IMG/VR virus record: IMGVR_UViG_2703718821_000012
Coordinates: 1 to 39,225 of that record
Direction: 5' to 3' (one strand)
DNA from: a virus
Lineage: Duplodnaviria; Heunggongvirae; Uroviricota; Caudoviricetes
DNA length: 39,225 nucleotides
Part shown: piece by piece, positions 1 to 39,225 of the stretch
Layout of the letters: each line of letters opens with the position of its first letter
How positions within the stretch are numbered: position 1 is the stretch's first letter
The notes under the pieces: generated by a model
Database searches by the model: none
What the model was told of the DNA's origin: nothing
Seen by the model: the letters and a program-made list of their open reading frames with translations, nothing else
Position numbers and translations under genes: made by a program

Positions 1-201
1 TTACCCATTGGCGCGGCTTAAGAGCTTATTTTTGAATTCACAATGGTCACGATATAACCATCTTGCTCGCCCGTGGATAACTTTGGCTTTTGGCAGGTCG
101 CCGGACTTAATCCGGTCATAGATGAAGGTTTTACCGAATCCAGTATCGGCCATGATGAATTTCAAATCAACCAGTGAATCAGGCTGTAGTTCGTGTTGCA
201 T
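1..201 (-). CDS. xis: Excisionase / AlpA-family small DNA-binding protein
   Basis: 66 aa; HTH-like motif MADTGFGKTFIYDRIKSGDLPKAKVIHGRARWLYRDHCEF typical of AlpA-type excisionases; stop TAA at 3..1 directly upstream of int start across the window boundary. Confidence 0.75.
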   Translation of the reverse strand: MQHELQPDSLVDLKFIMADTGFGKTFIYDRIKSGDLPKAKVIHGRARWLYRDHCEFKNKLLSRANG

Positions 202-242
202 GAGTGCTATCTCCGAATAGGGAATCGAACCTGCAAATCAGG

Positions 243-267
243 CAATAAAAAACCGCCATCAGGCGGC
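243..267 (-). terminator. Rho-independent terminator candidate (minus strand)
   Basis: Minus-strand hairpin GCCGCC-TGAT-GGCGG followed by TTTTTTATT; lies at 3' end of the 259..426 ORF, upstream of xis. Confidence 0.5.
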
Positions 268-426
268 TTGGTGTTCTTTCAGTTCTTCAATTCGAATATT
301 GGTTACTTCTGCATGTGCTATCTGCGCCCATATCATCCAGTGGTCATAGCAGTCATTGATGTTCTCTGCTTCGATAACTCTGTTGAATGGTTCTCCATTC
401 CATTCACCTGTGACTCGGAAGTGCAT
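259..426 (-). CDS. Hypothetical early protein (55 aa)
   Basis: ATG at 426 preceded by GGAG about 7 nt upstream; translation MHFRVTGEWNGEPFNRVIEAENINDCYDHWMIWAQIAHAEVTNIRIEELKEHQAA; below the size cut-off of the supplied ORF track. Confidence 0.4.
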   Translation of the reverse strand: MHFRVTGEWNGEPFNRVIEAENINDCYDHWMIWAQIAHAEVTNIRIEELKEHQAA

Positions 427-498
427 TTATCATCTCCATAAAACAAAACTCGCCGTAGCGAGTTCAGATAAAAGAAATCCCCGCGAGTGCGAGGATTG

Positions 499-783
499 TT
501 ATTCATTGTCGATATTAATCTTTATCGCGAACACCTTTACCGGTTTATCACCGAAGTGCGGATGTGTGATTGTCTTGATTTCATATCCGTCATACGGAAC
601 ATCAATTCTACGGCTGGAATCGTCGCGCTTCGGATATCCCTTTGTGATAATCAGGCGGTCATACTTACGGTTAACGAGGCGCTTATTCCAATAGTCATTA
701 CACAGGCGATACTCTTCCGTTTTCTCCCCGCGAATCATGGCATCGAAGTATTCACCTTTGACGGCAAGTTGCAGGTTAGCCAC
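499..783 (-). CDS. Hypothetical early protein (94 aa)
   Basis: GTG start at 783 preceded by AGGAGG with 7-nt spacing; same strand as the pL operon; no family recognised. Confidence 0.55.
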   Translation of the reverse strand: MANLQLAVKGEYFDAMIRGEKTEEYRLCNDYWNKRLVNRKYDRLIITKGYPKRDDSSRRIDVPYDGYEIKTITHPHFGDKPVKVFAIKINIDNE

Positions 784-1060
784 GACCTTCCTCCTTTGGC
801 TTGTGAATTTGTATCGTCATGCCGCTTTGAGTGGTGACTACAATGACAGAACCAGGCTGAAGGCTGTTAAGATTGAATGCTTCGTAAAACGAATCCAATG
901 CCAGTGCTTTTTTATTCTTTCGGTTCCACCAACGCCATCCCTTGCTACAGGCTACACTGACAATCCACTGTCCACTCCTGTAAGCCATATAAAACCAGAT
1001 GAGTAAAACCTGAAGGAAGGCTATCCAGTCAATAATCGTATATTTCGCAAAGGAGTCCAT
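776..1060 (-). CDS. Small hydrophobic (membrane) protein, about 94 aa
   Basis: ATG at 1060 preceded by GGAGG 8 nt upstream and overlapping the upstream stop (TGATG); hydrophobic segment IIDWIAFLQVLLIWFYMAY. Confidence 0.5.
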   Translation of the reverse strand: MDSFAKYTIIDWIAFLQVLLIWFYMAYRSGQWIVSVACSKGWRWWNRKNKKALALDSFYEAFNLNSLQPGSVIVVTTQSGMTIQIHKPKEEGRG

Positions 1061-1272
1061 CACTTTACCTCCTGCGCCGCTTTGATGATTGCAGCCAGGC
1101 AATTCTTGCACGGAACCTGAAATGAACCCTGCTCAATGCTCAACAGTGCATGCTGAGCATCCTGAAAAAGCCAGTCTGAAAATTGTGGTACATGTCCGCA
1201 CCACGTCTCTATTTCATGCTTTGCAAGCTTGGCGCCGTCACGATAGTCATATTTGATAATGTGCTTACTCAC
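1060..1272 (-). CDS. Hypothetical early protein (about 70 aa; start uncertain)
   Basis: GTG at 1272 preceded by AGGAGG; an in-frame ATG further upstream (1353) would give 97 aa. Confidence 0.4.
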   Translation of the reverse strand: MSKHIIKYDYRDGAKLAKHEIETWCGHVPQFSDWLFQDAQHALLSIEQGSFQVPCKNCLAAIIKAAQEVK

Positions 1273-1389
1273 GGCTTCACCTCCTGCACAGGCTGAAAAT
1301 AAACGATGTGATTGCCAAATCCTGAATTGCTGTAATTGCCAGCATCCAGCCATAAATGCTTTCACTGAAATGCCATGCTAGTGCTGTAA

Positions 1390-1998
1390 TCACGGCTTAA
1401 CCTCCTGCGGCGGTTCTGGTAGCGGCATCCAGTGTGACGGTTTCCACGACGCACCAGGAATTATCCACCCATCATTAGCGTCAGGATGCCCCGGGATGTA
1501 AGTAGCCCATTTCATTCGCCAGTCACCTTTCCTGTCAAACTCCACGGCAACAAGAACGGCTGTTTTGGTATTCGGCATTCGCTCACTACAGCTTATCCAA
1601 CCATCCTTAATGCAATTACCTTGACTCTGAAGCATAGCGGCACGACAGGCGTTCCAGCCTCTCACCTCTGCAATAGCGGCAACAGCATCAACCGCGTACA
1701 TTTTAATAGGGTTAGGCATTGGTTTTTCTTCAGGTACTACTGGCACTGGAGGGGCGGCATAAACAGGAATAACGTCCGATTGCTCTTTATTGCTTTCATC
1801 CGTTAAAGCCCAGAATAATTTTCCAGCCGGATGTTTGAAAATATAAGCAACTGGTTCTGCTTTCAGCGATGCCAGCGCCAACTTGAACGCCTGAAGCTCA
1901 ATGGCACTGTTGGTATCCAGTCCAAACGGTAATTCATCACGATAGGCTTCGTATTCAGCGATAGTTTGCTTCAGCCATTCTTTGGTTAGTTCAGCCAT
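1390..1998 (-). CDS. DUF551-like phage protein
   Basis: 202 aa from MAELTKEWLKQ; C-terminal region GWIIPGASWKPSHWMPLPEPP resembles the DUF551 motif common in enterobacterial prophage early regions (recall). Confidence 0.55.
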   Translation of the reverse strand: MAELTKEWLKQTIAEYEAYRDELPFGLDTNSAIELQAFKLALASLKAEPVAYIFKHPAGKLFWALTDESNKEQSDVIPVYAAPPVPVVPEEKPMPNPIKMYAVDAVAAIAEVRGWNACRAAMLQSQGNCIKDGWISCSERMPNTKTAVLVAVEFDRKGDWRMKWATYIPGHPDANDGWIIPGASWKPSHWMPLPEPPQEVKP

Positions 1999-2002
1999 AT
2001 CC

Positions 2003-2455
2003 CTAATTCCCCTTGATGCTGACTTTGACACCAACCTTGCGAATCTCATCGGCGCATCTGTTCACGATACTCCGGTGAAACTCACAAAAAATTTTCGCCG
2101 ACTGCGGCCCTAATGGGTGAACATCGTGCGCACGCGGCAGTACAACCTCCCGCGCCTCCATGTCAGCAATCCGCTTGTCTTTGGCTTCCAGCTCATCCAG
2201 CAGCGCCAGCACGGTAGCTGGATTGGCTGCGGCGATGAATTCAGCATTGGCCTGCTGTTCCATTTGGAAATCTTCATCGAAACCGCTTTCAGGATGCGCT
2301 CCTTCAATTCTGCAAATGGGAATATATCCAGCAGCCTCGCGATGAATTAGTGCATCATCACCATCAAATCGGCCATCTCCATATTCGAGCGACCACACAC
2401 CACACGTTGCTTTCTCTGCCTTTTCACGCAGTGCCTGATAATCAATCTTGCTCAC
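2003..2455 (-). CDS. Ead/Ea22-like early protein
   Basis: 150 aa; GTG start preceded by GGAGG; motif ANPATVLALLDELEAKDKRIADMEA typical of Ea22-like proteins (recall). Confidence 0.6.
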   Translation of the reverse strand: MSKIDYQALREKAEKATCGVWSLEYGDGRFDGDDALIHREAAGYIPICRIEGAHPESGFDEDFQMEQQANAEFIAAANPATVLALLDELEAKDKRIADMEAREVVLPRAHDVHPLGPQSAKIFCEFHRSIVNRCADEIRKVGVKVSIKGN

Positions 2456-2696
2456 TGGTTGCCTCCTGCTTTTCTGCCTTCAACACCATGCGAGAACCAT
2501 CATCCAGCTCCCACACTATCTCACCACCTTCAGCCATGACCAGTTGCCACACCAATTGAGCAGCCTCATTGGTAACATCACGACCTGGATCATTGCCAAC
2601 GCGCATACGCCCACCTTCAACATCGCGCATTTTTGCCAGCATGATAGTTTTTGATAGCGGTGAAAAACCAAGCTGTAGTCGTGCTGAATTACTCAC
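2442..2696 (-). CDS. Hypothetical early protein (84 aa)
   Basis: GTG start overlapping the upstream stop (GTGA); part of the coupled gene train. Confidence 0.5.
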
Positions 2697-2860
2697 TGGC
2701 TGCCTCCTTTGCGCAACATCGCATTCAGATATTTGTTTTTATTCACTGATGGAAAAGAATTTCTCTTAAGCAATTCCTCTCTCGATGGCATTGGCTTTAC
2801 GCGTTGGCGAATAATCATTTCTGCCGGAAGAATGCCGGGATTGTATGCAAGTCCTCTCAT
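2693..2860 (-). CDS. Hypothetical small protein (55 aa)
   Basis: ATG at 2860 overlaps the stop of the upstream gene (ATGA); translation [55 protein letters not shown]; weak RBS. Confidence 0.3.
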
Positions 2861-3138
2861 GATTTACTCTCCGCGAACTGGTCAACAGCCATGCTAAGTG
2901 ACATACCTAAAGTTTCGATATGCTGCTGAATATCCTGTAGCGTCTGCGCCTGAGATAACAGGATTTCACGGTTGCATAATTCTTTAACCAGATGCTCAAA
3001 CTTGCTGTAATAACCGATACGGCTTAGTGTTTCTTTCCCCGCATTCTCACCTTCTTTGATAATTCCTCTTTCACTAAGAATCAGGTCGTGTTTGGTTCCG
3101 GTAATAACATATTTGCCTAGGTCTATGTTTAGCTTCAT
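2857..3138 (-). CDS. Hypothetical early protein (93 aa)
   Basis: ORF in pL operon orientation; no family recognised. Confidence 0.5.
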
Positions 3139-3154
3139 TGTTAATTACTCCATG

Positions 3155-3469
3155 TTAATTTATTCGTATGCCTGCTCTTTCTTCATCGAGTTTTTTTAGC
3201 TTGTATCTCATAGCTCTTACTGAATAAATTGAGCGGCAGGTTGCAATTGCTATTTCTTCTGCGGAGAACTTACCGAAAAGTGATACTTCGGCTCTTGTCC
3301 AGCGTCTTCCACGAAGTCGGCTAACAATGTCAGCGCCAATCCTTGTTGCTTTCGCCATTACTGCTTTTTCAGTCCTTTCCAGTTTTTCAGCGATAACTTC
3401 AACTGGCATTGTTGCCGCTACTTCGCGCAAGAAATCGACTTCCCATTTCTCCCAAGGAGTCTTTTTCAT
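3155..3469 (-). CDS. Hypothetical protein with two internally repeated helix-rich segments (possible DNA-binding)
   Basis: 104 aa; two segments with similar pattern (WEKWEVDFLREV...VIAEKLERTEKAV and WTRAEVSLFGKF...EIAIATCRSIYSV). Confidence 0.5.
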   Translation of the reverse strand: MKKTPWEKWEVDFLREVAATMPVEVIAEKLERTEKAVMAKATRIGADIVSRLRGRRWTRAEVSLFGKFSAEEIAIATCRSIYSVRAMRYKLKKLDEERAGIRIN

Positions 3470-3480
3470 GGGCGATACCG

Positions 3481-3963
3481 TTATTTGATAAGAAGTGAAG
3501 GTTTCCCAACCTTGAGTTGAGCGCCGGGGATATTTATTCCTGCTTTTAGTTGGTGTTTGATTGCCAGTTTGTCGGCTTTAATTGTCGTTTCAAACTCAAC
3601 GTATTCAGGAGGAAGGGCGCTTGAGTCGATGATTTCTACAATTTCTGACGGTTTGCGGATTGTTACCTGGTGAATACCTGCTCGAATATTTTTCTTGCCA
3701 ACCATTTCAAGCGATGACGCTATATATGATTTGATGCTGTCAATCTTATTTTGAATTACTGCGGCTCGCTCATTCAGCGACTTTGCCTCTTCCTTGAGGC
3801 GTTCAGCATAACCAGATTCATTTTTAATGACGGAAAGAAGTTGCTCTATTTTATCGGTAAATTCTCCTTCCATGCCTTCTATTGTGTCAGCAATCATCTC
3901 TGGCTCTAAATCTGAATCCATCAATTTTGCGTATTCATTGGCTATTTCATATAGTTTGCTCAC
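3481..3963 (-). CDS. Gp157-like phage protein (often linked to RecT modules)
   Basis: About 160 aa; GTG start at 3963 preceded by GGAGG; family assignment from recall of similar prophage proteins next to recT. Confidence 0.5.
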   Translation of the reverse strand: MSKLYEIANEYAKLMDSDLEPEMIADTIEGMEGEFTDKIEQLLSVIKNESGYAERLKEEAKSLNERAAVIQNKIDSIKSYIASSLEMVGKKNIRAGIHQVTIRKPSEIVEIIDSSALPPEYVEFETTIKADKLAIKHQLKAGINIPGAQLKVGKPSLLIK

Positions 3964-4849
3964 TGGCAACCTCCAGTTTCGCTTTGCATTCTATGTAAAT
4001 GGCTTGTACGTTCTGCTGCAATTTCATTCCAGATGTCAGGCGATATGCTTCTGCAAAATATCGCTTCAAATCATCCATGTTTTCTGCCTGAGCCATTTCA
4101 TCACAAAGAAGTTGTGCTTTTTCCATAATTTCCTGCTGGCGTTTCCGTTCATCTTCGCGGATATCTTCCTCTGATTTGTGCGGCATAACTGGTTCCTGAT
4201 GCATACCTTCATCTTCGTTAAGCAGGTGAATGGCATTATCCAGTCGCTGGGCTTTAGGCCAGTATTTGCTGGCGCGTTTAACTATTGTTTTACGCGCCAT
4301 CTCTTCCCAGAATGTCTTCCACGGTCCATTCTTTGCCTTGCTCGTTGCTTCCACAGCTTTAATTTCTGCCAGACTCATTTCTTCAGTGAGGTAGTCACCA
4401 TCTGCTGTTTTAACCGTACAATAACCACCAACAATAGAGCCTCGCTCACCAAATGCGTTGTATTTGTGGGTTGGTGCTGAATCAAGGCCGTTTGATTCAT
4501 AGGTGTCGTTTGAGTACACCAGTTTGCATTGCCCCCACTTAATTGATCCTGTCGACTGTGCAAGGTGAAGTAATCCCATGTAACTGATATCAAGGCACAC
4601 CATGCCGTCGCGAGGAACCAGATAAGCCAGTTTGCTGGCCGGGTTTAAGGTGATGCCGATCGCCGCAACATTGATGATGGCGTTCTGTGCGCTGGTTGGA
4701 TTTGCCAGTGCTGTTTTAGCCAGGTAATCGTTTTTCTGGAAATACTGAATTGCAAACTGGCTTTCCTTAGCCCATGTCACCGTCTGTTCAGTCAATGCTC
4801 CGCAGAATAACTGCTCTTGCTGTTTAACGAATTCAACGATATTGCTCAT
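3947..4849 (-). CDS. recT: RecT-family single-strand annealing recombinase
   Basis: 300 aa; motif NGPWKTFWEEMARKTIVKRASKYWP matches the conserved RecT core (compare Rac RecT NGPWVTHWEEMAKKTAIRRLFKYLP). Confidence 0.85.
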   Translation of the reverse strand: MSNIVEFVKQQEQLFCGALTEQTVTWAKESQFAIQYFQKNDYLAKTALANPTSAQNAIINVAAIGITLNPASKLAYLVPRDGMVCLDISYMGLLHLAQSTGSIKWGQCKLVYSNDTYESNGLDSAPTHKYNAFGERGSIVGGYCTVKTADGDYLTEEMSLAEIKAVEATSKAKNGPWKTFWEEMARKTIVKRASKYWPKAQRLDNAIHLLNEDEGMHQEPVMPHKSEEDIREDERKRQQEIMEKAQLLCDEMAQAENMDDLKRYFAEAYRLTSGMKLQQNVQAIYIECKAKLEVASEQTI

Positions 4850-5157
4850 GCAGCTTCTCCATAAATATGTCTACGTTTGAATATTGCGAAGGCATATTCA
4901 GCCTTAACTCTTTCGGTTATTGCATCCCAGAACCATTCAGCGGCTTTTTCCTGATAGTTACAGTCATCATCTTCCAGCCAGTCGATAGCGTCCTTAGTGT
5001 GTTCATCTGGTTTATATGAGCGAAGCATTTCGCTTATTGGGTCGCAACGTTTGCAGAGGCGATCAACTTCACTGTTGATTCGTTCGTAATCATCATCGGT
5101 AAAACTTGCGATGATTTGCGATATTTCACGCTTATCATTCAGAGTCAGAATCATCAT
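4846..5157 (-). CDS. Hypothetical acidic protein upstream of recT (103 aa)
   Basis: ATG at 5157/5154 preceded by GGAG; acidic, Trp-rich; position equivalent to anti-RecBCD genes in other phages (inference only). Confidence 0.5.
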   Translation of the reverse strand: MMILTLNDKREISQIIASFTDDDYERINSEVDRLCKRCDPISEMLRSYKPDEHTKDAIDWLEDDDCNYQEKAAEWFWDAITERVKAEYAFAIFKRRHIYGEAA

Positions 5158-5238
5158 CTTTCTCCTGTTCTTTGTGCTGATTGAGCATTTCTTTCATCTG
5201 ACGAATGAATTCTTCGTCTGACCATGTATCCGCAATGC

Positions 5239-5403
5239 TCATTGCTTAACGACCTTAATCAGTTGAGTTACCTCAATGATGTCCTCGCATAAATCAGAGT
5301 ACTGAAATGGGCCGCAGTTGTGAGAGTTAGTGCGTCGGGCGAAAGCCATTCTTCTAAGTTCTTTCAGGGCTTCTTCCAGTTCTTCGTAAGTTGGTTTTTT
5401 CAT
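5239..5403 (-). CDS. Hypothetical small protein (54 aa)
   Basis: ATG at 5403 overlaps the CIII-like stop (ATGA); translation MKKPTYEELEEALKELRRMAFARRTNSHNCGPFQYSDLCEDIIEVTQLIKVVKQ. Confidence 0.35.
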   Translation of the reverse strand: MKKPTYEELEEALKELRRMAFARRTNSHNCGPFQYSDLCEDIIEVTQLIKVVKQ

Positions 5404-5570
5404 GGCTGTACCTTTTGATTCAGAAACTCAACAAGACGATCCAGCAAGCTCTTAACGCGAGGTTGTTTAAAGTCTGCTCCGGTTAAAATATTTTTTCGTG
5501 AATGCTGCACCGATAAAATTGGGTTGAAAGGGCGAACCGATGCCGCCCCTGCAATAGCGAACTGTTGCAT
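5400..5570 (-). CDS. cIII: CIII-like protein (probable FtsH inhibitor)
   Basis: 56 aa starting MQQFAIAG (lambda CIII starts MQYAIAG); amphipathic stretch KSLLDRLVEFLNQ; correct position in the pL operon. Confidence 0.5.
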   Translation of the reverse strand: MQQFAIAGAASVRPFNPILSVQHSRKNILTGADFKQPRVKSLLDRLVEFLNQKVQP

Positions 5571-5764
5571 AGGATGCTCCTTCTGTTTGATTGCATAACG
5601 AAAACGCCTCGAGTGAAGCGTTATTGGTATGCATATAAAAAGGCCCTCACACTGGAGGGCAAAGAAGATTTCCAATAATCAGAACAAGTCGGCTCCTGTT
5701 TCGTTACGAGCGACATTGCTCCGTGTATTCACTCGCTGGAATGAATGCACAGTGCTTATTCGTA

Positions 5765-6235
5765 CTAATAAGACACCCAGTTTTCTGTTTCTTGGTTGTG
5801 TCCAAAGTTATATTCAATATCTGGTGTTGATGTATCAATATTCTTCATCCCATCAACAAGAGTTGATACAACAGCCAAATCTTGTTTGATTCTCATTAAA
5901 TGGTATTTCTTCCGGCGCAATAAACTTTCAATGGCAAGTTTCTTCGTCGGGAATGCAAAAGATCTTTCTGCATTTTTTGCTACTTTCTTAATTGCATATC
6001 TATTTCTCCTTTGTTTCCATTCCTGTAACCACTGATTTGGTGTTGGTTTAAAATTAACAATCCAATGCGCAGGAACCAACCATGCATAATGCTCTGTCTG
6101 ATGAAAAGCTATATATTGAAGTGCGAATATTTTGATTCCATCTTCTTCAACTGTCGCCTGGAATCTCCAGAAAACAGGCATTCCATCATGTTCAGTTTCT
6201 GATTCAGGAAAAGGTACGCTCCATGATTTTGTCAT
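5765..6235 (-). CDS. Hypothetical basic protein (156 aa), AT-rich accessory gene
   Basis: ATG preceded by GAGGTGAG; AT-rich codon usage versus neighbours; sits between N and cIII where lambdoid phages carry accessory and exclusion genes. Confidence 0.6.
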   Translation of the reverse strand: MTKSWSVPFPESETEHDGMPVFWRFQATVEEDGIKIFALQYIAFHQTEHYAWLVPAHWIVNFKPTPNQWLQEWKQRRNRYAIKKVAKNAERSFAFPTKKLAIESLLRRKKYHLMRIKQDLAVVSTLVDGMKNIDTSTPDIEYNFGHNQETENWVSY

Positions 6236-6278
6236 ATCTCACCTCAAATAATTCAGTGCGGTGTTTATTCTCTTGTTT

Positions 6279-6309
6279 ATGCCAAAAATAAAGGCCGACT
6301 ATGCGGCCT
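6279..6309 (-). terminator. Rho-independent terminator candidate (minus strand)
   Basis: Minus-strand hairpin AGGCCGCATAGTCGGCCT followed by TTATTTTTGG immediately after the 6314..6736 gene. Confidence 0.5.
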
Positions 6310-6313
6310 GAAA

Positions 6314-6736
6314 TTACTTAACCAATGATGCTGCATATTCAATTAGGAATAACTTAGGTGCAAGCCAAATCTTCAACCATTCGAAATTGAAGGCGATAAT
6401 TGAAACGCCAATAATTGAGCCAAATACAGGAGCAAATACGGTGCATATATCGTAATAAAACGAAGATATAAAATATCTATCATTTGGACATCCATCGAAA
6501 GACGTCCATCTCTCGCCATTATTTCTTGCCGTTCTTGCAAAACTAGGAAGTTTTATTGCTGCAATTAAAAGCAACAACCCAGTCACTTGGGAAAGTGCGC
6601 TATGGACAAAACTCCATATTAGCAACTGATGAACAACATCAGGAATCTGTGCCTGGCTAAATGAAACAGCCGCGTCTATTCCATTGCTGGCTTTTTGCAG
6701 TAGTTCTACGAGAATCTTGTTTGCTTGTTCTTCCAT
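6314..6736 (-). CDS. Two-TM membrane protein (140 aa), possible SieB-like exclusion protein
   Basis: ATG preceded by GAGGTGA; hydrophobic segments VTGLLLLIAAIKLP and VFAPVFGSIIGVSIIAFNF; immediately downstream of N; AT-rich. Confidence 0.55.
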   Translation of the reverse strand: MEEQANKILVELLQKASNGIDAAVSFSQAQIPDVVHQLLIWSFVHSALSQVTGLLLLIAAIKLPSFARTARNNGERWTSFDGCPNDRYFISSFYYDICTVFAPVFGSIIGVSIIAFNFEWLKIWLAPKLFLIEYAASLVK

Positions 6737-6744
6737 ATATCACC

Positions 6745-7071
6745 TCAAATAAGTGGTTTGCTGCCTAATTTCATTTTCTGGCGACCAACACAAGTCACAC
6801 CCATTTCACTGCGTGGCTTGCTGTACCATGTGCGCTGATTCTTGCGTTCAATACGTTGCAGGTTGCTTTCAATCTGTTCGTAGTATTCAGCCAGCACCGT
6901 AAGGTCTATCGGATTCAGTGCGCTTTCTACTCGTGATTTCGGTTTGCGATTCAGCGAGAGAATAGGGCGGTTAACTGGTTTTGCGCTTACCCCAACCAAC
7001 AGGGGATTTGCTGCTTTCCATTGAGCCTGTTTCTCTGCGCGACGTTCGCGGCGGCGTGTTTGTGCATCCAT
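6745..7071 (-). CDS. N: Antitermination protein N
   Basis: 108 aa MDAQTRRRERRAEKQAQWKAANPLLVGVSAKPVNRPILSLNRKPKSRVESALNPIDLTVLAEY..., near-identical to lambda N including the Arg-rich RNA-binding motif. Confidence 0.92.
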   Translation of the reverse strand: MDAQTRRRERRAEKQAQWKAANPLLVGVSAKPVNRPILSLNRKPKSRVESALNPIDLTVLAEYYEQIESNLQRIERKNQRTWYSKPRSEMGVTCVGRQKMKLGSKPLI

Positions 7072-7228
7072 CTGGATTCTCCTGTCAGTTAGCTTTGGTT
7101 GTGTGTGGGAGTCGTAGTCCTGAACGAAAACACCCCGCAATGGCACATTGGCAGCTAATCCGGATTCGCACTTCCGGCCAATGCTTCGTTTCGTATCACA
7201 CACACCAAAGCCTTCTGCTTTGAATGCT

Positions 7229-7259
7229 GCCCTTCTTCAGGGCTTAATTTTTAAGAGCA
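7229..7259 (-). promoter_or_regulatory. nutL (boxA and boxB)
   Basis: Minus strand reads TGCTCTTAAAAATTAA GCCCTGAAGAAGGGC: boxA-like element plus boxB hairpin as in lambda nutL. Confidence 0.8.
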
Positions 7260-7298
7260 TCACCTTCATGGTGGTTAGTGCGTCCTGCTGATGGCTTA

Positions 7299-7371
7299 AA
7301 ATTACAAGAAAGATTGTATGTTGTAAACAAGAAATATTGTAAAAAGAGGAGTGAAAAACAAACTCCGTTGT
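7299..7371 (-). promoter_or_regulatory. OL operator cluster with pL
   Basis: Three ACAA-N6-TTGT sites (7304..7317 ACAAGAAAGATTGT, 7327..7340 ACAAGAAATATTGT, 7358..7371 ACAAACTCCGTTGT) matching 434-type operators; candidate leftward -35 TTTACA / -10 TAATTT. Confidence 0.6.
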
Positions 7372-7421
7372 TTTTAAACGGAAAATAGTTTGTTTTTTGG
7401 TTATCGAAATTGAGGTGGGGA

Positions 7422-8774
<1,353 letters not shown>

Positions 8775-8782
8775 GACATTCC

Positions 8783-8814
8783 CGCTCTTACACATCCCAG
8801 CCCTGAAAAAGGGC
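8783..8814 (+). promoter_or_regulatory. nutR (boxA CGCTCTTA and boxB GCCCTGAAAAAGGGC)
   Basis: boxA 8783..8790 and boxB hairpin 8800..8814, as in lambda nutR; followed by tR1-like region with hairpin GTATGCA-N6-TGCATAC. Confidence 0.8.
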
Positions 8815-8893
8815 ATCAAATTAAACAACACCTATGGTGTATGCATTTATTTGCATACATTCAATCAATTGTTATCTAAGGAAATACTTACAT

Positions 8894-9187
8894 ATGGTTC
8901 GTGCAAACAAACGCAACGAGGCTCTACGAATCGAGAGTGCGTTGCTTAACAAAATCGCAATGCTTGGAACTGAGAAGACAGCGGAAGCTGTGGGCGTTGA
9001 TAAGTCGCAGATCAGCAGGTGGAAGAGGGACTGGATTCCAAAGTTCTCAATGCTGCTTGCTGTTCTTGAATGGGGTGTCGTTGACGACGACATGGCTCGA
9101 TTGGCACGACAAGTTGCTTCGATTCTCACCAATAAAAAACGCCCGGCGGCAACCGAGCGTTCTGAACAAATCCAGATGGAATTCTGA
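8894..9187 (+). CDS. cII: Transcriptional activator CII
   Basis: 97 aa MVRANKRNEALRIESALLNKIAMLGTEKTAEAVGVDKSQISRWKRDWIPKFSMLLAVLEWGVVDDDMARLARQVASILTNKKRPAATERSEQIQMEF, near-identical to lambda CII. Confidence 0.92.
   Translation: MVRANKRNEALRIESALLNKIAMLGTEKTAEAVGVDKSQISRWKRDWIPKFSMLLAVLEWGVVDDDMARLARQVASILTNKKRPAATERSEQIQMEF
8903..8916 (-). promoter_or_regulatory. CII-binding site of pRE (TTGC-N6-TTGC)
   Basis: Plus strand GCAAACAAACGCAA = minus strand TTGCGTTTGTTTGC inside the 5' end of cII, as in lambda pRE. Confidence 0.6.
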
Positions 9188-9219
9188 GGTCATTACTGGA
9201 TCAATCCACAGGAGTAATT

Positions 9220-9381
9220 ATGACAAAACGTCGTAAGAAATACCAGGAAAAAGAAGAGATTCGACACCCTGATTCACCTGAGGGATTAGTGGTAGCCGCA
9301 GCAAATAACAGGGCGTTCGCAGAACGCCTTGTTGGTGTTTACAGACTAGCCAAAGCAGGAGTGAAACATGGGCGTCGTTAA
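9220..9381 (+). CDS. Hypothetical small basic protein (53 aa) between cII and the replication initiator
   Basis: ATG preceded by GGAG with 6-nt spacing; translation [53 protein letters not shown]; overlaps start of next gene. Confidence 0.4.
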   Translation: MTKRRKKYQEKEEIRHPDSPEGLVVAAANNRAFAERLVGVYRLAKAGVKHGRR

Positions 9382-10189
9382 GTTAGCTGATTACAGGCCT
9401 CAACTGGAGGTCGTGGAGCATCGCGTGGCAGATACCGAAGATGGTTTCATGCGCGTTGCTAACGAGATTACCGACAGTCTGCTGATGGCTGATTTAACCG
9501 TCCGGCAGCTGAAGGTGATGCTCGCTATCATGCGCAAGACATACGGATTCAATAAGCCGATGGATCGACTCACAAACACGCAGATAGCAGCCATGACAGG
9601 TATTCATCACACTCATGTTTGCGCTGCCAAGCGCCAGCTTATCGAGCGTAAATTCCTCATTGCTGATGGCGTGAAAATCGGAGTGAACAAGGTGGTTTCT
9701 CAGTGGATTAGCCAGGACAGCTTAACATTAGCTAAAACAGCTAATAAAACATTAGCCAAGTCAGCTAATTGGTATAAGCCAAGTCAGCTAAACACAAAAG
9801 ACAATATACAAAAGACAATAAATACAAATACCCCCTTACCCCCTAACGGGGGCGGCGATTGGCAGGTTAAACCTGAACGTCGCAAGGCAGAACGCATCGA
9901 CTACGAATCCTTCCTGAACGCCTACAACACCGAAGTCGGTGACAGACTGCCGCACGCTGTTGCGGTCAACGAGAAACGCAAACGTCGCCTGAAGAAAATC
10001 ATTCCGCAACTGAAAACGCCAAACGTGGACGGTTTCAGAGCGTATGTCAGGGCGTTTGTGCATCAGGCCAAGCCGTTTTACTTCGGAGACAACGACACGG
10101 GCTGGACGGCCGATTTTGATTACCTGCTGAGGGAAGACTCGTTAACGGGAGTACGGGAAGGGAAGTTTGCAGACAGGGGGATTGCATGA
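9368..10189 (+). CDS. Replication initiator, lambda O / P22 gp18 family
   Basis: N-terminus [55 protein letters not shown] aligns with lambda O N-terminal domain; iteron array inside the gene. Confidence 0.8.
9725..9830. repeat. Probable replication origin: iteron repeats plus AT-rich tract inside the O-like gene
   Basis: Direct repeats GCCAAGTCAGCTAA at 9755..9768 and 9778..9791 plus related TTAGCTAA/CAGCTAA copies, followed by AT-rich AAAAGACAATATACAAAAGACAATAAATACAAATA. Confidence 0.5.
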
Positions 10190-11562
10190 AACAGGATATC
10201 GAAGCGAGCGTTATCGGTGGCCTGCTGATTGGTGGATTAACTCCAACCGCCAGCGACGTTCTGGCAACACTGGAGCCGGAAGCGTTTTCAATTCCGCTCT
10301 ACCGGAAAGCCTTCGAGGTTATCCGCAAGCAGGCGCGAAACAGAAACCTAATCGACGCGCTGATGGTTGCTGAGGAATGCGGAGAGGAGCATTTCACGTC
10401 AATCCTGATGACCAGCAAAAACTGCCCGAGTGCCGCAAACCTGAAGGGATATGCCGGAATGGTCGCGGATAACTATCACCGCCGTCTGGTGCTGGAAATC
10501 ATGGACGAAATGCGTGAACCAATTCAGAGCGGAACCATCGACGCATCGAGTCAGGCGATGGATGAGCTTGTAAAGCGTCTCTCAGTCATCAGAAAGCCCC
10601 GTGACGAGGTTAAACCTGTACGGTTAGGGGAAATCATCACTGACTACACTGACACGCTTGACAGGCGTCTGAGGAACGGAGAAGAGTCCGATACCCTGAA
10701 GACCGGAATCGAAGAACTTGACGCTATCACCGGAGGGATGAACGCGGAAGACCTGATGATTATCGCCGCTCGTCCTGGTATGGGGAAAACCGAACTGGCG
10801 CTGAAGATTGCCGAAGGTGTTGCAAGCCGCGTTATTCCTGGTTCTGACGTCCGGCGCGGGGTATTGATTTTCTCAATGGAAATGAGCGCATTGCAGATTG
10901 CAGAGCGAAGCATTGCCAACGCCGGGAGGATGTCGGTTAGCGTACTGCGAAATCCTGCATCGATGGATGACGAAGGCTGGGCACGTGTTGCTAACGGCAT
11001 GAGTCAGCTTGCAGATTTGGATGTATGGGTAGTCGATGCCTCGCGGTTATCGGTCGAAGAAATACGCTCAATCGCAGAACGGCACAAACAGGAAAATCCA
11101 AACCTCTCACTCATCATGGCGGATTATCTTGGCCTGATTGAGAAGCCGAAAGCAGACCGCAACGACCTCGCAATTGCTCACATCTCCGGAAGCCTGAAGG
11201 CGATGGCGAAAGACCTGAAAACGCCTGTTATCTCCCTGAGTCAGCTTTCGCGCGATGTTGAGAAGCGACCAAACAAACGCCCGACAAACGCAGATTTGCG
11301 TGATTCAGGAAGCATTGAACAGGACGCAGACTCAATCATCATGCTCTATCGGGAAGCGGTATATGACGAGAACAGTAGCGCCGCGCCATTTGCTGAAATC
11401 ATTGTGACAAAAAACCGTTTTGGCTCACTTGGTACGGTTTACCAGCGGTTCTGCAACGGACACTTTGTTGCATGTGACCAGGATGAAGCCAGACAGATTT
11501 GCACAGCATCAAATGCACCTGCTGCACGTGGCAGACGATATGCACAAGGGGCTGACGTATGA
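10186..11562 (+). CDS. DnaB-type replicative helicase (P22 gp12-like)
   Basis: 458 aa; Walker [18 protein letters not shown]; DnaB-like N-terminal domain; ATG overlaps upstream stop (ATGA). Confidence 0.9.
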
Positions 11563-11587
11563 CCATCTACATCACTGAGCTAATAAC

Positions 11588-11620
11588 AGGCCTGCTGGTA
11601 ATCGCAGGCCTTTTTATTTG
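11588..11620 (+). terminator. Rho-independent terminator (tR2-like) after replication genes
   Basis: Hairpin AGGCCTGC-TGGTAATC-GCAGGCCT followed by TTTTTATTTG. Confidence 0.55.
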
Positions 11621-11635
11621 GGGGAGAGGGAAGTC

Positions 11636-11818
11636 ATGAATCTGGACGAGCAAGATGCACAAACTATTAGCTCATACATAAGGGCATCAAGACCAGATTA
11701 CAAAGGTCCGGTATTCGTAGATTTATCTCGCCTTGAAGAGATTTACATGTGGAAAGCAAGGTTACTTACGCATTTTGTTATTCGAACGATGACTAGCAAC
11801 ATTACAAAACCAATGTAA
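11636..11818 (+). CDS. Hypothetical nin-region protein (60 aa)
   Basis: ATG at 11636 with purine-rich upstream region; MNLDEQDAQTISSYIRASRPDYKGPVFVDLSRLEEIYMWKAR... Confidence 0.4.
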   Translation: MNLDEQDAQTISSYIRASRPDYKGPVFVDLSRLEEIYMWKARLLTHFVIRTMTSNITKPM

Positions 11819-11827
11819 CTGGAAGAG

Positions 11828-12049
11828 GTGAATATGAGCACACTCGCAGACCTTATTCATGCCGATATGGCTGAAGATGGAGCAAGGCGTAATAGGTACT
11901 GGAAATCATCGAGACTTCCAGTTTGTGAAAGATTCAACCACAGGCCAAAACCAAAACGTAGCCGACGAGACAAAGTGTTGAAAAAACTCATGCAAATTAA
12001 CATGGCTGGTTTTGTCAGATTCGTGAGTGAAACGACTAACGGGGATTGA
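11828..12049 (+). CDS. Hypothetical nin-region protein (73 aa)
   Basis: ORF with basic stretch KPKRSRRDKVLKK; stop adjacent to next start. Confidence 0.45.
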   Translation: MNMSTLADLIHADMAEDGARRNRYWKSSRLPVCERFNHRPKPKRSRRDKVLKKLMQINMAGFVRFVSETTNGD

Positions 12050-12050
12050 T

Positions 12051-12371
12051 ATGGACGAATCAAGAAAGCAGTTTGAAGAAAGTTGGTTGCGACGTGGAGG
12101 CGAATCTTCAGACCTTATCCGTTACCCTGAAAATCACCATGAAATTGGCAGCGGTAATATTGGTAGTCAATACGTGATGGTCGATGTTCAAGGCCACTGG
12201 CAAACGTGGCAGGCATCGCGATCAGCTATTGAAATAACCGCGCCAAAGTTTATCGACAGCAGAGAAGCATTAGCCAAAGGGTTTACTGTTGATTATTCCA
12301 ATGGCTTCGGTGATGCAATGGATGCTTATGAGGAAAACATCCGCGCTGCTGGAGTCAAAGTGAAGGAGTAA
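12051..12371 (+). CDS. Hypothetical nin-region protein (106 aa)
   Basis: ATG at 12051 directly after upstream stop; MDESRKQFEESWLRRGGESSDLIRYPENHHEIG... Confidence 0.45.
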   Translation: MDESRKQFEESWLRRGGESSDLIRYPENHHEIGSGNIGSQYVMVDVQGHWQTWQASRSAIEITAPKFIDSREALAKGFTVDYSNGFGDAMDAYEENIRAAGVKVKE

Positions 12372-12373
12372 CG

Positions 12374-12784
12374 ATGAAGCAAACAATCTTCCTCCGAACT
12401 AAGCAACAACAGCAAGCTGCAATAAATGCCATCCTCGCAACACCACTCGATAAAGACAAGCCAGTCACCATCCGCATTACTGACTACAAGCGCAACCTTG
12501 ACCAGAACGCAAAATTTCACGCGATGCTGGCGGATATCGCACGTCAGGTTCAATGGTGCGATAAATGGTTAAAACCAGAACAATGGAAGGTTTTGTTGAT
12601 CAGCGGTCATGCAGTGGCAACAAAGCAGGAAGCTGATGTTTTGCCCGGGATTGAAGGCGAATACGTCAACATTCGCGAAAGTAGCGCGCAGATGAGTGTG
12701 AAGCGTATGGCAAGTCTGATTGAGTACACGACAGCATGGGCTATTGGTCAGGGTGTCAGATTTACCGACAGGAGGTACGAATGA
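12374..12784 (+). CDS. ninB: NinB (Orf-family recombination mediator)
   Basis: 136 aa; similarity to lambda NinB ([27 protein letters not shown] versus lambda RNRSLDQNRKLWACLGDVSRQVEW). Confidence 0.85.
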
Positions 12785-12957
12785 GACGACAGCGACGAAT
12801 TTTCACCGACATCATCTGCGAAAACTGCAAATACCTTCCAACGAAACGCTCCAGAAATAAACGCAAGCCAATCCCAAAAGAATCTGACGTAAAAACCTTC
12901 AACTACACGGCTCACCTGTGGGATATCCGGTGGCTAAGACATCGTGCGAGGAAATGA
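12781..12957 (+). CDS. ninE: NinE-like small protein
   Basis: 58 aa [58 protein letters not shown]; ATGA overlap with ninB stop; assignment from recall. Confidence 0.6.
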
Positions 12958-13331
12958 CAATGGATTATTCACAGTTAAGTGATTTTGAAATTAACAAGCG
13001 AGTAGCAGAGGTTATTTATAAAGACAGGAATGGTCTATTTGTTGCCAGAAATCTCCCTAGCAAGGAAGGAGTAACGATTGTTGCAGAAGTTAATTCTGAA
13101 TATATCTGCATAGCGGCAGCTGACTACTGCAACAACCCGGCAGACGCATGGCCGATTATCACTGAAAACAACATCAGCATAATTTTAGACAATCCCTCAA
13201 TGCCGTGCGCCACAGACAACGCAAGGGACTTGTTTGATGATGCCGGACCGAATGTTGGTGTCGCATATGACAATCCACTCCGCGCCGCCATGATTGTCTT
13301 TCTCATGCTGCAGGACGCCAATAATGCTTAG
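12954..13331 (+). CDS. ninX: NinX-like protein
   Basis: About 125 aa from [23 protein letters not shown]...; ATG overlaps upstream stop; position matches P22 ninX. Confidence 0.5.
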
Positions 13332-13503
13332 CCCATCCCAATCCATTCAATACCAGAAAGAAAGCGTCGAGCGAGCTTTAACGTGCGCTAACTGCGGTCA
13401 GAAGCTGCATGTGCTGGAAGTTCACGTGTGCTCCGATTGCTGCGCAGAACTGATGAGCGATCCGAATAGCTCAATGTACGAGGAAGAAGACGATGGTGAT
13501 TAG
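13324..13503 (+). CDS. ninF: NinF-like zinc-ribbon small protein
   Basis: 59 aa [59 protein letters not shown] with CxxC...CxxCC motif. Confidence 0.6.
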   Translation: MLSPSQSIQYQKESVERALTCANCGQKLHVLEVHVCSDCCAELMSDPNSSMYEEEDDGD

Positions 13504-13885
13504 CCGATACGGACAAATAACGTTTAAACATTTTCAAGACAATCCAACATGGGCTGCTGCGGCTGGATATGACTTTAATTATTTTGATTGTCTGTCAGTC
13601 GCATGTATTGCAACTACCAATGTTGCTAACAACATAATCGATGAATTCTTGGATTTTCCAGACTATCAGGTCAGAGAGTTGCCTGCATTTTTTGTGAAAG
13701 TATCTGTTGCTACAGCTCTGTTATTTATTTTGTTATTCGCATATCCATTGCTTGCCGTATTTGTTTATGTGAGATGCAAGCACTCACAAAAGGAATACAG
13801 CGGAGAGCATACCGATATTACCAGCCAAAATATGCGAGTGTGGTTGAGGAGATGCCAAGAGAAATGGGGGAGACGTCATGGCTAA
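13493..13885 (+). CDS. Hypothetical membrane protein (130 aa) inserted between ninF and ninG
   Basis: ATG overlaps ninF 3' end; C-terminal TM segment [24 protein letters not shown]; no lambda counterpart at this position. Confidence 0.5.
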
Positions 13886-14483
13886 ACCAGCGCGAAGGAA
13901 ATGCAAAATATGCAAGGAATGGTTTCACCCGGCATTCTCAAATCAGTGGTGGTGCTGCCCGGAACACGGAACTCAATTAGCACTCGAACGACGAAGCAAA
14001 GAACGCGAAAAAGCGGAAAAAACAGCAGAGAAGAAACGACGACGAGAGGAGCGGAAACAGAAAGATAAACTTAAGATTCGAAAACTCGCCTTAAAGCCCC
14101 GCAGTTACTGGATTAAACAAGCCCAACAAGCCGTAAACGCCTTCATCAGAGAAAGAGACCGCGACTTACCATGTATCTCGTGCGGAACGCTCACGTCTGC
14201 TCAGTGGGATGCCGGACATTACCGGACAACTGCTGCGGCACCTCAACTCCGATTTGATGAACGCAATATTCACAAGCAATGCGTGGTGTGCAACCAGCAC
14301 AAAAGCGGAAATCTCGTTCCGTATCGCGTCGAACTGATTAGCCGCATCGGGCAGGAAGCAGTAGACGAAATCGAATCAAACCATAACCGCCATCGCTGGA
14401 CTATCGAAGAGTGCAAGGCGATCAAGGCAGAGTACCAACAGAAACTCAAAGACCTGCGAAATAGCAGAAGTGAGGCCGCATGA
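13878..14483 (+). CDS. ninG: NinG (Rap-family recombination endonuclease)
   Basis: 201 aa; Cys-rich N-terminus [11 protein letters not shown]...WWCCPEHG and conserved core matching lambda NinG/Rap. Confidence 0.85.
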
Positions 14484-14686
14484 CGTTCTCAGTAAAAACC
14501 ATTCCCGACATGCTCGTTGAAGCATACGGAAACCAGACAGAAGTAGCACGCAGACTGAAATGTAGTCGCGGCACGGTAAGAAAATACGCTGATGATAAAG
14601 ACGGGAAAATGCACGCCATCGTCAACGACGTTCTCATGGTTCATCGCGGATGGAGTGAAAGAGATGCGCTATTACGAAAGAATTGA
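14480..14686 (+). CDS. ninH: NinH
   Basis: 68 aa [68 protein letters not shown], near-identical to lambda NinH. Confidence 0.88.
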
Positions 14687-15335
14687 TGGCAGCAAATACC
14701 GAAATGTTTGGGTAGTTGGCGATCTGCACGGATGCTACACGAACCTGATGAAAAAACTGGAGACGATAGGATTCGACACCAAAAAAGACCTGCTTATCTC
14801 GGTTGGCGATTTGGTCGATCGCGGTACAGAGAACGTTGAATGCCTGGAATTAATCACATTCCACTGGTTCAGAGCTGTACGTGGAAACCATGAGCAAATG
14901 ATGATTGATGGCTTATCAGAGCGCGGAAACGTCAATCACTGGCTGCTTAATGGCGGTGGCTGGTTCTTTAATCTCGATTACGACAAAGAAATTCTGGCTA
15001 AAGCTCTTGCCCATAAAGCAGATGAACTTCCGTTAATCATCGAACTGGTGAGTAAAGATAAAAAATATGTCATCTGCCACGCCGATTATCCTTGTGACGA
15101 ATACGAGTTTGGAAAGCCAGTTGATCATCAGCAGGTAATCTGGAACCGCGAACGAATCAGCAACTCACAAGACGGGATCGTGAAAGAAATCAAAGGCGCG
15201 GACACGTTCATCTTTGGTCATACGCCAGCAGTGAAACCACTCAAGTTTTCCAACCAGATGTATATCGATACCGGCGCAGTGTTCTGCGGAAACCTCACAT
15301 TGATTCAGGTACAGGGAGAAGGCGCGTGGGCATAA
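14664..15335 (+). CDS. ninI: Ser/Thr protein phosphatase NinI (lambda PPase-like)
   Basis: 223 aa [38 protein letters not shown]...GDLVDRG...RGNHE: metallophosphatase motifs GDLHG, GDLVDRG, GNHE. Confidence 0.9.
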
Positions 15336-15844
15336 GAGAACTAAACCTCACCAAAGAGCAGCACGATTGGCTGAATGGCTGGCTTGAACTGTGGGGTGCA
15401 TGGGTTTACTCAGGTCGCCTGGAAAAGCGCATGAGCAGCGTAATAGCGAAGTTCATGGAGAGCGTAGAGCCGGGAAGAGTTATGACAAGGCCAATGTGTA
15501 ATGATGATGATGGAATGTTGATTTCTCAGGTCGTCGATTCCGTCATGTGCATTGACAAGAAAGCCTTTGGCATCCTCCTCAGCTACTACGCTCATGGTTC
15601 ATCTAAGCGAGCAATTGCATCCTACTATCACGCGACTGCAAAGCCACGCAAGATGTGTGGACGTGGTGGCGAGGGATGGAGAAAACCTTCACTGGCAACC
15701 TGTAGAAACGAAATTGACGACATCCTGAAAGCGTCGTTATTTGTTTTGTACCAGCCAATGCAAAATGCTTTCAAAATGCGTAAACGTGTTGAGAAAGTTA
15801 AGCATGTTGCTGTTAAAAGCCTTGACATGCAATTATCCATTTAG
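15326..15844 (+). CDS. Q: Late-gene antiterminator Q (non-lambda Q type)
   Basis: 172 aa; GTG start overlapping ninI end; directly upstream of pR'/tR'-like leader and lysis cassette; Cys pairs suggest zinc binding; assignment mainly by synteny. Confidence 0.6.
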
Positions 15845-15851
15845 CCATAAT
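15822..15851 (+). promoter_or_regulatory. Late promoter pR' candidate (with qut region)
   Basis: -35 TTGACA (15822..15827), 18-bp spacer, -10 CATAAT (15846..15851), overlapping the Q stop. Confidence 0.4.
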
Positions 15852-15861
15852 TAGAAGGTAA

Positions 15862-15903
15862 GCTGCCGTTAGTGACTCTTAAGTTGCAACGGTGGCTTTT
15901 TTG
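15862..15903 (+). terminator. tR'-like terminator (end of short late leader RNA)
   Basis: Hairpin GCTGCCGTT...AACGGTGGC followed by TTTTTTGTTTGCACAACAGGTAAGAGCATTGA, matching the region after lambda tR' as remembered. Confidence 0.6.
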
Positions 15904-16440
15904 TTTGCACAACAGGTAAGAGCATTGAACCCGCAGACCTCGCGGAATTGGTGAAAGGTGCCGCGCAGTACTCTTATCGTTGTGGTGAATACGCAGGCTG
16001 ATGCGTTAATCAGGTGAACGAGACACCCGCCGGTCCGTGATATGGCACACCGTGCCGGTCATATCTGCCGCGGTTAGGTTTACGAGGATTTCGTAAAGCT
16101 GGTCTAGGGTGAAGCCGTGAAAGCGGAGGAAGTAAAACGAGGCGTCGGTACACGCCTATCGTCATTAAGTCGGAGTTCAGCACCGACCGCCACAACCCAA
16201 CCAGAGCCGTAGCCACTGGCTGTCCTGAATTCATCAGTGATAGTTATGCTGCGTCCTTCTACACATGACCTTCGTGAAAGCGGGTGGCAAGAGGCTGCGC
16301 TAACAACCTCCTGCCGTTTTGCCCGTGCATATCGGTCACGAACAAATCTGATTACTAAACACAGTAGCCTGGATTTGTTCTATCAGTAATCGACCTTATT
16401 CCTAATTAAATAGAGCAAATCCCCTTATTGGGGGTAAGAC

Positions 16441-16764
16441 ATGAAGATGCCAGAAAAACATGACCTGTTAGCCGCCATTCTCGCGGCAAAGGAACAAGGC
16501 ATCGGGGCAATCCTTGCGTTTGCAATGGCGTACCTTCGCGGCAGGTATAATGGCGGTGCGTTTACAAAAACAGTAATCGACGCAACGATGTGCGCCATTA
16601 TCGCCTGGTTCATTCGCGACCTTCTCGACTTCGCCGGACTAAGTAGCAATCTCGCTTATATAACGAGCGTGTTTATCGGCTACATCGGTACTGACTCGAT
16701 TGGTTCGCTTATCAAACGCTTCGCTGCTAAAAAAGCCGGAGTAGAAGATGGTGGAAATCAATAA
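16441..16764 (+). CDS. S: Holin S (lambda S107/S105 dual-start type)
   Basis: 107 aa [62 protein letters not shown]..., near-identical to lambda S including MKM dual start. Confidence 0.95.
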
Positions 16765-17224
16765 TCAACGTAAGGCGTTCCTCGATATGCTGGCGTGGTC
16801 AGAGGGAACTGATAACGGACGTCAGAAAACCAGAAATCATGGTTATGACGTCATTGTAGGCGGAGAGCTATTCACTGATTACTCCGATCACCCTCGCAAG
16901 CTTGTCACGCTAAACCCCAAACTCAAATCAACAGCAGCCGGACGTTATCAGCTTCTTTCACGCTGGTGGGATGCTTACCGTAAGCAGCTTGGCCTGAAAG
17001 ACTTCTCCCCCAAAAGCCAGGACGCAGTGGCATTGCAGCAGATTAAAGAACGTGGCGCTTTACCGATGATTGATCGCGGTGATATCCGTCAGGCAATCGA
17101 CCGTTGCAGCAATATCTGGGCTTCACTGCCTGGCGCTGGTTATGGTCAGTTCGAGCATAAGGCTGACAGCCTGATTGCAAAATTCAAAGAGGCTGGCGGA
17201 ACGGTCAGAGAGATTGAGGTATGA
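16748..17224 (+). CDS. R: Endolysin R (lytic transglycosylase)
   Basis: 158 aa [104 protein letters not shown]..., near-identical to lambda R. Confidence 0.95.
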
Positions 17225-17658
17225 GCAGATTAACCGCGATTATCTCCGCTCTGGTTATCTGCATCATCGTTTGCCTGTCATGGGCTGTTAATCATTACCG
17301 TGATAACGCCATGACCTACAAAGAGCAGCGCGATAAAGCCACATCCATCATCGCTGATATGCAGAAGCGTCAACGTGATGTAGCAGAACTCGACGCCAGA
17401 TACACAAAGGAGCTTGCTGATGCTAACGCGACTATCGAAAGCCTCCGTGCTGATGTTTCTGCTGGGCGTAAGCGCCTGCAAGTCGCCGCCACCTGTGCAA
17501 AGTCAACGACCGGAGCCAGCAGCATGGGCGATGGAGAAAGCCCAAGACTTACAGCAGATGCTGAACTCAATTATTACCGTCTCAGAAGTGGAATCGACAA
17601 GATAACCGCGCAGGTTAACTACCTGCAGGAGTACATCAGGACTCAGTGCCTGAAATAA
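17221..17658 (+). CDS. Rz: Spanin inner-membrane subunit Rz
   Basis: 145 aa; N-terminus [30 protein letters not shown] matches lambda Rz; coiled-coil periplasmic domain. Confidence 0.9.
17414..17605 (+). CDS. Rz1: Spanin outer-membrane lipoprotein subunit Rz1 (embedded in Rz, +1 frame)
   Basis: 63 aa; signal peptide plus lipobox-like LGVSAC, then Pro-rich [16 protein letters not shown]; fully embedded in Rz as in lambda. Confidence 0.75.
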
Positions 17659-17689
17659 TTTTTTTGCAAATCACAAAGTCCATTTAATG

Positions 17690-17714
17690 AGCCTCGCGAT
17701 GCGGGGCTTTTTTA
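17690..17714 (+). terminator. Rho-independent terminator after lysis cassette
   Basis: Hairpin AGCCTCGC-GAT-GCGGGGCT followed by TTTTTT. Confidence 0.6.
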
Positions 17715-17862
17715 CATCTGAATTTCACAGCGCATCTCACGCGCATATTACATCACCCGAGCCTTTCAGAAAGTTGAGCCTGAGAACTGCCGTATATGGT
17801 GGCGACCATCTCGGGGCGGCTTTTCTGTGAGACAGGCTCACTTTCTAAAAGGTAAAGACGCT

Positions 17863-18381
17863 ATGAATCATCAATTGGCTAATCTCGATTTCCGGGACAT
17901 GGTGGTTGTTTCTGGTGATCGCGTGATCACAACCTCCCGCAAGGTAGCAGCTTACTTCGACAAGCAGCATCACCACATCATTCAGAAAATCGAAAAGCTA
18001 GACTGTTCGGATGAATTTCTAACCAGCAACTTTTCGCGGGTTACCTATGAACACAAGGGTAATCAGTATGTTGAATATGAAATTTCCAAAGACGGCGCGA
18101 TGTACATCATCATGTCGTTTACCGGCAAAAAAGCTGCCGCCATCAAAGAGGCGTTTATCAAAGCATTTAATTGGATGCGTGACAGGCTGATGGAGATGGC
18201 TCACTCATACCAAAGAGAGCACAACGAGTTAATGCTGGAGTTCATGAAGGAAAAGGATGTTGCCAGTATGTCAGGACGCTTGCTGAACCGCTGGGGCAGG
18301 ATCAAAAAACCGCAACTCATAGCAAGAATCGAAAGGCTTGAGCAGCAGGCGCAAATATCGATCCCCGGACTGCCAAAGTGA
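17863..18381 (+). CDS. rha: Rha-family phage regulatory protein
   Basis: About 172 aa from MNHQLANLDFRDMVVVSGDRVITTSRKVAAYFDKQHHHIIQKIEKL, the typical Rha N-terminal domain; same position as P22 rha. Confidence 0.7.
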   Translation: MNHQLANLDFRDMVVVSGDRVITTSRKVAAYFDKQHHHIIQKIEKLDCSDEFLTSNFSRVTYEHKGNQYVEYEISKDGAMYIIMSFTGKKAAAIKEAFIKAFNWMRDRLMEMAHSYQREHNELMLEFMKEKDVASMSGRLLNRWGRIKKPQLIARIERLEQQAQISIPGLPK

Positions 18382-18733
18382 CCATTCCAAAGCCCATCTA
18401 CGGGTGGGCTTGATAATGAAACCGTGATTTACATCCCCACAATCCGGGTATGTAAAAGATAGTTCAGGCGAGAACAGATTTAACTAAATCTGTGCACCAC
18501 CAGTTACGGCAGTACAGCGAAACAACCCAAGCCAGAAAGTGGGGAAATAACACTGGCAGCCACTGAAAGATGAACCTCCAGCCTTATGGCAAAAAAGATT
18601 CTTTGTGGTGGCGGACTGATGGAAAGACATCGGTTATTGCAGAGACCATTCAATGAGTGGTCTCGACAATGGCTTATACCCTGCACGGGATAACTTAACT
18701 GATATCCCTTTTAACGGATAAACGGAGCCAACA

Positions 18734-18976
18734 ATGGCAGAGATTATTCCCATGACTGAAGAACAGAAATTCCAGTTAGAAATTTACAAACTGGTCATGA
18801 ACCAGAACGCAGCCGCAGAGGAAGCATTTCAATTCATTGGCACTGACGAGCTGAAGCTTGAGCTATTCAAAATTCACTTCCAGTCAGGCGGCGCTAATTC
18901 AGATGTCACGACCCGCACTATCGAAGCGGTGCGTAAATCGAAGGAAGCGTTAGACCTGTTCACTACCGGAGTGTAA
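18734..18976 (+). CDS. Hypothetical protein (80 aa) upstream of terminase genes
   Basis: ORF with RBS-like AACGGAG upstream; acidic helical protein. Confidence 0.5.
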   Translation: MAEIIPMTEEQKFQLEIYKLVMNQNAAAEEAFQFIGTDELKLELFKIHFQSGGANSDVTTRTIEAVRKSKEALDLFTTGV

Positions 18977-18979
18977 GAG

Positions 18980-19267
18980 ATGACTGAACAAGAAATGCCG
19001 AGATACCAGTGCCACAAAAAAGTTCGCGCCCTGAAGATTGGCTCTATAGAACATAAGCCAAACCCAGATCAGTCTGGTAAGACTGGCTCTTCTAGTTATG
19101 GGGCAATTATTCATCCGGATGATAAGAAATACGCAGCATTTGATGTTAGCGCGGAATATATCTGTAAGCACCGACCAATGTCTGGAGGCTATTACGTTGT
19201 CTATGAGGATGGATATGAATCATATTCTCCTGCTGAGGTATTTGAGTCTGGATATTCAAAATTATAG
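18980..19267 (+). CDS. Hypothetical protein (95 aa)
   Basis: ATG 3 nt after upstream stop; MTEQEMPRYQCHKKVRALKIGSIEHKPNPDQSGKTGSSSYGAIIHPDDKKYAAFDVSAEY... Confidence 0.5.
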   Translation: MTEQEMPRYQCHKKVRALKIGSIEHKPNPDQSGKTGSSSYGAIIHPDDKKYAAFDVSAEYICKHRPMSGGYYVVYEDGYESYSPAEVFESGYSKL

Positions 19268-19276
19268 GAATCCTCT

Positions 19277-19456
19277 ATGACAAGCGTCGTTGATCTTGGT
19301 AAGGAGAAGAAATTCCCAATTACTCAAGAGCTATACGAGAGGCTGGAAAGCGTCATCCATGATTACGATGGTGAAATCAGTTTATGCGAGGCGATTGGCA
19401 CACTCGAATTGCTGAAGCAGTCACTGATTGAAGGCGCGAAAGAGTCATCAGCCTGA
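19277..19456 (+). CDS. Hypothetical small protein (59 aa)
   Basis: ATG at 19277; MTSVVDLGKEKKFPITQELYERLESVIHDYDGEISLCEAIGTLELLKQSLIEGAKESSA. Confidence 0.4.
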   Translation: MTSVVDLGKEKKFPITQELYERLESVIHDYDGEISLCEAIGTLELLKQSLIEGAKESSA

Positions 19457-19479
19457 AATAACAAATAAGTGAGATGAAT

Positions 19480-19968
19480 ATGGCAGCACCAAAGGGCAAC
19501 CGATTTTGGGAGGCCCGCAGTAGTCATGGGCGAAACCCTAAATTCGAATCGCCTGAGGCGCTGTGGGCTGCTTGTTGTGAATACTTCGAGTGGGTGGAAG
19601 CTAACCCGCTATGGGAGATGAAGGCGTTCTCGTATCAGGGTGAAGTGATACAAGAACCTATCGCCAAGATGCGAGCGATGACCATTACAGGCCTCACTCT
19701 GTTCATTGATGTGACTCTTGAAACATGGCGCACATATCGCCTGCGAGAAGATTTATCTGAAGTCGTTACGCGAGCAGAGCAGGTCATCTACGACCAGAAA
19801 TTCTCTGGCGCAGCCGCTGACCTTCTCAACGCTAACATCATCGCCCGTGATTTGGGCCTCAAAGAGCAGTCGCAAGTTGAAGACGTGACACCTGATAAGG
19901 GAGATCGCGATAAGCGACGCTCTCGTATCAAGGAGCTATTCAACCGTGGAACTGGACGCGATTCTTGA
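19480..19968 (+). CDS. terS: Terminase small subunit (P22 gp3-like)
   Basis: 162 aa [72 protein letters not shown]..., matches P22 gp3 as remembered; contains pac-like sequence. Confidence 0.85.
19747..19774 (+). other. Candidate pac site for headful packaging (inside terS)
   Basis: GAAGATTTATCTGAAGTCGTTACGCGAG about 267 nt into terS; resembles the P22 pac site as remembered (sequence recall not verified). Confidence 0.45.
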
Positions 19969-21445
19969 TAACCTGAGCGACGAAGAGCAAATCGAGTTGC
20001 TCGAGCTACTCGAAGAAGAAGAGAACTACCGGAACACACACCTGCTATATGAATTTACGCCATACAGCAAACAGCGTGAGTTCATCGACGCCGGGCATGA
20101 CTATCCAGAGCGCTGTTTTATGGCTGGTAACCAGCTTGGTAAGTCATTTACTGGTGCTGCTGAAGTCGCGTTTCACCTTACCGGGCGTTATCCGGGCACA
20201 AAAGGCTACCCTGCTGATGGGAAATATGGCGGAGAGTGGAAAGGTAAGCGTTTCTATGAGCCTGTTGTCTTCTGGATTGGCGGCGAGACAAACGAGACTG
20301 TAACCAAAACGACTCAACGCATCCTGTGCGGTCGTATCGAAGAGAATGACGAGCCGGGCTACGGTTCCATACCGAAAGAGGACATCATTAGCTGGAAGAA
20401 GTCTCCTTTTTTTCCGAACCTTGTTGATCACCTTCTGGTTAAGCATCACACGGCTGATGGCGTTGAAGATGGCATTTCAATCTGCTACTTCAAACCATAC
20501 TCGCAAGGCCGCGCTCGCTGGCAGGGTGACACAATCCACGGCGTGTGGTTTGACGAAGAGCCACCATACAGCATTTATGGCGAAGGGCTTACCCGTACAA
20601 ACAAATACGGGCAATTCTCAATTCTGACGTTTACCCCTCTGATGGGGATGTCTGACGTTGTTACCAAGTTCCTGAAGAATCCCAGCAAGTCTCAGAAAGT
20701 GGTCAACATGACCATCTACGACGCTGAGCACTATACCGACGAGCAGAAAGAGCAAATCATCGCATCTTATCCTGAGCATGAGAGAGAGGCGCGTGCTCGC
20801 GGTATTCCTACGATGGGTAGTGGTCGAATCTTCCAGATACCGGAAGAGACGATTAAGTGTCAGCCGTTCGAGTGCCCTGATCACTTCTACGTAATTGGCG
20901 GGATGGATTTCGGATGGGATCACCCACAGGCGCAGGTTCAGCTTTGGTGGGATAAGGACGCAGACACAATCTACGTTTCACGCGTGTGGAAGGCGAAAGA
21001 AAAAACAGCTGTTCAGGCATGGGGAGCTGTTAAATCATGGGCGCATAAAGTGCCAACCGCATGGCCTCATGACGGAAACCAGCACGAGAAGGGCGGCGGT
21101 GAGCAGCTCAAAGGGCAGTATGCAGACGCTGGATTTATGATGTTGCAGGATCATGCGACATGGCCTGATGGCGGTAATGCTGTTGAGCCTGGAATCACTG
21201 AATTGCGCGACATGATGCTTGATGGTCGCTTCAAAGTATTCAACACCTGTGAGCCATTCTTTGAGGAGTTCCGCCTCTATCACCGTGATGAAAACGGGAA
21301 AATCGTCAAGCTTAACGACGACGTGCTATCCGCCGTTCGCTATGCATACATGATGCGCCGCTTCGCAAAAATGATGCGCGACATCAAAAAACCAAAAGAG
21401 AAAAAGATACCAGCCCCAATCAGGCCCATCGCACGGAGAACTTAA
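19946..21445 (+). CDS. terL: Terminase large subunit (P22 gp2-like)
   Basis: 499 aa starting (GTG) [78 protein letters not shown]...; Walker A-like GNQLGKS. Confidence 0.93.
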
Positions 21446-23611
21446 ATGGCCGACGAAAACAGACTCAATTCCATTCTGTGTAAGTTTGACGCAGACTGGA
21501 TGGCGAGCGATGAAGCCAGAACCGAGGCGACAAATGACCTGTATTTTAGCCGAGTGTCGCAATGGGATGACTGGCTATCAAACTACACCACCCTGCAATA
21601 TCGCGGACAATTTGATGTTGTTCGCCCGGTGGTCAGGAAGCTGGTCGCAGAGATGCGCCGGAACCCTATCGACGTTCTATTCAGACCAAAAGACGGAGCT
21701 AATCCTGATGCTGCCGATGTGCTGATGGGGATGTATCGTACTGATATGCGCCATAACACGGCAAAAATTGCCGTTAACGTTGGCGTTCGTGAGCAGATAG
21801 AGTCCGGCGTTGGTGCATGGCGTCTGGTCACGCAGTACGAAGACAACGACCCAACAAGCAACAATCAGGTAATCCGACGCCTGCCAATCCATGAAGCCTG
21901 CTCACACGTCATATGGGACGCCAACAGCAAGCAGATGGATAAGAGCGACGCTAAGCACTGCACGGTGATTAACGCCTTGTCACGCAATGGCTGGAAAGAG
22001 TTCGCTGAGGATTACGGTATTGATCCGGATACCTTGCCATCTTTCCAGAATCCGAACGATACATGGCTGTTTCCGTGGGTATCGAATGATGTCGTCTACG
22101 TCGCTGAGTATTACGAGGTAGAAGAGAAGAAAGAGAACGTCTTCATCTACCGCGACCCGCTGACAGGTGAGCCAGTCAGCTATTACCAGCAGGATATCAA
22201 AGACGTCATCGACGACCTGGCTAATCGTGGATTCATTAAGGTAGCAGAGCGTAAGGTCAAGCGTCGGCGTGTGTATAAGTCGATCATCACCTGCACGCAG
22301 ATACTGAAAGACCGCGAGAAGATAGCTGGAGAGCATATCCCAATCGTTCCAGTGTATGGCGAATGGTCATTCGCTGGTGACAAGGAGTGCTACGAAGGAG
22401 TGGTAAGGCTGACGAAAGACGGTCAACGCCTTCGTAACATGATCATGTCATTCAACGCCGATATTGTTGCTCGTTCACCGAAGAAGAAACCGACCTTCTT
22501 CCCTGAGCAAATCGAAGGCTACGAATACATGTACGGTGGAAATGATGACTATCCGTACTATCTGCAGAACAGGACCGATGAAAACGGTAACGACCTGCCG
22601 ATTGGTCCAATCTCCTACATGGAAAACCCTGAAGTGCCGCAAGCCAACGCTTATATGCTTGAGGCTGCCACCAACTCAGTGAAAGAGGTGGCTAGTCTTG
22701 GTGTGGATGCGCAGGCAGCAAACTCTCAGGTCGCTTTCGATACCGTCAATCAACTGAACATGCGGGCAGACCTTGAGACATACGTGTTTCAGGATAACCT
22801 GGCTACCGCAATGCGACGTGATGGCGAGATTTATGCCTCAATGGTCAACGATATTTATGACGTTCCTCGTCATGTAACGCTGACACTTGAAGATGGTAGC
22901 GAGAAAGACGTTCAACTCTACGCGCAAGTTGTCGATTACCAGTCCGGTAATGTGGTCACACTCAACGACATTCGTGGTCGCTATGAGTGCTATACGGACG
23001 TTGGGCCATCCTTCCAGAGCATGAAGGAACAGAACCGCGCAGAGATTCAGGAGTTACTCACCAAGGTTCCGCAAGGTACTCCAGAGTTCCAGATGCTGAT
23101 GCTGCAATACTTCACGCTGCTTGACGGTAAAGGCGTCGAGATGATGCGAGAGTACGCGAACAAGCAACTGGTGATGATGGGGCTGAAGAAACCAGAAACA
23201 CCTGAAGAGATGGAGATGGTACAGCAGGCTCAACAGCAGCCGCAGCAGCCATCAGCAGAGCAAATTCAGGCGCAGGGTATCCTTCTGCAAGGTCAGGCTG
23301 AATTGCTCAAGGCAGAGAACCAACAGGCGCAGATTCAGGTTGAAGCCGCCAAGGTTGAAGCCCAAAACCAACTCAACGCCGCGAAGATTGCGGAAATCTT
23401 CAACAATATGGACCTCGACAAGCAGGCAGAACTGCGTGAGTACCTCAAGCTCGTAGGTCAATTCCAGCAACAGCGCAGCAAAGATGCTCGTGCTAACGCT
23501 GAGCTGCTTCTTAAAGATGCAGACCAGACTCATTCACAACGCATGGATTTCGCGAATCTTATGCGTCAAGTTCAAATCCCCTCCGGCGGAGTAGCCGAGA
23601 CACCTCAATAA
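21446..23611 (+). CDS. Portal protein (P22 gp1-like)
   Basis: 721 aa [43 protein letters not shown]...; Gln-rich C-terminal barrel region; order terL-portal-scaffold-coat. Confidence 0.93.
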
Positions 23612-23624
23612 GAGAGAGTTAATC

Positions 23625-24536
23625 ATGGACCAAACCACCGACATTCAGGCTTCTGAAGAATTAACCCTGCCCGGCAATCATGCAGCGGCATCTGCTGATG
23701 GCTTAGTTGTCGATAATGCCAACGACAACGCAGGTCAGGAAGAAGGCTTCGAGATTGTCCTGAAAGACGATGAGAAACCAAAACAAGACCCGGCAACTAA
23801 TGCTGAATTTGCCCGTCGCCGCATCGAACGCAAACGCCAGCGTGAGCTTGAGCAACAGATGGAAGCGGTTAAGCGGGGAGAGTTGCCGGAGCACCTGCGG
23901 GTGAACCCTGAGTTACCAAAACAACCAGACCCTAACGATTATCTTTCCGAAGACGCACTGGCTAAGTACGACTATGACCAGAGCCGCGCACTGGCTGCCT
24001 TCCAGCAGGCAAACAGTGAATGGCAGATCAAGGCTATGGACGCACGAAGCCAGGCTGTCGCCGAGCAGGGTCGCAAAACTCAGGAGTTCACCCAGCAATC
24101 AGCGCAATACGTCGAGGCAGCCCGTAAGCACTACGACGCAGCGGAAAAGCTCAATATCCCTGACTATCAGGAGAAAGAGGATGCATTCATGCAACTGGTG
24201 CCGCCAGCAGTCGGTGCCGACATCATGCGCCTCTTCCCGGAGAAATCCGCTGCTCTCATGTATCACCTTGGTGCTAATCCTGAGAAAACACGCCAGTTGC
24301 TGGCGATGGACGGGCAATCCGCGCTGATTGAACTCACTCGACTGTCAGAACGTTTAACTCTCAAGCCTCGAGCCAAACCTGTTTCAGAAGCCCCGTTACC
24401 TGATGAACCCATTCAGGGACACGCTGTTGCTGCAAATATCTCTGCGATTGAAAAGCAGATGGAAGCAGCAGCAAACAAAGGGGATGTAGAGACATACCGC
24501 AAGCTCAAGGCGCAACTGAATAAAGGAATTCGATAA
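23625..24536 (+). CDS. Scaffolding protein (P22 gp8-like)
   Basis: 303 aa; [18 protein letters not shown]...[31 protein letters not shown] and C-terminal [18 protein letters not shown] match P22 scaffold. Confidence 0.9.
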
Positions 24537-25831
24537 TGGCATTAAATGAAGGTCAACTGGTCACGTATGCTCTGGATGAAATCATCGAAACCGTCCAGAA
24601 CCTGACGCCAATGGCGTCCAAAGTGACAAAATACACCCCTCCGGCAGAATCCATGCAACGTTCAAGCAACACCGTGTGGATGCCTGTTGAGCAGGAAGCG
24701 CCAACTCAGACTGGCTGGGATTTAACTGGCAACGCAACCGGGATTCTGGAACTCTCCGTGAAGTGCAACATGGGCGATCCGGATAACGATTTCTTCGAGC
24801 TTCGTGCAGATGACCTGCGTGATGAGCGTTCTTACCGTCGCCGCATCCAGGCATCCGCCAAAAAACTGGCGAATAACATTGAGTCAGCAATTGCCAAACA
24901 GGCAACCGAAATGGGCTCACTTGTTGTTCACGATACCCGCGCAATTGGTCCATCTACTGGCCTGTCTGGTTGGGATTTTGTGTCTGATGCAGAGCGCCTG
25001 ATGTTCTCCCGCGAACTCAACCGCGACATGGGCATCAGTTACTTCCTGAACCCTGACGATTACCGCAAAGCAGGCCGCAACCTGGTAGATGGCGACATCT
25101 TCGGGCGAGTTCCTGAAGAAGCGTATCGCAACGGTACTATTCAGCGTCAGATTGCTGGCTTTGATGAAATCCTTCGCTCACCGAAACTTCCGGCAGTTAC
25201 CAAGTCAACCGCTACTGGTGTAACTGTTTCTGGTGCGCAGAAGTTTAAGCCGCAGGCATACACCCTTGATACCGATGGTAACAAAGAGAACGTCGACAAC
25301 CGTGTTGCAACGGTGACCGTATCCTCCACCACCGGATTTAAGCGCGGCGACAAAATCAGCTTCACTGGTGTGAAATTCCTGTCTCAGATGGCGAAGAACG
25401 TGCTGACTGATGACGCGACTTTCTCAATCACCCGTGTGATCGATGGTACTCACATCGAAATCACGCCGAAGCCGATTGCACTGGATGACGCGTCACTGAC
25501 AAAAGAAGAGAAGGCTTACGCTAATGTAAACACATCTCTTGCTAATACCACTCCGGTAAACGTTCTGAACGTGGCAACAACCACCGCTAACGTGTTCTGG
25601 GCTGATGACTCAATCCGTCTGCTGTCTCAGCCGATCCCGGTAACCCATGAACTGTTTGCTGGTATGAAAACGTCTTCCTTCAGCATTCCTGGCATTGGTG
25701 TTAACGGCATCTTCGCAACGCAGGGGGATATCAACACTCTGTCTGGTAAGTGCCGTATTGCTGTGTGGTATTCAGCATGTGCTGTACGACCAGAGGCAAT
25801 TGGTGTTGGTCTGCCTAACCAGACCGCGTGA
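24536..25831 (+). CDS. Major coat protein (P22 gp5-like)
   Basis: 431 aa [54 protein letters not shown]...[10 protein letters not shown] aligns along full length with P22 coat. Confidence 0.95.
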
Positions 25832-25837
25832 TAACCA

Positions 25838-25863
25838 GAGGGAGCTTCGGCTCCCTTTTCTAT
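25838..25863 (+). terminator. Rho-independent terminator after coat gene
   Basis: Hairpin GGGAGC-TTCG-GCTCCC followed by TTTTCTATT. Confidence 0.6.
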
Positions 25864-25874
25864 TGGAGATACCA

Positions 25875-26462
25875 ATGAGCGTAATGATTTTTCAGGCTGG
25901 CGGAGATACCAAAATCTGGGGACGCAAGCTGAAAACGAAAACCGTTGATCCTGATGATGTAGCTGTGCACTTAGCAAATGGCTGGTATAAGCACCCTGAC
26001 GATGTTCCTGATGATCCTCTTGTTGGTGATCAAATTGGGAGTGTTGGCGGAGGTGAAACTTCCCCAGTTGATATGGGCGAAGTGTCCGACGGTTATCACA
26101 CTTTTAACGAGCTTTACGCTCACCGAGTGCGCCTCTTCTCATCGCTGATGCATGCTTACGCTGAGCTTTCGTGGTGGTCTCGCAAACACAGTGACGGTGA
26201 AGAGTGGGATGGCTGGATCATTGCTGGTATCACCACTCCAGAAGGCGAAATCACTTATCACCTACCTGTTGAAGAAATCGAGTTCCTTCCTGAAGGTACT
26301 GAGCTTGAGTTCGGGAAAGAGTGGGATGGTCATGAAGCAAATGATGTTCTTGGACGACTCCTGAGTTTGCGTCCGGCCATTGCAGAGCCAGAAGAAAAAC
26401 AGCGTAAAAAGACTGGTCGAAAACCTAAGGCGGCAGCAGATGAACCTGACAACGAAGGGTGA
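25875..26462 (+). CDS. Hypothetical acidic protein (195 aa) inserted between coat and gp4 genes
   Basis: ATG preceded by GGAG 8 nt upstream; [20 protein letters not shown]...[27 protein letters not shown]...[19 protein letters not shown]; no P22 counterpart recalled at this position. Confidence 0.6.
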
Positions 26463-26940
26463 TTTAGTTCTTGCGGCATTACGTAAGCTCGGTGTGGCAT
26501 CAAATGCCACGTTAACCGATGTCGAACCGCAGTCTATGGAAGACGGCGTCAACGACCTTGAAATGATGATGGCTGAATGGCTTGGCGGTGATGCGTCACC
26601 AGGTATCAACGTTGGCTACATTTTCGCTGATGCAGATGTCGCTCCAGATCCTGGCGATGAACACGGTTTATCAAATAACGCTATCAATGCCGTCATTTTC
26701 AACCTTGCCTGCCGCATTGCTCCGGATTATGCGCTGGAAGCGTCTGCAAAACTTATAACCACTGCCAGATACGGGAAAGAGCGACTCGTCAAACTGTCTG
26801 CAATGGACAGAGCAAAAGCCGCTAAATGTAAGTCCGGTTATCCAAACCGTATGCCTGTTGGTAGCGGTAATCAGTTGGCGAAGTGGAAAGGTTGGAATTA
26901 CTTCCACCGGAAGGAACCTTGCGATAACGGGAGCGAATAA
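26440..26940 (+). CDS. Tail accessory / head-completion protein (P22 gp4-like)
   Basis: 166 aa [47 protein letters not shown]...[14 protein letters not shown] matches P22 gp4. Confidence 0.85.
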
Positions 26941-28358
26941 TGTCGATTCAGCAACTTCCGCTTATGAAAGGTGTCGGGAAAGACTTCCGAAACGCCGACT
27001 ATATCGACTATCTGCCAGTGAATATGTTGGCTACACCCAAAGAAATCCTCAACAGCAGCGGATATCTTCGCTCATTCCCGGGCATTGCCAAACGTTCTGA
27101 TGTGAACGGTGTATCTCGCGGCGTCGAGTACAACATGGCGCAGAGTGCTGTTTATCGCGTGTGTGGGGGCAAGCTGTATAAGGGCGAAAGCGAAGTCGGT
27201 GATGTTTCCGGAAGTGGTCGCGTATCAATGGCTCATGGTCGGACATCTCAGGCTGTAGGCGTTAATGGTCAACTGGTCGAGTATCGCTATGATGGCACGG
27301 TTAAAACCGTCTCAAACTGGCCTAAAGACAGCGGTTTTACTCAGTATGAGTTAGGCTCAGTCCGCGACATTACACGCTTACGTGGGCGTTATGCGTGGTC
27401 AAAAGACGGCACGGATTCATGGTTTATCACTGACCCTGAAGACGAATCGCATCCTGACCGTTACAGCGCACAATATCGCGCAGAATCGCAGCCGGACGGT
27501 ATCCTCGGCATCGGAACATGGCGAGACTTCATCGTCTGCTTTGGTTCATCGACGATTGAATATTTTTCCCTGACTGGGGCAACCACCGTTGGTGCCGCTT
27601 TGTATGTCGCACAGCCATCACTGATGGTGCAGAAAGGCATTGCCGGAACTTACTGCAAAACGCCGTTTGCTGATTCCTATGCGTTTATCAGCAATCCGGC
27701 AACAGGTGCTCCGTCTGTATACATCATCGGCTCCGGTCAGGTATCACCAATCGCCAGCGCGAGCATTGAGAAAATCCTCCGCTCCTACACTGCTGATGAA
27801 CTGGCTGATGGCGTGATGGAATCTTTGCGGTTTGATGCTCATGAATTGCTGATTATCCATCTTGCGCGCCATGTCCTCGTATACGACGCATCTTCAAGCG
27901 CCAATGGTCCGCAATGGTGTGTACTGAAAACAGGCCTGTATGACGATGTGTACCGCGCTATCGACTTCATTTACGAAGGCAACCAAATAACGTGCGGCGA
28001 TAAGCTTGAATCGATGACAGGGAAATTGCAGTTCGATATCAGCAGCCAGTACGACAAGCAGCAGGAACACCTGCTGTTTACTCCGTTGTTCAAAGCAGAT
28101 AACGCCAGAGTTTTCGACCTTGAAGTTGAATCTTCAACTGGCGTTGCGCAGTACGCCGACCGCCTTTTTCTCTCTGCAACCACTGACGGAATCAATTACG
28201 GGCGTGAGCAGATGATTGAGCAGAATGAACCGTTCGTTTACGACAAACGCGTTTTGTGGAAGCGGGTAGGGCGCATCAGGAAAAATGTTGGCTTCAAATT
28301 GCGCGTTATCACGAAGTCACCTGTCACTCTGTCTGGCGCTCAGATAAGGATCGAGTAA
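26940..28358 (+). CDS. Tail accessory protein (P22 gp10-like)
   Basis: 472 aa, same length as P22 gp10; N-terminus [49 protein letters not shown]. Confidence 0.85.
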
Positions 28359-29206
28359 TGGCTGATTCGAATCTCAATGAGCCGGTAATCATTCAGGCTA
28401 CACGACTCGACACATCAGTCCTTCCACGCAATATCTTCTCGCAGTCATATCTGTTGTACGTTATCGCACAGGGTACTGATGTTGGTAACGTGGCGAACAA
28501 GGCCAACGAGGCCGGACAGGGCGCTTATGACGCACAAGTCAGGAACGATGAGCAGGATGTGATTCTGGTCGATCACGAAATTCGACTGGCATCGGCTGAA
28601 GCGAAGATACAGGACCACGAAACAAGGATCACTAACGCAGAAGCGGCGATAGTCGGCCTTGATTCACGATTAACGACAGCAGAAAACGATATTGATTACC
28701 TGACGGATGAAGTTGTCGCTATTCAAAACACGCTTTCAGACCATGAAACGCGCATCGATGCCCTGGAGTATGCCACTACTCGCAAGAAATCAGAGGTTGT
28801 TTACTCTGGCGTATCTGTAACTATTCCGACAGCGCCTACTAACCTTGTTAGCCTGCTGAAAACGCTCACGCCGTCATCAGGCTCGTTGGCACCATTCTTC
28901 GACACCGTTAACAACAAGATGGTTGTGTTCAACGAGAACAAAACCTTGTTCTTCAAGCTGTCGATCGTCGGGACGTGGCCCAGCGGAACCGCCAACAGAT
29001 CAATGCAGCTAACCTTTTCCGGCTCTGTTCCTGACACGTTGGTCAGCAGTCGTAATGCGGCGACAACAACCGATAACATCCTGTTAGCTACGTTTTTCAG
29101 CGTGGATAAAGACGGCTTTCTTGCCACAAATGGCAGCACGTTAACCATTCAGTCGAATGGTGCGTCGTTTACTGCCACAACCATCAAAATCATTGCGGAG
29201 CAGTAA
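28358..29206 (+). CDS. Tail needle protein (P22 gp26-like N-terminus with divergent C-terminal knob)
   Basis: 282 aa; N-terminus [68 protein letters not shown] matches gp26; heptad repeats then a different C-terminal domain. Confidence 0.8.
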
Positions 29207-29661
29207 TGATTCAGTTCAAACCAACGCGAAACATCGACCTGATCGAAGCAGTCGGAAATCACCCTGACATTATTGCCGGGAGCAACAACGGTGATGGATA
29301 CGACTACAAACCTGATTGCCGTTACTTTGAGGTGAACGTGCACGGGCAGTTCGGCGGCATTGTTTACTATCAGGAGATTCAGCCGCTAACATTCGATTGC
29401 CACGCCATGTACCTGCCAGAGATTCGCGGCTTCAGCAAGGAAATTGGGCTGGCGTTCTGGCGATACATTCTGACTAACACCACCGTTCAGTGCGTCACAT
29501 CGTTCGCCGCACGCAAATTCCGCCACGGGCAGATTTACTGCGCAATGATTGGCCTTAAGCGTGTCGGAACCATCAAGAAATACTTTAAAGGCGTGGATGA
29601 CGTGACTTTTTACAGCGCCACACGCGGAGAACTAATCGACTTCCTGAATCACGGGAGATAG
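29206..29661 (+). CDS. Virion assembly protein at the gp14 position
   Basis: 151 aa; assigned by synteny between needle and ejection protein genes; sequence not individually recognised. Confidence 0.5.
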   Translation: MIQFKPTRNIDLIEAVGNHPDIIAGSNNGDGYDYKPDCRYFEVNVHGQFGGIVYYQEIQPLTFDCHAMYLPEIRGFSKEIGLAFWRYILTNTTVQCVTSFAARKFRHGQIYCAMIGLKRVGTIKKYFKGVDDVTFYSATRGELIDFLNHGR

Positions 29662-29663
29662 CC

Positions 29664-30356
29664 ATGTTATATGCATTTAAGCTGGGCAGAAAACTGCGCG
29701 GCGAGGAACCTTATTGCCCTGAAAAAGGCGGGAAAGGTGGCAGCTCTGATAAAAGCGCAAAGTATGCAGCAGAAGCTCAGAAGTATGCCGCAGACCTGCA
29801 AAATCAGCAGTGGCAGACGATCATGAAAAACCTTGCTCCTTTCACGCCGCTTGCGGAGCAGTATGTTAACCAGCTTCAGAATCTTTCCAGTTTAGAAGGA
29901 CAGGGTCAGGCACTTAATCAGTATTACAACTCTCAGCAGTATAAAGACCTTGCAGGTCAGGCTCGTTACCAGAGTCTTGCTGCTGCGGAGGCTACGGGAG
30001 GGCTTGGTTCGACAGCCACAAGCAATCAACTGGCTACGATCGCGCCGACTCTCGGTCAGTCTTGGTTATCAAACCAGATGAGCAATTACAACAATCTGGC
30101 AAACGTTGGGCTTGGTGCGCTGCAAGGTCAGGCAAACGCTGGGCAGACATACGCCAACAACATGAGCAGCATTGCACAGCAAAGCGCAGCACTTGCCGCT
30201 GCTAATGCCAATAAACCATCAAGTCTTCAGACTGCAATTAGCGGTGGCACGTCTGGTGCGATTGCCGGTGCAGGTCTTGCCAGCCTTTTGGGAACATCAA
30301 CGCCTTGGGGCGCTGGCATTGGTGCTGGTATCGGATTGCTTGGCTCGTTGTTTTAA
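29664..30356 (+). CDS. Ejection protein (P22 gp7-like)
   Basis: 230 aa; Gln/Ala/Gly-rich with C-terminal hydrophobic GAGIGAGIGLLGSLF; synteny. Confidence 0.8.
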   Translation: MLYAFKLGRKLRGEEPYCPEKGGKGGSSDKSAKYAAEAQKYAADLQNQQWQTIMKNLAPFTPLAEQYVNQLQNLSSLEGQGQALNQYYNSQQYKDLAGQARYQSLAAAEATGGLGSTATSNQLATIAPTLGQSWLSNQMSNYNNLANVGLGALQGQANAGQTYANNMSSIAQQSAALAAANANKPSSLQTAISGGTSGAIAGAGLASLLGTSTPWGAGIGAGIGLLGSLF

Positions 30357-30365
30357 GGGGTAATC

Positions 30366-31754
30366 ATGGCTACTTGGCAAGGATCAAATGGCGGATTGTT
30401 AGCTGGTATCGGCGGCGTCAACTCAAACGCTCCGAGCGTAAATGAGATCGGCAATACGCTTCAGTTTATCAGGCAGAACAATGATATTGAGCGTTCAGGC
30501 GCTAACAATGTTGGGCTGACTGCTTTGCAAGGCATTTCAGGTATTACCGGGGTGTTTCAGCAGGAAAAGCAGGCTCAGCGGCAGAAAGAATTTCAGCAGG
30601 CATACGCTAATGCTTATGCGTCTGGTGATCGCGGTGCTTTGCGTCAGTTGGCTACTCAATATCCAGACCAGATTGAATCCGTTCGTAAAGGCATGGGATT
30701 CATTGATGAAGACCAACGCAATTCTATCGGCACCTTAGCGGCTGGCGCACGCCTTGCGGCATCGTCTCCAGAAGCAATGCAATCATGGCTGCAAAACAAC
30801 GCCAAGGAACTGACTCGCGTCGGTGTTGACCCTAACAGCGTTGCTCAGATGTATCAGCAGAATCCTTCAGGATTTGGTGAGTTTGTTGATCACCTTGGGA
30901 TGGCTGCTCTTGGTCCGATTGATTACTTCAATGTTCAGGACAAGATGGCTGGTCGTGAAATTGACCGAGGCAGGCTGGCAGAGACAATCCGCAGCAATCA
31001 GGCTGGAGAGGCGCTAACAGCACGAGGTCAGAACATCACGATGCGCGGTCAGGACTTATCTGCTTCTACTGCGCGACGTGGGCAGGATTTGGCAATGCAG
31101 CGAGCGTCAACAAGAGGAACCGCTGGGAATGATGAGCGTACAGTTCAGTTATCAGATGGCAGAACTGTAACGGTAGGAGGGAAGCTTCATGGCGCTGGGG
31201 CTAATGCGTTCTACGAAGGTATCGACAACGAGGGGAATATGGTTCGCGTCCCTGCCAGTTCAATCGCTGCGCCGGCAACATCGTCTGCATCAGCACAAAA
31301 CTATGCCATGAAGAAGGATATCGACGCGATCGCAAATGCAGACGCTTCTGCTCTCGATTTCATGACAGGAATGACAGGCGGTGCAGGTAATCCAGCAATT
31401 GGTGCTGATGTTCGCAGCCGATTAACGGGAAAAGAGCAGCGCCAGTTATATAACTCAGCACAACGTATTCAGGGCAGAATGCAGAATCAGGGTGTGGCGG
31501 CAGCAAGGGACATGGGTGCCAGTGGTATTAACACCGTTGCAGAAGCGAAGATGTATTTTCAGGGGATGCCGCAGGTTGACTATTCAAGCCCGGAGGCTAT
31601 GCAGCAGTCGATTCGTGAGATTCAGGAATACACCAACAATTACAACCAACAATATAACGTTAATGTTGGTAAATCTCAGCGGAAGCAATCTCAACCTGCA
31701 CAGGTATCACAGCCAGCAGCCAGCAGTAACTTTTCTTCACTATGGGGTGATTAA
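30366..31754 (+). CDS. Ejection protein (P22 gp20-like)
   Basis: 462 aa; synteny and size close to P22 gp20 (471 aa). Confidence 0.75.
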
Positions 31755-33751
31755 TGGCTAAAGCATGGAAAGATGTTATCGCCTCTCCACAGTATCAGGC
31801 GTTAGCACCAGAACAAAAAGCGCAGGCTCAGGAGCAATACTTCAATGAAGTCGTGGCCCCGCAAGCCGGAGAAAATGCAGAGCAGGCTAAGCAAGCTTTC
31901 TATGCTGCCTATCCATTGCCATCTGTGCAGCCAGTGGAGACACAACAACCAGAAGCACAGCAACAACCACAGCAAAGTGGATTTGTGTCTGATCTTGGTG
32001 AAGCCGTGAAAGAAACTGGTCGCGGACTGGTGCAGGCTGGCGTGAACGTGGCAAACATACCTGCATCAGTTGCCGATGCTGTAACAAGCGCGGCGGCTTG
32101 GGCTGGCGGTAAACTCGGAATTGGCGATGGGACATATCACCCAGCGCCACGAGTAACAACGCAGGGATTAGAGCAGGACTTTGGCCTTCAGCAAGGTGCG
32201 CTGACTCCACAAACGACAGAGGGAAGGGTATTTGCTGAAGCATTGCCTTACCTCACTCCTGCTGGCGTTGAGAGAGCGGCAGCACAGGCACCAACACTTG
32301 CTGGTCGAATTGCTCAGGGGGCAACTCGCCTTCTAGCAGAAAACGCAGTTGGATCACTTGCTGCAAATAGTGCGAAAGATGATGCGGAAGCACTCGCCAC
32401 CGATTTAGGCGTTGGTGTACTTGCTGGCGGTGCTATTAACGCTGCCGGACGTGGATTAGGTGCTGCTTATCGTGGTGTTCGTGGTTCTATCGCGCCAGAA
32501 GCACAGCAGGCTATCAGATTTGCAGAGCGTGAAGGCGTTCCTCTGCACACCACAGACCTGTTACAGCCTACTTCCCGCGTCGGGAAAATGGCGCAGACTA
32601 CAGCAGAAAATATCCCTCTGGCTGGCACAAGCGGAATGAGAGCAACGCAACAGGAAGCGAGAAGCCAGTTGGTGCAGAGATTTGCTGATAAATTCGGTGA
32701 GTATGATCCAGCGGTTGTTATTGACAGCCTTAAAGCGAAAACATCAGGAATTCGTCGTGCCGCAGGTAATCGACTGGAGCAGGTTCAGAATGCTATGGCT
32801 GGAGTAAACATTCAGCCTGCGCGAGCAATTCAGCAGATTGATACAGAAATATCTAATCTGCAGAAGCTTGGTAAGGTCGCCGATAACGAGACTATTTCAA
32901 AACTTCAGTCCTATCGTGATGAGCTTGTTCGCAATGCTGGTCCTGATGGTCCGGTAAATCTGGATTTGAAGCAATTAAGCGATCTGCGCAGCCAGTTCAG
33001 AATGGACGTGAAGGGGGAACGACCAGTGTTACCAAACCGTTCCGATGCTGCCATTCAGCGCGTTTACAAGGCGATGACAGACGATATCAATGGTGCCATT
33101 AATCAGAATCTTGGCAACGATACTCTCCGTAAATATCAGCAGGCCAATGCCGTATACGCTGACGAAGCGGCGAAACTAAAGAATACCAGGCTGAAGAATG
33201 TTCTCATGAAAGGCGACCTGACGCCGGAAGTTGTCAACAACATGCTATTCAGCAAGAACAAATCGGAAATTAAGACGCTGTATAACTCAGTTGGTCGTGT
33301 TGGCAGGGCGCAAATGCGCAATGGCATCATTGGAAAGGCGATGGAGAAATCTGGCGGATCCCCTGACCAGTTCCTTCGGCAGCTTAACATCCTGCAAAAC
33401 CAGACTGGCATCACATTTAAGGGGCAGGACGCTGCTTATCTGAAAGGATTGAAAAATTACCTTCAGTCCACTCAGCAGGCAGCAAAAGCGGCAGTAACAA
33501 CACCAACAGGGCAGCAAACCATCCCGTTCATTATCGGGTATGGGACGGCAATGAACCCGGCGACAACTGGCGCAGCAGTAAGCTACGGACTTCTTACTCG
33601 CGCCTATGAGAGCGAGCCATTCAGAAATGCAATGCTCCGAATGGCAAACACCCCACGAGGATCAACAGCGTTTGAGAAAGCCATGCAGCAGGCACAAAAG
33701 GCAATTAACGCTATGACGCAGGGGGCTAAGTCTGATGCATTGTCAGAATAG
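31754..33751 (+). CDS. Ejection protein (P22 gp16-like)
   Basis: 665 aa; last gene of the ejection protein trio; Ala/Gln-rich. Confidence 0.75.
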   Translation: MAKAWKDVIASPQYQALAPEQKAQAQEQYFNEVVAPQAGENAEQAKQAFYAAYPLPSVQPVETQQPEAQQQPQQSGFVSDLGEAVKETGRGLVQAGVNVANIPASVADAVTSAAAWAGGKLGIGDGTYHPAPRVTTQGLEQDFGLQQGALTPQTTEGRVFAEALPYLTPAGVERAAAQAPTLAGRIAQGATRLLAENAVGSLAANSAKDDAEALATDLGVGVLAGGAINAAGRGLGAAYRGVRGSIAPEAQQAIRFAEREGVPLHTTDLLQPTSRVGKMAQTTAENIPLAGTSGMRATQQEARSQLVQRFADKFGEYDPAVVIDSLKAKTSGIRRAAGNRLEQVQNAMAGVNIQPARAIQQIDTEISNLQKLGKVADNETISKLQSYRDELVRNAGPDGPVNLDLKQLSDLRSQFRMDVKGERPVLPNRSDAAIQRVYKAMTDDINGAINQNLGNDTLRKYQQANAVYADEAAKLKNTRLKNVLMKGDLTPEVVNNMLFSKNKSEIKTLYNSVGRVGRAQMRNGIIGKAMEKSGGSPDQFLRQLNILQNQTGITFKGQDAAYLKGLKNYLQSTQQAAKAAVTTPTGQQTIPFIIGYGTAMNPATTGAAVSYGLLTRAYESEPFRNAMLRMANTPRGSTAFEKAMQQAQKAINAMTQGAKSDALSE

Positions 33752-33841
33752 CTTTTCAAACACCAGGAACGTGCAAAAACCAAATATGTAGAACGCGAGG
33801 TTTATCGTATCCCTCTGCATAGGCGATACCTTTGCTGATTG

Positions 33842-34327
33842 TTATCTGATGTTACTGCTACTGTTGCATGTGACTGTATTTCCAAACCCTGAATTGCAGT
33901 TTGTGTAAGTGTCAACTCGTGTTGGATAGGGTTGAGTTATAACAGGCTGTCTCGCTTTTTGCTCGATCGCTTGCATTGTGTTTACAGCCTGATAATTCAA
34001 TAAAGCCTGCTGGAATGCTTGGCTTTGTGCTATTTGTTGTGCTTGTTCTTGGCTTTGTAATTGAACATAAAGATTCTGAAGCTCAAGTCTTGCCTGTGCG
34101 TCACTTATCTTGCCTTCATCGACACCTTGCCCGAGCATCTTTGCAGCAAGGACATACAGTTTAGGTGTTGGTGCTGATGCCATGCGTGAGTCGTTCTTCA
34201 CACTGGCATCAAGGCAATTAGCCATATCGCTAAGCTTTTGATAGCGTTGTTCGCAACTTGCTTGATAGTCACTTACTTTTGCGCATCCAACCAGCAGAAG
34301 CGGGATAATTAACAGTGATTTTTTCAT
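33842..34327 (-). CDS. Predicted outer-membrane lipoprotein (161 aa), candidate exclusion / lysogenic conversion factor
   Basis: MKKSLLIIPLLLVGC lipoprotein signal with lipobox LVGC, Ala at +2; AAGGAG upstream; Gln-rich coiled region; opposite strand to late operon, downstream of mnt. Confidence 0.6.
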   Translation of the reverse strand: MKKSLLIIPLLLVGCAKVSDYQASCEQRYQKLSDMANCLDASVKNDSRMASAPTPKLYVLAAKMLGQGVDEGKISDAQARLELQNLYVQLQSQEQAQQIAQSQAFQQALLNYQAVNTMQAIEQKARQPVITQPYPTRVDTYTNCNSGFGNTVTCNSSSNIR

Positions 34328-34397
34328 ATGGTTAACTCTCCTTAGTTTTTCACAGGATAGCATGAAGGCAATGCCATTTTAGCCGGAAACTAGATTT

Positions 34398-34664
34398 CTA
34401 TGTTTCCTTTTTATTATTGCTATACATGGTCTTAAGCGTTTCAAAAACCATTTTCTTAACCATATCAGATTGTTGTTCTGCCATACGCTCTGCATCGTCA
34501 ATGTAAACGGATGCAGAGCTTTGTTTAGCCAACGATTCTTCAATCGCTGCAATTATCTCTGAGTTCAGCGATCTGTTATTCATCTTCGCACGCTGCTTAA
34601 TTTTCGCGTGGAGTTCATGCGGAAGTCTCAAGTGAAACTGCGCCTCATCGTATTTGCTGTACAT
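34398..34664 (-). CDS. mnt: Mnt-like ribbon-helix-helix repressor
   Basis: 88 aa MYSKYDEAQFHLRLPHELHAKIKQRAKMNNRSLNSEIIAAIEESL...DDAERMAEQQSDMVKKMVFETLKTMY aligns with P22 Mnt (NDAERLADEQSELVKKMVFDTLKDLY); RBS GGTGAGG. Confidence 0.75.
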   Translation of the reverse strand: MYSKYDEAQFHLRLPHELHAKIKQRAKMNNRSLNSEIIAAIEESLAKQSSASVYIDDAERMAEQQSDMVKKMVFETLKTMYSNNKKET

Positions 34665-34737
34665 CCTTGATGCCTCACCAGTTGGGTGGAATGGCATCGT
34701 AACCTACTGGATAAATACTCAATAGTACCATTTCGGT

Positions 34738-34760
34738 ATGCAACCACATCATGGTTGCAT
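34738..34760. promoter_or_regulatory. Inverted repeat ATGCAACC-N7-GGTTGCAT, candidate Mnt operator
   Basis: Perfect 8-bp arms between divergent mnt and tailspike genes. Confidence 0.45.
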
Positions 34761-34785
34761 CATATCATTCGTCTGGAGCAATGAA

Positions 34786-36606
34786 ATGTCAGATATCACC
34801 GCAAATGTTGTGGTAAGCATGCCTTCGCAACTCTTCACTATGGCGCGTTCTTTTAAAGCCGTGGCTAATGGCAAAATTTATATCGGAAAAATTGACACTG
34901 ACCCGGTAAATCCTGAAAACCAGATTCAGGTCTATGTTGAGAACGAAGACGGTTCTCACGTTCCTGTTGCACAGCCAATCATCATTAACGCTGGCGGGTA
35001 TCCTGTATATAACGGACAGATTGCCAAGTTCGTAACTGTGCAAGGCCATTCTATGGCTGTTTATGATGCGTACGGTGTGCAGCAGTTCTATTTTCCGAAT
35101 GTGCTGAAGTATGACCCTGACCAACTTAGGCAGGATCTTGCAGGACCAGATGGATATTATCTTATCCCATCTCTTATACAGAAATGGAAAGATGATGGTG
35201 ATTTACGTGGTTGGGGAATAGGAGAAGATGCATTTAACGCAGCTATGACTGAGATATCAGAAAGTGGCGGCGGCGTTCTTCATGTGAATGAAGACATCAT
35301 TTTTAGTACAATTCCTATCATGCATAAGCCTGGGGTTACTGTTTACTGGAATAATCATCGTGCAATTGTTCCTGCCGGTTTGAGTTCAACATATGCGTAT
35401 ATAATGGATGGTGGTGCCGACACGCCTGTATACGATAATACCGATCATTTCACGCTAGCTAACAAGACGAATTGTTATAATCTGCATCTTGAGGCATCTG
35501 ACTATGCTGTCGGTGTGAATGCTATTGGTGTATGCGTTAGACATTGCTACGGATATACGTATGAAGGAGGGGCAATTATTGGTTTCAATAATGGTGGTTA
35601 TTACGATGAATTATGCTATGAAGGTAAAGTTAGTAAATTTACTATGGTTGTGTCCAACTCTAGAGCGGAACAATCAATAGGATTAAACAGTAATACTACG
35701 GATACTTGGTATTCGGAAATTTCCCCTGTTGGTTACGCATATGGCGGTAAAATGAATAGGAGTGGTAATAGCTTAGATAAGTTTCATTCTTGGGGGAATA
35801 CTATCGATGATCGTGTTGGCTTAATGGGTAAAATGCATGTGGGATTGTGGGTTACTGAAAACGGAGGCTTTTCTACCTACACCAATCTAATTTTGGACAC
35901 TCCAGTAAGAAGAGATTCTAGTTCAGGTCCATCTAGAACTAATGGTGGTGTAGGTTTGATAAATGATGCGTGGGATACCAGTTTTGACGGTGTAATCGTC
36001 TCATGCTCTAAGAATGATATGGTGGCAAAAAGCACCCTACCAGTAATAACCTCATCACAAGGTGTAACCTATAAAGATCTTTCAGTTAGTAATCCTGAAT
36101 ACGCAACTGACATATGGGTATCATTTGAAAATAATTCTGGAATAGCTTTAAATCATATTATTGGATATGGATATGCACAATTGATGCGTAATGGCGCTGG
36201 CATAAGCTCAACATCAGGAGCTGCTTTCGCTCCTGCAAATGGAGTTACCATTTCATTACAGACACTATCTTCTGGAATTTGGTATAACACATTAAACTTT
36301 TCCATCAAGACAACAATAACAGCCACATCATCTGCATCAAGCGATGTAATTGTTAATATTGCTCCTATGTATGGAGTGAGAAATGGATTTGGAGGGGCAG
36401 TTAAGGGAGGGCTAGATGCTTTCTTTTATGCAACCGCAAATACAGCAAAACAACTATATGATGTTTATGTTGAAGTAACCTCTGCTAACACCGCCAAGTT
36501 TTTATTAACATTCATTGACGGAACAACAAGATACGCCAGATGGACAGATGTATCTAACGGATCTGCAAGGGCTATTTCTGTATCATGTAATATAGATGTT
36601 AAATAA
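34786..36606 (+). CDS. Tailspike protein: P22-type head-binding N-domain with divergent receptor-binding domain
   Basis: 606 aa; N-terminus [71 protein letters not shown] matches P22 gp9 head-binding domain; remainder unrelated to P22 gp9 and AT-rich. Confidence 0.85.
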
Positions 36607-36610
36607 CAAT

Positions 36611-36639
36611 CTACAGCCACTATGTAAAAGTGGCTGTAG
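36611..36639. terminator. Hairpin between convergent tailspike and acyltransferase genes (bidirectional terminator candidate)
   Basis: 11-bp stem CTACAGCCACT / AGTGGCTGTAG with 7-nt loop. Confidence 0.55.
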
Positions 36640-36648
36640 GGACTGTGA

Positions 36649-37755
36649 CTACTTGTTAAACCTGCACTCTATGTGTTTATAAGTAAATGCAGATGCTAAG
36701 ATCGTTATTGAAAGACAAATCACAGAGTATATTATTAACTGAGTTGTGTTTGTTTCAGACAGATTAACAAACTTAGAGGCTATTCTGTAAAATACATGCA
36801 GCACTGGTTGATGCAGTAAGTAAATGCTATAGCTAATTTCCCCTAAGAAAGCGATAGACGGAATGCTTAATAACCTTGGTTTTAGCACAACGCAAGACGC
36901 AAACATAAGTGATATCATGATAAATCGATAAAAGCTATATTGTTTTACATCGAAATAGAATGACATATAAAACAAAAACGCAAAAACTATATATATAACT
37001 GCTCTAAGTGATGTTTTTTCTATGTTTATTTCTTTGATTTTTGCGCAAAGAGCCCCAGCTACAAAGTACGACCACAACACTTTATCTTCATAGAAATCGT
37101 TGATCAATACAAAGCACCCAAAAGCAATTACCATGTACTTGAATTTTTTAGTATAGAGAGCAGTCGCTAAGAATGGGATAGATGCATAAAACTTCCACTC
37201 ATATGGGAGTGTCCACAATACTATATTTAAAGTAGCATCTCTATGTGCGCCCCAGTATAGCTCAGTTCCAAAAAAACCAAACCCAAATATTTTAAGTAAT
37301 TGAGTGACAAATAAAGGAAGGTCTAATTTCCCTAACATCTGTGAAAAATATATTACAGATATTAAAGTAGCGGTAAATAGATATAATGGAACTAATCTCT
37401 TTATTCTTTTTGCGTAAAATGATGTAAAGTCTATTTTATTATTTGAAAGTATTTTTGAAGAGAACAGAAATCCAGTTATGCAAAAAAATATCTGAACACC
37501 CAAGGCACCAGATTGGCTGAAAAGATAAAAGTTAGAGTAATCAATATTCTTAGTTTTTATCAACATATCACCAATGGCGTAAGCAGAGTGGTTGATGAAA
37601 ACGGCGATACATGCAAAACCCCTGAGTCCTTCAATGTACTGAATTTTGCCCTGATCTGTAGACTTTCTAATGAAAATAGATGTTGCCATTATTGGTACAG
37701 CAAGCATGACCAAATAGATGCAAAAGAAAGACAATTGGTAGTTATAAAGCGGCAT
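36649..37755 (-). CDS. oac: Integral membrane acyltransferase, family 3 (O-antigen acetyltransferase-like)
   Basis: 368 aa; about 10 hydrophobic segments; motif YIEGLRGFACIAVFINHS near N-terminus typical of acyltransferase-3; strongly AT-rich; next to tailspike and attP. Confidence 0.75.
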   Translation of the reverse strand: MPLYNYQLSFFCIYLVMLAVPIMATSIFIRKSTDQGKIQYIEGLRGFACIAVFINHSAYAIGDMLIKTKNIDYSNFYLFSQSGALGVQIFFCITGFLFSSKILSNNKIDFTSFYAKRIKRLVPLYLFTATLISVIYFSQMLGKLDLPLFVTQLLKIFGFGFFGTELYWGAHRDATLNIVLWTLPYEWKFYASIPFLATALYTKKFKYMVIAFGCFVLINDFYEDKVLWSYFVAGALCAKIKEINIEKTSLRAVIYIVFAFLFYMSFYFDVKQYSFYRFIMISLMFASCVVLKPRLLSIPSIAFLGEISYSIYLLHQPVLHVFYRIASKFVNLSETNTTQLIIYSVICLSITILASAFTYKHIECRFNK

Positions 37756-38067
37756 TGAAATTCACCATGAAAATGATTACCAAAATAATGATATATGCTT
37801 GTTTTTACTGATAAGTACACATAACACCATCCACCAATATGGCAAGGCCCAACTAATCTCATAGCCGGGCCCTGTTTGTCAGTTAACCGTGACGAAAACA
37901 GACTTGGATAGTGTAGCACTTGAGAAGCTTCTGATCAGCCAATGAAATCATGTTTTATGCATGTGGTTCTCAGATGTACATCATTGACATTTATGATTGT
38001 TTTTCATTAACTGTAACGTGGTACACACAATGCTTTGCATCGGTTTGCAATGCTTTGTTCTGCTTCC
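37756..38067. other. Probable attP region (core not pinpointed)
   Basis: 312-bp AT-rich non-coding region just 3' of int; direct repeats CAATGCTTTG at 38028..38037 and 38048..38057 as possible arm-type sites. Confidence 0.45.
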
Positions 38068-39225
38068 CTATGACACCTTCTCATCAAGCCAATCCGCCCA
38101 CCACTGCATCATTTCTCTGCGCTTATCGAGATACTGCGCATGGTTGTAAATACCGCGCACAGATCCGCCGTTGGCATGTGCCAGCTGCACTTCAATAGCG
38201 TCAGCAGGCCATTCGTGCTCGTTCATAATCGTGCTGAATTCATGCCTGAATCCGTGACCGCTTTCCAGACCCTCATAGCCGATTTGTTTGATCACAAGCA
38301 ATACCGCGTTCTCGCAGATTGGCTTCTTCTTATCGTTGCGCCCGGCAAAAACAAACTCTGAGACTGGTTTGGTGATTGAGCTTAGCGTAGTGAGAAGTTC
38401 AACCACCTGGTCCGACATCGGGACCACATGAATCTTGCGTCCCTTCATCACACTGGCGTCGATGGTGATAATCCTGTTTTCAAAATCGACGTTCTTCCAT
38501 TGCATGGAACGAAGCTCTTTCGTTCTTAGGGCTGTGTAGCGTAAGACTTTGGTCGCAATGAGCGATACGATACTTCCTGAAAATGTTGCCAGTGCTTTGT
38601 TGAATGCCGGGATCTGGTCTGCTGGAAGAAACGGGAAGTTCTTCTTGCGGTATCCTTTCATGGCGTCTGCAAGGTCAGGTGCCGGGTTATATTTAGCCCT
38701 TCCGGTGACAATAGCGTAACGAAAAACCTCGCCGCATCTTCTGCGGGCTTTATTGGCTCGTTCCATTGCACAGCGATCTTCAAATCTGCGGATTACTTCC
38801 AGCAGTTGCATCGGCTCAATATCCTGAATCTCAAGACCGCCGATGATGGGCAAAATGTCGTCATCAAACATTTTGGCAAGTTCAGTCGCATAGCCTACTG
38901 ACCAGACTTGCTTCTTGTGCTCGTACCATTCCTTGTATATTGCACTAAAGGAATTGTTGTTAGACGAAGCCTTTTTCACTTTTACTGGATCGATGCCAAC
39001 CGAGATGTCTTTCCTCGCAGTCCATGCCTTATCCCTTGCTTCCTGCAAAGTCATAAGCGGATATTTTCCGACAGTCAGGATTTTCTCCTTACCGTCAATC
39101 TTGTAGCGAAGCTGCCATACCTTTTTCCCTGATACAGGGACATAAAGGTACAGGCCATTACCATCGAGTAGGCGGTATGGTTTTTCTTTCGGCTTTGCTG
39201 CTTCAATCTGCTTAACGGTGAGCAT
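38068..39225 (-). CDS. int: Tyrosine integrase, P4-like family
   Basis: 385 aa starting MLTVKQIEAAKPKEKPYRLLDGNGLYLYV (typical P4-type N-terminus); catalytic-region motifs HGFRHEFST and C-terminal Tyr; ATG is the last 3 nt of the window. Confidence 0.9.
   Translation of the reverse strand: MLTVKQIEAAKPKEKPYRLLDGNGLYLYVPVSGKKVWQLRYKIDGKEKILTVGKYPLMTLQEARDKAWTARKDISVGIDPVKVKKASSNNNSFSAIYKEWYEHKKQVWSVGYATELAKMFDDDILPIIGGLEIQDIEPMQLLEVIRRFEDRCAMERANKARRRCGEVFRYAIVTGRAKYNPAPDLADAMKGYRKKNFPFLPADQIPAFNKALATFSGSIVSLIATKVLRYTALRTKELRSMQWKNVDFENRIITIDASVMKGRKIHVVPMSDQVVELLTTLSSITKPVSEFVFAGRNDKKKPICENAVLLVIKQIGYEGLESGHGFRHEFSTIMNEHEWPADAIEVQLAHANGGSVRGIYNHAQYLDKRREMMQWWADWLDEKVS

Follow-up and report, generated by a model that had tools for sequence, protein, structure and literature searches.

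The segment between positions 5765 and 6736 of the window, that is, of the whole 39,225-nucleotide stretch of viral DNA analysed here, is best read as two unrelated cassettes of one gene each, independently mobile and placed one after the other in the hypervariable slot between the antiterminator gene N and cIII within the pL operon, which would be expressed early in the lytic programme and have their roles there. A probability of about 0.6 is given to this reading as a whole, whereas the anatomy of the segment and the independence of the two cassettes are held with high confidence. Both genes, called here ORF-A and ORF-B, are real and belong to families already catalogued in model phages; the finding is therefore real but fairly ordinary.

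The window comes from a temperate phage of P22-like type, which has 434-type immunity and an N of lambda type. All the features of the locus lie on the minus strand and follow the order pL/OL, nutL, N, ORF-A, terminator, ORF-B, a boundary sequence with a tL2A-like terminator, and cIII. Direct reading of the sequence gives OL-type operators in the form of two 14-bp palindromes of 434 type (ACAAnnnnnnTTGT, 7340-7327 and 7317-7304; span 7304..7340), which the pL promoter is presumed to overlap; in Sf6 a matching operator layout is annotated as OL/pL. The nutL site (7229..7259) is composed of a boxA-like element, TGCTCTTAA (7259-7251), and a boxB hairpin, GCCCTGAAGAAGGGC (7243-7229), whose sequence we take to be that of the lambda boxB, and the equivalent site of Sf6 is annotated nutL. 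This hairpin was also flagged as a plus-strand 'terminator' in the terminator scan. N (6745..7071) encodes an antiterminator of lambda type with 108 aa, whose translation opens with MDAQTRRRERRAEKQAQW, and its counterparts in the matched phages and genomes are annotated N.

The N stop codon and the Shine-Dalgarno sequence of ORF-A are both contained in the upstream copy (6740..6752) of a 13-nt direct repeat, TTATTTGAGGTGA; the ribosome-binding site of ORF-A overlaps the stop codon of N, and only 8 nt separate this codon from the ORF-A start. ORF-A (6314..6736) encodes a membrane protein of 140 aa, a hairpin of two transmembrane (TM) segments belonging to the Sf6 gp34 / CUS-3 ECRS218_0047 family (PHROG 3054), and it is followed by an intrinsic terminator (6283..6309), the first one downstream of N in this phage. 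The downstream copy of the repeat (6239..6251) holds the Shine-Dalgarno sequence of ORF-B (5765..6235), which encodes a soluble, basic, Trp-rich protein of 156 aa from the HK97 gp45 / 933W ST933Wp19 / phi24B vb_24B_11c family (PHROG 1636). Beyond ORF-B there is a conserved mosaic boundary sequence (5603..5760), as the 'bsq4' of Sf6, with two terminator-like hairpins at 5660-5643 and 5622-5603, the former being the counterpart of the terminator that is annotated tL2A in Sf6. The conserved genes of the pL operon resume with cIII (5400..5570; 56 aa; phrog_550 at 2.3e-18). Rfam gave no RNA family within 5200-7500.

A preliminary description of this DNA had proposed an AT-rich accessory segment with two genes, and both ORFs were found intact at 6314-6736 and 5765-6235. 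The GC content of the segment is 37.7% (38.5% in ORF-A and 36.5% in ORF-B) against 49.4% in N, 45.0% in cIII and 47.1% in the window. It falls in the 4th percentile of the 972-bp windows of this DNA, whose minimum is 32.4%, so it is low, yet not the lowest of the window. Full-length profile matches were obtained for both proteins: phrog_3054 covers residues 1-140 of ORF-A against profile positions 1-137 of 137 (E 4.7e-52), and phrog_1636 spans residues 1-156 of 156 of ORF-B (E 1.1e-110). Public E. coli genomes encode both exact proteins under consecutive locus tags (OHC98_07430/07435), and between ORF-B and the copies of HK97, 933W and Huey there are 6-7 synonymous and 2-3 non-synonymous changes. 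The protein features described earlier were likewise recovered: two hydrophobic segments in the 140-aa protein, at about residues 38-69 and 93-126, and a basic, Trp-rich composition in the 156-aa protein (pI 9.07; 7 Trp, 4.5%; 21 K+R), which contains no hydrophobic stretch (maximum KD19 0.56).

On the other hand, the description of the segment as a two-gene island did not survive the comparison of junctions, nor the survey of 80 viral ORF-A loci, in which ORF-B is adjacent in only six. In the junction alignment, TTATTTGAGGTGAGATATG connects N with ORF-B in HK97, 933W and Huey, while the order in Sf6 and CUS-3 is ral, terminator, ORF-A, terminator and bsq4; the window combines both arrangements. 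The 13-nt repeat brackets the ORF-A cassette (the gene and its own terminator) and occurs in two exact copies against 0.05 expected in the window. This is the pattern expected from insertion into, or loss from, an N|ORF-B junction, and the cassette may thus have entered a junction like those of HK97, 933W and Huey, or may be losable from it. The order across the 80 loci is always N, (gp36), (ral), ORF-A, then optionally ORF-B, gp17, an Sf6-gp33-like gene or ea10, and finally cIII/kil. That the slot hosts accessory genes, as had been supposed, is supported by other lambdoid phages, which carry there sieB, ral, P22 gp17 (PF17420), an Ea10/ssb-like gene and other cassettes; in an O111 prophage, ORF-B stands alongside sieB and ral.

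The closest relatives of each gene illustrate both arrangements. The Sf6 gene 34 protein and CUS-3 ECRS218_0047 show 92-94% full-length identity to ORF-A, and their genes have the same downstream terminator and occupy an identical slot in the pL operon; however, they sit after ral and a terminator, whereas ORF-A of the window is fused directly behind N. HK97 gp45, 933W ST933Wp19, phi24B vb_24B_11c and Min27 ORF20 are 98-99% identical to ORF-B. The HK97/933W-type copies, all annotated as hypothetical, keep the ribosome-binding site, the downstream boundary sequence and the terminator found for ORF-B in the window, but they adjoin N ahead of the first terminator, while in the window the ORF-A cassette, terminator included, comes between. 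Morons, as the term is applied to HK97-type phages, are inserts of deviant GC that bear a terminator and are present in some phages and absent from others. The ORF-A cassette has these traits: presence/absence polymorphism among related phages, a deviating, low GC content and, immediately behind the gene, a terminator (6309-6283) that travels with it in CUS-3 and Sf6. A classical moron is an autonomous promoter-gene-terminator unit, and here the likeness ends, as a consensus scan gave no promoter of its own for ORF-A, either here or at Sf6 gp34. Judged from the sequence, ORF-A, with its start coupled to N, would behave as an in-operon cassette rather than as a transcription unit of its own.

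The terminator between both genes had been called strong. It is a real one, with a canonical hairpin and a T-run (stem 6309-6292, AGGCCG-CATAGT-CGGCCT, followed by TTATTTTT), but this adjective overstates a stem of 6 bp with a predicted energy of -10.1 kcal/mol (z = -2.2). A terminator lies within 70 nt of 41 out of 55 distinct genes of the ORF-A family (75%) in comparison with 11% of other ORFs, counts that are not phylogenetically independent. These family terminators comprise eleven sequence variants of about five unrelated hairpin types, including the compensatory AGGACG...CGTCCT.

Separate transcriptional control had also been suggested, and this idea stands in part: the most plausible effect of the terminator is that ORF-B, unlike ORF-A, depends on N antitermination, but there is no sign of separate promoters. 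Consensus scans, which weak, activated or non-sigma-70 promoters would escape, found no sigma-70-like promoter on the minus strand between pL and ORF-B and no promoter-like site upstream of Sf6 gp34. Because neither gene has a recognisable promoter, both would remain unexpressed in the lysogen, and pL would drive them once infection or induction has taken place. ORF-A, being upstream of the first terminator, would be made together with N in the absence of antitermination, and ORF-B would need read-through mediated by N. This expression logic seems to us reasonably probable. The independence from N would be specific to the arrangement of the window and not a rule for the family, since in the Sf6-type arrangement ORF-A lies behind the terminator that follows ral.

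ORF-A has 478 database relatives, and the family alignments show the conserved N- and C-termini and the two TM segments of PHROG 3054. The family is spread over temperate and apparently non-temperate phages of Enterobacteria, Vibrio and Pseudomonas, and homologues are found as well in the early lytic regions of N4-like, large (~147 kb) myovirus and Vibrio phages. Its alleles differ in length (121, 140 and 149 aa), and the juxtamembrane termini are strongly conserved while the centre turns over fast. Between allele classes the termini keep 86-89% amino acid identity despite 28-38% synonymous codon differences, and the centre keeps 19%; within classes, amino acid polymorphism relative to the synonymous one amounts to about 0.3 for the termini and about 1.3 for the centre. 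Diversifying selection on the centre was considered and dropped, as the data fit relaxed constraint. Two motifs, QIP(D/E)V..QLL before TM1 and APK...E.A..L after TM2, are invariant out to the N4-like, Vibrio and large-myovirus homologues. The AlphaFold2 (AF2) model is a helical hairpin with pLDDT 75, and Foldseek found no annotated match to it in PDB or BFVD; the top hits in BFVD are unnamed or uncharacterised phage proteins. A topology call by the positive-inside rule was abandoned because charges are too even (K+R counts: N-tail 2.3, loop 5.2, C-tail 2.7), and the conserved termini could consequently be periplasmic or cytoplasmic.

ORF-B belongs to an orphan family of early operons, for which Pfam, PDB and fold searches gave no match. 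It was found in 83 phage records and adjoins N in HK97 and in many Shiga-toxin phages (933W, H-19B, phi24B). Among 1.84 billion proteins the family has 81 representatives; some 60 of them are full-length and consist of a single domain, with lengths of roughly 130-170 aa, and the shared motif is K..K...RFAF.TKE.A...L..RK..Q..HLKR. The relatives typically occupy one of the first three positions in an early operon that adjoins a divergent junction, with neighbours such as SSB, nucleases, methylase, Lar, DnaB and HTH proteins. The analysis of neighbour families of the remote relatives gave no recurrent partner, only generic early, replication or recombination genes. A homology search with the family profile A4 returned no named relatives, and Pfam on 48 diverse relatives returned scattered chance matches only. 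Two long matches that could have been domain fusions of Rosetta-stone type (P0165 and P0201) were rejected as low-complexity repeat artefacts.

The wider searches included models for several known systems. At E<=1, Pfam gave no credible match for either ORF, its Ral, gp17 (PF17420) and Imm-type models included, while a control gp17 from the same slot reached 185 bits. NCBIfam gave no credible match for ORF-A or ORF-B, and PDB sequence searches with three profiles of these families returned nothing below E 0.49. PADLOC-DB 2.0 had no match for ORF-A, and its Cas1_II hit to ORF-B (E 0.016, 12.5 bits, 45 residues) was taken as chance. No experiment, homology or fold match was found that gives either protein a function. 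No reported function was found for members of the Sf6 gp34 family, and literature searches on HK97 gp45, the sieB/ral/cIII region, vb_24B_11c and accessory-gene screens yielded no study of either family. An accessory-gene screen preprint and the paper in which SieA is described (PMC10883804) mention neither of them.

Could the two genes form a single two-component unit, such as a membrane effector with a cytoplasmic sensor or regulator, or a toxin with its antidote? The six loci where ORF-B follows ORF-A speak for it, given that the four including N carry two different N types and that the downstream genes vary, and so do the consecutive locus tags in E. coli genome records and the presence of both families in the same short type of Swiduovirus-like operon. 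Nevertheless, they occur there in different phages, and no phage examined has both in that operon; 74 of the 80 ORF-A loci lack ORF-B, ORF-B is found without adjacent ORF-A in all seven phage or prophage loci examined (HK97, 933W and Huey among them), and a terminator and clean recombination junctions separate the genes. Such a unit is thus very unlikely. Even less credible is the proposal, made in the preliminary description, that the membrane protein is SieB-like. SieB, which the prophage expresses, aborts infection, and ORF-A would likewise act from the prophage to abort superinfecting lambdoid phages. It resembles SieB in being a small membrane protein, with two hydrophobic segments, from the N-proximal region of lambdoid phages, where SieB can share the region with ORF-B; its low GC and its own terminator, as in morons, also fit. 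However, the Pfam SieB model (PF14163) found nothing in ORF-A at E<=1, whereas the control SieB from the same slot of the O111 prophage (L015:2129-2611) scored 104.2 bits (E 6e-30), and hhalign of the ORF-A family against this protein gave a probability of 0.3%. The gene is moreover oriented with pL inside the pL operon, 8 nt after N and with no promoter-like site, while the O111 sieB lies on the strand opposite to N, and homologues of ORF-A populate the early lytic regions of N4-like, large-myovirus and Vibrio phages. The SieB link does not hold, then. The earlier description of the 156-aa protein as unassigned still stands.

Two cassettes acting separately, as preferred here, are most likely lytic-phase takeover or competition factors, and the classes proposed below for each of them are tentative. 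ORF-A would be an inner-membrane hairpin whose working parts are both conserved motifs, placed on the same face of the membrane, and it might act as an early membrane-level factor of takeover or competition, most likely by blocking the entry or development of secondary phages or by neutralising a membrane-associated host function. T4 Imm, P22 SieA and HK97 gp15 are early membrane superinfection-exclusion proteins, T4 Imm being made early by a virulent phage; as small inner-membrane phage proteins they offer a functional analogy to ORF-A only, no homology to any Pfam family, Imm-type models included, having been detected at E<=1. It could be instead a modulator of the envelope or of lysis (antiholin-like, or acting on cell division or membrane physiology), or it could anchor phage DNA replication or recombination at the membrane. 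The two-TM hairpin recalls class II holins, the gene stands beside DUF2800, ATPase/endonuclease and RecT/Erf genes in Vibrio, large-myovirus and lambdoid genomes, and conservation limited to the juxtamembrane motifs would fit the binding of a conserved partner; but no holin or other Pfam model matches at E<=1, the early operon is far from the lysis cassette, and no neighbour is consistent across the few distant phage types examined, which makes this alternative distinctly improbable. ORF-B, for its part, would be a cytoplasmic, basic, single-domain early protein that binds nucleic acid or a host protein, most likely as a factor of host takeover or counter-defence; its place among the early lytic genes argues against a defence role expressed from the prophage. 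We find it unlikely, but less so than the previous alternative, that it serves the programme of the phage itself as an early DNA-binding regulator or a replication or recombination accessory. Its basic character and long predicted helix, and the fact that it often opens early operons, preceding DnaB, beta-clamp-like, ParB-like or SSB genes, would agree with that, and the RFAF.TKE.A motif presumably recalls the strand-helix junction of AP2 or arm-type DNA-binding domains; yet its presence/absence polymorphism among similar lambdoid phages is atypical for a core regulator, the Pfam survey of 48 family members gave no HTH, AP2 or Arm match, and there is no PDB sequence match.

A broader reading, which we consider doubtful, is that PHROG 3054 is an unrecognised and widely distributed class of early inner-membrane effectors, carried by lambdoid, N4-like, large (~147 kb) myovirus, Vibrio and Pseudomonas phages, and that ORF-B represents a separate, new early fold binding nucleic acid or defence proteins. 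QIPDV..QLL and APK..LIEYA would then engage a conserved envelope or membrane-proximal host target from a fast-evolving two-helix anchor. If this were true, ORF-A could stand, for example, for a new mechanism of superinfection exclusion or for the disarming of a membrane-based defence.

The value of these observations is practical and not conceptual: both families are common, no function is given for them in the sources, annotations or literature searched, and a tempting mis-annotation of ORF-A as SieB-like is corrected. The phenotype of ORF-A should be sought in its juxtamembrane motifs and not in the variable loop. The natural arrangement of the window, where ORF-A precedes and ORF-B follows the first terminator after N, would provide a clean system for a membrane protein co-expressed with N in the first minutes of infection.

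The interval between N and cIII, in the minus-strand early-left (pL) operon, contains ORF-A (6314-6736, minus strand, 140 aa) and ORF-B (5765-6235, minus strand, 156 aa). The preliminary description of this segment as an AT-rich accessory region is borne out. GC amounts to 38.5% in ORF-A and 36.5% in ORF-B versus 49.4% in N, 45.0% in cIII and 47.1% in the window, and the segment lies at the 4th percentile among equal-sized windows. Both ORFs are found where they had been placed, with two hydrophobic stretches in ORF-A and none in ORF-B, a basic and Trp-rich protein (pI 9.07, 7 Trp), and between them lies the expected terminator (6309-6283), a hairpin AGGCCG-CATAGT-CGGCCT followed by TTATTTTT (predicted energy -10.1 kcal/mol, z = -2.2). 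The idea of one two-gene island, however, does not stand: these are two independent cassettes of families already catalogued, matching PHROG profiles end to end (ORF-A, phrog_3054 at 4.7e-52; ORF-B, phrog_1636 at 1.1e-110). A search of the literature brought up no study on either of the two families. The novelty is low to moderate and consists of new arrangements of known, functionally uncharacterised cassette families in a known hotspot.

Its gene content identifies the window as a temperate phage or prophage of P22-like (Lederbergvirus) type: it encodes a tailspike head-binding domain of P22 type, a gene resembling O-antigen acyltransferases beside a tyrosine integrase, RecT, NinG, a 434-type cI/cro pair, lambda-type N, lambda-type cII and cIII. 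ORF-B corresponds to HK97 gp45, 933W ST933Wp19, phi24B vb_24B_11c and the H-19B equivalent; of 83 phage records, 79 have a copy that is 98-99% identical. ORF-A corresponds to Sf6 gene 34 and CUS-3 ECRS218_0047 (92-94% identity). According to junction alignments, the 3' end of N (...CCACTTATTTGAGGTGAGATATG) joins ORF-B directly in HK97, 933W and Huey; in Sf6 and CUS-3, ORF-A comes after ral and a terminator, and 3' of it lie the terminator also present in the window and, beyond that, bsq4, an annotated boundary sequence, with the terminator tL2A. In the window, the 3' end of N (...CCACTTATTTGAGGTGATATATG) leads into ORF-A and its terminator, after which ...GAATTATTTGAGGTGAGATATG leads into ORF-B, so that the ORF-A cassette is bracketed by the 13-mer TTATTTGAGGTGA, an exact direct repeat (2 copies versus 0.05 expected). 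A bsq4-like sequence with terminators at 5660-5643 and 5622-5603 lies 3' of ORF-B. The usual kil location, 3' of cIII, contains ORFs of 54 aa (5239-5403, minus strand; phrog_32687) and 103 aa (4846-5157, minus strand; phrog_3486), and after them come the RecT (3947-4849) and Sipho_Gp157 (3481-3969) genes.

Two 434-type operators (ACAAnnnnnnTTGT) can be read on the minus strand at 7340-7327 and 7317-7304, together with a boxA-like sequence (TGCTCTTAA, 7259-7251, minus strand) and, 5' of N, the nutL boxB hairpin GCCCTGAAGAAGGGC (7243-7229, minus strand), which we take to be that of lambda. A plus-strand 'terminator' reported by the scan at 7229-7243 is actually this hairpin. The promoter scan gave no minus-strand promoter-like site between the operators/nutL and ORF-B, nor was one found 5' of gp34 (the gene 34 product) in Sf6, and the Shine-Dalgarno sequence of ORF-A overlaps the N stop codon (gap 8 nt). 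The operators, nutL, the lack of a promoter-like site and this overlap point to transcription of both genes from pL and to their silence in the lysogen. ORF-A, located 5' of the first terminator, would be made together with N, and ORF-B, located 3' of it, would require antitermination. As far as the sequence goes, both should be lytic-phase pL genes, here N-independent for ORF-A and N-dependent for ORF-B, with neither placed for prophage expression; we infer this expression logic as the best-supported mechanistic statement of the analysis.

This arrangement differs from that of HK97 and 933W, where ORF-B is the gene ahead of the first terminator. Since the Sf6-type ORF-A also has a terminator ahead of it, N-independent expression is confined to arrangements resembling that of the window. 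Of 55 distinct ORF-A-family genes, 41 have a terminator at most 70 nt 3' of them, compared with 114 of the 1,011 remaining ORFs of these loci (odds ratio 23; the genes are not phylogenetically independent). These terminators come in eleven sequence variants, which group into about five hairpin types unrelated to one another, and there is one compensatory variant besides. The Sf6 locus has terminator-like hairpins at 2146-2167, 1656-1671 and 1506-1527 (minus strand); gene 34 is flanked on both sides, by a hairpin after ral and another after gp34, with tL2A next. No promoter-like site lies between the hairpins around gene 34, and a terminator thus appears to follow nearly every accessory cassette in the pL operon.

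The ORF-A family comprises 478 clusters (E<=1e-3) and extends to Swiduovirus-type siphophages, the N4-like Ithacavirus, Justusliebigvirus (147 kb) and phages of Vibrio and Pseudomonas, where it is located in early, replication or recombination regions. Its alleles fall into three main classes (149, 121 and 140 aa), which are 89% identical over the N-terminal 44 residues and 86% over the C-terminal 24, versus 19% in the centre; synonymous differences in 28-38% of the identical codons of the termini indicate that it is the protein that has been under selection, as opposed to a recent exchange of DNA. Among the polymorphic codons of a class, amino-acid changes stand to synonymous ones at about 0.3 in the termini and at about 1.3 in the centre, a pattern that fits relaxed constraint there, positive selection not being proven. 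Family-wide invariants precede the first transmembrane segment (F26, I31-P32, V34, Q37-L38) and follow the second (A-P-K, L131, E133, A135, L138), and the charge counts are compatible with these termini facing either side of the membrane. AF2 with 36 homologues predicts a hairpin of helices, in which a helix over residues 2-72 is followed by a loop and by two further helices (93-116 and 119-139), at a mean pLDDT of 75. Searches of NCBIfam, PADLOC, PDB sequences and, with Foldseek, PDB and BFVD gave nothing informative.

ORF-B belongs to a small orphan family: an HMM run against all 1.84 billion representatives picks out 81 proteins at E<=1e-3. About 60 span the full length as a single domain (roughly 130-170 aa), and the rest are short fragments and two long artefacts; multi-domain matches were discarded as low-complexity artefacts. 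Near the N-terminus, full-length members have in common a strand-turn-strand, Y[RK]...G[ILV]...ET.C; they also have the motif K..K...RFAF.TKE.A...L..RK..Q..HLKR, after which comes a long helix. Within this motif, RFAF.TKE.A may resemble the junction of strand and helix in DNA-binding domains of the AP2 or arm type. Pfam gave no match in 48 members, and PDB sequence searches no relatives. Between close copies, most differences are synonymous. The relatives are typically gene 1-3 of an early operon adjoining a divergent junction, near generic early genes (SSB, PD-(D/E)XK and other nucleases, methylase, Lar, DnaB, beta-clamp-like and HTH proteins).

The related 47-kb siphophages NX263 (Salmonella), K1M (Citrobacter) and CF-SP1 (Salmonella; classified as Swiduovirus) have in common a short operon with a ParB-like gene, two small genes and a beta-clamp-like gene. 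An ORF-B homologue stands at its start in NX263 and an ORF-A homologue at its end in K1M and CF-SP1, so in this non-lambdoid lineage a single early operon has variable slots for both families; none of the phages examined has both homologues in that operon.

One unlikely rival explanation is that ORF-A and ORF-B are an obligate pair. In a few E. coli genome records, the two exact proteins are encoded under consecutive locus tags, and ORF-B lies immediately 3' of an ORF-A relative in 6 of 80 viral-contig loci, the four of these that include N having two different N types. No record among 50,697 phage records and 5,426 complete E. coli genomes covers at least 80% of N-ORF-A-ORF-B-cIII. All 80 loci follow the order N, (gp36), (ral), ORF-A, (ORF-B, P22 gp17, Sf6-gp33-like or ea10/ssb) and cIII/kil, ORF-A being fused straight onto the N-gene 3' end in about a third of them. 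The order in an O111 prophage (N, sieB on the opposite strand, ral, ORF-B) shows that ORF-B coexists with the classical slot occupants and does not replace them.

ORF-A had also been proposed as a SieB-like abortive-infection protein. The Pfam SieB model scores 104 bits on a true SieB encoded in this slot but misses ORF-A, and the profile-profile probability is 0.3%; with the strand, promoter and host-range arguments, this reading is not supported. Other rivals are an envelope or lysis modulator and a phage-internal regulator. Our own reading is tentative, with a probability of roughly 0.3: ORF-A may be an early factor of membrane-level takeover or competition, acting via its conserved juxtamembrane motifs, and ORF-B a cytoplasmic nucleic-acid- or protein-binding factor of takeover or counter-defence.

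Related to lysogeny, the Acyl_transf_3 family gene (36649-37755, minus strand; E 2.5e-34), between the tailspike (34738-36606) and int (38068-39225), is likely an O-antigen acetyltransferase lysogenic-conversion module; the O-antigen acetylase Oac of Sf6 is encoded at the corresponding position. Directly 3' of the 434-type cI, in the rexAB position, there is an ORF (7422-7898, minus strand; about 134-158 aa, its start probably an internal Met near 7826) with a terminator after it (7383-7363), a phrog_2651 match, no Pfam match and a hydrophobic signal-like N-terminus, whose counterpart in phage Huey is labelled 'PagP-like'. Unlike the N-cIII pair, this ORF is placed, judging from its location, for co-transcription with the repressor in the lysogen, which makes it a better candidate than ORF-A or ORF-B for a prophage-expressed conversion or defence function.

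Follow-up and report, generated by a model that had tools for sequence, protein, structure and literature searches.

A nin-pool gene for a predicted small membrane protein at the ninF/ninG boundary of a lambdoid phage

The phage DNA analysed here, a stretch of 39,225 nt from IMG/VR record IMGVR_UViG_2703718821_000012 (Caudoviricetes; a P22-like E. coli prophage; referred to throughout as the window), carries between ninF and ninG an additional gene of 130 codons, which belongs to the mosaic pool of nin genes and is coupled translationally to its neighbours. The nin region has been described as a pool of 30–50 non-essential genes with overlapping stops and starts, about 10 of which are found in any one phage (PMC5630979; PMC8022706). 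The finding is a clean and ordinary instance of mosaicism in this region, the gene belonging to a rare, uncharacterised family of predicted membrane proteins with an orphan fold. All coordinates given below are on the plus strand of the window unless otherwise stated.

The ninF/ninG junction

The gene was recovered in the ORF listing of the window as an ATG-initiated frame at 13493–13885, and there is no intergenic space at either side of it. Upstream it overlaps the stop of ninF (13324–13503; 59 aa) by 11 nt, with ninF ending ...GAA GAA GAC GAT GGT GAT TAG at 13503 and the new frame opening ATG GTG ATT AGC at 13493. Downstream its end (...CGT CAT GGC TAA at 13885) overlaps by 8 nt the start of ninG, a gene for a rap-type recombination nuclease (13878–14483), which opens ATG GCT AAA at 13878. 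Both overlaps are plain in the sequence, as the first-pass annotation had said in describing a 130-aa ORF that overlaps the ninF stop and precedes ninG. A Shine–Dalgarno sequence, GAGGAA, lies at 13480–13485, with 8 nt between GAGGA and the ATG of the ORF. The identities of ninF and ninG were taken from the RefSeq annotation of an identical (100 %) copy on an E. coli chromosome, where the three genes are labelled NinF, hypothetical protein and recombination protein NinG, and from alignment with phages HK544 and APC_JM3.2; ninG was also present in the ORF listing. The gene order around the E. coli copy is NinB, methylase, NinE, NinX, NinF, the ORF, NinG, phosphatase and Q, and that of the window, following a helicase gene that ends at 11562, is ninB, ninE, ninX, ninF, the ORF, ninG, ninH, phosphatase and Q.

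In HK544 and APC_JM3.2 the flanking DNA is approximately 95–97 % identical to that of the window, and nothing separates NinF from NinG, which overlap by 8 nt, in agreement with the earlier statement that ninG directly follows ninF in lambda. When positions 12900–14500 were used as a megablast query, 535 phage records matched the flanks and none matched across the ORF; with the DNA of the ORF itself as query, the one phage record found to carry it was that of Klebsiella phage phiKp_30 (Lederbergvirus, a sewage isolate). Alignment of the junction showed that in the relatives GAGGAAGAAGACGATGG is followed directly by CTAAACCAGCG, and that in the window GAGGAAGAAGACGATGG is followed by TGATTAG and the remainder of the ORF as far as GACGTCATGG, after which CTAAACCAGCG resumes. 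Relative to phages in which ninF and ninG adjoin, the window has 385 bp (13497–13881) inserted at a 4-nt ATGG microhomology, with ATGG at both sides (13493–13496 and 13878–13881). Comparison of the sequences leaves hardly any doubt that an insertion took place at this ATGG junction, which is what had been supposed of the nin region from the window alone.

A repeat scan of the insert ends detected neither terminal inverted repeats nor direct repeats longer than the 4-nt ATGG, which argues that the insert is not a transposon; a transposable or homing element was rejected on the grounds that ATGG is the only repeat and that transposon-like ends are lacking. A further joint of the same cassette was found in EPEC E2348/69, where it is joined, together with the last ~70 nt of ninF, to a downstream ybcO/DUF1364 gene which likewise begins ATGGCTAA. 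On sequence comparison, the E2348/69 joint bears the mark of recombination at sequences that are conserved at gene boundaries. The G+C content of the ORF is 40 % (third positions 37 %) as against 45–50 % (third positions 47–57 %) for its neighbours, a difference that is consistent with a foreign origin.

The insertion has also redistributed the translation signals at the boundary. GAGGAA serves ninG in the insert-less phages, identical bases being present 5′ of the ninG ATG in both HK544 and APC_JM3.2, so that the ORF uses the former ribosome site and ATG of ninG. NinF is one residue longer in the window, ending in DDGD, than in the insert-less phages, where it ends in DDG. We propose that an accessory gene from the lambdoid nin pool was spliced in at the ninF/ninG boundary by recombination with translation of the operon left intact: ribosomes reaching the end of ninF meet the Shine–Dalgarno sequence and ATG that once opened ninG and now open the new gene, the final 8 nt of which rebuild ATGGCTAA and thereby provide ninG with its start. 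The junction is unusually clean in this respect, and shows how a phage operon with translational coupling can take in new genes and still be expressed.

The gene resembles the established nin genes (ninA–ninI, ninX/Y/Z) in its position between the replication genes and Q, in its orientation, in the packing of its stop and start into those of its neighbours and, judged by its absence from most relatives, in being non-essential. It differs from them in that it is not homologous to any named nin gene, is rare and is predicted to encode a membrane-bound product, the named nin proteins being, to our knowledge, soluble.

Coding status and distribution of the gene

The length of the ORF is unconvincing by itself as evidence for a gene, since the window contains 71 ORFs of at least 90 aa, many of them antisense. 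On comparative grounds, nevertheless, we regard it as practically certain that the ORF at 13493–13885 is a real gene. Residues 9–127 of its product match positions 2–120 of the 120-position HMM of PHROG 2638 (E=4.7e-55, 186 bits), and homologues were found at 16–57 % identity, 12 of them by a word-indexed search among 5.8 billion proteins; an exhaustive HMM search among 1.84 billion cluster representatives (clusters at 50 % identity) gave 44 matches. Full-length members of the family have 99–134 aa. The most conserved part in the family alignments corresponds to codons 10–35 (13520–13597): the nine closest sequences have a common invariant block of 17 residues, and in an alignment of 43 sequences extending down to 16 % identity P18 and G25 are invariant, with F14, A21, Y26 and D32 conserved in at least 90 % of the sequences.

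Variation among near-identical copies points in the same direction. Thirteen distinct alleles have 12 synonymous and 10 non-synonymous variable sites, which, with 81 synonymous and 309 non-synonymous sites available (3.8 times more non-synonymous), gives a pN/pS of approximately 0.22. In these alleles the conserved motif and the hydrophobic helix have acquired synonymous changes only, and most of the non-synonymous polymorphism lies in the tail (codons 94–130), as do both nonsense alleles, Q112stop and C120stop. Nonsense codons in the tail were present in three of the 23 IMG/VR copies at 96–100 % identity (from 80 loci retrieved of 142), from which it follows that the gene is dispensable in at least some prophages.

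These premature stops, and the fact that every annotation reads ‘hypothetical protein’, are what might be expected of a chance or decaying frame without function. Such a reading is hardly credible: conservation extends across the family and includes near-invariant residues, pN/pS is low, structure prediction is confident and consistent and translational coupling has been preserved, and the PHROG match, the conservation and the allele variation between them effectively refute it. The exact protein was found on 374 contigs, each time under the name ‘hypothetical protein’, and none of the source annotations gives a function. A literature search by gene names, PHROG identifier, accessions and locus tags found no publication on the 130-aa protein, and PHROG 2638 itself is unnamed and lacks experimental data and a model in either Pfam or NCBIfam.

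Although the first-pass annotation had allowed that the gene might prove to be a widespread conserved component of the nin region, it accompanies only about 2 % of ninF copies in E. coli: its DNA was found at 41 places in 37 of 5426 complete genomes, whereas ninF DNA was found at 2116 places in 1692 genomes. A survey of 185,579 species, with one genome for each, gave six loci, all in Enterobacterales, namely in Dryocola, Pseudocitrobacter (two copies), Xenorhabdus (two) and an Escherichia sp. In IMG/VR, 142 loci were confirmed and 80 of them retrieved; this search and the species survey used the nine-sequence alignment. The variable presence of the gene among similar phages suggests, judged by comparison only, a dispensable gene of the nin type. 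Its presence in the well-studied strain EPEC E2348/69 and in an isolated phage makes experiments feasible.

Predicted architecture of the protein

The product is predicted, with good confidence, to be a membrane protein. It has one strong hydrophobic segment, residues 66–93 (28 residues; 13688–13771), in which the Kyte–Doolittle 19-mer maximum is 2.61; the N-terminal part has a net charge of −5, and the helix is followed by a 37-residue tail containing nine K/R (codons 94–130; 13772–13882), which was delimited by hydropathy, the alleles and the AlphaFold models. The hydrophobic segment is 27–29 residues long across the family and 28 in 37 of 43 members. The transmembrane helix reported in the first-pass annotation is therefore upheld as a membrane call by hydropathy and by the 43 members, but its placement at the C terminus is not, as a basic tail of 37 aa lies beyond it.

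AlphaFold models were obtained with pLDDT 80.8 from the nine-sequence alignment and with pLDDT 91.9 and pTM 0.75 from the 43-sequence alignment, and the two runs agree on secondary structure. The elements are a β-hairpin at residues 2–9 and helices at 11–16, 18–23, 30–53, 60–101 (42 residues, containing the hydrophobic segment in both models) and 108–129, with a loop carrying a GYDFN motif between helices 18–23 and 30–53; the last helix, in which the tail ends, is amphipathic. The copy in the window and its closest relatives have eight extra N-terminal residues relative to PHROG 2638, and these form the predicted β-hairpin. We envisage the product as a small single-pass inner-membrane protein that would have four parts. 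The N terminus would form a conserved module of about 65 aa, made up of the short hairpin, two short helices and a long amphipathic helix; it would be followed by an acidic loop next to the membrane, in which a VRELP motif is conserved, by the 28-residue transmembrane helix with its conserved Pro/aromatic motif, and by a basic tail that would be cytoplasmic. The Pro/aromatic/Gly pattern of the transmembrane helix (YP..., PF.FW..G) suggests specific helix packing, either with itself or with a partner.

With respect to topology, the family-wide content of K/R is 0.25 per residue in the tail and 0.10 per residue in the pre-helix loop, which has 0.22 D/E per residue, and the combination of a basic tail with an acidic pre-helix loop means that the positive-inside rule favours an N-out/C-in orientation. 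We consider this orientation slightly the more likely. For the N terminus to lie outside, an N-terminal part of 65 residues would have to be exported with no signal peptide to direct it. In some distant members K/R are more numerous in the N-terminal part than in the tail, and some have tails of 11–20 residues.

A number of other structural assignments were considered and rejected. A two-span hairpin formed through the second long helix (residues 31–53) is contradicted by the charged residues that helix 30–53 contains in every family member (one to seven, three in this copy), the helix being amphipathic instead. A tail-anchored inner-membrane protein does not fit, as the 37 residues with nine K/R that follow the helix exceed the limit of about 30 residues, and a Cys/His metal site formed by H13, C33, C95 and C121 was set aside since these residues are conserved in the closest subgroup only. 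The 130-aa protein had no match above threshold in Pfam, NCBIfam or PADLOC. Kinocilin and ATP synthase subunit c were sub-threshold matches driven by the hydrophobic segment, and LapA_dom, matched in the Pfam scan by three of the 43 family members at E=0.004, was put down to noise from transmembrane composition. A profile search against PDB sequences gave a best E of 1.7, fold searches of the AlphaFold model against PDB and BFVD gave no significant match, and no DNA-binding domain was detected in the protein. No RNA family was detected when the whole window was scanned with Rfam.

Expression, genomic context and possible function

In a scan of the window, promoter- and terminator-like sites were no commoner than in shuffled sequence, and none flanks the ORF. 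A strong hairpin followed by a T-run (11588–11611) is located just 3′ of the helicase gene and upstream of the nin block, where we take it to occupy the position of lambda tR2, and an N-protein homologue is encoded at 6745–7203 on the minus strand. At the end of the Q gene, which is annotated in the identical E. coli region, a PR′-like sequence with an 11/12 match to the sigma-70 consensus (15822–15851) marks the downstream limit of the early-right operon to which the ORF belongs. The lack of a promoter or terminator of its own, a position between the tR2-like terminator and Q and the presence of an N homologue together argue for a delayed-early product that is not made in the lysogen. Judging by its position, the ORF should be transcribed from PR only after N-type antitermination, and delayed-early expression confined to the lytic cycle is, on the same positional grounds, probable.

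Neighbouring genes were called, by a crude procedure, and clustered in 77 loci carrying homologues. The gap to the upstream gene is at most 10 nt, or the genes overlap, in 56 of 77 loci, and the same holds downstream in 62 of 75, larger gaps being mostly artefacts of the crude gene calling; the common theme is an early gene embedded in an operon, not an autonomous cassette. In lambdoid loci the upstream neighbour varies (NinF, NinX, NinE, NinB or an HNH gene) and on the downstream side NinG (12 loci) or YbcO/DUF1364 (13 loci) is usual, in many cases with RusA next; in phiKp_30 a DNA-binding protein gene intervenes. The HNH gene that adjoins some of these loci has no counterpart in the window. 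A functional link to NinG or YbcO was rejected, as the adjacency is explained by the common ATGGCTAA recombination joint and is absent outside lambdoid phages. The homologue of P1-like phage-plasmids (SJ46, RCS47 and many IMG/VR contigs) is flanked by genes for two unknown proteins and has those for a DUF551 protein and a pol III theta homologue in its vicinity, and in Yersinia phage P840 it lies among exonuclease and methylase genes, with exodeoxyribonuclease VIII nearby. The label ‘conotoxin’ attached to the Yersinia phage homologue was disregarded, nothing of that kind having appeared in family searches of the 130-aa protein. In Proteus phages of the genus Gorganvirus the homologue lies between exoribonuclease and nuclease/primase genes, and a distant member has rdgC and ssb as its flanking genes, with a CI-like repressor gene upstream. 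The 51 kb examined of the 54-kb Proteus phage record contains neither an annotated integrase nor an annotated CI-type repressor, which argues for a role in the lytic cycle. The family is common to temperate (lambdoid, P1-like) and apparently virulent phages of Enterobacterales.

Our working hypothesis is that the transmembrane helix and the N-terminal module would dock onto a component of the host inner membrane and so alter the infected cell's envelope at an early stage of lytic growth, for which the likeliest form would be a block to entry of superinfecting phage DNA in the style of T4 Imm and Sp, or some other takeover of the envelope. The reading as a whole, in which an accessory gene spliced in from the nin pool gives rise to a delayed-early membrane protein acting on the envelope, is the best explanation that we can offer, and a tentative one; an exclusion or envelope-takeover function is a guess, and a doubtful one. 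It is similarly speculative that the family, with the 130-aa protein as its founding representative, is an unrecognised class of early inner-membrane proteins with an unseen fold, which would serve a specific envelope function in lytic growth, for instance through a new mechanism of superinfection exclusion or anti-defence in which a host protein is bound within the membrane. T4 Imm and Sp are early products of lytic infection, and their timing matches that proposed here; like P22 SieA they are small phage inner-membrane proteins, but neither sequence nor fold similarity to the 130-aa protein was found for any of the three, and SieA is expressed from the prophage. The likeness to these proteins, and to HK97 gp15 and phi29 p16.7 discussed below, would be one of general logic only. 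A small family that has a confidently predicted structure, no fold match and no annotation, and that is found in several unrelated phage types, offers a practicable starting point in the search for a new early membrane function, be it exclusion, anti-defence or host takeover.

Several other functions must be weighed against an action on the envelope. The protein could instead be a membrane tether for phage DNA transactions, with the basic cytoplasmic tail binding DNA or a replication or recombination protein and anchoring it at the inner membrane, as the genomic contexts might be taken to indicate: four unrelated phage backbones have the gene among recombination and replication genes, immediately 5′ of ninG/rap or ybcO–rusA, between rdgC and ssb, and beside or near the exonuclease, nuclease, primase, exodeoxyribonuclease VIII and methylase genes described above, and the tail is strongly basic. 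Such genes make up most of the early operons of tailed phages, however, so that the neighbourhood is weak evidence, and no single neighbour is conserved across phage backbones in the 77 loci. Moreover, conservation within the protein is lowest in the tail, which tolerates truncation, and no DNA-binding domain was detected, so that by analogy this role seems rather unlikely. Its logic would be that of p16.7/p1 of phi29, of which p16.7 has a similar size (130 aa), a single transmembrane helix and an early gene among DNA-metabolism genes; p16.7 organises phage DNA replication and has its transmembrane helix at the N terminus and its DNA-binding domain at the C terminus. The architecture is thus the reverse of that predicted here, homology is not detectable and the host clade is unrelated.

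An early inhibitor of host growth or cell division, which would follow the logic of Kil and be anchored in the membrane in the manner of SidA, YneA and SosA, is suggested by the small size and early expression of the protein and by the intramembrane Pro/aromatic motif, with its implication of specific helix–helix binding to a membrane machine; nonsense alleles in prophages could then reflect counter-selection of a toxic product. Against this, there is no homology to known inhibitors and most copies are intact and under purifying selection, and we regard such an activity, argued from analogy, as somewhat improbable. Early expression, a patchy accessory distribution and occurrence in both temperate and apparently virulent phages are features that fit anti-defence genes in general, and the protein might act in lytic growth against a membrane-bound effector of host abortive infection or defence, but nothing specific points to this and no association with a particular host defence locus was seen, which makes it decidedly unlikely.

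It is also quite improbable that the gene is a moron expressed from the prophage, the product of which would guard the lysogen by superinfection exclusion as P22 SieA or HK97 gp15 does. A moron in the sense of Hendrix and Juhala comes with a promoter and a terminator of its own and is expressed from the prophage. The present gene is like a moron in lying between genes that are adjacent in relatives, in its deviant base composition, with G+C below that of its surroundings, and in encoding a predicted inner-membrane protein. It differs in that it has neither promoter nor terminator of its own, overlaps its neighbours and is coupled to them translationally at both sides, and it is situated behind a terminator in the repressed early-right operon. 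Homologues occur in the Proteus phage, in which integrase and repressor were not annotated in the part examined, and the protein matches no PADLOC model; HK97 gp15, which is a small inner-membrane protein, has no sequence similarity to it.

Finally, modulation of lysis timing by an antiholin-like membrane protein is very unlikely, even though the protein is small and predicted to be membrane-bound and nin-region deletions in Sf6 bring lysis forward (PMC5630979): the Sf6 effect is not tied to a particular gene, homologues occur with unrelated lysis systems in different phage types, and the gene lies outside the lysis cassette at ~16.4–17.7 kb. In the identical E. coli region the lysis genes (holin, lysozyme and Rz-type) are located downstream of Q, and the corresponding ORFs of the window occupy 16441–17658.

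Signals and mosaic modules around the nin block

The nin block of the window is flanked on two sides by putative regulatory signals, namely a strong terminator-like hairpin resembling tR2 on the plus strand (11588–11611), directly 3' of the DnaB-type helicase gene, and a PR'-like match to the sigma-70 promoter at 11 of 12 positions, also on the plus strand (15822–15851), where the Q gene ends. Between these two signals, a plus-strand DUF7301 ORF (11828–12049) overlaps by 23 nt a 114-aa PHROG 343 ORF with a GTG start on the same strand (12027–12371); in L001, a region of a related E. coli prophage carrying an identical allele of the predicted membrane protein ORF, the counterpart of this segment (11828–12371) bears the annotation of a Lar-family restriction-alleviation gene with a frameshift. 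Directly 3' of Q, L001 carries genes for tRNA-Asn and tRNA-Thr (8238–8393), whereas ARAGORN found no tRNA genes over the whole window, so that the two prophages differ in their mosaic modules despite the cassette they have in common.

Variation and distribution of the cassette

Three IMG/VR copies of the ORF, L018 and L023 (4001–4393) and L029 (513–905), representing two different alleles, contain nonsense codons within the basic tail (Q112* in two and C120* in the third); their transmembrane helix and N-terminal module are intact. The nin region of the prophage in the EPEC strain E. coli E2348/69 (L002; segments 4299–5011 and 6432–7391) is heavily rearranged. A full ninF is followed by an HNH pseudogene fragment, after which comes another ninF that lacks its 5' part and is fused with the cassette; further downstream, on the opposite strand, the lipid A deacylase gene lpxR splits an antiterminator gene.

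Two diverged homologues, with 36 % and 33 % identity to the query, lie approximately 285 kb apart on one contig of Pseudocitrobacter faecalis (NZ_QNRL01000004.1; L094 and L095) and presumably belong to two different prophages in one genome. The apparently virulent siphovirus Proteus phage vB_PmiS_PM-CJR (L005, L099) possesses two genes of the NinX family (DUF2591) in addition to a homologue from PHROG 2638, which suggests that genes of the nin pool pass between temperate lambdoid phages and phages that are not lambdoid.

Putative exclusion and conversion genes

Adjoining the Mnt/Arc-type repressor gene (34398–34697), a minus-strand ORF of 173 aa (33842–34363) with a lipoprotein signal (MKKSLLIIPLLLVGC) matched PHROG 6067, a family without a named function, and had no match in Pfam. 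As the corresponding slot in P22 is that of sieA, this ORF is a candidate for an exclusion lipoprotein that would be expressed from the prophage. An Acyl_transf_3 membrane acyltransferase gene (36649–37755) neighbours the tyrosine integrase gene (38068–39225), both on the minus strand. It is probably a lysogenic conversion gene for acetylation of the O-antigen, adjoining the prophage attachment end.

Follow-up and report, generated by a model that had tools for sequence, protein, structure and literature searches.

The gene lying between the coat and gp4-like genes of this phage is the full-length allele of a conserved, dispensable gene that occupies the same slot in P22-like phages, where it is gene 6 of epsilon34, orf186 of L and ST64T and orf69 of P22. 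The middle of the encoded protein is a WDGH domain, which belongs to an interior that is swapped or lost among close relatives. We suggest, at a probability of roughly 0.35, that WDGH domains represent a new family of counter-defence proteins, acting as a sponge or hydrolase of a nucleotide-derived signal and carried here as an optional late-operon cassette coupled to gene 4, such that pairs of phages with long and short alleles would differ in their sensitivity to host defences. The window, meaning the whole 39,225 nt stretch of DNA analysed, is a P22-like (Lederbergvirus-type) genome, and the gene order around the slot gene was confirmed using Pfam. The features of the locus are as follows.

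21446-23611: portal gene (Pfam)
23625-24536: scaffold gene (Pfam)
24536-25831, + strand: coat (gp5-like) gene, the upstream neighbour (Pfam P22_CoatProtein, E = 3.9e-166; open reading frame list)
25837-25863, + strand: post-coat stem-loop, a hairpin resembling an intrinsic terminator (fold, conservation and annotation in relatives)
25865-25868, + strand: Shine-Dalgarno sequence GGAG, 6 nt 5' of the ATG (read from the sequence)
25870-26382, + strand: cassette swapped relative to short-allele E. coli phages, e.g. APC_JM3.2 (blastn break-points)
25875-26462, + strand: slot gene, 195 aa, long WDGH allele (open reading frame, PHROG 3769 and relatives in the slot)
25875-26015, + strand: N-domain, residues 1-47 (alignments, phrog_1175 and AlphaFold2)
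26016-26075, + strand: linker, residues 48-67, acidic and glycine-rich, predicted to be disordered (AlphaFold2)
26076-26369, + strand: WDGH domain PF25311, residues 68-165 (Pfam and AlphaFold2)
26370-26459, + strand: C-terminal tail, residues 166-195 (alignments and pI)
26440-26462, + strand: overlap of the slot gene with gp4, 23 nt (sequence)
26440-26940, + strand: gp4-like head-completion or tail-adaptor gene, the downstream neighbour (Pfam P22_Tail-4, E = 3.9e-58)
26940-28358: gp10 gene (Pfam)

Beyond gp10, Pfam matches identify a needle protein with an Sf6-type knob, followed by gp14, gp7 and gp20. The coat gene ends with a TGA codon at 25829-25831, and the slot gene runs from an ATG at 25875 to a stop codon at 26460-26462. 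A preliminary description of this locus had reported an acidic open reading frame of 195 aa, with its own ribosome binding site and overlapping the start of gp4, and all of these elements are present in the sequence; the protein has a predicted pI of 4.7, with 38 aspartate and glutamate residues against 20 lysines and arginines. It is judged to be a real gene on the basis of a match to the Pfam WDGH family PF25311 (E = 1.3e-39; 134.8 bits against a cut-off of 27, spanning model positions 1-97 of 97), a full length match to PHROG 3769 (E = 1.9e-100) and the 1384 homologues of the protein found in the database. A further family, phrog_1175, matches residues 1-44, and neither PHROG has an assigned function. 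Hence the middle of a protein in which no domain had originally been recognised is in fact a Pfam family.

The clean intrinsic terminator originally reported after the coat gene is likewise present, in the form of a hairpin with a run of T residues, and is conserved. Its core is formed by GGGAGC (25840-25845) and GCTCCC (25850-25855), enclosing a TTCG loop, with a stem that can be extended to 9 bp (25837-25858), after which comes the T-run TTTTCTATT. It therefore has the form of a rho-independent terminator, with a GC-rich stem of 6-9 bp, a UUCG loop and a UUUUCUAUU tail directly after. The predicted folding energy is -19.2 kcal/mol (z = -2.5 relative to dinucleotide shuffles, 5 of 200 of which fold as well). 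The hairpin was not listed by a scan for consensus terminators, which we attribute to the A-T and G-T pairs that extend the stem consuming the T-run for which the scan searches. Its position is maintained in the window, P22, L and APC_JM3.2, with two compensatory base pair changes and a loop of either UUCG or UGCG; the P22 and L hairpins are two compensated base pairs apart from that of the window, and otherwise there is nothing notable to distinguish them. Stem-loops or terminators are annotated at the post-coat position in the P22, L and Sf6 records. The 't coat' terminator of Sf6 shares with that of the window a GC-rich hairpin and U-run right after the major capsid gene, within a single late operon, and the P22 stem-loop has been noted as being located similarly to those of HK97 and lambda. 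In phage L, this intra-operon terminator is described as ending the procapsid module, its role being given as not known (PMC8022706). The locus had, however, been characterised as terminator-flanked, and this is correct only on the upstream side, as the consensus scan found no terminator-like site on the + strand between 25875 and 26940.

The slot gene is always found between this conserved stem-loop and gene 4, the start of which it overlaps. According to a tblastn search, more than 35 records of a phage collection contain a full-length homologue with 59-62% identity in this slot, including those of L (Orf186), ST64T (orf-186), ST104 (ORF54), epsilon34 and g341c (gene 6 in both), SE1, ST160 and BTP1. 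The genes of L, ST64T, epsilon34, ST104 and BTP1 resemble that of the window in their position, following the coat gene and stem-loop and overlapping gp4, and in the four-part architecture of their products, with the 59-62% amino acid identity extending over 97% of the length and the region being 67% identical at the nucleotide level. The window nevertheless represents a diverged E. coli lineage relative to this group, from which it differs in linker length, and its tail resembles that of E. coli short alleles rather than Salmonella ones. The phage L record has the same succession of coat gene, terminator, Orf186 and gp4, the last two overlapping by 17 nt, as they do in P22; the equivalent overlap is 26 nt in Sf6 and, as listed above, 23 nt in the window. 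The N-domain, WDGH and tail architecture also extends to Pantoea, Cronobacter, Serratia, Xenorhabdus, Hafnia, Erwinia and Klebsiella.

The preliminary description had stated that P22 has no gene at this point, which is incorrect. The P22 record contains a stem-loop at 6102-6119 followed by orf69 at 6135-6344, which overlaps gene 4; given this and the homologues in the slot of other P22-like phages, the gene of the window is not an extra insertion. P22 orf69 aligns to the N-terminal 45 or so residues and the basic tail of the window protein, with only the WDGH middle missing. The observation named beforehand as refuting the original idea, a P22 homologue in this position with a known structural role, is thus only half borne out, as P22 does have the homologue but no role is known for it. 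In Sf6, the 't coat' terminator is followed by a 61 aa gene 6, the N-terminal sequence of which is different, though the basic tail is similar. By its location between coat and gene 4, the preceding stem-loop, the N-domain and basic tail and the gene 4 overlap, the window gene belongs with this family. The epsilon34 genome paper states that the homologue of gene 6 in P22 'is partly deleted', that homologues differ markedly in length, and that the role of the family is unknown, the P22 copy being non-essential (PMC2629481). The phage L genome paper gives orf186 as 'detailed function unknown' (PMC8022706), and beyond this latter paper nothing was found on P22 orf69 or ST64T orf186 in the literature searched. 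The finding is therefore real but not new: the position of the gene, its variable length, its dispensability and the terminator preceding it are all in the literature, and Pfam already has a family for its middle domain. Published descriptions of the hairpin, of the gene and of its variation in length among P22-like phages date from 1991 to 2020, and as a genome feature the locus is ordinary.

The protein is composed of four parts, namely the N-domain (residues 1-47), the linker, the WDGH domain (68-165) and the basic tail, of which the short alleles keep just the first and last. An AlphaFold2 monomer model, built from 65 homologues, has a mean pLDDT of 86.6, with the N-domain and WDGH domain predicted confidently and the linker disordered. 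The N-domain is modelled as a beta-hairpin and helix (pLDDT 89-97), and its invariant residues, G9, G36, W37, H40 and P41 (among sequences 26-49% identical), are common to P22 orf69 and the short E. coli alleles. In the linker, the length of which varies between homologues, pLDDT falls below 50 at residues 50-60. The WDGH domain forms a compact alpha/beta structure (pLDDT 90-98), in which a long helix (77-94) is accompanied by two short ones and by three strands. The tail, which has a pI of 8.4, is modelled with low confidence, and has a basic KKxGRKPKA motif common to P22, L and APC_JM3.2. An N-domain profile matched 377 proteins, the best 120 of which were all short forms of 44-84 aa without Pfam domains, providing no alternative cargo; among those 120, WDGH is hence the sole cargo of the N-domain seen.

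The closest sequenced phages to the window (APC_JM3.2, IME10, Louie, Dewey, HZ41 and Bas106) have flanks that are 97-99% identical to it, with the interior unmatched, such that megablast aligns just 43% of the query, split into two segments. The blastn break-points lie at 25869/25870 and 26382/26383, bounding a cassette without any alignment between flanks that are 97.8% identical. The slot of APC_JM3.2 contains an 88 aa gene, the product of which has the same tail, preceded by a (PE)n repeat and by an N-domain that has diverged. In order to survey the alleles, 80 IMG/VR loci with a gp4 at least 98% identical to that of the window were compared, the slot gene being readable in 76. Short alleles of 74-102 aa, differing almost solely in the number of PE units (from around 1 to 15), accounted for 65 of these; in the other 11 the slot gene is the long WDGH allele, which has a length of 195-199 aa and contains 1-3 PE units. 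The short E. coli alleles (for instance those of APC_JM3.2, IME10 and Louie) and P22 orf69 thus have the same slot, N-domain, basic tail and gene 4 overlap as the window gene, but lack WDGH, instead of which the E. coli versions have the hypervariable (PE)n repeat. The window tail has a single one of the PE units that are expanded in these relatives, and Tandem Repeats Finder reported nothing at the slot gene in the window. The slot gene itself is present throughout, and only its interior, comprising the N-domain and WDGH, is swapped or lost. WDGH would be an optional cassette, which phages may gain and lose through recombination within the conserved flanks. The original proposal of an extra gene is partly supported by this, in that a real presence/absence polymorphism exists, a cassette (25870-26382) being exchanged among phages that are otherwise around 98% identical. 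The label of moron that had been suggested is not supported, since consensus scans found neither a promoter-like site 5' of the gene nor a terminator 3' of it, and there is no difference in base composition, the GC content being 0.491 in the cassette, 0.514 in the coat gene and 0.491 in gp4.

The absence of a sigma-70-like promoter between the coat stop codon and the slot gene ATG, as judged by a consensus scan, when considered alongside the established biology of lambdoid phages, suggests that the slot gene would be expressed from the late operon transcript, made by a Q-modified, terminator-resistant RNA polymerase that does not stop at the hairpin. By the same analogy, it is likely to be translated from its own ribosome binding site, with ribosomes terminating inside the start region of gp4, such that translation of the latter would be coupled to it. 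An alternative explanation of the locus is that the open reading frame acts as a spacer controlling expression, which reloads ribosomes after the hairpin and hands them to gene 4, with the interior, whether WDGH or (PE)n, being a tolerated passenger that does nothing of its own in this phage. All of the P22-like phages examined retain the overlap of stop and start codons with gene 4, the length of the interior is highly variable (74-102 aa with 1-15 PE units, or 195-199 aa), the short form in P22 is reported to be non-essential, and the basic tail of Sf6 gene 6 is similar despite the different N-terminus, all of which fit such a role. However, a neutral passenger would be expected to decay, whereas the N-domain is conserved as a protein, with its five residues invariant at 26-49% identity, and the WDGH domain appears from sequence comparisons to be under strong purifying selection in the slot gene: relative to phage L it has a dN of 0.19, with dS being saturated and hence no dN/dS ratio being calculable, and it retains every residue that is invariant across the family. 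The strong conservation of these two domains contradicts the spacer explanation, which we therefore regard as improbable.

The WDGH family is very large, comprising 3655 representative clusters (at 50% identity) with E values of 0.001 or better, and its hosts include Listeria, Bacillus, Streptococcus, Lactococcus, Staphylococcus, enterics, cyanobacteria and actinobacteria. Across 150 representatives, 27 positions are at least 90% conserved, including five histidines, three aspartates and two arginines, along with tryptophan and tyrosine residues; among the near-invariant residues are H75, H83, H105, H129, H153, D72, D107, D151, R84 and R161. All of the invariant and near-invariant columns, in alignments of both 65 and 150 sequences, are present in the window protein, as is the motif series SDGYHTF..ELY.HR, W.S..H.DG, YH, WDGH and R. 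This near-invariant set of histidine, aspartate, arginine, tryptophan and tyrosine residues looks like a ligand-binding or catalytic site. Elsewhere, PF25311 occurs mostly alone or with other partners, in early or accessory regions, whereas the window copy lies in a late structural operon. WDGH genes are found among small accessory genes and DNA methylases, and in the early regions of Lastavirus, Pavtokvirus and Listeria phage A511.

The recognisable partners of WDGH are mostly anti-defence domains. Among the best 150 of the 3655 representatives, the Pfam partners were Sequestin/crAss001_48 (PF21825; six cases), Lar restriction alleviation proteins (three), the Acb2/Tad1 hairpin (one) and a Tad2-like domain (one), along with single cases of YodL, DUF551, zinc ribbons and an RNase_T-type exonuclease; as these counts are made per family, and a protein with two anti-defence partners may be counted twice, at most 11 of the 150 have such a partner. 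One protein (P0101) is a triple fusion of Tad2-like, WDGH and Sequestin domains, three (P0107, P0077 and P0082) are fusions of WDGH with Sequestin, and another (P0238) combines Lar, WDGH and a zinc ribbon. The triple fusion is encoded by a prophage with a P22-type portal, where it lies among the late genes, flanked on one side by those for lysis and on the other by the terminase region, which indicates that sponge domains do occur in the late operons of the P22-like group. WDGH genes also adjoin unfused anti-defence genes: a Tad2-like gene lies immediately 5' of the WDGH gene at three loci (L087, L088 and L090), and at another (L089) the gene immediately 3' of the WDGH gene encodes an Acb2/Tad1 hairpin, there also being a Tad2-Sequestin fusion at a distance of 3 kb, though these four loci share neighbours (Mu Gp12-like) and so represent roughly one lineage rather than independent cases. 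Sequestin itself has recently been reported to block type I Thoeris as a sponge for 3'cADPR, and was discovered via its fusions to Tad2 and Acb4 (bioRxiv 10.1101/2025.07.12.664507). The same pattern of fusion and adjacency is exhibited by WDGH, which is fused or adjacent to each of Tad2 (PF11195), Sequestin, Acb2/Tad1 and Lar. WDGH is also like these sponges and anti-restriction proteins in being small, phage-restricted, dispensable and patchily distributed.

These associations suggest that WDGH may act against host defence, most plausibly through binding or cleaving a nucleotide-derived immune signal, which we consider to be a little short of an even chance; in the window, it would be a counter-defence module active late in infection. 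The preliminary description had raised a late-expressed anti-defence factor as one possibility, and it is this reading that the WDGH fusions and gene neighbours favour, albeit circumstantially. Several observations count against it. Most of the 150 representatives have no recognisable partner, some of the partners that can be recognised (RNase_T, YodL and DUF551) do not point to defence, and the cases of adjacency at the four loci above are not independent. Known sponges have positively charged pockets, whereas WDGH is acidic (pI 4.5-5.3), and it has no sequence or structural similarity to Tad2, Sequestin, Acb2/Tad1 or Lar, nor to any known sponge or signal-degrading enzyme. In addition, it is not obvious how placement in a late operon would serve against an early-acting defence, and the conserved N-domain and tail are not accounted for.

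In similarity searches, no homology in sequence or fold was detected between WDGH and Tad1, Tad2, Acb1-5, Sequestin, Lockin or TadIV-1. The best PDB match had an E value of 0.38 when searching by sequence and 0.92 by profile, Foldseek produced no PDB match to the model at E values of 0.001 or below, BFVD matched just uncharacterised members of the WDGH family, there was no match to WDGH in PADLOC or NCBIfam, and nothing relevant to WDGH or PF25311 was found in the literature searched. A weak stretch of similarity to poly(ADP-ribose) glycohydrolase in the PDB sequence search (E = 1.2) was judged to be due to chance. Three other candidate relatives were set aside: homologues of Acb5 are mostly found in actinophages, unlike WDGH; Lockin, a beta-rich hexamer according to its description, does not resemble the WDGH model; and TadIV-1 is a T4 protein, with no T4-type phages being present among the tblastn matches or top organisms listed, and no PDB match.

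Alternatively, WDGH could be an enzyme or binding module of nucleotide or nucleic acid metabolism that aids replication or maturation and is not aimed at immunity. The near-invariant residues resemble an active or ligand-binding site, one representative (P0241) is fused to an RNase_T domain of the 3'-5' exonuclease type, the WDGH gene of Staphylococcus phage phiSP15-1 adjoins a dUTPase, and the family covers Gram positive and Gram negative hosts as well as cyanophages and actinophages. However, WDGH is dispensable and polymorphic among nearly identical phages, which fits an accessory rather than a core function; furthermore, its recognisable partners are mostly anti-defence domains, and the searches turned up no known enzyme fold similar to it. 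Hence this explanation appears unlikely, albeit less so than that of a spacer.

A third alternative is that the N-domain and basic tail target the protein to the head or portal, such that it would be packaged and may enter the next host along with the DNA, serving as either a structural component or a pre-made effector in the next cell. The gene lies between those for the procapsid and head completion, with late expression, and the lysine- and arginine-rich tail could bind DNA; there is also a WDGH gene inside the head module of Streptococcus phage IPP39, and mass spectrometry of phage L virions detected nine extra, unnamed phage proteins. However, on SDS gels the virions of epsilon34, which has the long form, differ from those of P22 solely in gp13, the tailspike and Dec, with no species of around 21 kDa being reported, though a protein of low copy number could be compatible with this; the gels consequently speak against the capsid-associated protein that had originally been envisaged. 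Given also that most WDGH genes are located in non-structural accessory regions, and that the P22 homologue is non-essential, a virion protein seems the least probable of these explanations.

Returning to a counter-defence role, the fusions to and neighbouring positions of Tad2, Sequestin, Acb2/Tad1 and Lar provide a concrete and cheaply testable hypothesis for a very large phage-borne family. Were it correct, a widespread family would join the catalogue of anti-defence proteins, and a variable spot in the well-studied late operon of P22 would be explained. The long- and short-allele E. coli phages, being around 98% identical, constitute a ready-made natural comparison. Long alleles are found in approximately 14-20% of the close E. 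coli relatives, and in 42 of 5426 complete E. coli genomes, equivalent to 42 of the 212 with any match. The window protein is 99% identical to the representative (P0001) of a cluster of 1929 E. coli member sequences. In RefSeq, the E. coli long allele is named either 'WDGH domain-containing protein' or 'hypothetical protein', and it is the former label that NCBI gives to an E. coli protein identical to that of the window.

Genes encoding WDGH, the Pfam PF25311 domain of the long slot-gene allele, are also found alongside anti-defence domain families in other phages, as well as in further late or structural operons. The features noted outside the window, including the Sf6 slot gene, are as follows.

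L089:1031-5846, L087:4057-5786 and L090:4108-5630, putative anti-defence gene clusters in metagenomic contigs
L006:6001-6798, Tad2-like, WDGH and Sequestin in one 265-aa protein, Serratia prophage contig (Logan ERR3566460)
L098:2408-2803, stand-alone WDGH gene, Streptococcus phage IPP39
L097:1686-1871, Sf6 gene 6, the slot gene (61 aa)

The cluster-bearing contigs are metagenomic temperate phages of approximately 18-53 kb (L087 and L088, 18-19 kb; L089, 50 kb; L090, 53 kb), in all four of which a group of genes resembling an anti-defence cluster lies 3' of a Mu Gp12-like gene. Tad2-like, Tad2-Sequestin, WDGH, WDGH-Sequestin and Acb2/Tad1-hairpin genes are combined differently in different contigs. 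The Serratia triple fusion is encoded 3' of the genes for holin, endolysin and spanin, and 5' of the terminase region, in a prophage with a P22-type portal; this position places an anti-defence fusion protein in the late operon. In IPP39, the WDGH gene is found within the head-morphogenesis module, flanked by genes annotated 'minor capsid protein' and 'minor capsid protein 2'. The domain thereby occurs in a structural operon of a second phage group, unrelated to the first.

Residues 93-149 of the slot-gene protein (window 26151-26321), within WDGH, gave a weak, non-significant match to part of human poly(ADP-ribose) glycohydrolase (E 1.2). This resemblance was judged to be due to chance, and is recorded as ADP-ribose-derived signals are among the candidate ligands.

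Three features within the window concern the slot gene and the remainder of the late operon.

26383-26400, single Pro-Glu unit of the slot gene, upstream of gp4
28358-29206, tail-needle (gp26-like) gene (Pfam Phage_tail_NK, E 7e-109)
31754-33751, 665-aa ORF where P22 has gene 16 (ejection protein)

Among the related loci L007-L086, the short allele contains a hypervariable Pro-Glu dipeptide repeat of about 1 to 15 units, giving proteins of 74-102 aa in 65 otherwise near-identical E. coli-type phages, and the long allele has 1-3 units. Such variation suggests that a 6-bp repeat has undergone slippage within the coding region, just 5' of the gp4 start. Sf6 gene 6 differs in N-terminal sequence from the N-domain of the P22, L and E. 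coli proteins, but its C-terminus is a comparable basic tail (KRGRKAAD...) whose coding sequence overlaps the gp4 homologue. The tail may be conserved in part on account of the ribosome-binding region of gp4, and not for the function of the protein.

The window's needle protein has a C-terminal knob of the Sf6 type, unlike that of P22, making the late operon a mosaic of P22-type and Sf6-type modules. For the 665-aa ORF, a Pfam search at a threshold of E 1e-5 gave no match, although the adjacent gp7 and gp20 are well matched by their respective families.

Follow-up and report, generated by a model that had tools for sequence, protein, structure and literature searches.

In phage P22, the stretch between gene 16 and the tailspike gene holds sieA-orf59a-mnt-arc-ant, a content that the initial annotation of the locus described here had given in a slightly shorter form. 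The Mnt repressor made by a prophage represses ant on superinfecting P22 genomes. Other phages encode lipoproteins that block receptors or entry, such as Cor (phi80, N15, and HK022), Llp (T5), and Ltp (TP-J34), whose targets are long-tailed phages using FhuA, or the tape-measure protein. An orphan mnt beside a gene of unknown function has been described for ST64T, ST104, and L (PMC2629481), and the prophage of E. coli B7A is among the genomes drawn in Fig. 3 of that work (Villafane et al. 2008, PMC2629481).

The window analysed here, a stretch of 39,225 nucleotides of phage DNA, is 96.8% identical to the B7A prophage over the whole 1.15 kb of the locus, and its orphan-mnt arrangement is not new. 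The open reading frames bear out the earlier observation of two minus-strand genes that oppose the late operon between the gp16 homologue and the tailspike gene (Table 1), as well as the absence of arc and ant: tblastn with P22 arc, ant, and sieA returned nothing below E = 0.5 in the 39-kb window. A complete immI region (mnt-arc-ant-sar), with arc and ant downstream of an Mnt-controlled promoter, is therefore not present. Rfam gave zero families at E ≤ 1 over 33500–35000, including the sar antisense RNA, whose target ant is missing too. Comparison with P22-like genomes shows the reduced layout to be a known kind of 'ant moron' variation. The proposed loss of arc and ant stands in so far as the window holds a reduced, mnt-only version; the same lipoprotein gene is seen with a full mnt-arc-ant set in relatives (surveyed loci L012, L123, L126, L140, L167, L171, and L175). 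Taking the lipoprotein cassette, the Mnt cassette, and the hairpin jointly, we hold with moderate confidence that the locus represents an 'ant moron' in reduced form, carried by a P22-like prophage of E. coli/Shigella and made up of two independent minus-strand cassettes kept by selection and a plus-strand RNA feature.

Table 1. Features of the reduced 'ant moron' and its borders (positions in the window).
Feature	Position	Strand	Basis or reading
gp16-type DNA-ejection protein gene (P22-like)	31754..33751	+	ORF; left boundary of the moron
Lipoprotein gene, 161 aa	33842..34327	-	ORF; PGAP gives an identical gene model
Predicted lipoprotein expression signals	34338..34366	-	Match to P22 sieA 5' region
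Orphan mnt homologue, 88 aa	34398..34664	-	ORF and Pfam; PGAP start
Putative mnt promoter	34696..34722	-	Positional homology with P22 Pmnt
Candidate Mnt operator AGTACCATTTCGGTATG, 17 bp	34724..34740	.	Position of P22 mnt operator
Inverted repeat ATGCAACCA-CATCA-TGGTTGCAT	34738..34760	+	Probable tailspike mRNA leader hairpin
Tailspike gene	34786..36606	+	Right boundary; PGAP start at equivalent position

The borders of the locus are well defined. The gp16 homologue, labelled as an injection protein or lytic transglycosylase in the records of VSe13, Gally, and E. coli JX2, is the convergent neighbour of the lipoprotein gene, and the two genes adjoin in all surveyed loci with a detectable gp16 C-terminus. 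On the other side, the tailspike has a head-binding N-terminus conserved with P22-like tailspikes, and its gene has a ribosome-binding site within CTGGAGCAA (34773–34781), 5' of the ATG. The ATG at 34738 listed by the ORF finder is not the true tailspike start; it corresponds to the first three bases of the hairpin. The 173- and 99-aa open reading frames were likewise discarded as gene products, since their extra start codons lie inside predicted -10 elements and the PGAP forms are shorter. The start of mnt is most probably the ATG at 34664, as assigned by PGAP in an E. coli prophage of 98.9% identity, rather than the ATG at 34697, and lies 121 bp from that of the tailspike gene.

The product of the first minus-strand gene has the features of a lipoprotein, as had been read from its sequence. 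The N-terminus, MKKSLLIIPLLLVGC followed by AK, contains the lipobox LVGC with Ala at position +2, which agrees with the pattern [LVI][ASTVI][GAS]C and predicts lipidation of Cys15. Among 31 family members, this cysteine is invariant and Gly14 nearly so. Position +2 is occupied by Ala, Val, or Thr across the family, and also by Ser or Gln in distant relatives, but by Asp in none of them. According to the Lol sorting rule of E. coli, lipoproteins whose residue +2 is not Asp are sorted to the outer membrane, which is why this destination is predicted here. The signal peptide is the only hydrophobic stretch and is followed, in the structure model, by a soluble helical domain. This domain includes the Gln-rich coiled segment noted earlier, with 16 Gln among the 51 residues 78–128, and residues 76–125 are modelled as one long helix. 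Two conserved cysteine pairs, Cys25/Cys38 and Cys144/Cys154, are found: the family alignment shows no variation at C15, C25, C38, and C154, and all its members have a further C-terminal cysteine (here C144). After export and lipidation of Cys15, the protein would be sorted to the outer membrane and, stabilised by two disulphides, act in the envelope.

Database searches assign the protein to a family, but not to a function. A full-length match (1.6e-110) was obtained with phrog_6067, a family without known function, while Pfam, NCBIfam, and PADLOC hold no family for it; the sole NCBIfam match, to a stretch of GspK, lies in the Gln-rich helix and is far below the threshold. The sequence profile search against the PDB and the Pfam search with ten distant relatives were uninformative, and Foldseek gave no match at E ≤ 0.001 among viral structure models.

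The position of the gene is more informative. The 5' region of the lipoprotein gene is identical to that of P22 sieA in 25 of 29 bases, including an extended -10 element, TGCTATCCT (34362..34354), and the Shine-Dalgarno sequence AAGGAG (34343..34338), both on the minus strand. Relatives from Salmonella, Tatumella, and Serratia also keep an element of the TGnTAnnnT type 5' of the gene. In L171, the entire region upstream of the lipoprotein gene is 93% identical to that upstream of P22 sieA, and in comparisons of P22 with L171, L167, and L175 the upstream region is 93–97% identical, with homology breaking only around the sieA ORF. Judging from these alignments, the lipoprotein ORF replaces the sieA ORF in its slot, with orientation and start signals retained. 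In P22, 85 bp upstream of sieA are sufficient for function (PMC10883804). The promoter calls come from alignment with annotated P22 promoters and are weak; a consensus promoter scan, which returned 2 sites against 2.7 expected by chance, was not relied on.

Because the lipoprotein ORF keeps sieA-type expression signals in the sieA slot, the lysogen is expected to produce the protein, with no dependence on the late operon. This expectation, already voiced in the initial annotation, is plausible in view of a near-identical gene of prophage Gally. GALLYPH_13, an orthologue with 97.5% protein identity, is transcribed in lysogens in which the adjacent late genes are silent (PMC9928086): in overnight LB it reaches 70 normalised reads, compared with a prophage median of 15.6, and after 1 h in macrophages its log2 value is 10.3, versus 3.6–4.1 for gp16 (PMC9928086 S1 Table). 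The Gally authors did not call it a moron, as its 4.5-fold level above background fell below their 5-fold cut-off.

The distribution of the gene is that of a mobile cassette of one phage type. Of 5426 complete E. coli genomes, 186 have the gene and 106, including strain B7A, have the same 1.15-kb arrangement; the gene is also present in the Crohn's-associated strain LF82. A species-level genome scan gave 5 loci only. In E. coli, Serratia, Yersinia, Tatumella, and Providencia, the lipoprotein gene is accompanied by a complete immI set, by mnt only, or by neither. More widely, its relatives form about 250 clusters of small lipoproteins with paired cysteines, encoded by phages, satellite-like elements, and chromosomes.

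As a leading guess, held tentatively and somewhat short of probable, the lipoprotein may block superinfecting phages at or after the penetration of the outer membrane, a reading based on its position in the sieA slot and on the analogy with other phage lipoproteins. If so, it would be the outer-membrane counterpart of the inner-membrane SieA. The initial annotation had the protein possibly masking an outer-membrane secondary receptor, a hypothesis with these two supports only. A more specific version, which we regard as rather doubtful, is that the protein founds a family of outer-membrane-anchored exclusion proteins directed against short-tailed P22-like phages, stopping the ejection conduit (gp7/gp20/gp16) or the tail needle from the periplasmic side. 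In that case, it would be a second, mechanistically distinct occupant of the sieA slot, and the ~250 clusters of relatives would represent an overlooked class of anti-phage proteins acting at the level of the envelope.

An alternative, which on balance seems unlikely, is that the lipoprotein is a moron for host fitness or virulence, an outer-membrane lipoprotein like lambda Bor/Iss, helping the lysogen against envelope stress, serum, or macrophages. The expression of GALLYPH_13 rises from a log2 of ~6.1 in LB, through ~8 in the intermediate conditions B1 and B6, to its macrophage maximum, and this strong rise fits a host-fitness role equally well. The GC content of the locus, 40–44% compared with ~50% in the adjacent structural genes, is typical of acquired accessory genes, and one distant relative of the lipoprotein lies in an ordinary core chromosomal neighbourhood. 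However, in several genera the gene is restricted to a single slot of a single phage type, that of sieA, where it stands in for a gene of proven exclusion function and uses the same start signals, and other distant relatives are carried by a phage contig and, as cargo with a T5orf172 gene alongside, by a satellite-like integrative element. Furthermore, no phenotype has been reported, and the deletion of mnt in Gally was without effect in macrophages. Exclusion is hence retained as the leading reading of the lipoprotein.

The second minus-strand gene encodes, as had been proposed, an Mnt-like ribbon-helix-helix repressor, with both Pfam domains above their cut-offs. The Arc domain (PF03869) matches with E = 1.1e-14 and 54.4 bits (cut-off 20.4) over residues 18–60 of the 99-aa form, and the Repressor_Mnt C-terminal domain (PF11423), which in P22 mediates tetramer formation, with E = 3.9e-12 and 46.1 bits (cut-off 20.9). 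The homologue and P22 Mnt share 47% identity over 76 residues, with a conserved SD/ELVKKMVF-TLK stretch. In the beta-strand that reads the DNA, AQFHLRLP, the residues Gln/His/Arg take the place of His6/Asn8/Arg10 of P22 Mnt, so that the homologue would form a separate specificity class.

To locate the putative promoter of mnt, the sequence was aligned by hand to the Pmnt annotated in P22 (TTGAGA-17-TATCAT) and to phage L, Gally, and VSe13. The promoter consists of a -35 TTGAGT (34722..34717) and a -10 TACGAT (34701..34696) separated by a 15-bp spacer, a weak prediction that the consensus scan did not pick up. Next to it, directly after a conserved CAATA, lies a 17-mer in the same position as the operator of P22 (AGGTCCACGGTGGACCT) and the palindrome of phage L and Gally (AAGACCACnGTGGTCT). 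The 17-mer has a symmetric core TACC-N5-GGTA, the 4-bp arms of which make it weakly symmetric in the window, while in locus L100 the arms are perfect over 6 bp (CATACC..GGTATG). The window contains the 17-mer once, and among relatives it is somewhat polymorphic. Across the surveyed loci, the sequence at the operator position covaries with the type of Mnt beta-strand, and the 17-mer is retained in every locus with this Mnt type, whichever tailspike leader follows. Mnt most likely binds here, as far as sequence comparison can indicate, and the 17-mer appears to be a better operator candidate than the palindrome discussed below. With arc and ant gone, Mnt may act in cis by autoregulation and by silencing rightward transcription; in trans, it could repress the ant promoters of incoming phages with the same type of operator.

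The latter activity has been extended into an explanation for the retention of mnt, in which Mnt would shield the prophage from induction on superinfection by P22-like phages whose antirepressor gene is under the same type of operator. The purifying selection on mnt in spite of a missing cis target calls for an explanation, and several Mnt specificity types coexist in one prophage family, as expected of an immunity-like system. However, neither this Mnt type nor the 17-mer is combined with an ant gene in any of the surveyed loci. We consider this addition to the preferred explanation unlikely.

The inverted repeat between mnt and the tailspike start had been proposed as the operator of the orphan Mnt, controlling transcription toward the tailspike gene or of mnt itself. 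The repeat is perfect, as described, with ATGCAACCA (34738–46) and TGGTTGCAT (34752–60) as 9-bp arms around a 5-nt spacer, and several observations fit that proposal. The distance from its centre to the tailspike ATG downstream, 37 bp, is close to the 28 bp that separate the mnt operator of P22 from the start codon of arc; its ACCA(C/T) motifs are reminiscent of the CCAC core in the operators of P22 and L; and in IMG/VR it was found only beside this Mnt type, in all 113 contigs with this type of leader. Nonetheless, a 10-nt perfect inverted repeat is also found inside the mnt coding sequence (34487–34519), so such repeats are not rare in this stretch, and the perfect form is a minority allele, found in 4 of the 113 related contigs, the rest having mostly ATGCAATCA in the left arm. 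The common T:G mismatch breaks the symmetry of the DNA but still pairs in plus-strand RNA. Loci that share the Mnt beta-strand and have other leaders (L100, L106/L087, L174/VSe13, and L061/L091/L093) keep the 17-mer and lack the palindrome. Relative to CAATA or the mnt -35, the palindrome is placed ~15 bp past the operator of P22 and the palindrome of phage L and Gally, and hairpins of unrelated sequence are found equally far from the tailspike ATG in phages without mnt, such as Sf6 and Yersinia L008. The operator proposal is therefore considered quite improbable, the 17-mer being the positional homologue of the P22 operator.

The palindrome is probably a hairpin in the leader of the tailspike mRNA and not an Mnt operator, judging from its variation and position. 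The variants observed, C-G, U.G, and U-A, are tolerated by plus-strand RNA only. The 3' end of the hairpin is 25 nt upstream of the tailspike ATG, and most P22-like phages have a hairpin 23–29 nt upstream of this start codon, with unrelated sequences at a like distance in P22, L, HK620, Sf6, and relatives from Serratia, Yersinia, and Providencia. By leader class, 11 of 17 contain a hairpin, compared with 3.4% of shuffled leaders; 4 have none under the search criteria, and 2 fall short of the -6 kcal/mol threshold. In the leader class of L154, the hairpin was apparently lost by deletion. Pair counting within the hairpin type found no pair changed on both sides, and shuffled controls scored as high. 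Locus L056, at first a candidate for a hairpin separated from its mnt side, was set aside as an IS2-type insertion with an apparent 5-bp target duplication, GTATG. An intrinsic terminator was discarded too, as the stem is followed by CATATCATTCG, with no T-run, and the scan detected no terminator-like site in 33600–34900. The leader hairpin probably affects the processing, stability, or translation of the tailspike message.

It is very improbable that the orphan Mnt has lost its function and persists as a residue of an immI region in decay, an option considered for phage L in the paper on that phage: Mnt is indeed left without arc or ant to control in the window, the equivalent of P22 Pant is degraded on manual reading (poor -35, poor -10, and a 15-bp spacer), and the Gally study saw no macrophage phenotype on deleting mnt, but all 123 copies of mnt are intact, with 84–88 codons, a pN/pS of 0.14, and a pS of 0.09 (37 same-length alleles), the DNA-reading residues are conserved within the type, and Gally mnt is induced ~40-fold in macrophages (PMC9928086), which shows its promoter to be active. 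For the lipoprotein, 123 of 126 copies are full length (161 aa) and one more has 159 aa, with a pN/pS of 0.06. Since both genes are under purifying selection, neither of them is decaying on this sequence evidence, and the term 'remnant' of the initial annotation fits the locus, but not its two intact genes.

There is no new kind of system here, and the value of the locus lies in the concrete and cheap experiments that it offers. Having repeatedly come to occupy the sieA slot under the same start signals, the unrelated lipoprotein offers itself as a candidate for a second mechanism, and exclusion can be assayed by the existing SieA assays. As the gene is strongly induced in macrophages in LF82, a host-fitness role is also of interest. 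The Mnt comparison provides a natural series of repressor-strand/operator pairs for the study of ribbon-helix-helix specificity. Finally, the position-conserved hairpin in the tailspike leader is a small feature of P22-like late operons for which neither an annotation in the records nor a mention in the literature was found.

Compared with the known systems, the lipoprotein resembles Cor, Llp, and Ltp in being small, phage-encoded, and presumably made in the lysogen, and a block of some infection step at the envelope is plausible for it. The similarity in sequence is confined to the signal peptide, with E = 0.035 over residues 1–31 for Cor (phrog_1119) and E = 2 over residues 1–30 for T5 Llp (PDB 8a60_B), and none was found beyond it in sequence or structure. 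With P22 SieA, the lipoprotein gene shares the slot between genes 16 and 9, the orientation antisense to the late operon, and a predicted promoter of its own with homologous 5' signals; the homologues of SieA show a similar restriction, being confined to this interval of P22-like prophages in several enterobacterial genera. What is shared is the slot and not the family: there is no tblastn match to P22 SieA, and the cytoplasmic FxRYPxEAxxFNK motif of SieA, a multi-pass inner-membrane protein (Leavitt et al. 2024, PMC10883804), is absent from the lipoprotein, which has a cleavable lipoprotein signal only, a soluble helical domain, and a predicted outer-membrane anchor.

The second cassette follows P22 mnt more closely, as a leftward gene whose product combines the ribbon-helix-helix N-domain with the Mnt C-terminal domain, and whose candidate operator is, as in P22, a 17-bp element next to the -35 of the mnt promoter. 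What P22 has in addition, a strong overlapping ant promoter and an Arc operator, is missing here, and the symmetry of the candidate site in the window is only partial. The DNA-reading class of the window Mnt (Gln/His/Arg) is different from those of L (Gln/Asn/Arg) and P22 (His/Asn/Arg), as is the sequence at the operator position. Unlike ST64T, ST104, and L, the window has as companion gene a member of a different, larger lipoprotein family. In its slot between gene 16 and the tailspike gene, its leftward mnt with a divergent control region, and its mosaic gain and loss of genes, the locus is like the 'ant moron'/immI regions already described.

The two minus-strand genes between the DNA-ejection gene and the tailspike gene of this P22-like (Lederbergvirus-type) prophage encode a Mnt homologue, with Pfam matches far over the curated cut-offs and 47% identity to P22 Mnt, and a lipoprotein in which 16 Gln fall in one 51-residue stretch inside a predicted long helix. 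PGAP annotates both genes with these boundaries in an E. coli prophage that is 98.9% identical, and the 173-aa and 99-aa ORFs of a mechanical ORF finder are unlikely to be real, as their starts fall inside predicted -10 elements. No homologue of arc, ant or sieA is present in the entire window. With both genes and a perfect inverted repeat in place and these homologues absent, what the initial annotation had observed—the Mnt-like repressor, the lipobox with Ala at +2, the Gln-rich stretch, the palindrome and the lack of arc and ant—is therefore confirmed. On the other side of the tailspike gene, an acyltransferase gene of very low GC (31–34%) is placed like the O-antigen acetylases of Sf6 and Sf101, and the ORF next after it stands where Sf6 has its integrase gene.

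Coordinates of the features of the locus and its surroundings in the window
Feature	Position	Strand	Remarks
gp16-type ejection gene	31754-33751	+	left neighbour of the two minus-strand genes
Lipoprotein gene, 161 aa	34327..33842	-	product begins MKKSLLIIPLLLVGC followed by AK, Ala at +2
Lipoprotein 5' signals	34366..34338	-	TTCATGCTATCCTGTGAAAAACTAAGGAG; 25/29 bases identical to P22 sieA 5' region
mnt homologue, 88 aa	34664..34398	-	Pfam Arc 1.1e-14, Repressor_Mnt 3.9e-12
Inverted repeat within mnt coding sequence	34487-34519		perfect, 10 nt (GCTCTGCATC / GATGCAGAGC), 13-nt spacer
Candidate Mnt operator (17-mer)	34724-34740		single occurrence in window
Inverted repeat	34738-34760		perfect, arms 34738-46 / 34752-60
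Tailspike leader with predicted hairpin	34738-34785	+
Tailspike gene	start ATG 34786	+	right neighbour of the two minus-strand genes
Membrane acyltransferase gene, 368 aa	36649-37755	-	3' of tailspike gene
ORF, 385 aa	38068-39225	-	next after acyltransferase gene

The most informative result of the analysis is that the lipoprotein ORF has taken the place of the sieA ORF downstream of an unchanged upstream region, since in three prophages combining the lipoprotein gene with a P22-type immI (L171, L167 and L175) homology to P22 is broken only around the sieA ORF. Included in the match to the P22 sieA 5' region are the ribosome-binding site and an extended -10, TGnTATCCT, and an extended -10 of similar form is kept 5' of the lipoprotein gene in distant genera. 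In P22, one chromosomal copy of sieA with 85 bp of upstream sequence was enough to give exclusion (PMC10883804). Expression from the prophage is supported by published RNA-seq of Gally, a prophage of E. coli LF82, whose GALLYPH_13 shares 97.5% protein identity with the window lipoprotein. In this lysogen the orthologue is transcribed; in overnight LB it has 70 normalised reads where the prophage median is 15.6, slightly below the authors' five-fold moron cut-off (PMC9928086 and its S1 Table). It reaches log2 7.9–8.2 in two intermediate conditions (columns B1 and B6) and log2 10.3 at 1 h in macrophages, with the gp16 gene beside it at log2 3.6–4.1 (PMC9928086 S1 Table). In macrophages, Gally mnt, the tailspike gene and the gene after it (orthologous to window about 33842-36606 and beyond) are up 20- to 40-fold with other late genes at background, which implies that the tailspike gene is transcribed without need of the late promoter (PMC9928086 S1 Table).

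Neither gene of the pair is decaying. All 123 of 123 mnt copies are intact, with a mean pairwise pN/pS of 0.14 (37 same-length alleles), and 123 of 126 lipoprotein copies are full length (161 aa), one more having 159 aa, with a pN/pS of 0.06 (55 alleles). Thus, the label of a remnant fits the reduced content of the locus, without arc and ant, but not its two genes, both intact and under selection.

The lipoprotein is a full-length member of phrog_6067, a family without known function, and matched no Pfam, NCBIfam or PADLOC family. Its approximately 94 clusters at 90% identity are spread across Enterobacterales, and in all cases examined—including Serratia, Yersinia ruckeri, Tatumella, and Providencia—the gene lies between the gp16 and tailspike genes of a P22-like prophage. 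The lipobox Cys and C154 never vary, nor does the C25/C38 pair, and all aligned members have one more C-terminal Cys; the four Cys that the window protein carries beyond its lipobox would presumably form two disulfides. In the structure model, the helical domain (residues 20–100) is confident (pLDDT 81–87) and the C-terminus poor, and fold searches returned generic helical bundles only. A profile search recovered approximately 250 further clusters of small lipoproteins, mostly of 125–140 aa, sharing the N-domain and the C-terminal Cys pair and belonging to no Pfam family. Distant relatives are found in an ordinary chromosomal neighbourhood among uvrC, pgsA and bio genes (L177), on a phage contig, and on metagenome contigs L178-L180 (gene 5001-5534 of L178) as cargo of a small integrase-AlpA-primase/helicase element, beside a T5orf172-domain gene. 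Two unrelated 'hypothetical' genes also bear lipoprotein signals, namely GALLYPH_14 (3263-3682 of the Gally locus L002; …LLSGCAT), for which the published RNA-seq table shows the strongest induction of any Gally gene, and orf62 of phage L (572-865 of L010; …FLAGCAT), and therefore lipoprotein genes recur in the ant moron, the immI region between gene 16 and the tailspike gene.

We infer that the window lipoprotein is exported, lipidated and sorted to the outer membrane, and any function ascribed to it is likewise conditional. Its most likely role, proposed with a confidence that falls a little short of even, would be an envelope-level block of superinfecting phage, of which the masking of an outer-membrane secondary receptor suggested in the initial annotation is one sub-case, with no specific support. 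The main rival to exclusion, a host-fitness factor of the lambda Bor type, is rather unlikely. As a possible exclusion factor, the lipoprotein is a concrete candidate for a second mechanism acting against short-tailed phages.

Regarding the repressor, the control regions of P22, L, Gally, VSe13, Sf101 and many prophages were aligned. All share CAATA, the complement of the leftward mnt promoter -35, and the following 17 bp vary with the type of the DNA-reading strand of Mnt. The operator position holds AGGTCCACGGTGGACCT, the annotated operator, with beta-strand HFNFR (P22); AAGACCACnGTGGTCT with QFNLR (L, Gally and Providencia); GGTATAACGGTTATACC with QINIR (L140); and AGTACCATTTCGGTATG, CGTACCATTTAGGTATG, CATACCATTTCGGTATG or CTACAGTTTCCGTACG with QFHLR/T (this window, Sf101, VSe13, L100 and Tatumella L014). 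The 17-mer of the window, weakly symmetric and somewhat polymorphic, is retained at all loci with the QFHLR/T type, whatever sequence comes next, and judged by this alignment it has an even or slightly better chance of being the Mnt operator. On manual reading, the rightward promoter, which is Mnt-controlled in P22, looks degraded in the window, and the leftward mnt promoter may have a 15-bp spacer. Mnt might regulate its own gene, keep rightward transcription silent, or act in trans to repress antirepressor genes carried by incoming phages; a QFHLR/T-type Mnt paired with an ant gene was found at none of the surveyed loci. Elsewhere, the IMG/VR contig L153 keeps an L-type operator-like palindrome (AAGACCACTGTGGTCT) between the lipoprotein and tailspike genes, with mnt gone. 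Five loci with a CUS-3-type mnt upstream of ant (L136, L137, L145, L148 and L155; beta-strand QVNLR) have the -10 of the ant promoter bracketed by a direct repeat of ATGCGTACC in two copies in place of a palindrome, suggesting a different operator layout. In L056 / L265, the 17-mer and the hairpin are separated exactly at their junction by an inserted IS2-type element of about 1.3 kb, with an apparent 5-bp target duplication (GTATG).

Four lines of evidence argue that the repeat at 34738-34760, initially put forward as the Mnt operator, is instead a hairpin in the tailspike mRNA leader. First, the perfect left-arm form ATGCAACCA occurs in 4 of 113 IMG/VR contigs with the leader of the window, most having ATGCAATCA. 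The seventh pair reads U.G in 14 of the 17 distinct variants, C-G in 2 and U-A in 1, two further pairs vary from C-G to U.G, and 98.7% of cells pair as plus-strand RNA; on the other strand the same changes would give A:C mismatches, and in duplex DNA they would break the symmetry. Second, the repeat is missing from five other junction types, in which the same Mnt type and 17-mer are followed by another tailspike leader. Third, the repeat lies approximately 15 bp past the position of the P22 operator and the L-type palindromes. Fourth, other P22-like phages have hairpins of unrelated sequence at this site, for example CCGTAGCCATGCTGCGG in P22, L and HK620 and CCGGACAGGTTGCATCTTGTCCGG in Sf6, a phage without any moron; Serratia, Yersinia and Providencia prophages and L153 supply further cases. 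Most P22-like phages have such a small hairpin (P22, L009 3166-3182; L184, about 2675-2698; also L007, L008 and L013). In 11 of 17 leader classes, as against 3.4% of shuffled leaders, a hairpin with a folding energy of -6 kcal/mol or lower has its 3' end 23–29 nt upstream of the tailspike ATG. By these criteria four of the 17 classes have none and two more fall below the threshold; one class appears to have lost it by deletion, and the within-type statistics are weak. The records of P22, L, Sf6 and HK620 hold no annotation of such a hairpin. That the repeat was never found apart from the Mnt type of the window speaks for an operator, which the four lines make improbable, and an intrinsic terminator is rejected because no T-run follows the stem. 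In P22, two copies of the tailspike leader element AAAATTCACCGTAGCCA(C/T)GCT, spaced by about 110 bp, lie in the interval from the ant terminator to gene 9 (L009 3045-3066 and 3154-3180).

The comparison with sieA-mnt-arc-ant of P22 holds for this position, where the full P22 order is sieA, orf59a, mnt, arc, sar, and ant. Villafane et al. (PMC2629481) gave the region the name 'ant moron' and showed it to be the part of the late operon that changes fast. Of 5426 complete E. coli genomes, 106 have the exact 1.15-kb arrangement of the window, and one of them is B7A (96.8% identity), whose prophage is one of those depicted in Fig. 3 of that 2008 paper (PMC2629481). An 'HNH endonuclease signature motif containing protein' gene is inserted in the otherwise identical loci of NZ_CP022164.1 and NZ_CP021844.1 (E. 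coli genome matches H33 and H50). As for isolated phages, this mnt occurs in Sf101 and IME10, which lack the lipoprotein gene, and the lipoprotein gene occurs together with other inserts in Gally, vB_EcoP-720R6 and VSe13. Across 89 surveyed loci carrying it, the lipoprotein gene adjoins gp16 wherever gp16 is detectable, and is accompanied by full mnt-arc-ant, by mnt and ant, by mnt alone (the commonest case), or by none; therefore, the loss of arc and ant is a fair description of the locus, but variation of this kind is known. Small but usable observations come from the repressor-operator series and the leader hairpin. The locus, overturning no expectations, is a variant of a known and highly mosaic region, in which an uncharacterised but well-defined lipoprotein family occupies the sieA slot beside an orphan Mnt from a separate specificity class and a palindrome that had probably been misread.

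Follow-up and report, generated by a model that had tools for sequence, protein, structure and literature searches.

A mobile tailspike-acyltransferase cassette in a P22-like argW prophage: a probable Sf6-type lysogenic-conversion module with a probably O91-type receptor domain

Introduction

The principle by which a temperate phage both recognises and masks its receptor has been textbook knowledge since the work on Sf6, P22 and epsilon15. The right-hand end of a P22-like E. coli prophage sequence (IMG/VR record IMGVR_UViG_2703718821_000012, positions 1 to 39,225; the whole 39,225-nucleotide stretch is called the window below) carries a tailspike gene and, convergent to it, a gene for a predicted membrane acyltransferase, and raises the question of whether the two form a pair of this kind, for which polysaccharide, and with what history. 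As argued below, the locus is probably a lysogenic-conversion module of the Sf6 type ("recognise-and-mask"), carried by a P22-like argW prophage and consisting of an O91-type tailspike and an O-antigen acetylase. In kind this is an ordinary Sf6-type serotype-conversion module; the joint travel of both genes across phages and bacterial genera is among the new findings.

The question has a practical side, since O91 is one of the commoner serogroups of non-O157 Shiga-toxin-producing E. coli. If the prophage acetylates the O91 antigen, the product would be an undescribed O91 sub-factor, and this could affect serotyping, O91-directed diagnostics that use phages or receptor-binding proteins (for example, the pO91 protein), and host range in phage therapy. 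The module would also be a clear case from nature in which a receptor-recognition domain and a receptor-masking enzyme are inherited as one unit; the cassette occurs on podovirus-like as well as siphovirus-like backbones and in three genera, and its two halves are of very different evolutionary age.

Organization of the locus and ends of the prophage

The features of the module and of the two prophage ends are collected in Table 1. The integrase is 98-100% identical to the intS product encoded beside the tRNA-Arg gene argW in E. coli genomes, and identical prophages adjoin argW-yfdC in E. coli assemblies. With the excisionase stop codon at one end of the window and the int ATG at the other, both att halves fall outside it; attP is located between int and xis and is split beyond the window ends. 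The literature describes the same position of attP, between int and xis, and the same integration at argW for Kapi1, Sf6, HK620 and KplE1. The initial annotation of this DNA had placed the module at attP, a description that has to be amended, because int sits between the acyltransferase gene and the att site. The locus has the Sf6-type arrangement: tailspike, terminator, convergent putative acetyltransferase and IntS, with attP between int and xis and integration at argW.

Table 1. Coordinates of the module and of the prophage ends (positions in the window)
Feature	Position	Strand	Remarks
TorI-like excisionase, other prophage end	1..201	-	PHROG 66 excisionase at 2.7e-8; size and position as Sf6 gp18 TorI
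Tailspike ORF	34786-36606	+	606 aa; GGAG 8 nt 5' of ATG
Tailspike head-binding (particle-attachment) domain, P22 gp9 / Sf6 gp14 type	34786..35130	+	aa 1-115; Pfam PF09008
Tailspike receptor-binding domain	35131..36606	+	aa 116-606; predicted right-handed beta-helix and C-terminal beta domain; clade A; sister clade B O91-associated
Mobile cassette: receptor domain, hairpin, acyltransferase, leader	35176..37950	.	counterparts in siphovirus-like phages and in prophages of Hafnia and Citrobacter
Hairpin	36611..36639	.	perfect 11-bp stem, 7-nt loop, between two convergent stop codons
AT3-family acyltransferase, predicted integral-membrane, no SGNH domain (Oac/OacB-like)	36649..37755	-	368 aa; PF01757
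Acyltransferase leader/promoter region	37756..37950	-	right-hand end of mobile cassette; GATC-bearing 30-mer and GGGCCC...GGGCC hairpin
IntS-type tyrosine integrase (argW-specific family)	38068..39225	-	Pfam Arm-DNA-bind_3, Phage_int_M, Phage_integrase; terminal prophage gene

The tailspike

The N-terminal ~110 amino acids of the tailspike had been assigned to the P22 gp9 head-binding domain, and profile and structure alignments agree with this assignment. Residues 1-113 match Pfam Head_binding PF09008 (E 4e-67, score 224 bits, cutoff 24), residues 1-119 align with Sf6 gp14 (7sg7) and residues 2-115 with full-length P22 gp9 (2xc1), and 1lkt aligns as well. The protein has the PF09008 domain by which P22-like (Lederbergvirus-type) tailspikes dock on the tail hub. 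The DNA of this domain is 92-97% identical in nucleotide sequence to that of other argW P22-like prophages, and 87.6% identical to that of CUS-3. An upstream ATG at 34738 was considered as the start codon and rejected, because the ribosome-binding site and the alignment with P22 and Sf6 favour 34786.

Beyond about residue 119, sequence searches found no match to P22 gp9 or to any other solved tailspike or structure. The initial annotation described this part as unrelated to P22 gp9, which holds for its sequence but not for its fold: a monomer model predicts a right-handed beta-helix of the polysaccharide-depolymerase/tailspike class, the same class as P22 gp9. In this model, a right-handed parallel beta-helix receptor-binding/depolymerase domain follows the YDPDQ junction. 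The fold search that had been proposed as a check thus points to a depolymerase fold and not to one of a non-glycan-binding kind. Tailspikes of this type are homotrimers with endoglycosidase (or esterase or lyase) activity on the O-antigen, and glycanase activity is predicted for this domain; invariant acidic residues are present, but none could be assigned as catalytic in the monomer model. The notion that the domain is an SGNH esterase, forming an acetylase/deacetylase pair with its neighbour, was abandoned because the predicted fold is a beta-helix.

Base composition distinguishes both genes from the phage backbone (1-33751), which has a GC content of 48.1% with a standard deviation of 3.2% for gene-sized windows. 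The integrase gene also has 48.1% GC, while values fall to 44.9% in the head-binding part of the tailspike gene, 39.1% in the receptor domain (GC3 26.8%) and 33.2% in the acyltransferase gene, so that the last two lie about 3 and about 4.6 standard deviations below the backbone. The drop within the tailspike gene, from 44.9% to 39.1%, had been described as sharp; the drop is real, but it is gradual rather than abrupt.

The acyltransferase, the hairpin and the leader

As the initial annotation had recognized, the AT-rich gene that converges on the tailspike gene, at a distance of 42 nt, encodes a family-3 acyltransferase. The product matches Pfam Acyl_transf_3 PF01757 with E 2.5e-34 and 119 bits (curated cutoff 31), from position 2 to position 324 of the 326-position profile, which places the predicted protein in the AT3 family, and it matches PHROG 3333 "O-acetyltransferase" at 4e-44. 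Residues R45, H56, R117/R120 (RxxR) and W181-T-L-x-x-E186 are invariant in an alignment with Sf6 Oac, Sf101 OacB and seven other homologs. H56 lies in TM1 and R117/R120 align to R73/R76 of Sf6 Oac, so that the protein has both the catalytic histidine in the first conserved transmembrane (TM) helix and the RxxR motif of AT3 enzymes. Its dN/dS of 0.05-0.17 implies purifying selection. A Kyte-Doolittle scan at a strict threshold found six strongly hydrophobic regions, against a family expectation of about ten TM helices.

The best phage relative of the acyltransferase is Sf101 OacB, with 30% identity. The characterised proteins most similar to the window's enzyme, namely the O-antigen acetylases OacB, BTP1 GtrC and g341c, share 25-30% identity with it. 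No equivalog-level NCBIfam model matches the protein, the sole hit falling far under its cutoff, and a PDB sequence search returned nothing meaningful. The protein is presumed to be an O-antigen O-acetyltransferase expressed in the lysogen; we further infer that it acetylates the O-antigen and that a superinfection-exclusion phenotype results.

The hairpin shared by the two convergent genes, which had been noticed early, was confirmed with its 11-bp stem. Together with its flanks it folds at -21.4 kcal/mol; relative to shuffled sequences z is -5.6, and none of 200 shuffles reaches this stability. Because a T-rich tail follows it on the minus strand only, it is a canonical intrinsic terminator of the acyltransferase transcript alone, and to the tailspike transcript it adds a 3' hairpin. 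In Sf6, an annotated oac terminator occupies the same position. The hairpin is kept in all copies of the cassette (see below), and also behind the tailspike of strain MB06231, where the acyltransferase is absent.

The leader of the acyltransferase gene is nearly invariant in all cassette contexts, with homology ending at 37945-37954, and its 30-mer occurs in 16 of 33 loci, including a position 5' of an unrelated acyltransferase. A search of the minus strand upstream of the acyltransferase gene found no consensus sigma-70 promoter. A covariation test on the leader gave 0 compensatory pairs, the sequences being too similar, and an Rfam scan of 34300-39225 gave only a sub-threshold isrK hit within int (E 0.24, 20.9 bits; gathering score 50), which was taken as chance.

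Receptor specificity

The initial annotation left the specificity of the tailspike unspecified. The range of candidates now narrows to the O-antigen of E. coli O91 or a closely similar one, a conclusion that is supported for the sister clade of the window's receptor domain (clade B) and extended by relatedness to the window's own clade A. The window tailspike is 69% identical in amino acid sequence to the tail protein of phage pO91, and clade-B tailspikes are 82-84% identical to it; the two clades are 72-76% identical to each other. According to two reviews that cite the original paper, the receptor-binding protein "pO91-ORF43" binds only O91; this numbering is off by one from the GenBank gene order for the homologous tail protein. 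Intact prophages at argW in GPEC1292 and MB06231 encode clade-B tailspikes, and both strains have O91 wzx and wzy. A third clade-B carrier, 30COLEC, is O21 and not O91, its prophage being a remnant and its wzx frameshifted. Given that O91 accounts for 27 of 5426 complete E. coli genomes, two O91 strains among these carriers correspond to a hypergeometric p of ~7e-5 (n=3 carriers; background 27/5426). Thus, the tailspike most likely recognises an O91-type O-antigen or a very similar polysaccharide, with the caution that the O91 hosts are those of clade B and that O91 specificity of clade A is what sequence kinship suggests. Tailspikes may differ in specificity at such identities, 69% to the pO91 protein and 72-76% to clade B.

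Hosts of clade A itself are less informative. No clade-A carrier was found among complete E. coli genomes, which therefore provide no host serogroup. The exact window sequence is present in three assemblies (GCA_001607755.1, GCA_900604095.1 and GCA_965256665.1), and the exact module also in the runs ERR3549228 and ERR14842274; the chromosomal flank of the exact-match assemblies (L009:1-6500) is 99.9% identical to that of hundreds of strains of many serotypes, and is thus uninformative on host lineage.

One might therefore ask whether the locus is a conversion module whose clade-A domain is specific for a polysaccharide other than O91, either a related O-antigen shared with Hafnia or Citrobacter, or acetylated O91. 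The modest identity of the two clades, with saturated synonymous divergence, would fit such a difference, as would the location of their greatest divergence (35500-36500), which spans most of the beta-helix. Hafnia paralvei (GCA_046082725.1) and Citrobacter portucalensis (GCA_019584605.1) have alleles that resemble clade A or are intermediate, and the absence of clade A from complete E. coli genomes also leaves room for this reading. However, an identical (100%) acyltransferase is linked to clade A and clade B alike, and an O-antigen acetyltransferase would be expected to require a particular acceptor context; in addition, the whole family clusters with the O91-binding protein. A non-O91 specificity is thus possible but, on this evidence, unlikely. 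The O91 structure as published is not known to contain O-acetyl groups, so an acetylated O91 variant would be undocumented, and a literature search for O91 together with an acyltransferase and a prophage found no paper.

The receptor domain and the acyltransferase as a mobile cassette

The receptor domain and the acyltransferase travel as one cassette between unrelated phages and bacterial genera. The cassette recurs as a unit in about 20 loci, on four phage backbones and in Escherichia, Hafnia and Citrobacter, and its boundaries are identical: homology with the window extends over 35185-37945/37954 in three loci (L014, L021, L022) and over 35176-37945 in two more (L030, L031). At every inspectable acyltransferase locus (~20/20), a tailspike of the same receptor-domain family lies convergent to the acyltransferase gene at 42-46 nt, and in none of these loci does the acyltransferase occur without this family or beside another tailspike family. 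The reverse pairing is not obligatory. Behind related tailspikes, the slot can be empty (MB06231), or it can hold gtrABC (30COLEC), two unrelated large acyltransferases (YZ3-11) or a PF00884-family gene (L032). Neither the receptor-domain alignment nor the acyltransferase detected a copy among GTDB species representatives; the scans gave no more than a 22% relative in Flammeovirga. The horizontal acquisition that was proposed from the outset is borne out by the deviating GC content and by the recurrence of the same stretch (~35176-37950) in four backbones and three genera.

The two genes nevertheless have different histories, because synonymous divergence is about 1 in the receptor domain and at most 0.02 in the acyltransferase; the acyltransferase is 98-100% identical in pairs whose receptor domains are only 72-78% identical. 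This difference, together with the varying contents of the slot among relatives, could be taken to mean that the linkage is physical and reflects no functional match, the acyltransferase being an independent moron in the tailspike-int cargo slot that is co-transferred as a neighbour bounded by recombination-prone junctions. This explanation seems improbable: spacing and outer boundaries are constant over four backbones, three of which lack intS, the acyltransferase accompanies this one receptor-domain family in all of the ~20 loci, and hitch-hiking by itself would not keep the pairing across genera. The matched pair of recognition and modification functions, as first proposed, is better in accord with the linkage in ~20 loci, the predicted beta-helix fold, the retained AT3 motifs and the purifying selection.

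A bolder version of the matched pair would make the cassette a self-contained recognise-and-mask unit that hops between unrelated temperate phages and enterobacterial genera, in which one recently spread acyltransferase allele is combined with anciently diverged receptor alleles (dS ~1). The latter would be arms-race variants that differ in their use of acetylated receptor, clade A being an escape allele that tolerates or needs the cassette's own acetyl group. We consider this version doubtful.

Model and relationship to known systems

In the Sf6-type conversion module that we favour as the probable interpretation, the tailspike would attach to the virion via its conserved head-binding domain, while the exchangeable beta-helix domain would bind, and probably cleave, the host O-antigen, most likely that of E. 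coli O91 or a very similar one. In the lysogen, transcription of the acyltransferase gene would start in its own leader, with a possible contribution of read-through from argW and int; the enzyme would insert into the inner membrane and O-acetylate the same O-antigen. Acetylation would alter the epitope and lower the adsorption of phages that need the unmodified receptor. The whole stretch from the receptor domain to the leader, including the hairpin and the acyltransferase gene, would move as one recombination cassette among temperate phages, with exchange points at the junction of the head-binding and receptor domains and at the leader end.

Some observations fit this model less well. The acyltransferase is found beside receptor domains as divergent as 72%, something that a tight one-to-one functional match would not call for. 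Likewise, the modest identity of clade A to the pO91 protein and to clade B, the O21 serogroup of the clade-B carrier 30COLEC, an O91 structure not known to be O-acetylated and the lack of a sigma-70 consensus 5' of the acyltransferase gene count against the model, as does the ORF numbering of the pO91 protein, off by one.

The closest known arrangement is that of Shigella phage Sf6, in which gene 14 for the tailspike (+), the terminator, the AT3 gene oac (gene 15, -), a promoter region, intS (-), attP and TorI follow in the same order and orientation as here, at argW. The head-binding domain of Sf6 gp14 is nearly identical to that of the window over residues 1-119, with no detectable similarity beyond. 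Sf6 Oac is likewise an AT3-only protein with the same His and RxxR motifs, but is only ~20% identical to the window's acyltransferase overall (29% over a 172-aa local match). The Sf6 tailspike is an endorhamnosidase that acts on the rhamnose backbone of S. flexneri, whereas the presumed substrate in the window is an O91-type antigen. A different version of the theme is found in CUS-3, a P22-like phage of E. coli K1 that resides at argW and has an endosialidase tailspike and, near int, the polysialic-acid O-acetyltransferase NeoO, both directed at one polysaccharide. NeoO is soluble, of the hexapeptide-repeat type, and acts on capsule; it is not an AT3 membrane enzyme that acts on O-antigen.

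Several other P22-like phages (Sf101 of Shigella; BTP1, g341c and SPN1S of Salmonella) have a convergent AT3 acetylase gene (GtrC/Oac-type) right after the tailspike gene; these enzymes are 25-30% identical to that of the window, and their substrates differ. Sf101, with oacB, has the same tailspike/acetyltransferase pair as the window but a different integrase, in opposite orientation. In BTP1, the acetyltransferase gene gtrC beside the tailspike gene is described as highly transcribed in the lysogen, and it blocks superinfection. Escherichia phage pO91 (Kayfunavirus) shares the receptor-domain family with the window, but is a lytic T7-like phage whose tail protein has a gp17-type N-terminus, and it has no acyltransferase.

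It is very improbable that the acyltransferase modifies another surface glycan (enterobacterial common antigen, colanic acid or capsule) or peptidoglycan, unrelated to the tailspike receptor: although AT3 is a broad family with many acceptor types, equivalog-level models fail to match and the nearest characterised O-antigen acetylases are distant, the position and orientation of the gene are those of oac (Sf6) and oacB (Sf101), all named phage relatives are O-antigen acetylases, and the linkage to an O-antigen-type tailspike domain is strict.

The cargo slot between tailspike and integrase is used by other conversion functions as well. The gtrABC cassette of P22 and the yfdGHI cassette of the K-12 prophage CPS-53 occupy it; these are three-protein glucosylation systems with no sequence relation to the acyltransferase. 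In 30COLEC, where gtrABC lies behind a clade-B tailspike, the first ~35 nt of the leader are held in common with the window.

Organization of the receptor module

The tailspike and the adjoining acyltransferase of the window very likely form an O-antigen conversion module, in which an O-antigen tailspike is paired with an O-antigen acetylase. Conversion systems of this kind are well known from Sf6, Sf101, P22, CUS-3 and the epsilon15-like phages. What is new here is a probable O91 assignment, an acyltransferase lineage without a characterized close relative, comparative evidence that receptor domain and masking enzyme travel together as a single cassette between phage morphotypes and between genera, and the great difference in age between the two halves of that cassette.

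The window is a P22-like prophage, bounded by the excisionase stop codon and the integrase ATG. Its first 25 kb match Escherichia P22-like phages, among them Bas106, IME10 and HZ41, at 95-97% identity over 45-53% of the length. The interval from the gp16-like ejection protein to the integrase contains the genes for a small lipoprotein, an Mnt-like repressor, the tailspike and the acyltransferase, followed by a 312-bp spacer. E. coli genomes that carry this module arrange it as tailspike, acyltransferase, intS, tRNA-Arg (argW) and yfdC. The Sf6 annotation agrees with the window's order: the tailspike is followed by a "putative terminator for oac", then oac with its promoter, IntS, the attP core and TorI. 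The Kapi1 paper places attP between int and xis in Sf6, HK620, KplE1 and Kapi1. Based on these gene orders, one gene separates the acyltransferase from attP, and the window contains neither of the att halves. The initial annotation had put the acyltransferase "at attP", which is only loosely right: it is near attP, but the integrase gene intervenes.

Features of the receptor module and of the window ends
Feature	Position	Strand	Remarks
TorI-like excisionase	1-201	-	PHROG 66; window begins at its stop codon
Lipoprotein-like ORF	33842-34363	-	LLLVGC lipobox; 161-aa core matching PHROG 6067 (function-unknown family)
Upstream hairpin	34738-34760		9-bp stem, 5-nt loop, ATGCAACCA CATCA TGGTTGCAT; directly upstream of tailspike RBS
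Tailspike	34786-36606	+	606 aa; GGAG 8 nt upstream of start
Intergenic hairpin	36611-36639		inside 42-nt tailspike-acyltransferase gap; perfect 11-bp stem, 7-nt loop
Acyltransferase	36649-37755	-	368 aa; full-length Acyl_transf_3 domain, E 2.5e-34; convergent with tailspike
Leader	37756-37950	-	
IntS-type integrase	38068-39225	-	window ends at its ATG

The tailspike and its receptor

Pfam places a complete Head_binding domain (E 4e-67) in tailspike residues 1-113, and alignment to structures pairs residues 1-119 with Sf6 gp14 and 2-115 with full-length P22 gp9. In a PDB sequence search, the protein beyond residues 1-119 aligned to no entry. GC content is 44.9% in the head-binding part, 39.1% in the receptor domain (GC3 26.8%) and 33.2% in the acyltransferase, against 48.1% in both the integrase and the backbone (1-33751; sd 3.2% in gene-sized windows). 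These results bear out the initial description of a P22-type head-binding N-terminus, a remainder of lower GC with no sequence relation to P22 gp9, and a convergent, AT-rich acyltransferase gene.

An AlphaFold2 model of the receptor domain (residues 116-606, 30 homologs in the alignment) has a mean pLDDT of 74, with blocks over residues about 20-220 reaching 85-95 and a weaker C-terminal third. Foldseek against the PDB returned almost only phage tailspikes (Det7 gp208, HK620, CBA120 TSP2/3/4, 9NA, Sf6 and P22), with probability about 1.0 and low TM scores. The predicted fold is a glycan-binding beta-helix of the tailspike type, rather than the non-glycan-binding fold that would have counted against the initial reading, and the domain probably also cleaves its glycan. 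In sequence terms the domain is modular, occurring behind P22-type head-binding, Tail_spike_N (PF18668) and T7 gp17-type N-termini. Tail proteins of the Kayfunavirus phages pO91 and PH1061, the Ackermannviridae phages LPST94 and ECO340P1, and Hafnia phage Meifeng share 65-72% identity with it.

Passages in two reviews state that the receptor-binding protein "pO91-ORF43" of phage pO91 binds E. coli O91 only. In the GenBank order of pO91, CDS 42 encodes the homologous protein at the gp17 position and CDS 43 a holin; very likely, the protein named in those passages is the receptor-domain homologue, with numbering off by one. The receptor-domain family is carried by 3 of 5426 complete E. coli genomes (GPEC1292, MB06231 and 30COLEC). 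GPEC1292 and MB06231 have intact P22-like prophages at argW, "O91 family" wzx and wzy, and O-antigen clusters with rfbBA, 3,4-ketoisomerase, GNAT and aminotransferase genes, a set that fits the Qui3N-acyl sugar of the O91 structure. The sole non-O91 carrier, 30COLEC, has an O21 cluster with a frameshifted wzx. With O91 genomes amounting to 27 of the 5426, the occurrence of two among three carriers has p ~7e-5.

The family falls into clade A (the window, L020 at 99% and the loci L021/L022 at 90%) and clade B (the three complete-genome copies, L006 and L023, mutually 88-97% identical). Clade B is 82-84% identical to pO91, and its O91 specificity is well supported. Because clades A and B are just 72-76% identical, we infer only as somewhat probable that O91 is the receptor of the window's own tailspike.

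The acyltransferase

The window acyltransferase shares an AT3-only make-up with Sf6 Oac and Sf101 OacB. The closest phage relatives, 25-30% identical, carry annotations as O-antigen acetylases, and in a large protein database it is isolated, with one 98% cluster, the next at 51% and then 42% or less. When aligned with Oac, OacB and seven homologs, R45, H56, R117, R120 and W181-T-L-x-x-E186 are invariant, with R117/R120 forming the RxxR motif that corresponds in the alignment to R73/R76 of Sf6 Oac. Because these catalytic-type residues are invariant and dN/dS across copies is 0.05-0.17, the gene very probably encodes an active enzyme.

A mobile cassette with halves of unequal age

At about 20 of 20 acyltransferase loci inspected, drawn from exact-protein look-ups, IMG/VR, JGI/ENA metagenomes and complete genomes, a convergent tailspike of the receptor-domain family lies at 42-46 nt. 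The contexts vary. Some loci are P22-like prophages at argW whose immI regions are not the same from one to the next. Others are siphovirus-like phages that encode DUF1833, NlpC/P60 and 821-aa tip proteins and combine a Tail_spike_N tailspike with another integrase, of 439 aa. In prophages of Hafnia paralvei and Citrobacter portucalensis, a 712-aa tailspike and the acyltransferase are followed by a lysis cassette, and on one contig the pair is near an antirepressor gene and tgt-yajC. In non-P22 contexts, nucleotide homology to the window starts at 35176-35185, just past the head-binding junction, and in all of them it stops about 190 nt upstream of the acyltransferase start codon, at 37945-37954. 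MB06231 lacks exactly 36639-38073 (acyltransferase absent, hairpin kept). A search of GTDB species-representative genomes found no cassette copy. The acyltransferase protein is 98.9-99.5% identical in H. paralvei GCA_046082725.1 and C. portucalensis GCA_019584605.1, an identity outside Escherichia which implies inter-genus transfer in the very recent past.

Between the window and clade-B copies L001, L006 and L023, nucleotide identity is 66-75% over 35500-36500; the whole receptor domain is 73.5-75.6% identical in amino acids (dS 1.0-1.2, dN/dS 0.15-0.19) and the acyltransferase 99.5-100% (dS 0-0.02). The corresponding amino acid values are 78% and 98.9% for Hafnia, and 72% and 99.5% for Citrobacter. 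Since the domain is thus at 72-78% and the acyltransferase at 98.9-100%, the receptor-domain alleles are old lineages, and the acyltransferase allele has spread recently. Recombination shuffles the receptor-domain alleles, which are flanked by conserved arms: the start of the domain on one side and the acyltransferase plus leader on the other. This unequal divergence is the main argument for a rival reading of looser linkage, in which one half simply hitch-hikes with the other. For a conversion module, the pattern fits one masking enzyme serving several receptor-domain variants with the same or a very similar polysaccharide.

Other genes also occupy the slot. In 30COLEC (L003, L019), gtrABC is found in the acyltransferase's place, between a clade-B tailspike and intS, in a prophage remnant beside a P4-like element. 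In a siphovirus-like phage (L032, L033), a tailspike with a 73% identical receptor domain has a 485-aa PF00884 gene (L032 7015-8472; sulfatase / phosphoethanolamine-transferase superfamily) replacing the acyltransferase; from the same position, the PF00884 product may modify O-antigen or LPS in another way. The O91 strain YZ3-11 (L026, NZ_CP127004.1 4494610-4500004) has, after intS at argW, two acyltransferase-family genes whose products of 629 and 655 aa match AT3-SGNH proteins in size. Because this pair sits in a different, tail-fibre-bearing prophage, candidate modules for O-antigen acylation in this slot of O91 strains are of at least two kinds.

Proposed mechanism and regulatory elements

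On the model of Sf6/Oac and BTP1/GtrC, an infecting phage would use the tailspike to bind and cleave the O-antigen. Once lysogeny is established, the acyltransferase would be expressed from its own leader, perhaps supplemented by read-through from argW and int, which run in the same direction, and would acetylate the O-antigen, altering serology and reducing re-adsorption. The intergenic hairpin would end the acyltransferase transcript and cap the late tailspike transcript. Lysogens of BTP1 express the acetylase adjoining the tailspike at a high level, and it inhibits superinfection. Taken as a whole, this mechanism is likely.

The hairpin previously noticed between the convergent genes is confirmed, at -21.4 kcal/mol with its flanks (z = -5.6), and has a T-rich tail on the minus strand only. 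Its loop reads ATGTAAA in the window, L006, L009, L014 and L020, TTTACAT in L021 and L022, and TTTATAT in L001 and L023. Because the loop occurs in both orientations with the stem unchanged, the hairpin has flipped between copies; recombination across the inverted repeat, or template switching there, is the probable cause.

The leader, about 190 nt, is almost invariant in all cassette contexts, so similar that a covariation test gave 0 compensatory pairs, and its first ~115 nt contain GCTGATCAGAAGCTTCTCAAGTGCTACACT (one GATC site) and a GGGCCC...GGGCC hairpin. These ~115 nt also precede the unrelated 655-aa acyltransferase in YZ3-11 (L026 7001-7223), the first ~35 nt precede gtrA in 30COLEC (L003 about 10303-10470), and an equivalent lies at L032 8574-8603. 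The element may be a promoter or regulatory element common to conversion genes.

The hairpin upstream of the tailspike overlaps an in-frame upstream ATG, probably unused. A weak Rfam isrK-like match inside int (38663-38753, + strand; E 0.24) reached 20.9 bits where the gathering score is 50, and was dismissed as chance. The window's immI region, consisting of the Mnt-like gene alone without arc or ant, differs from those of the cassette-bearing locus L009 and MB06231. With the gp16-like ejection gene on one side and mnt on the other, the lipoprotein-like ORF occupies the position that sieA has in P22, and is therefore a candidate superinfection-exclusion gene.
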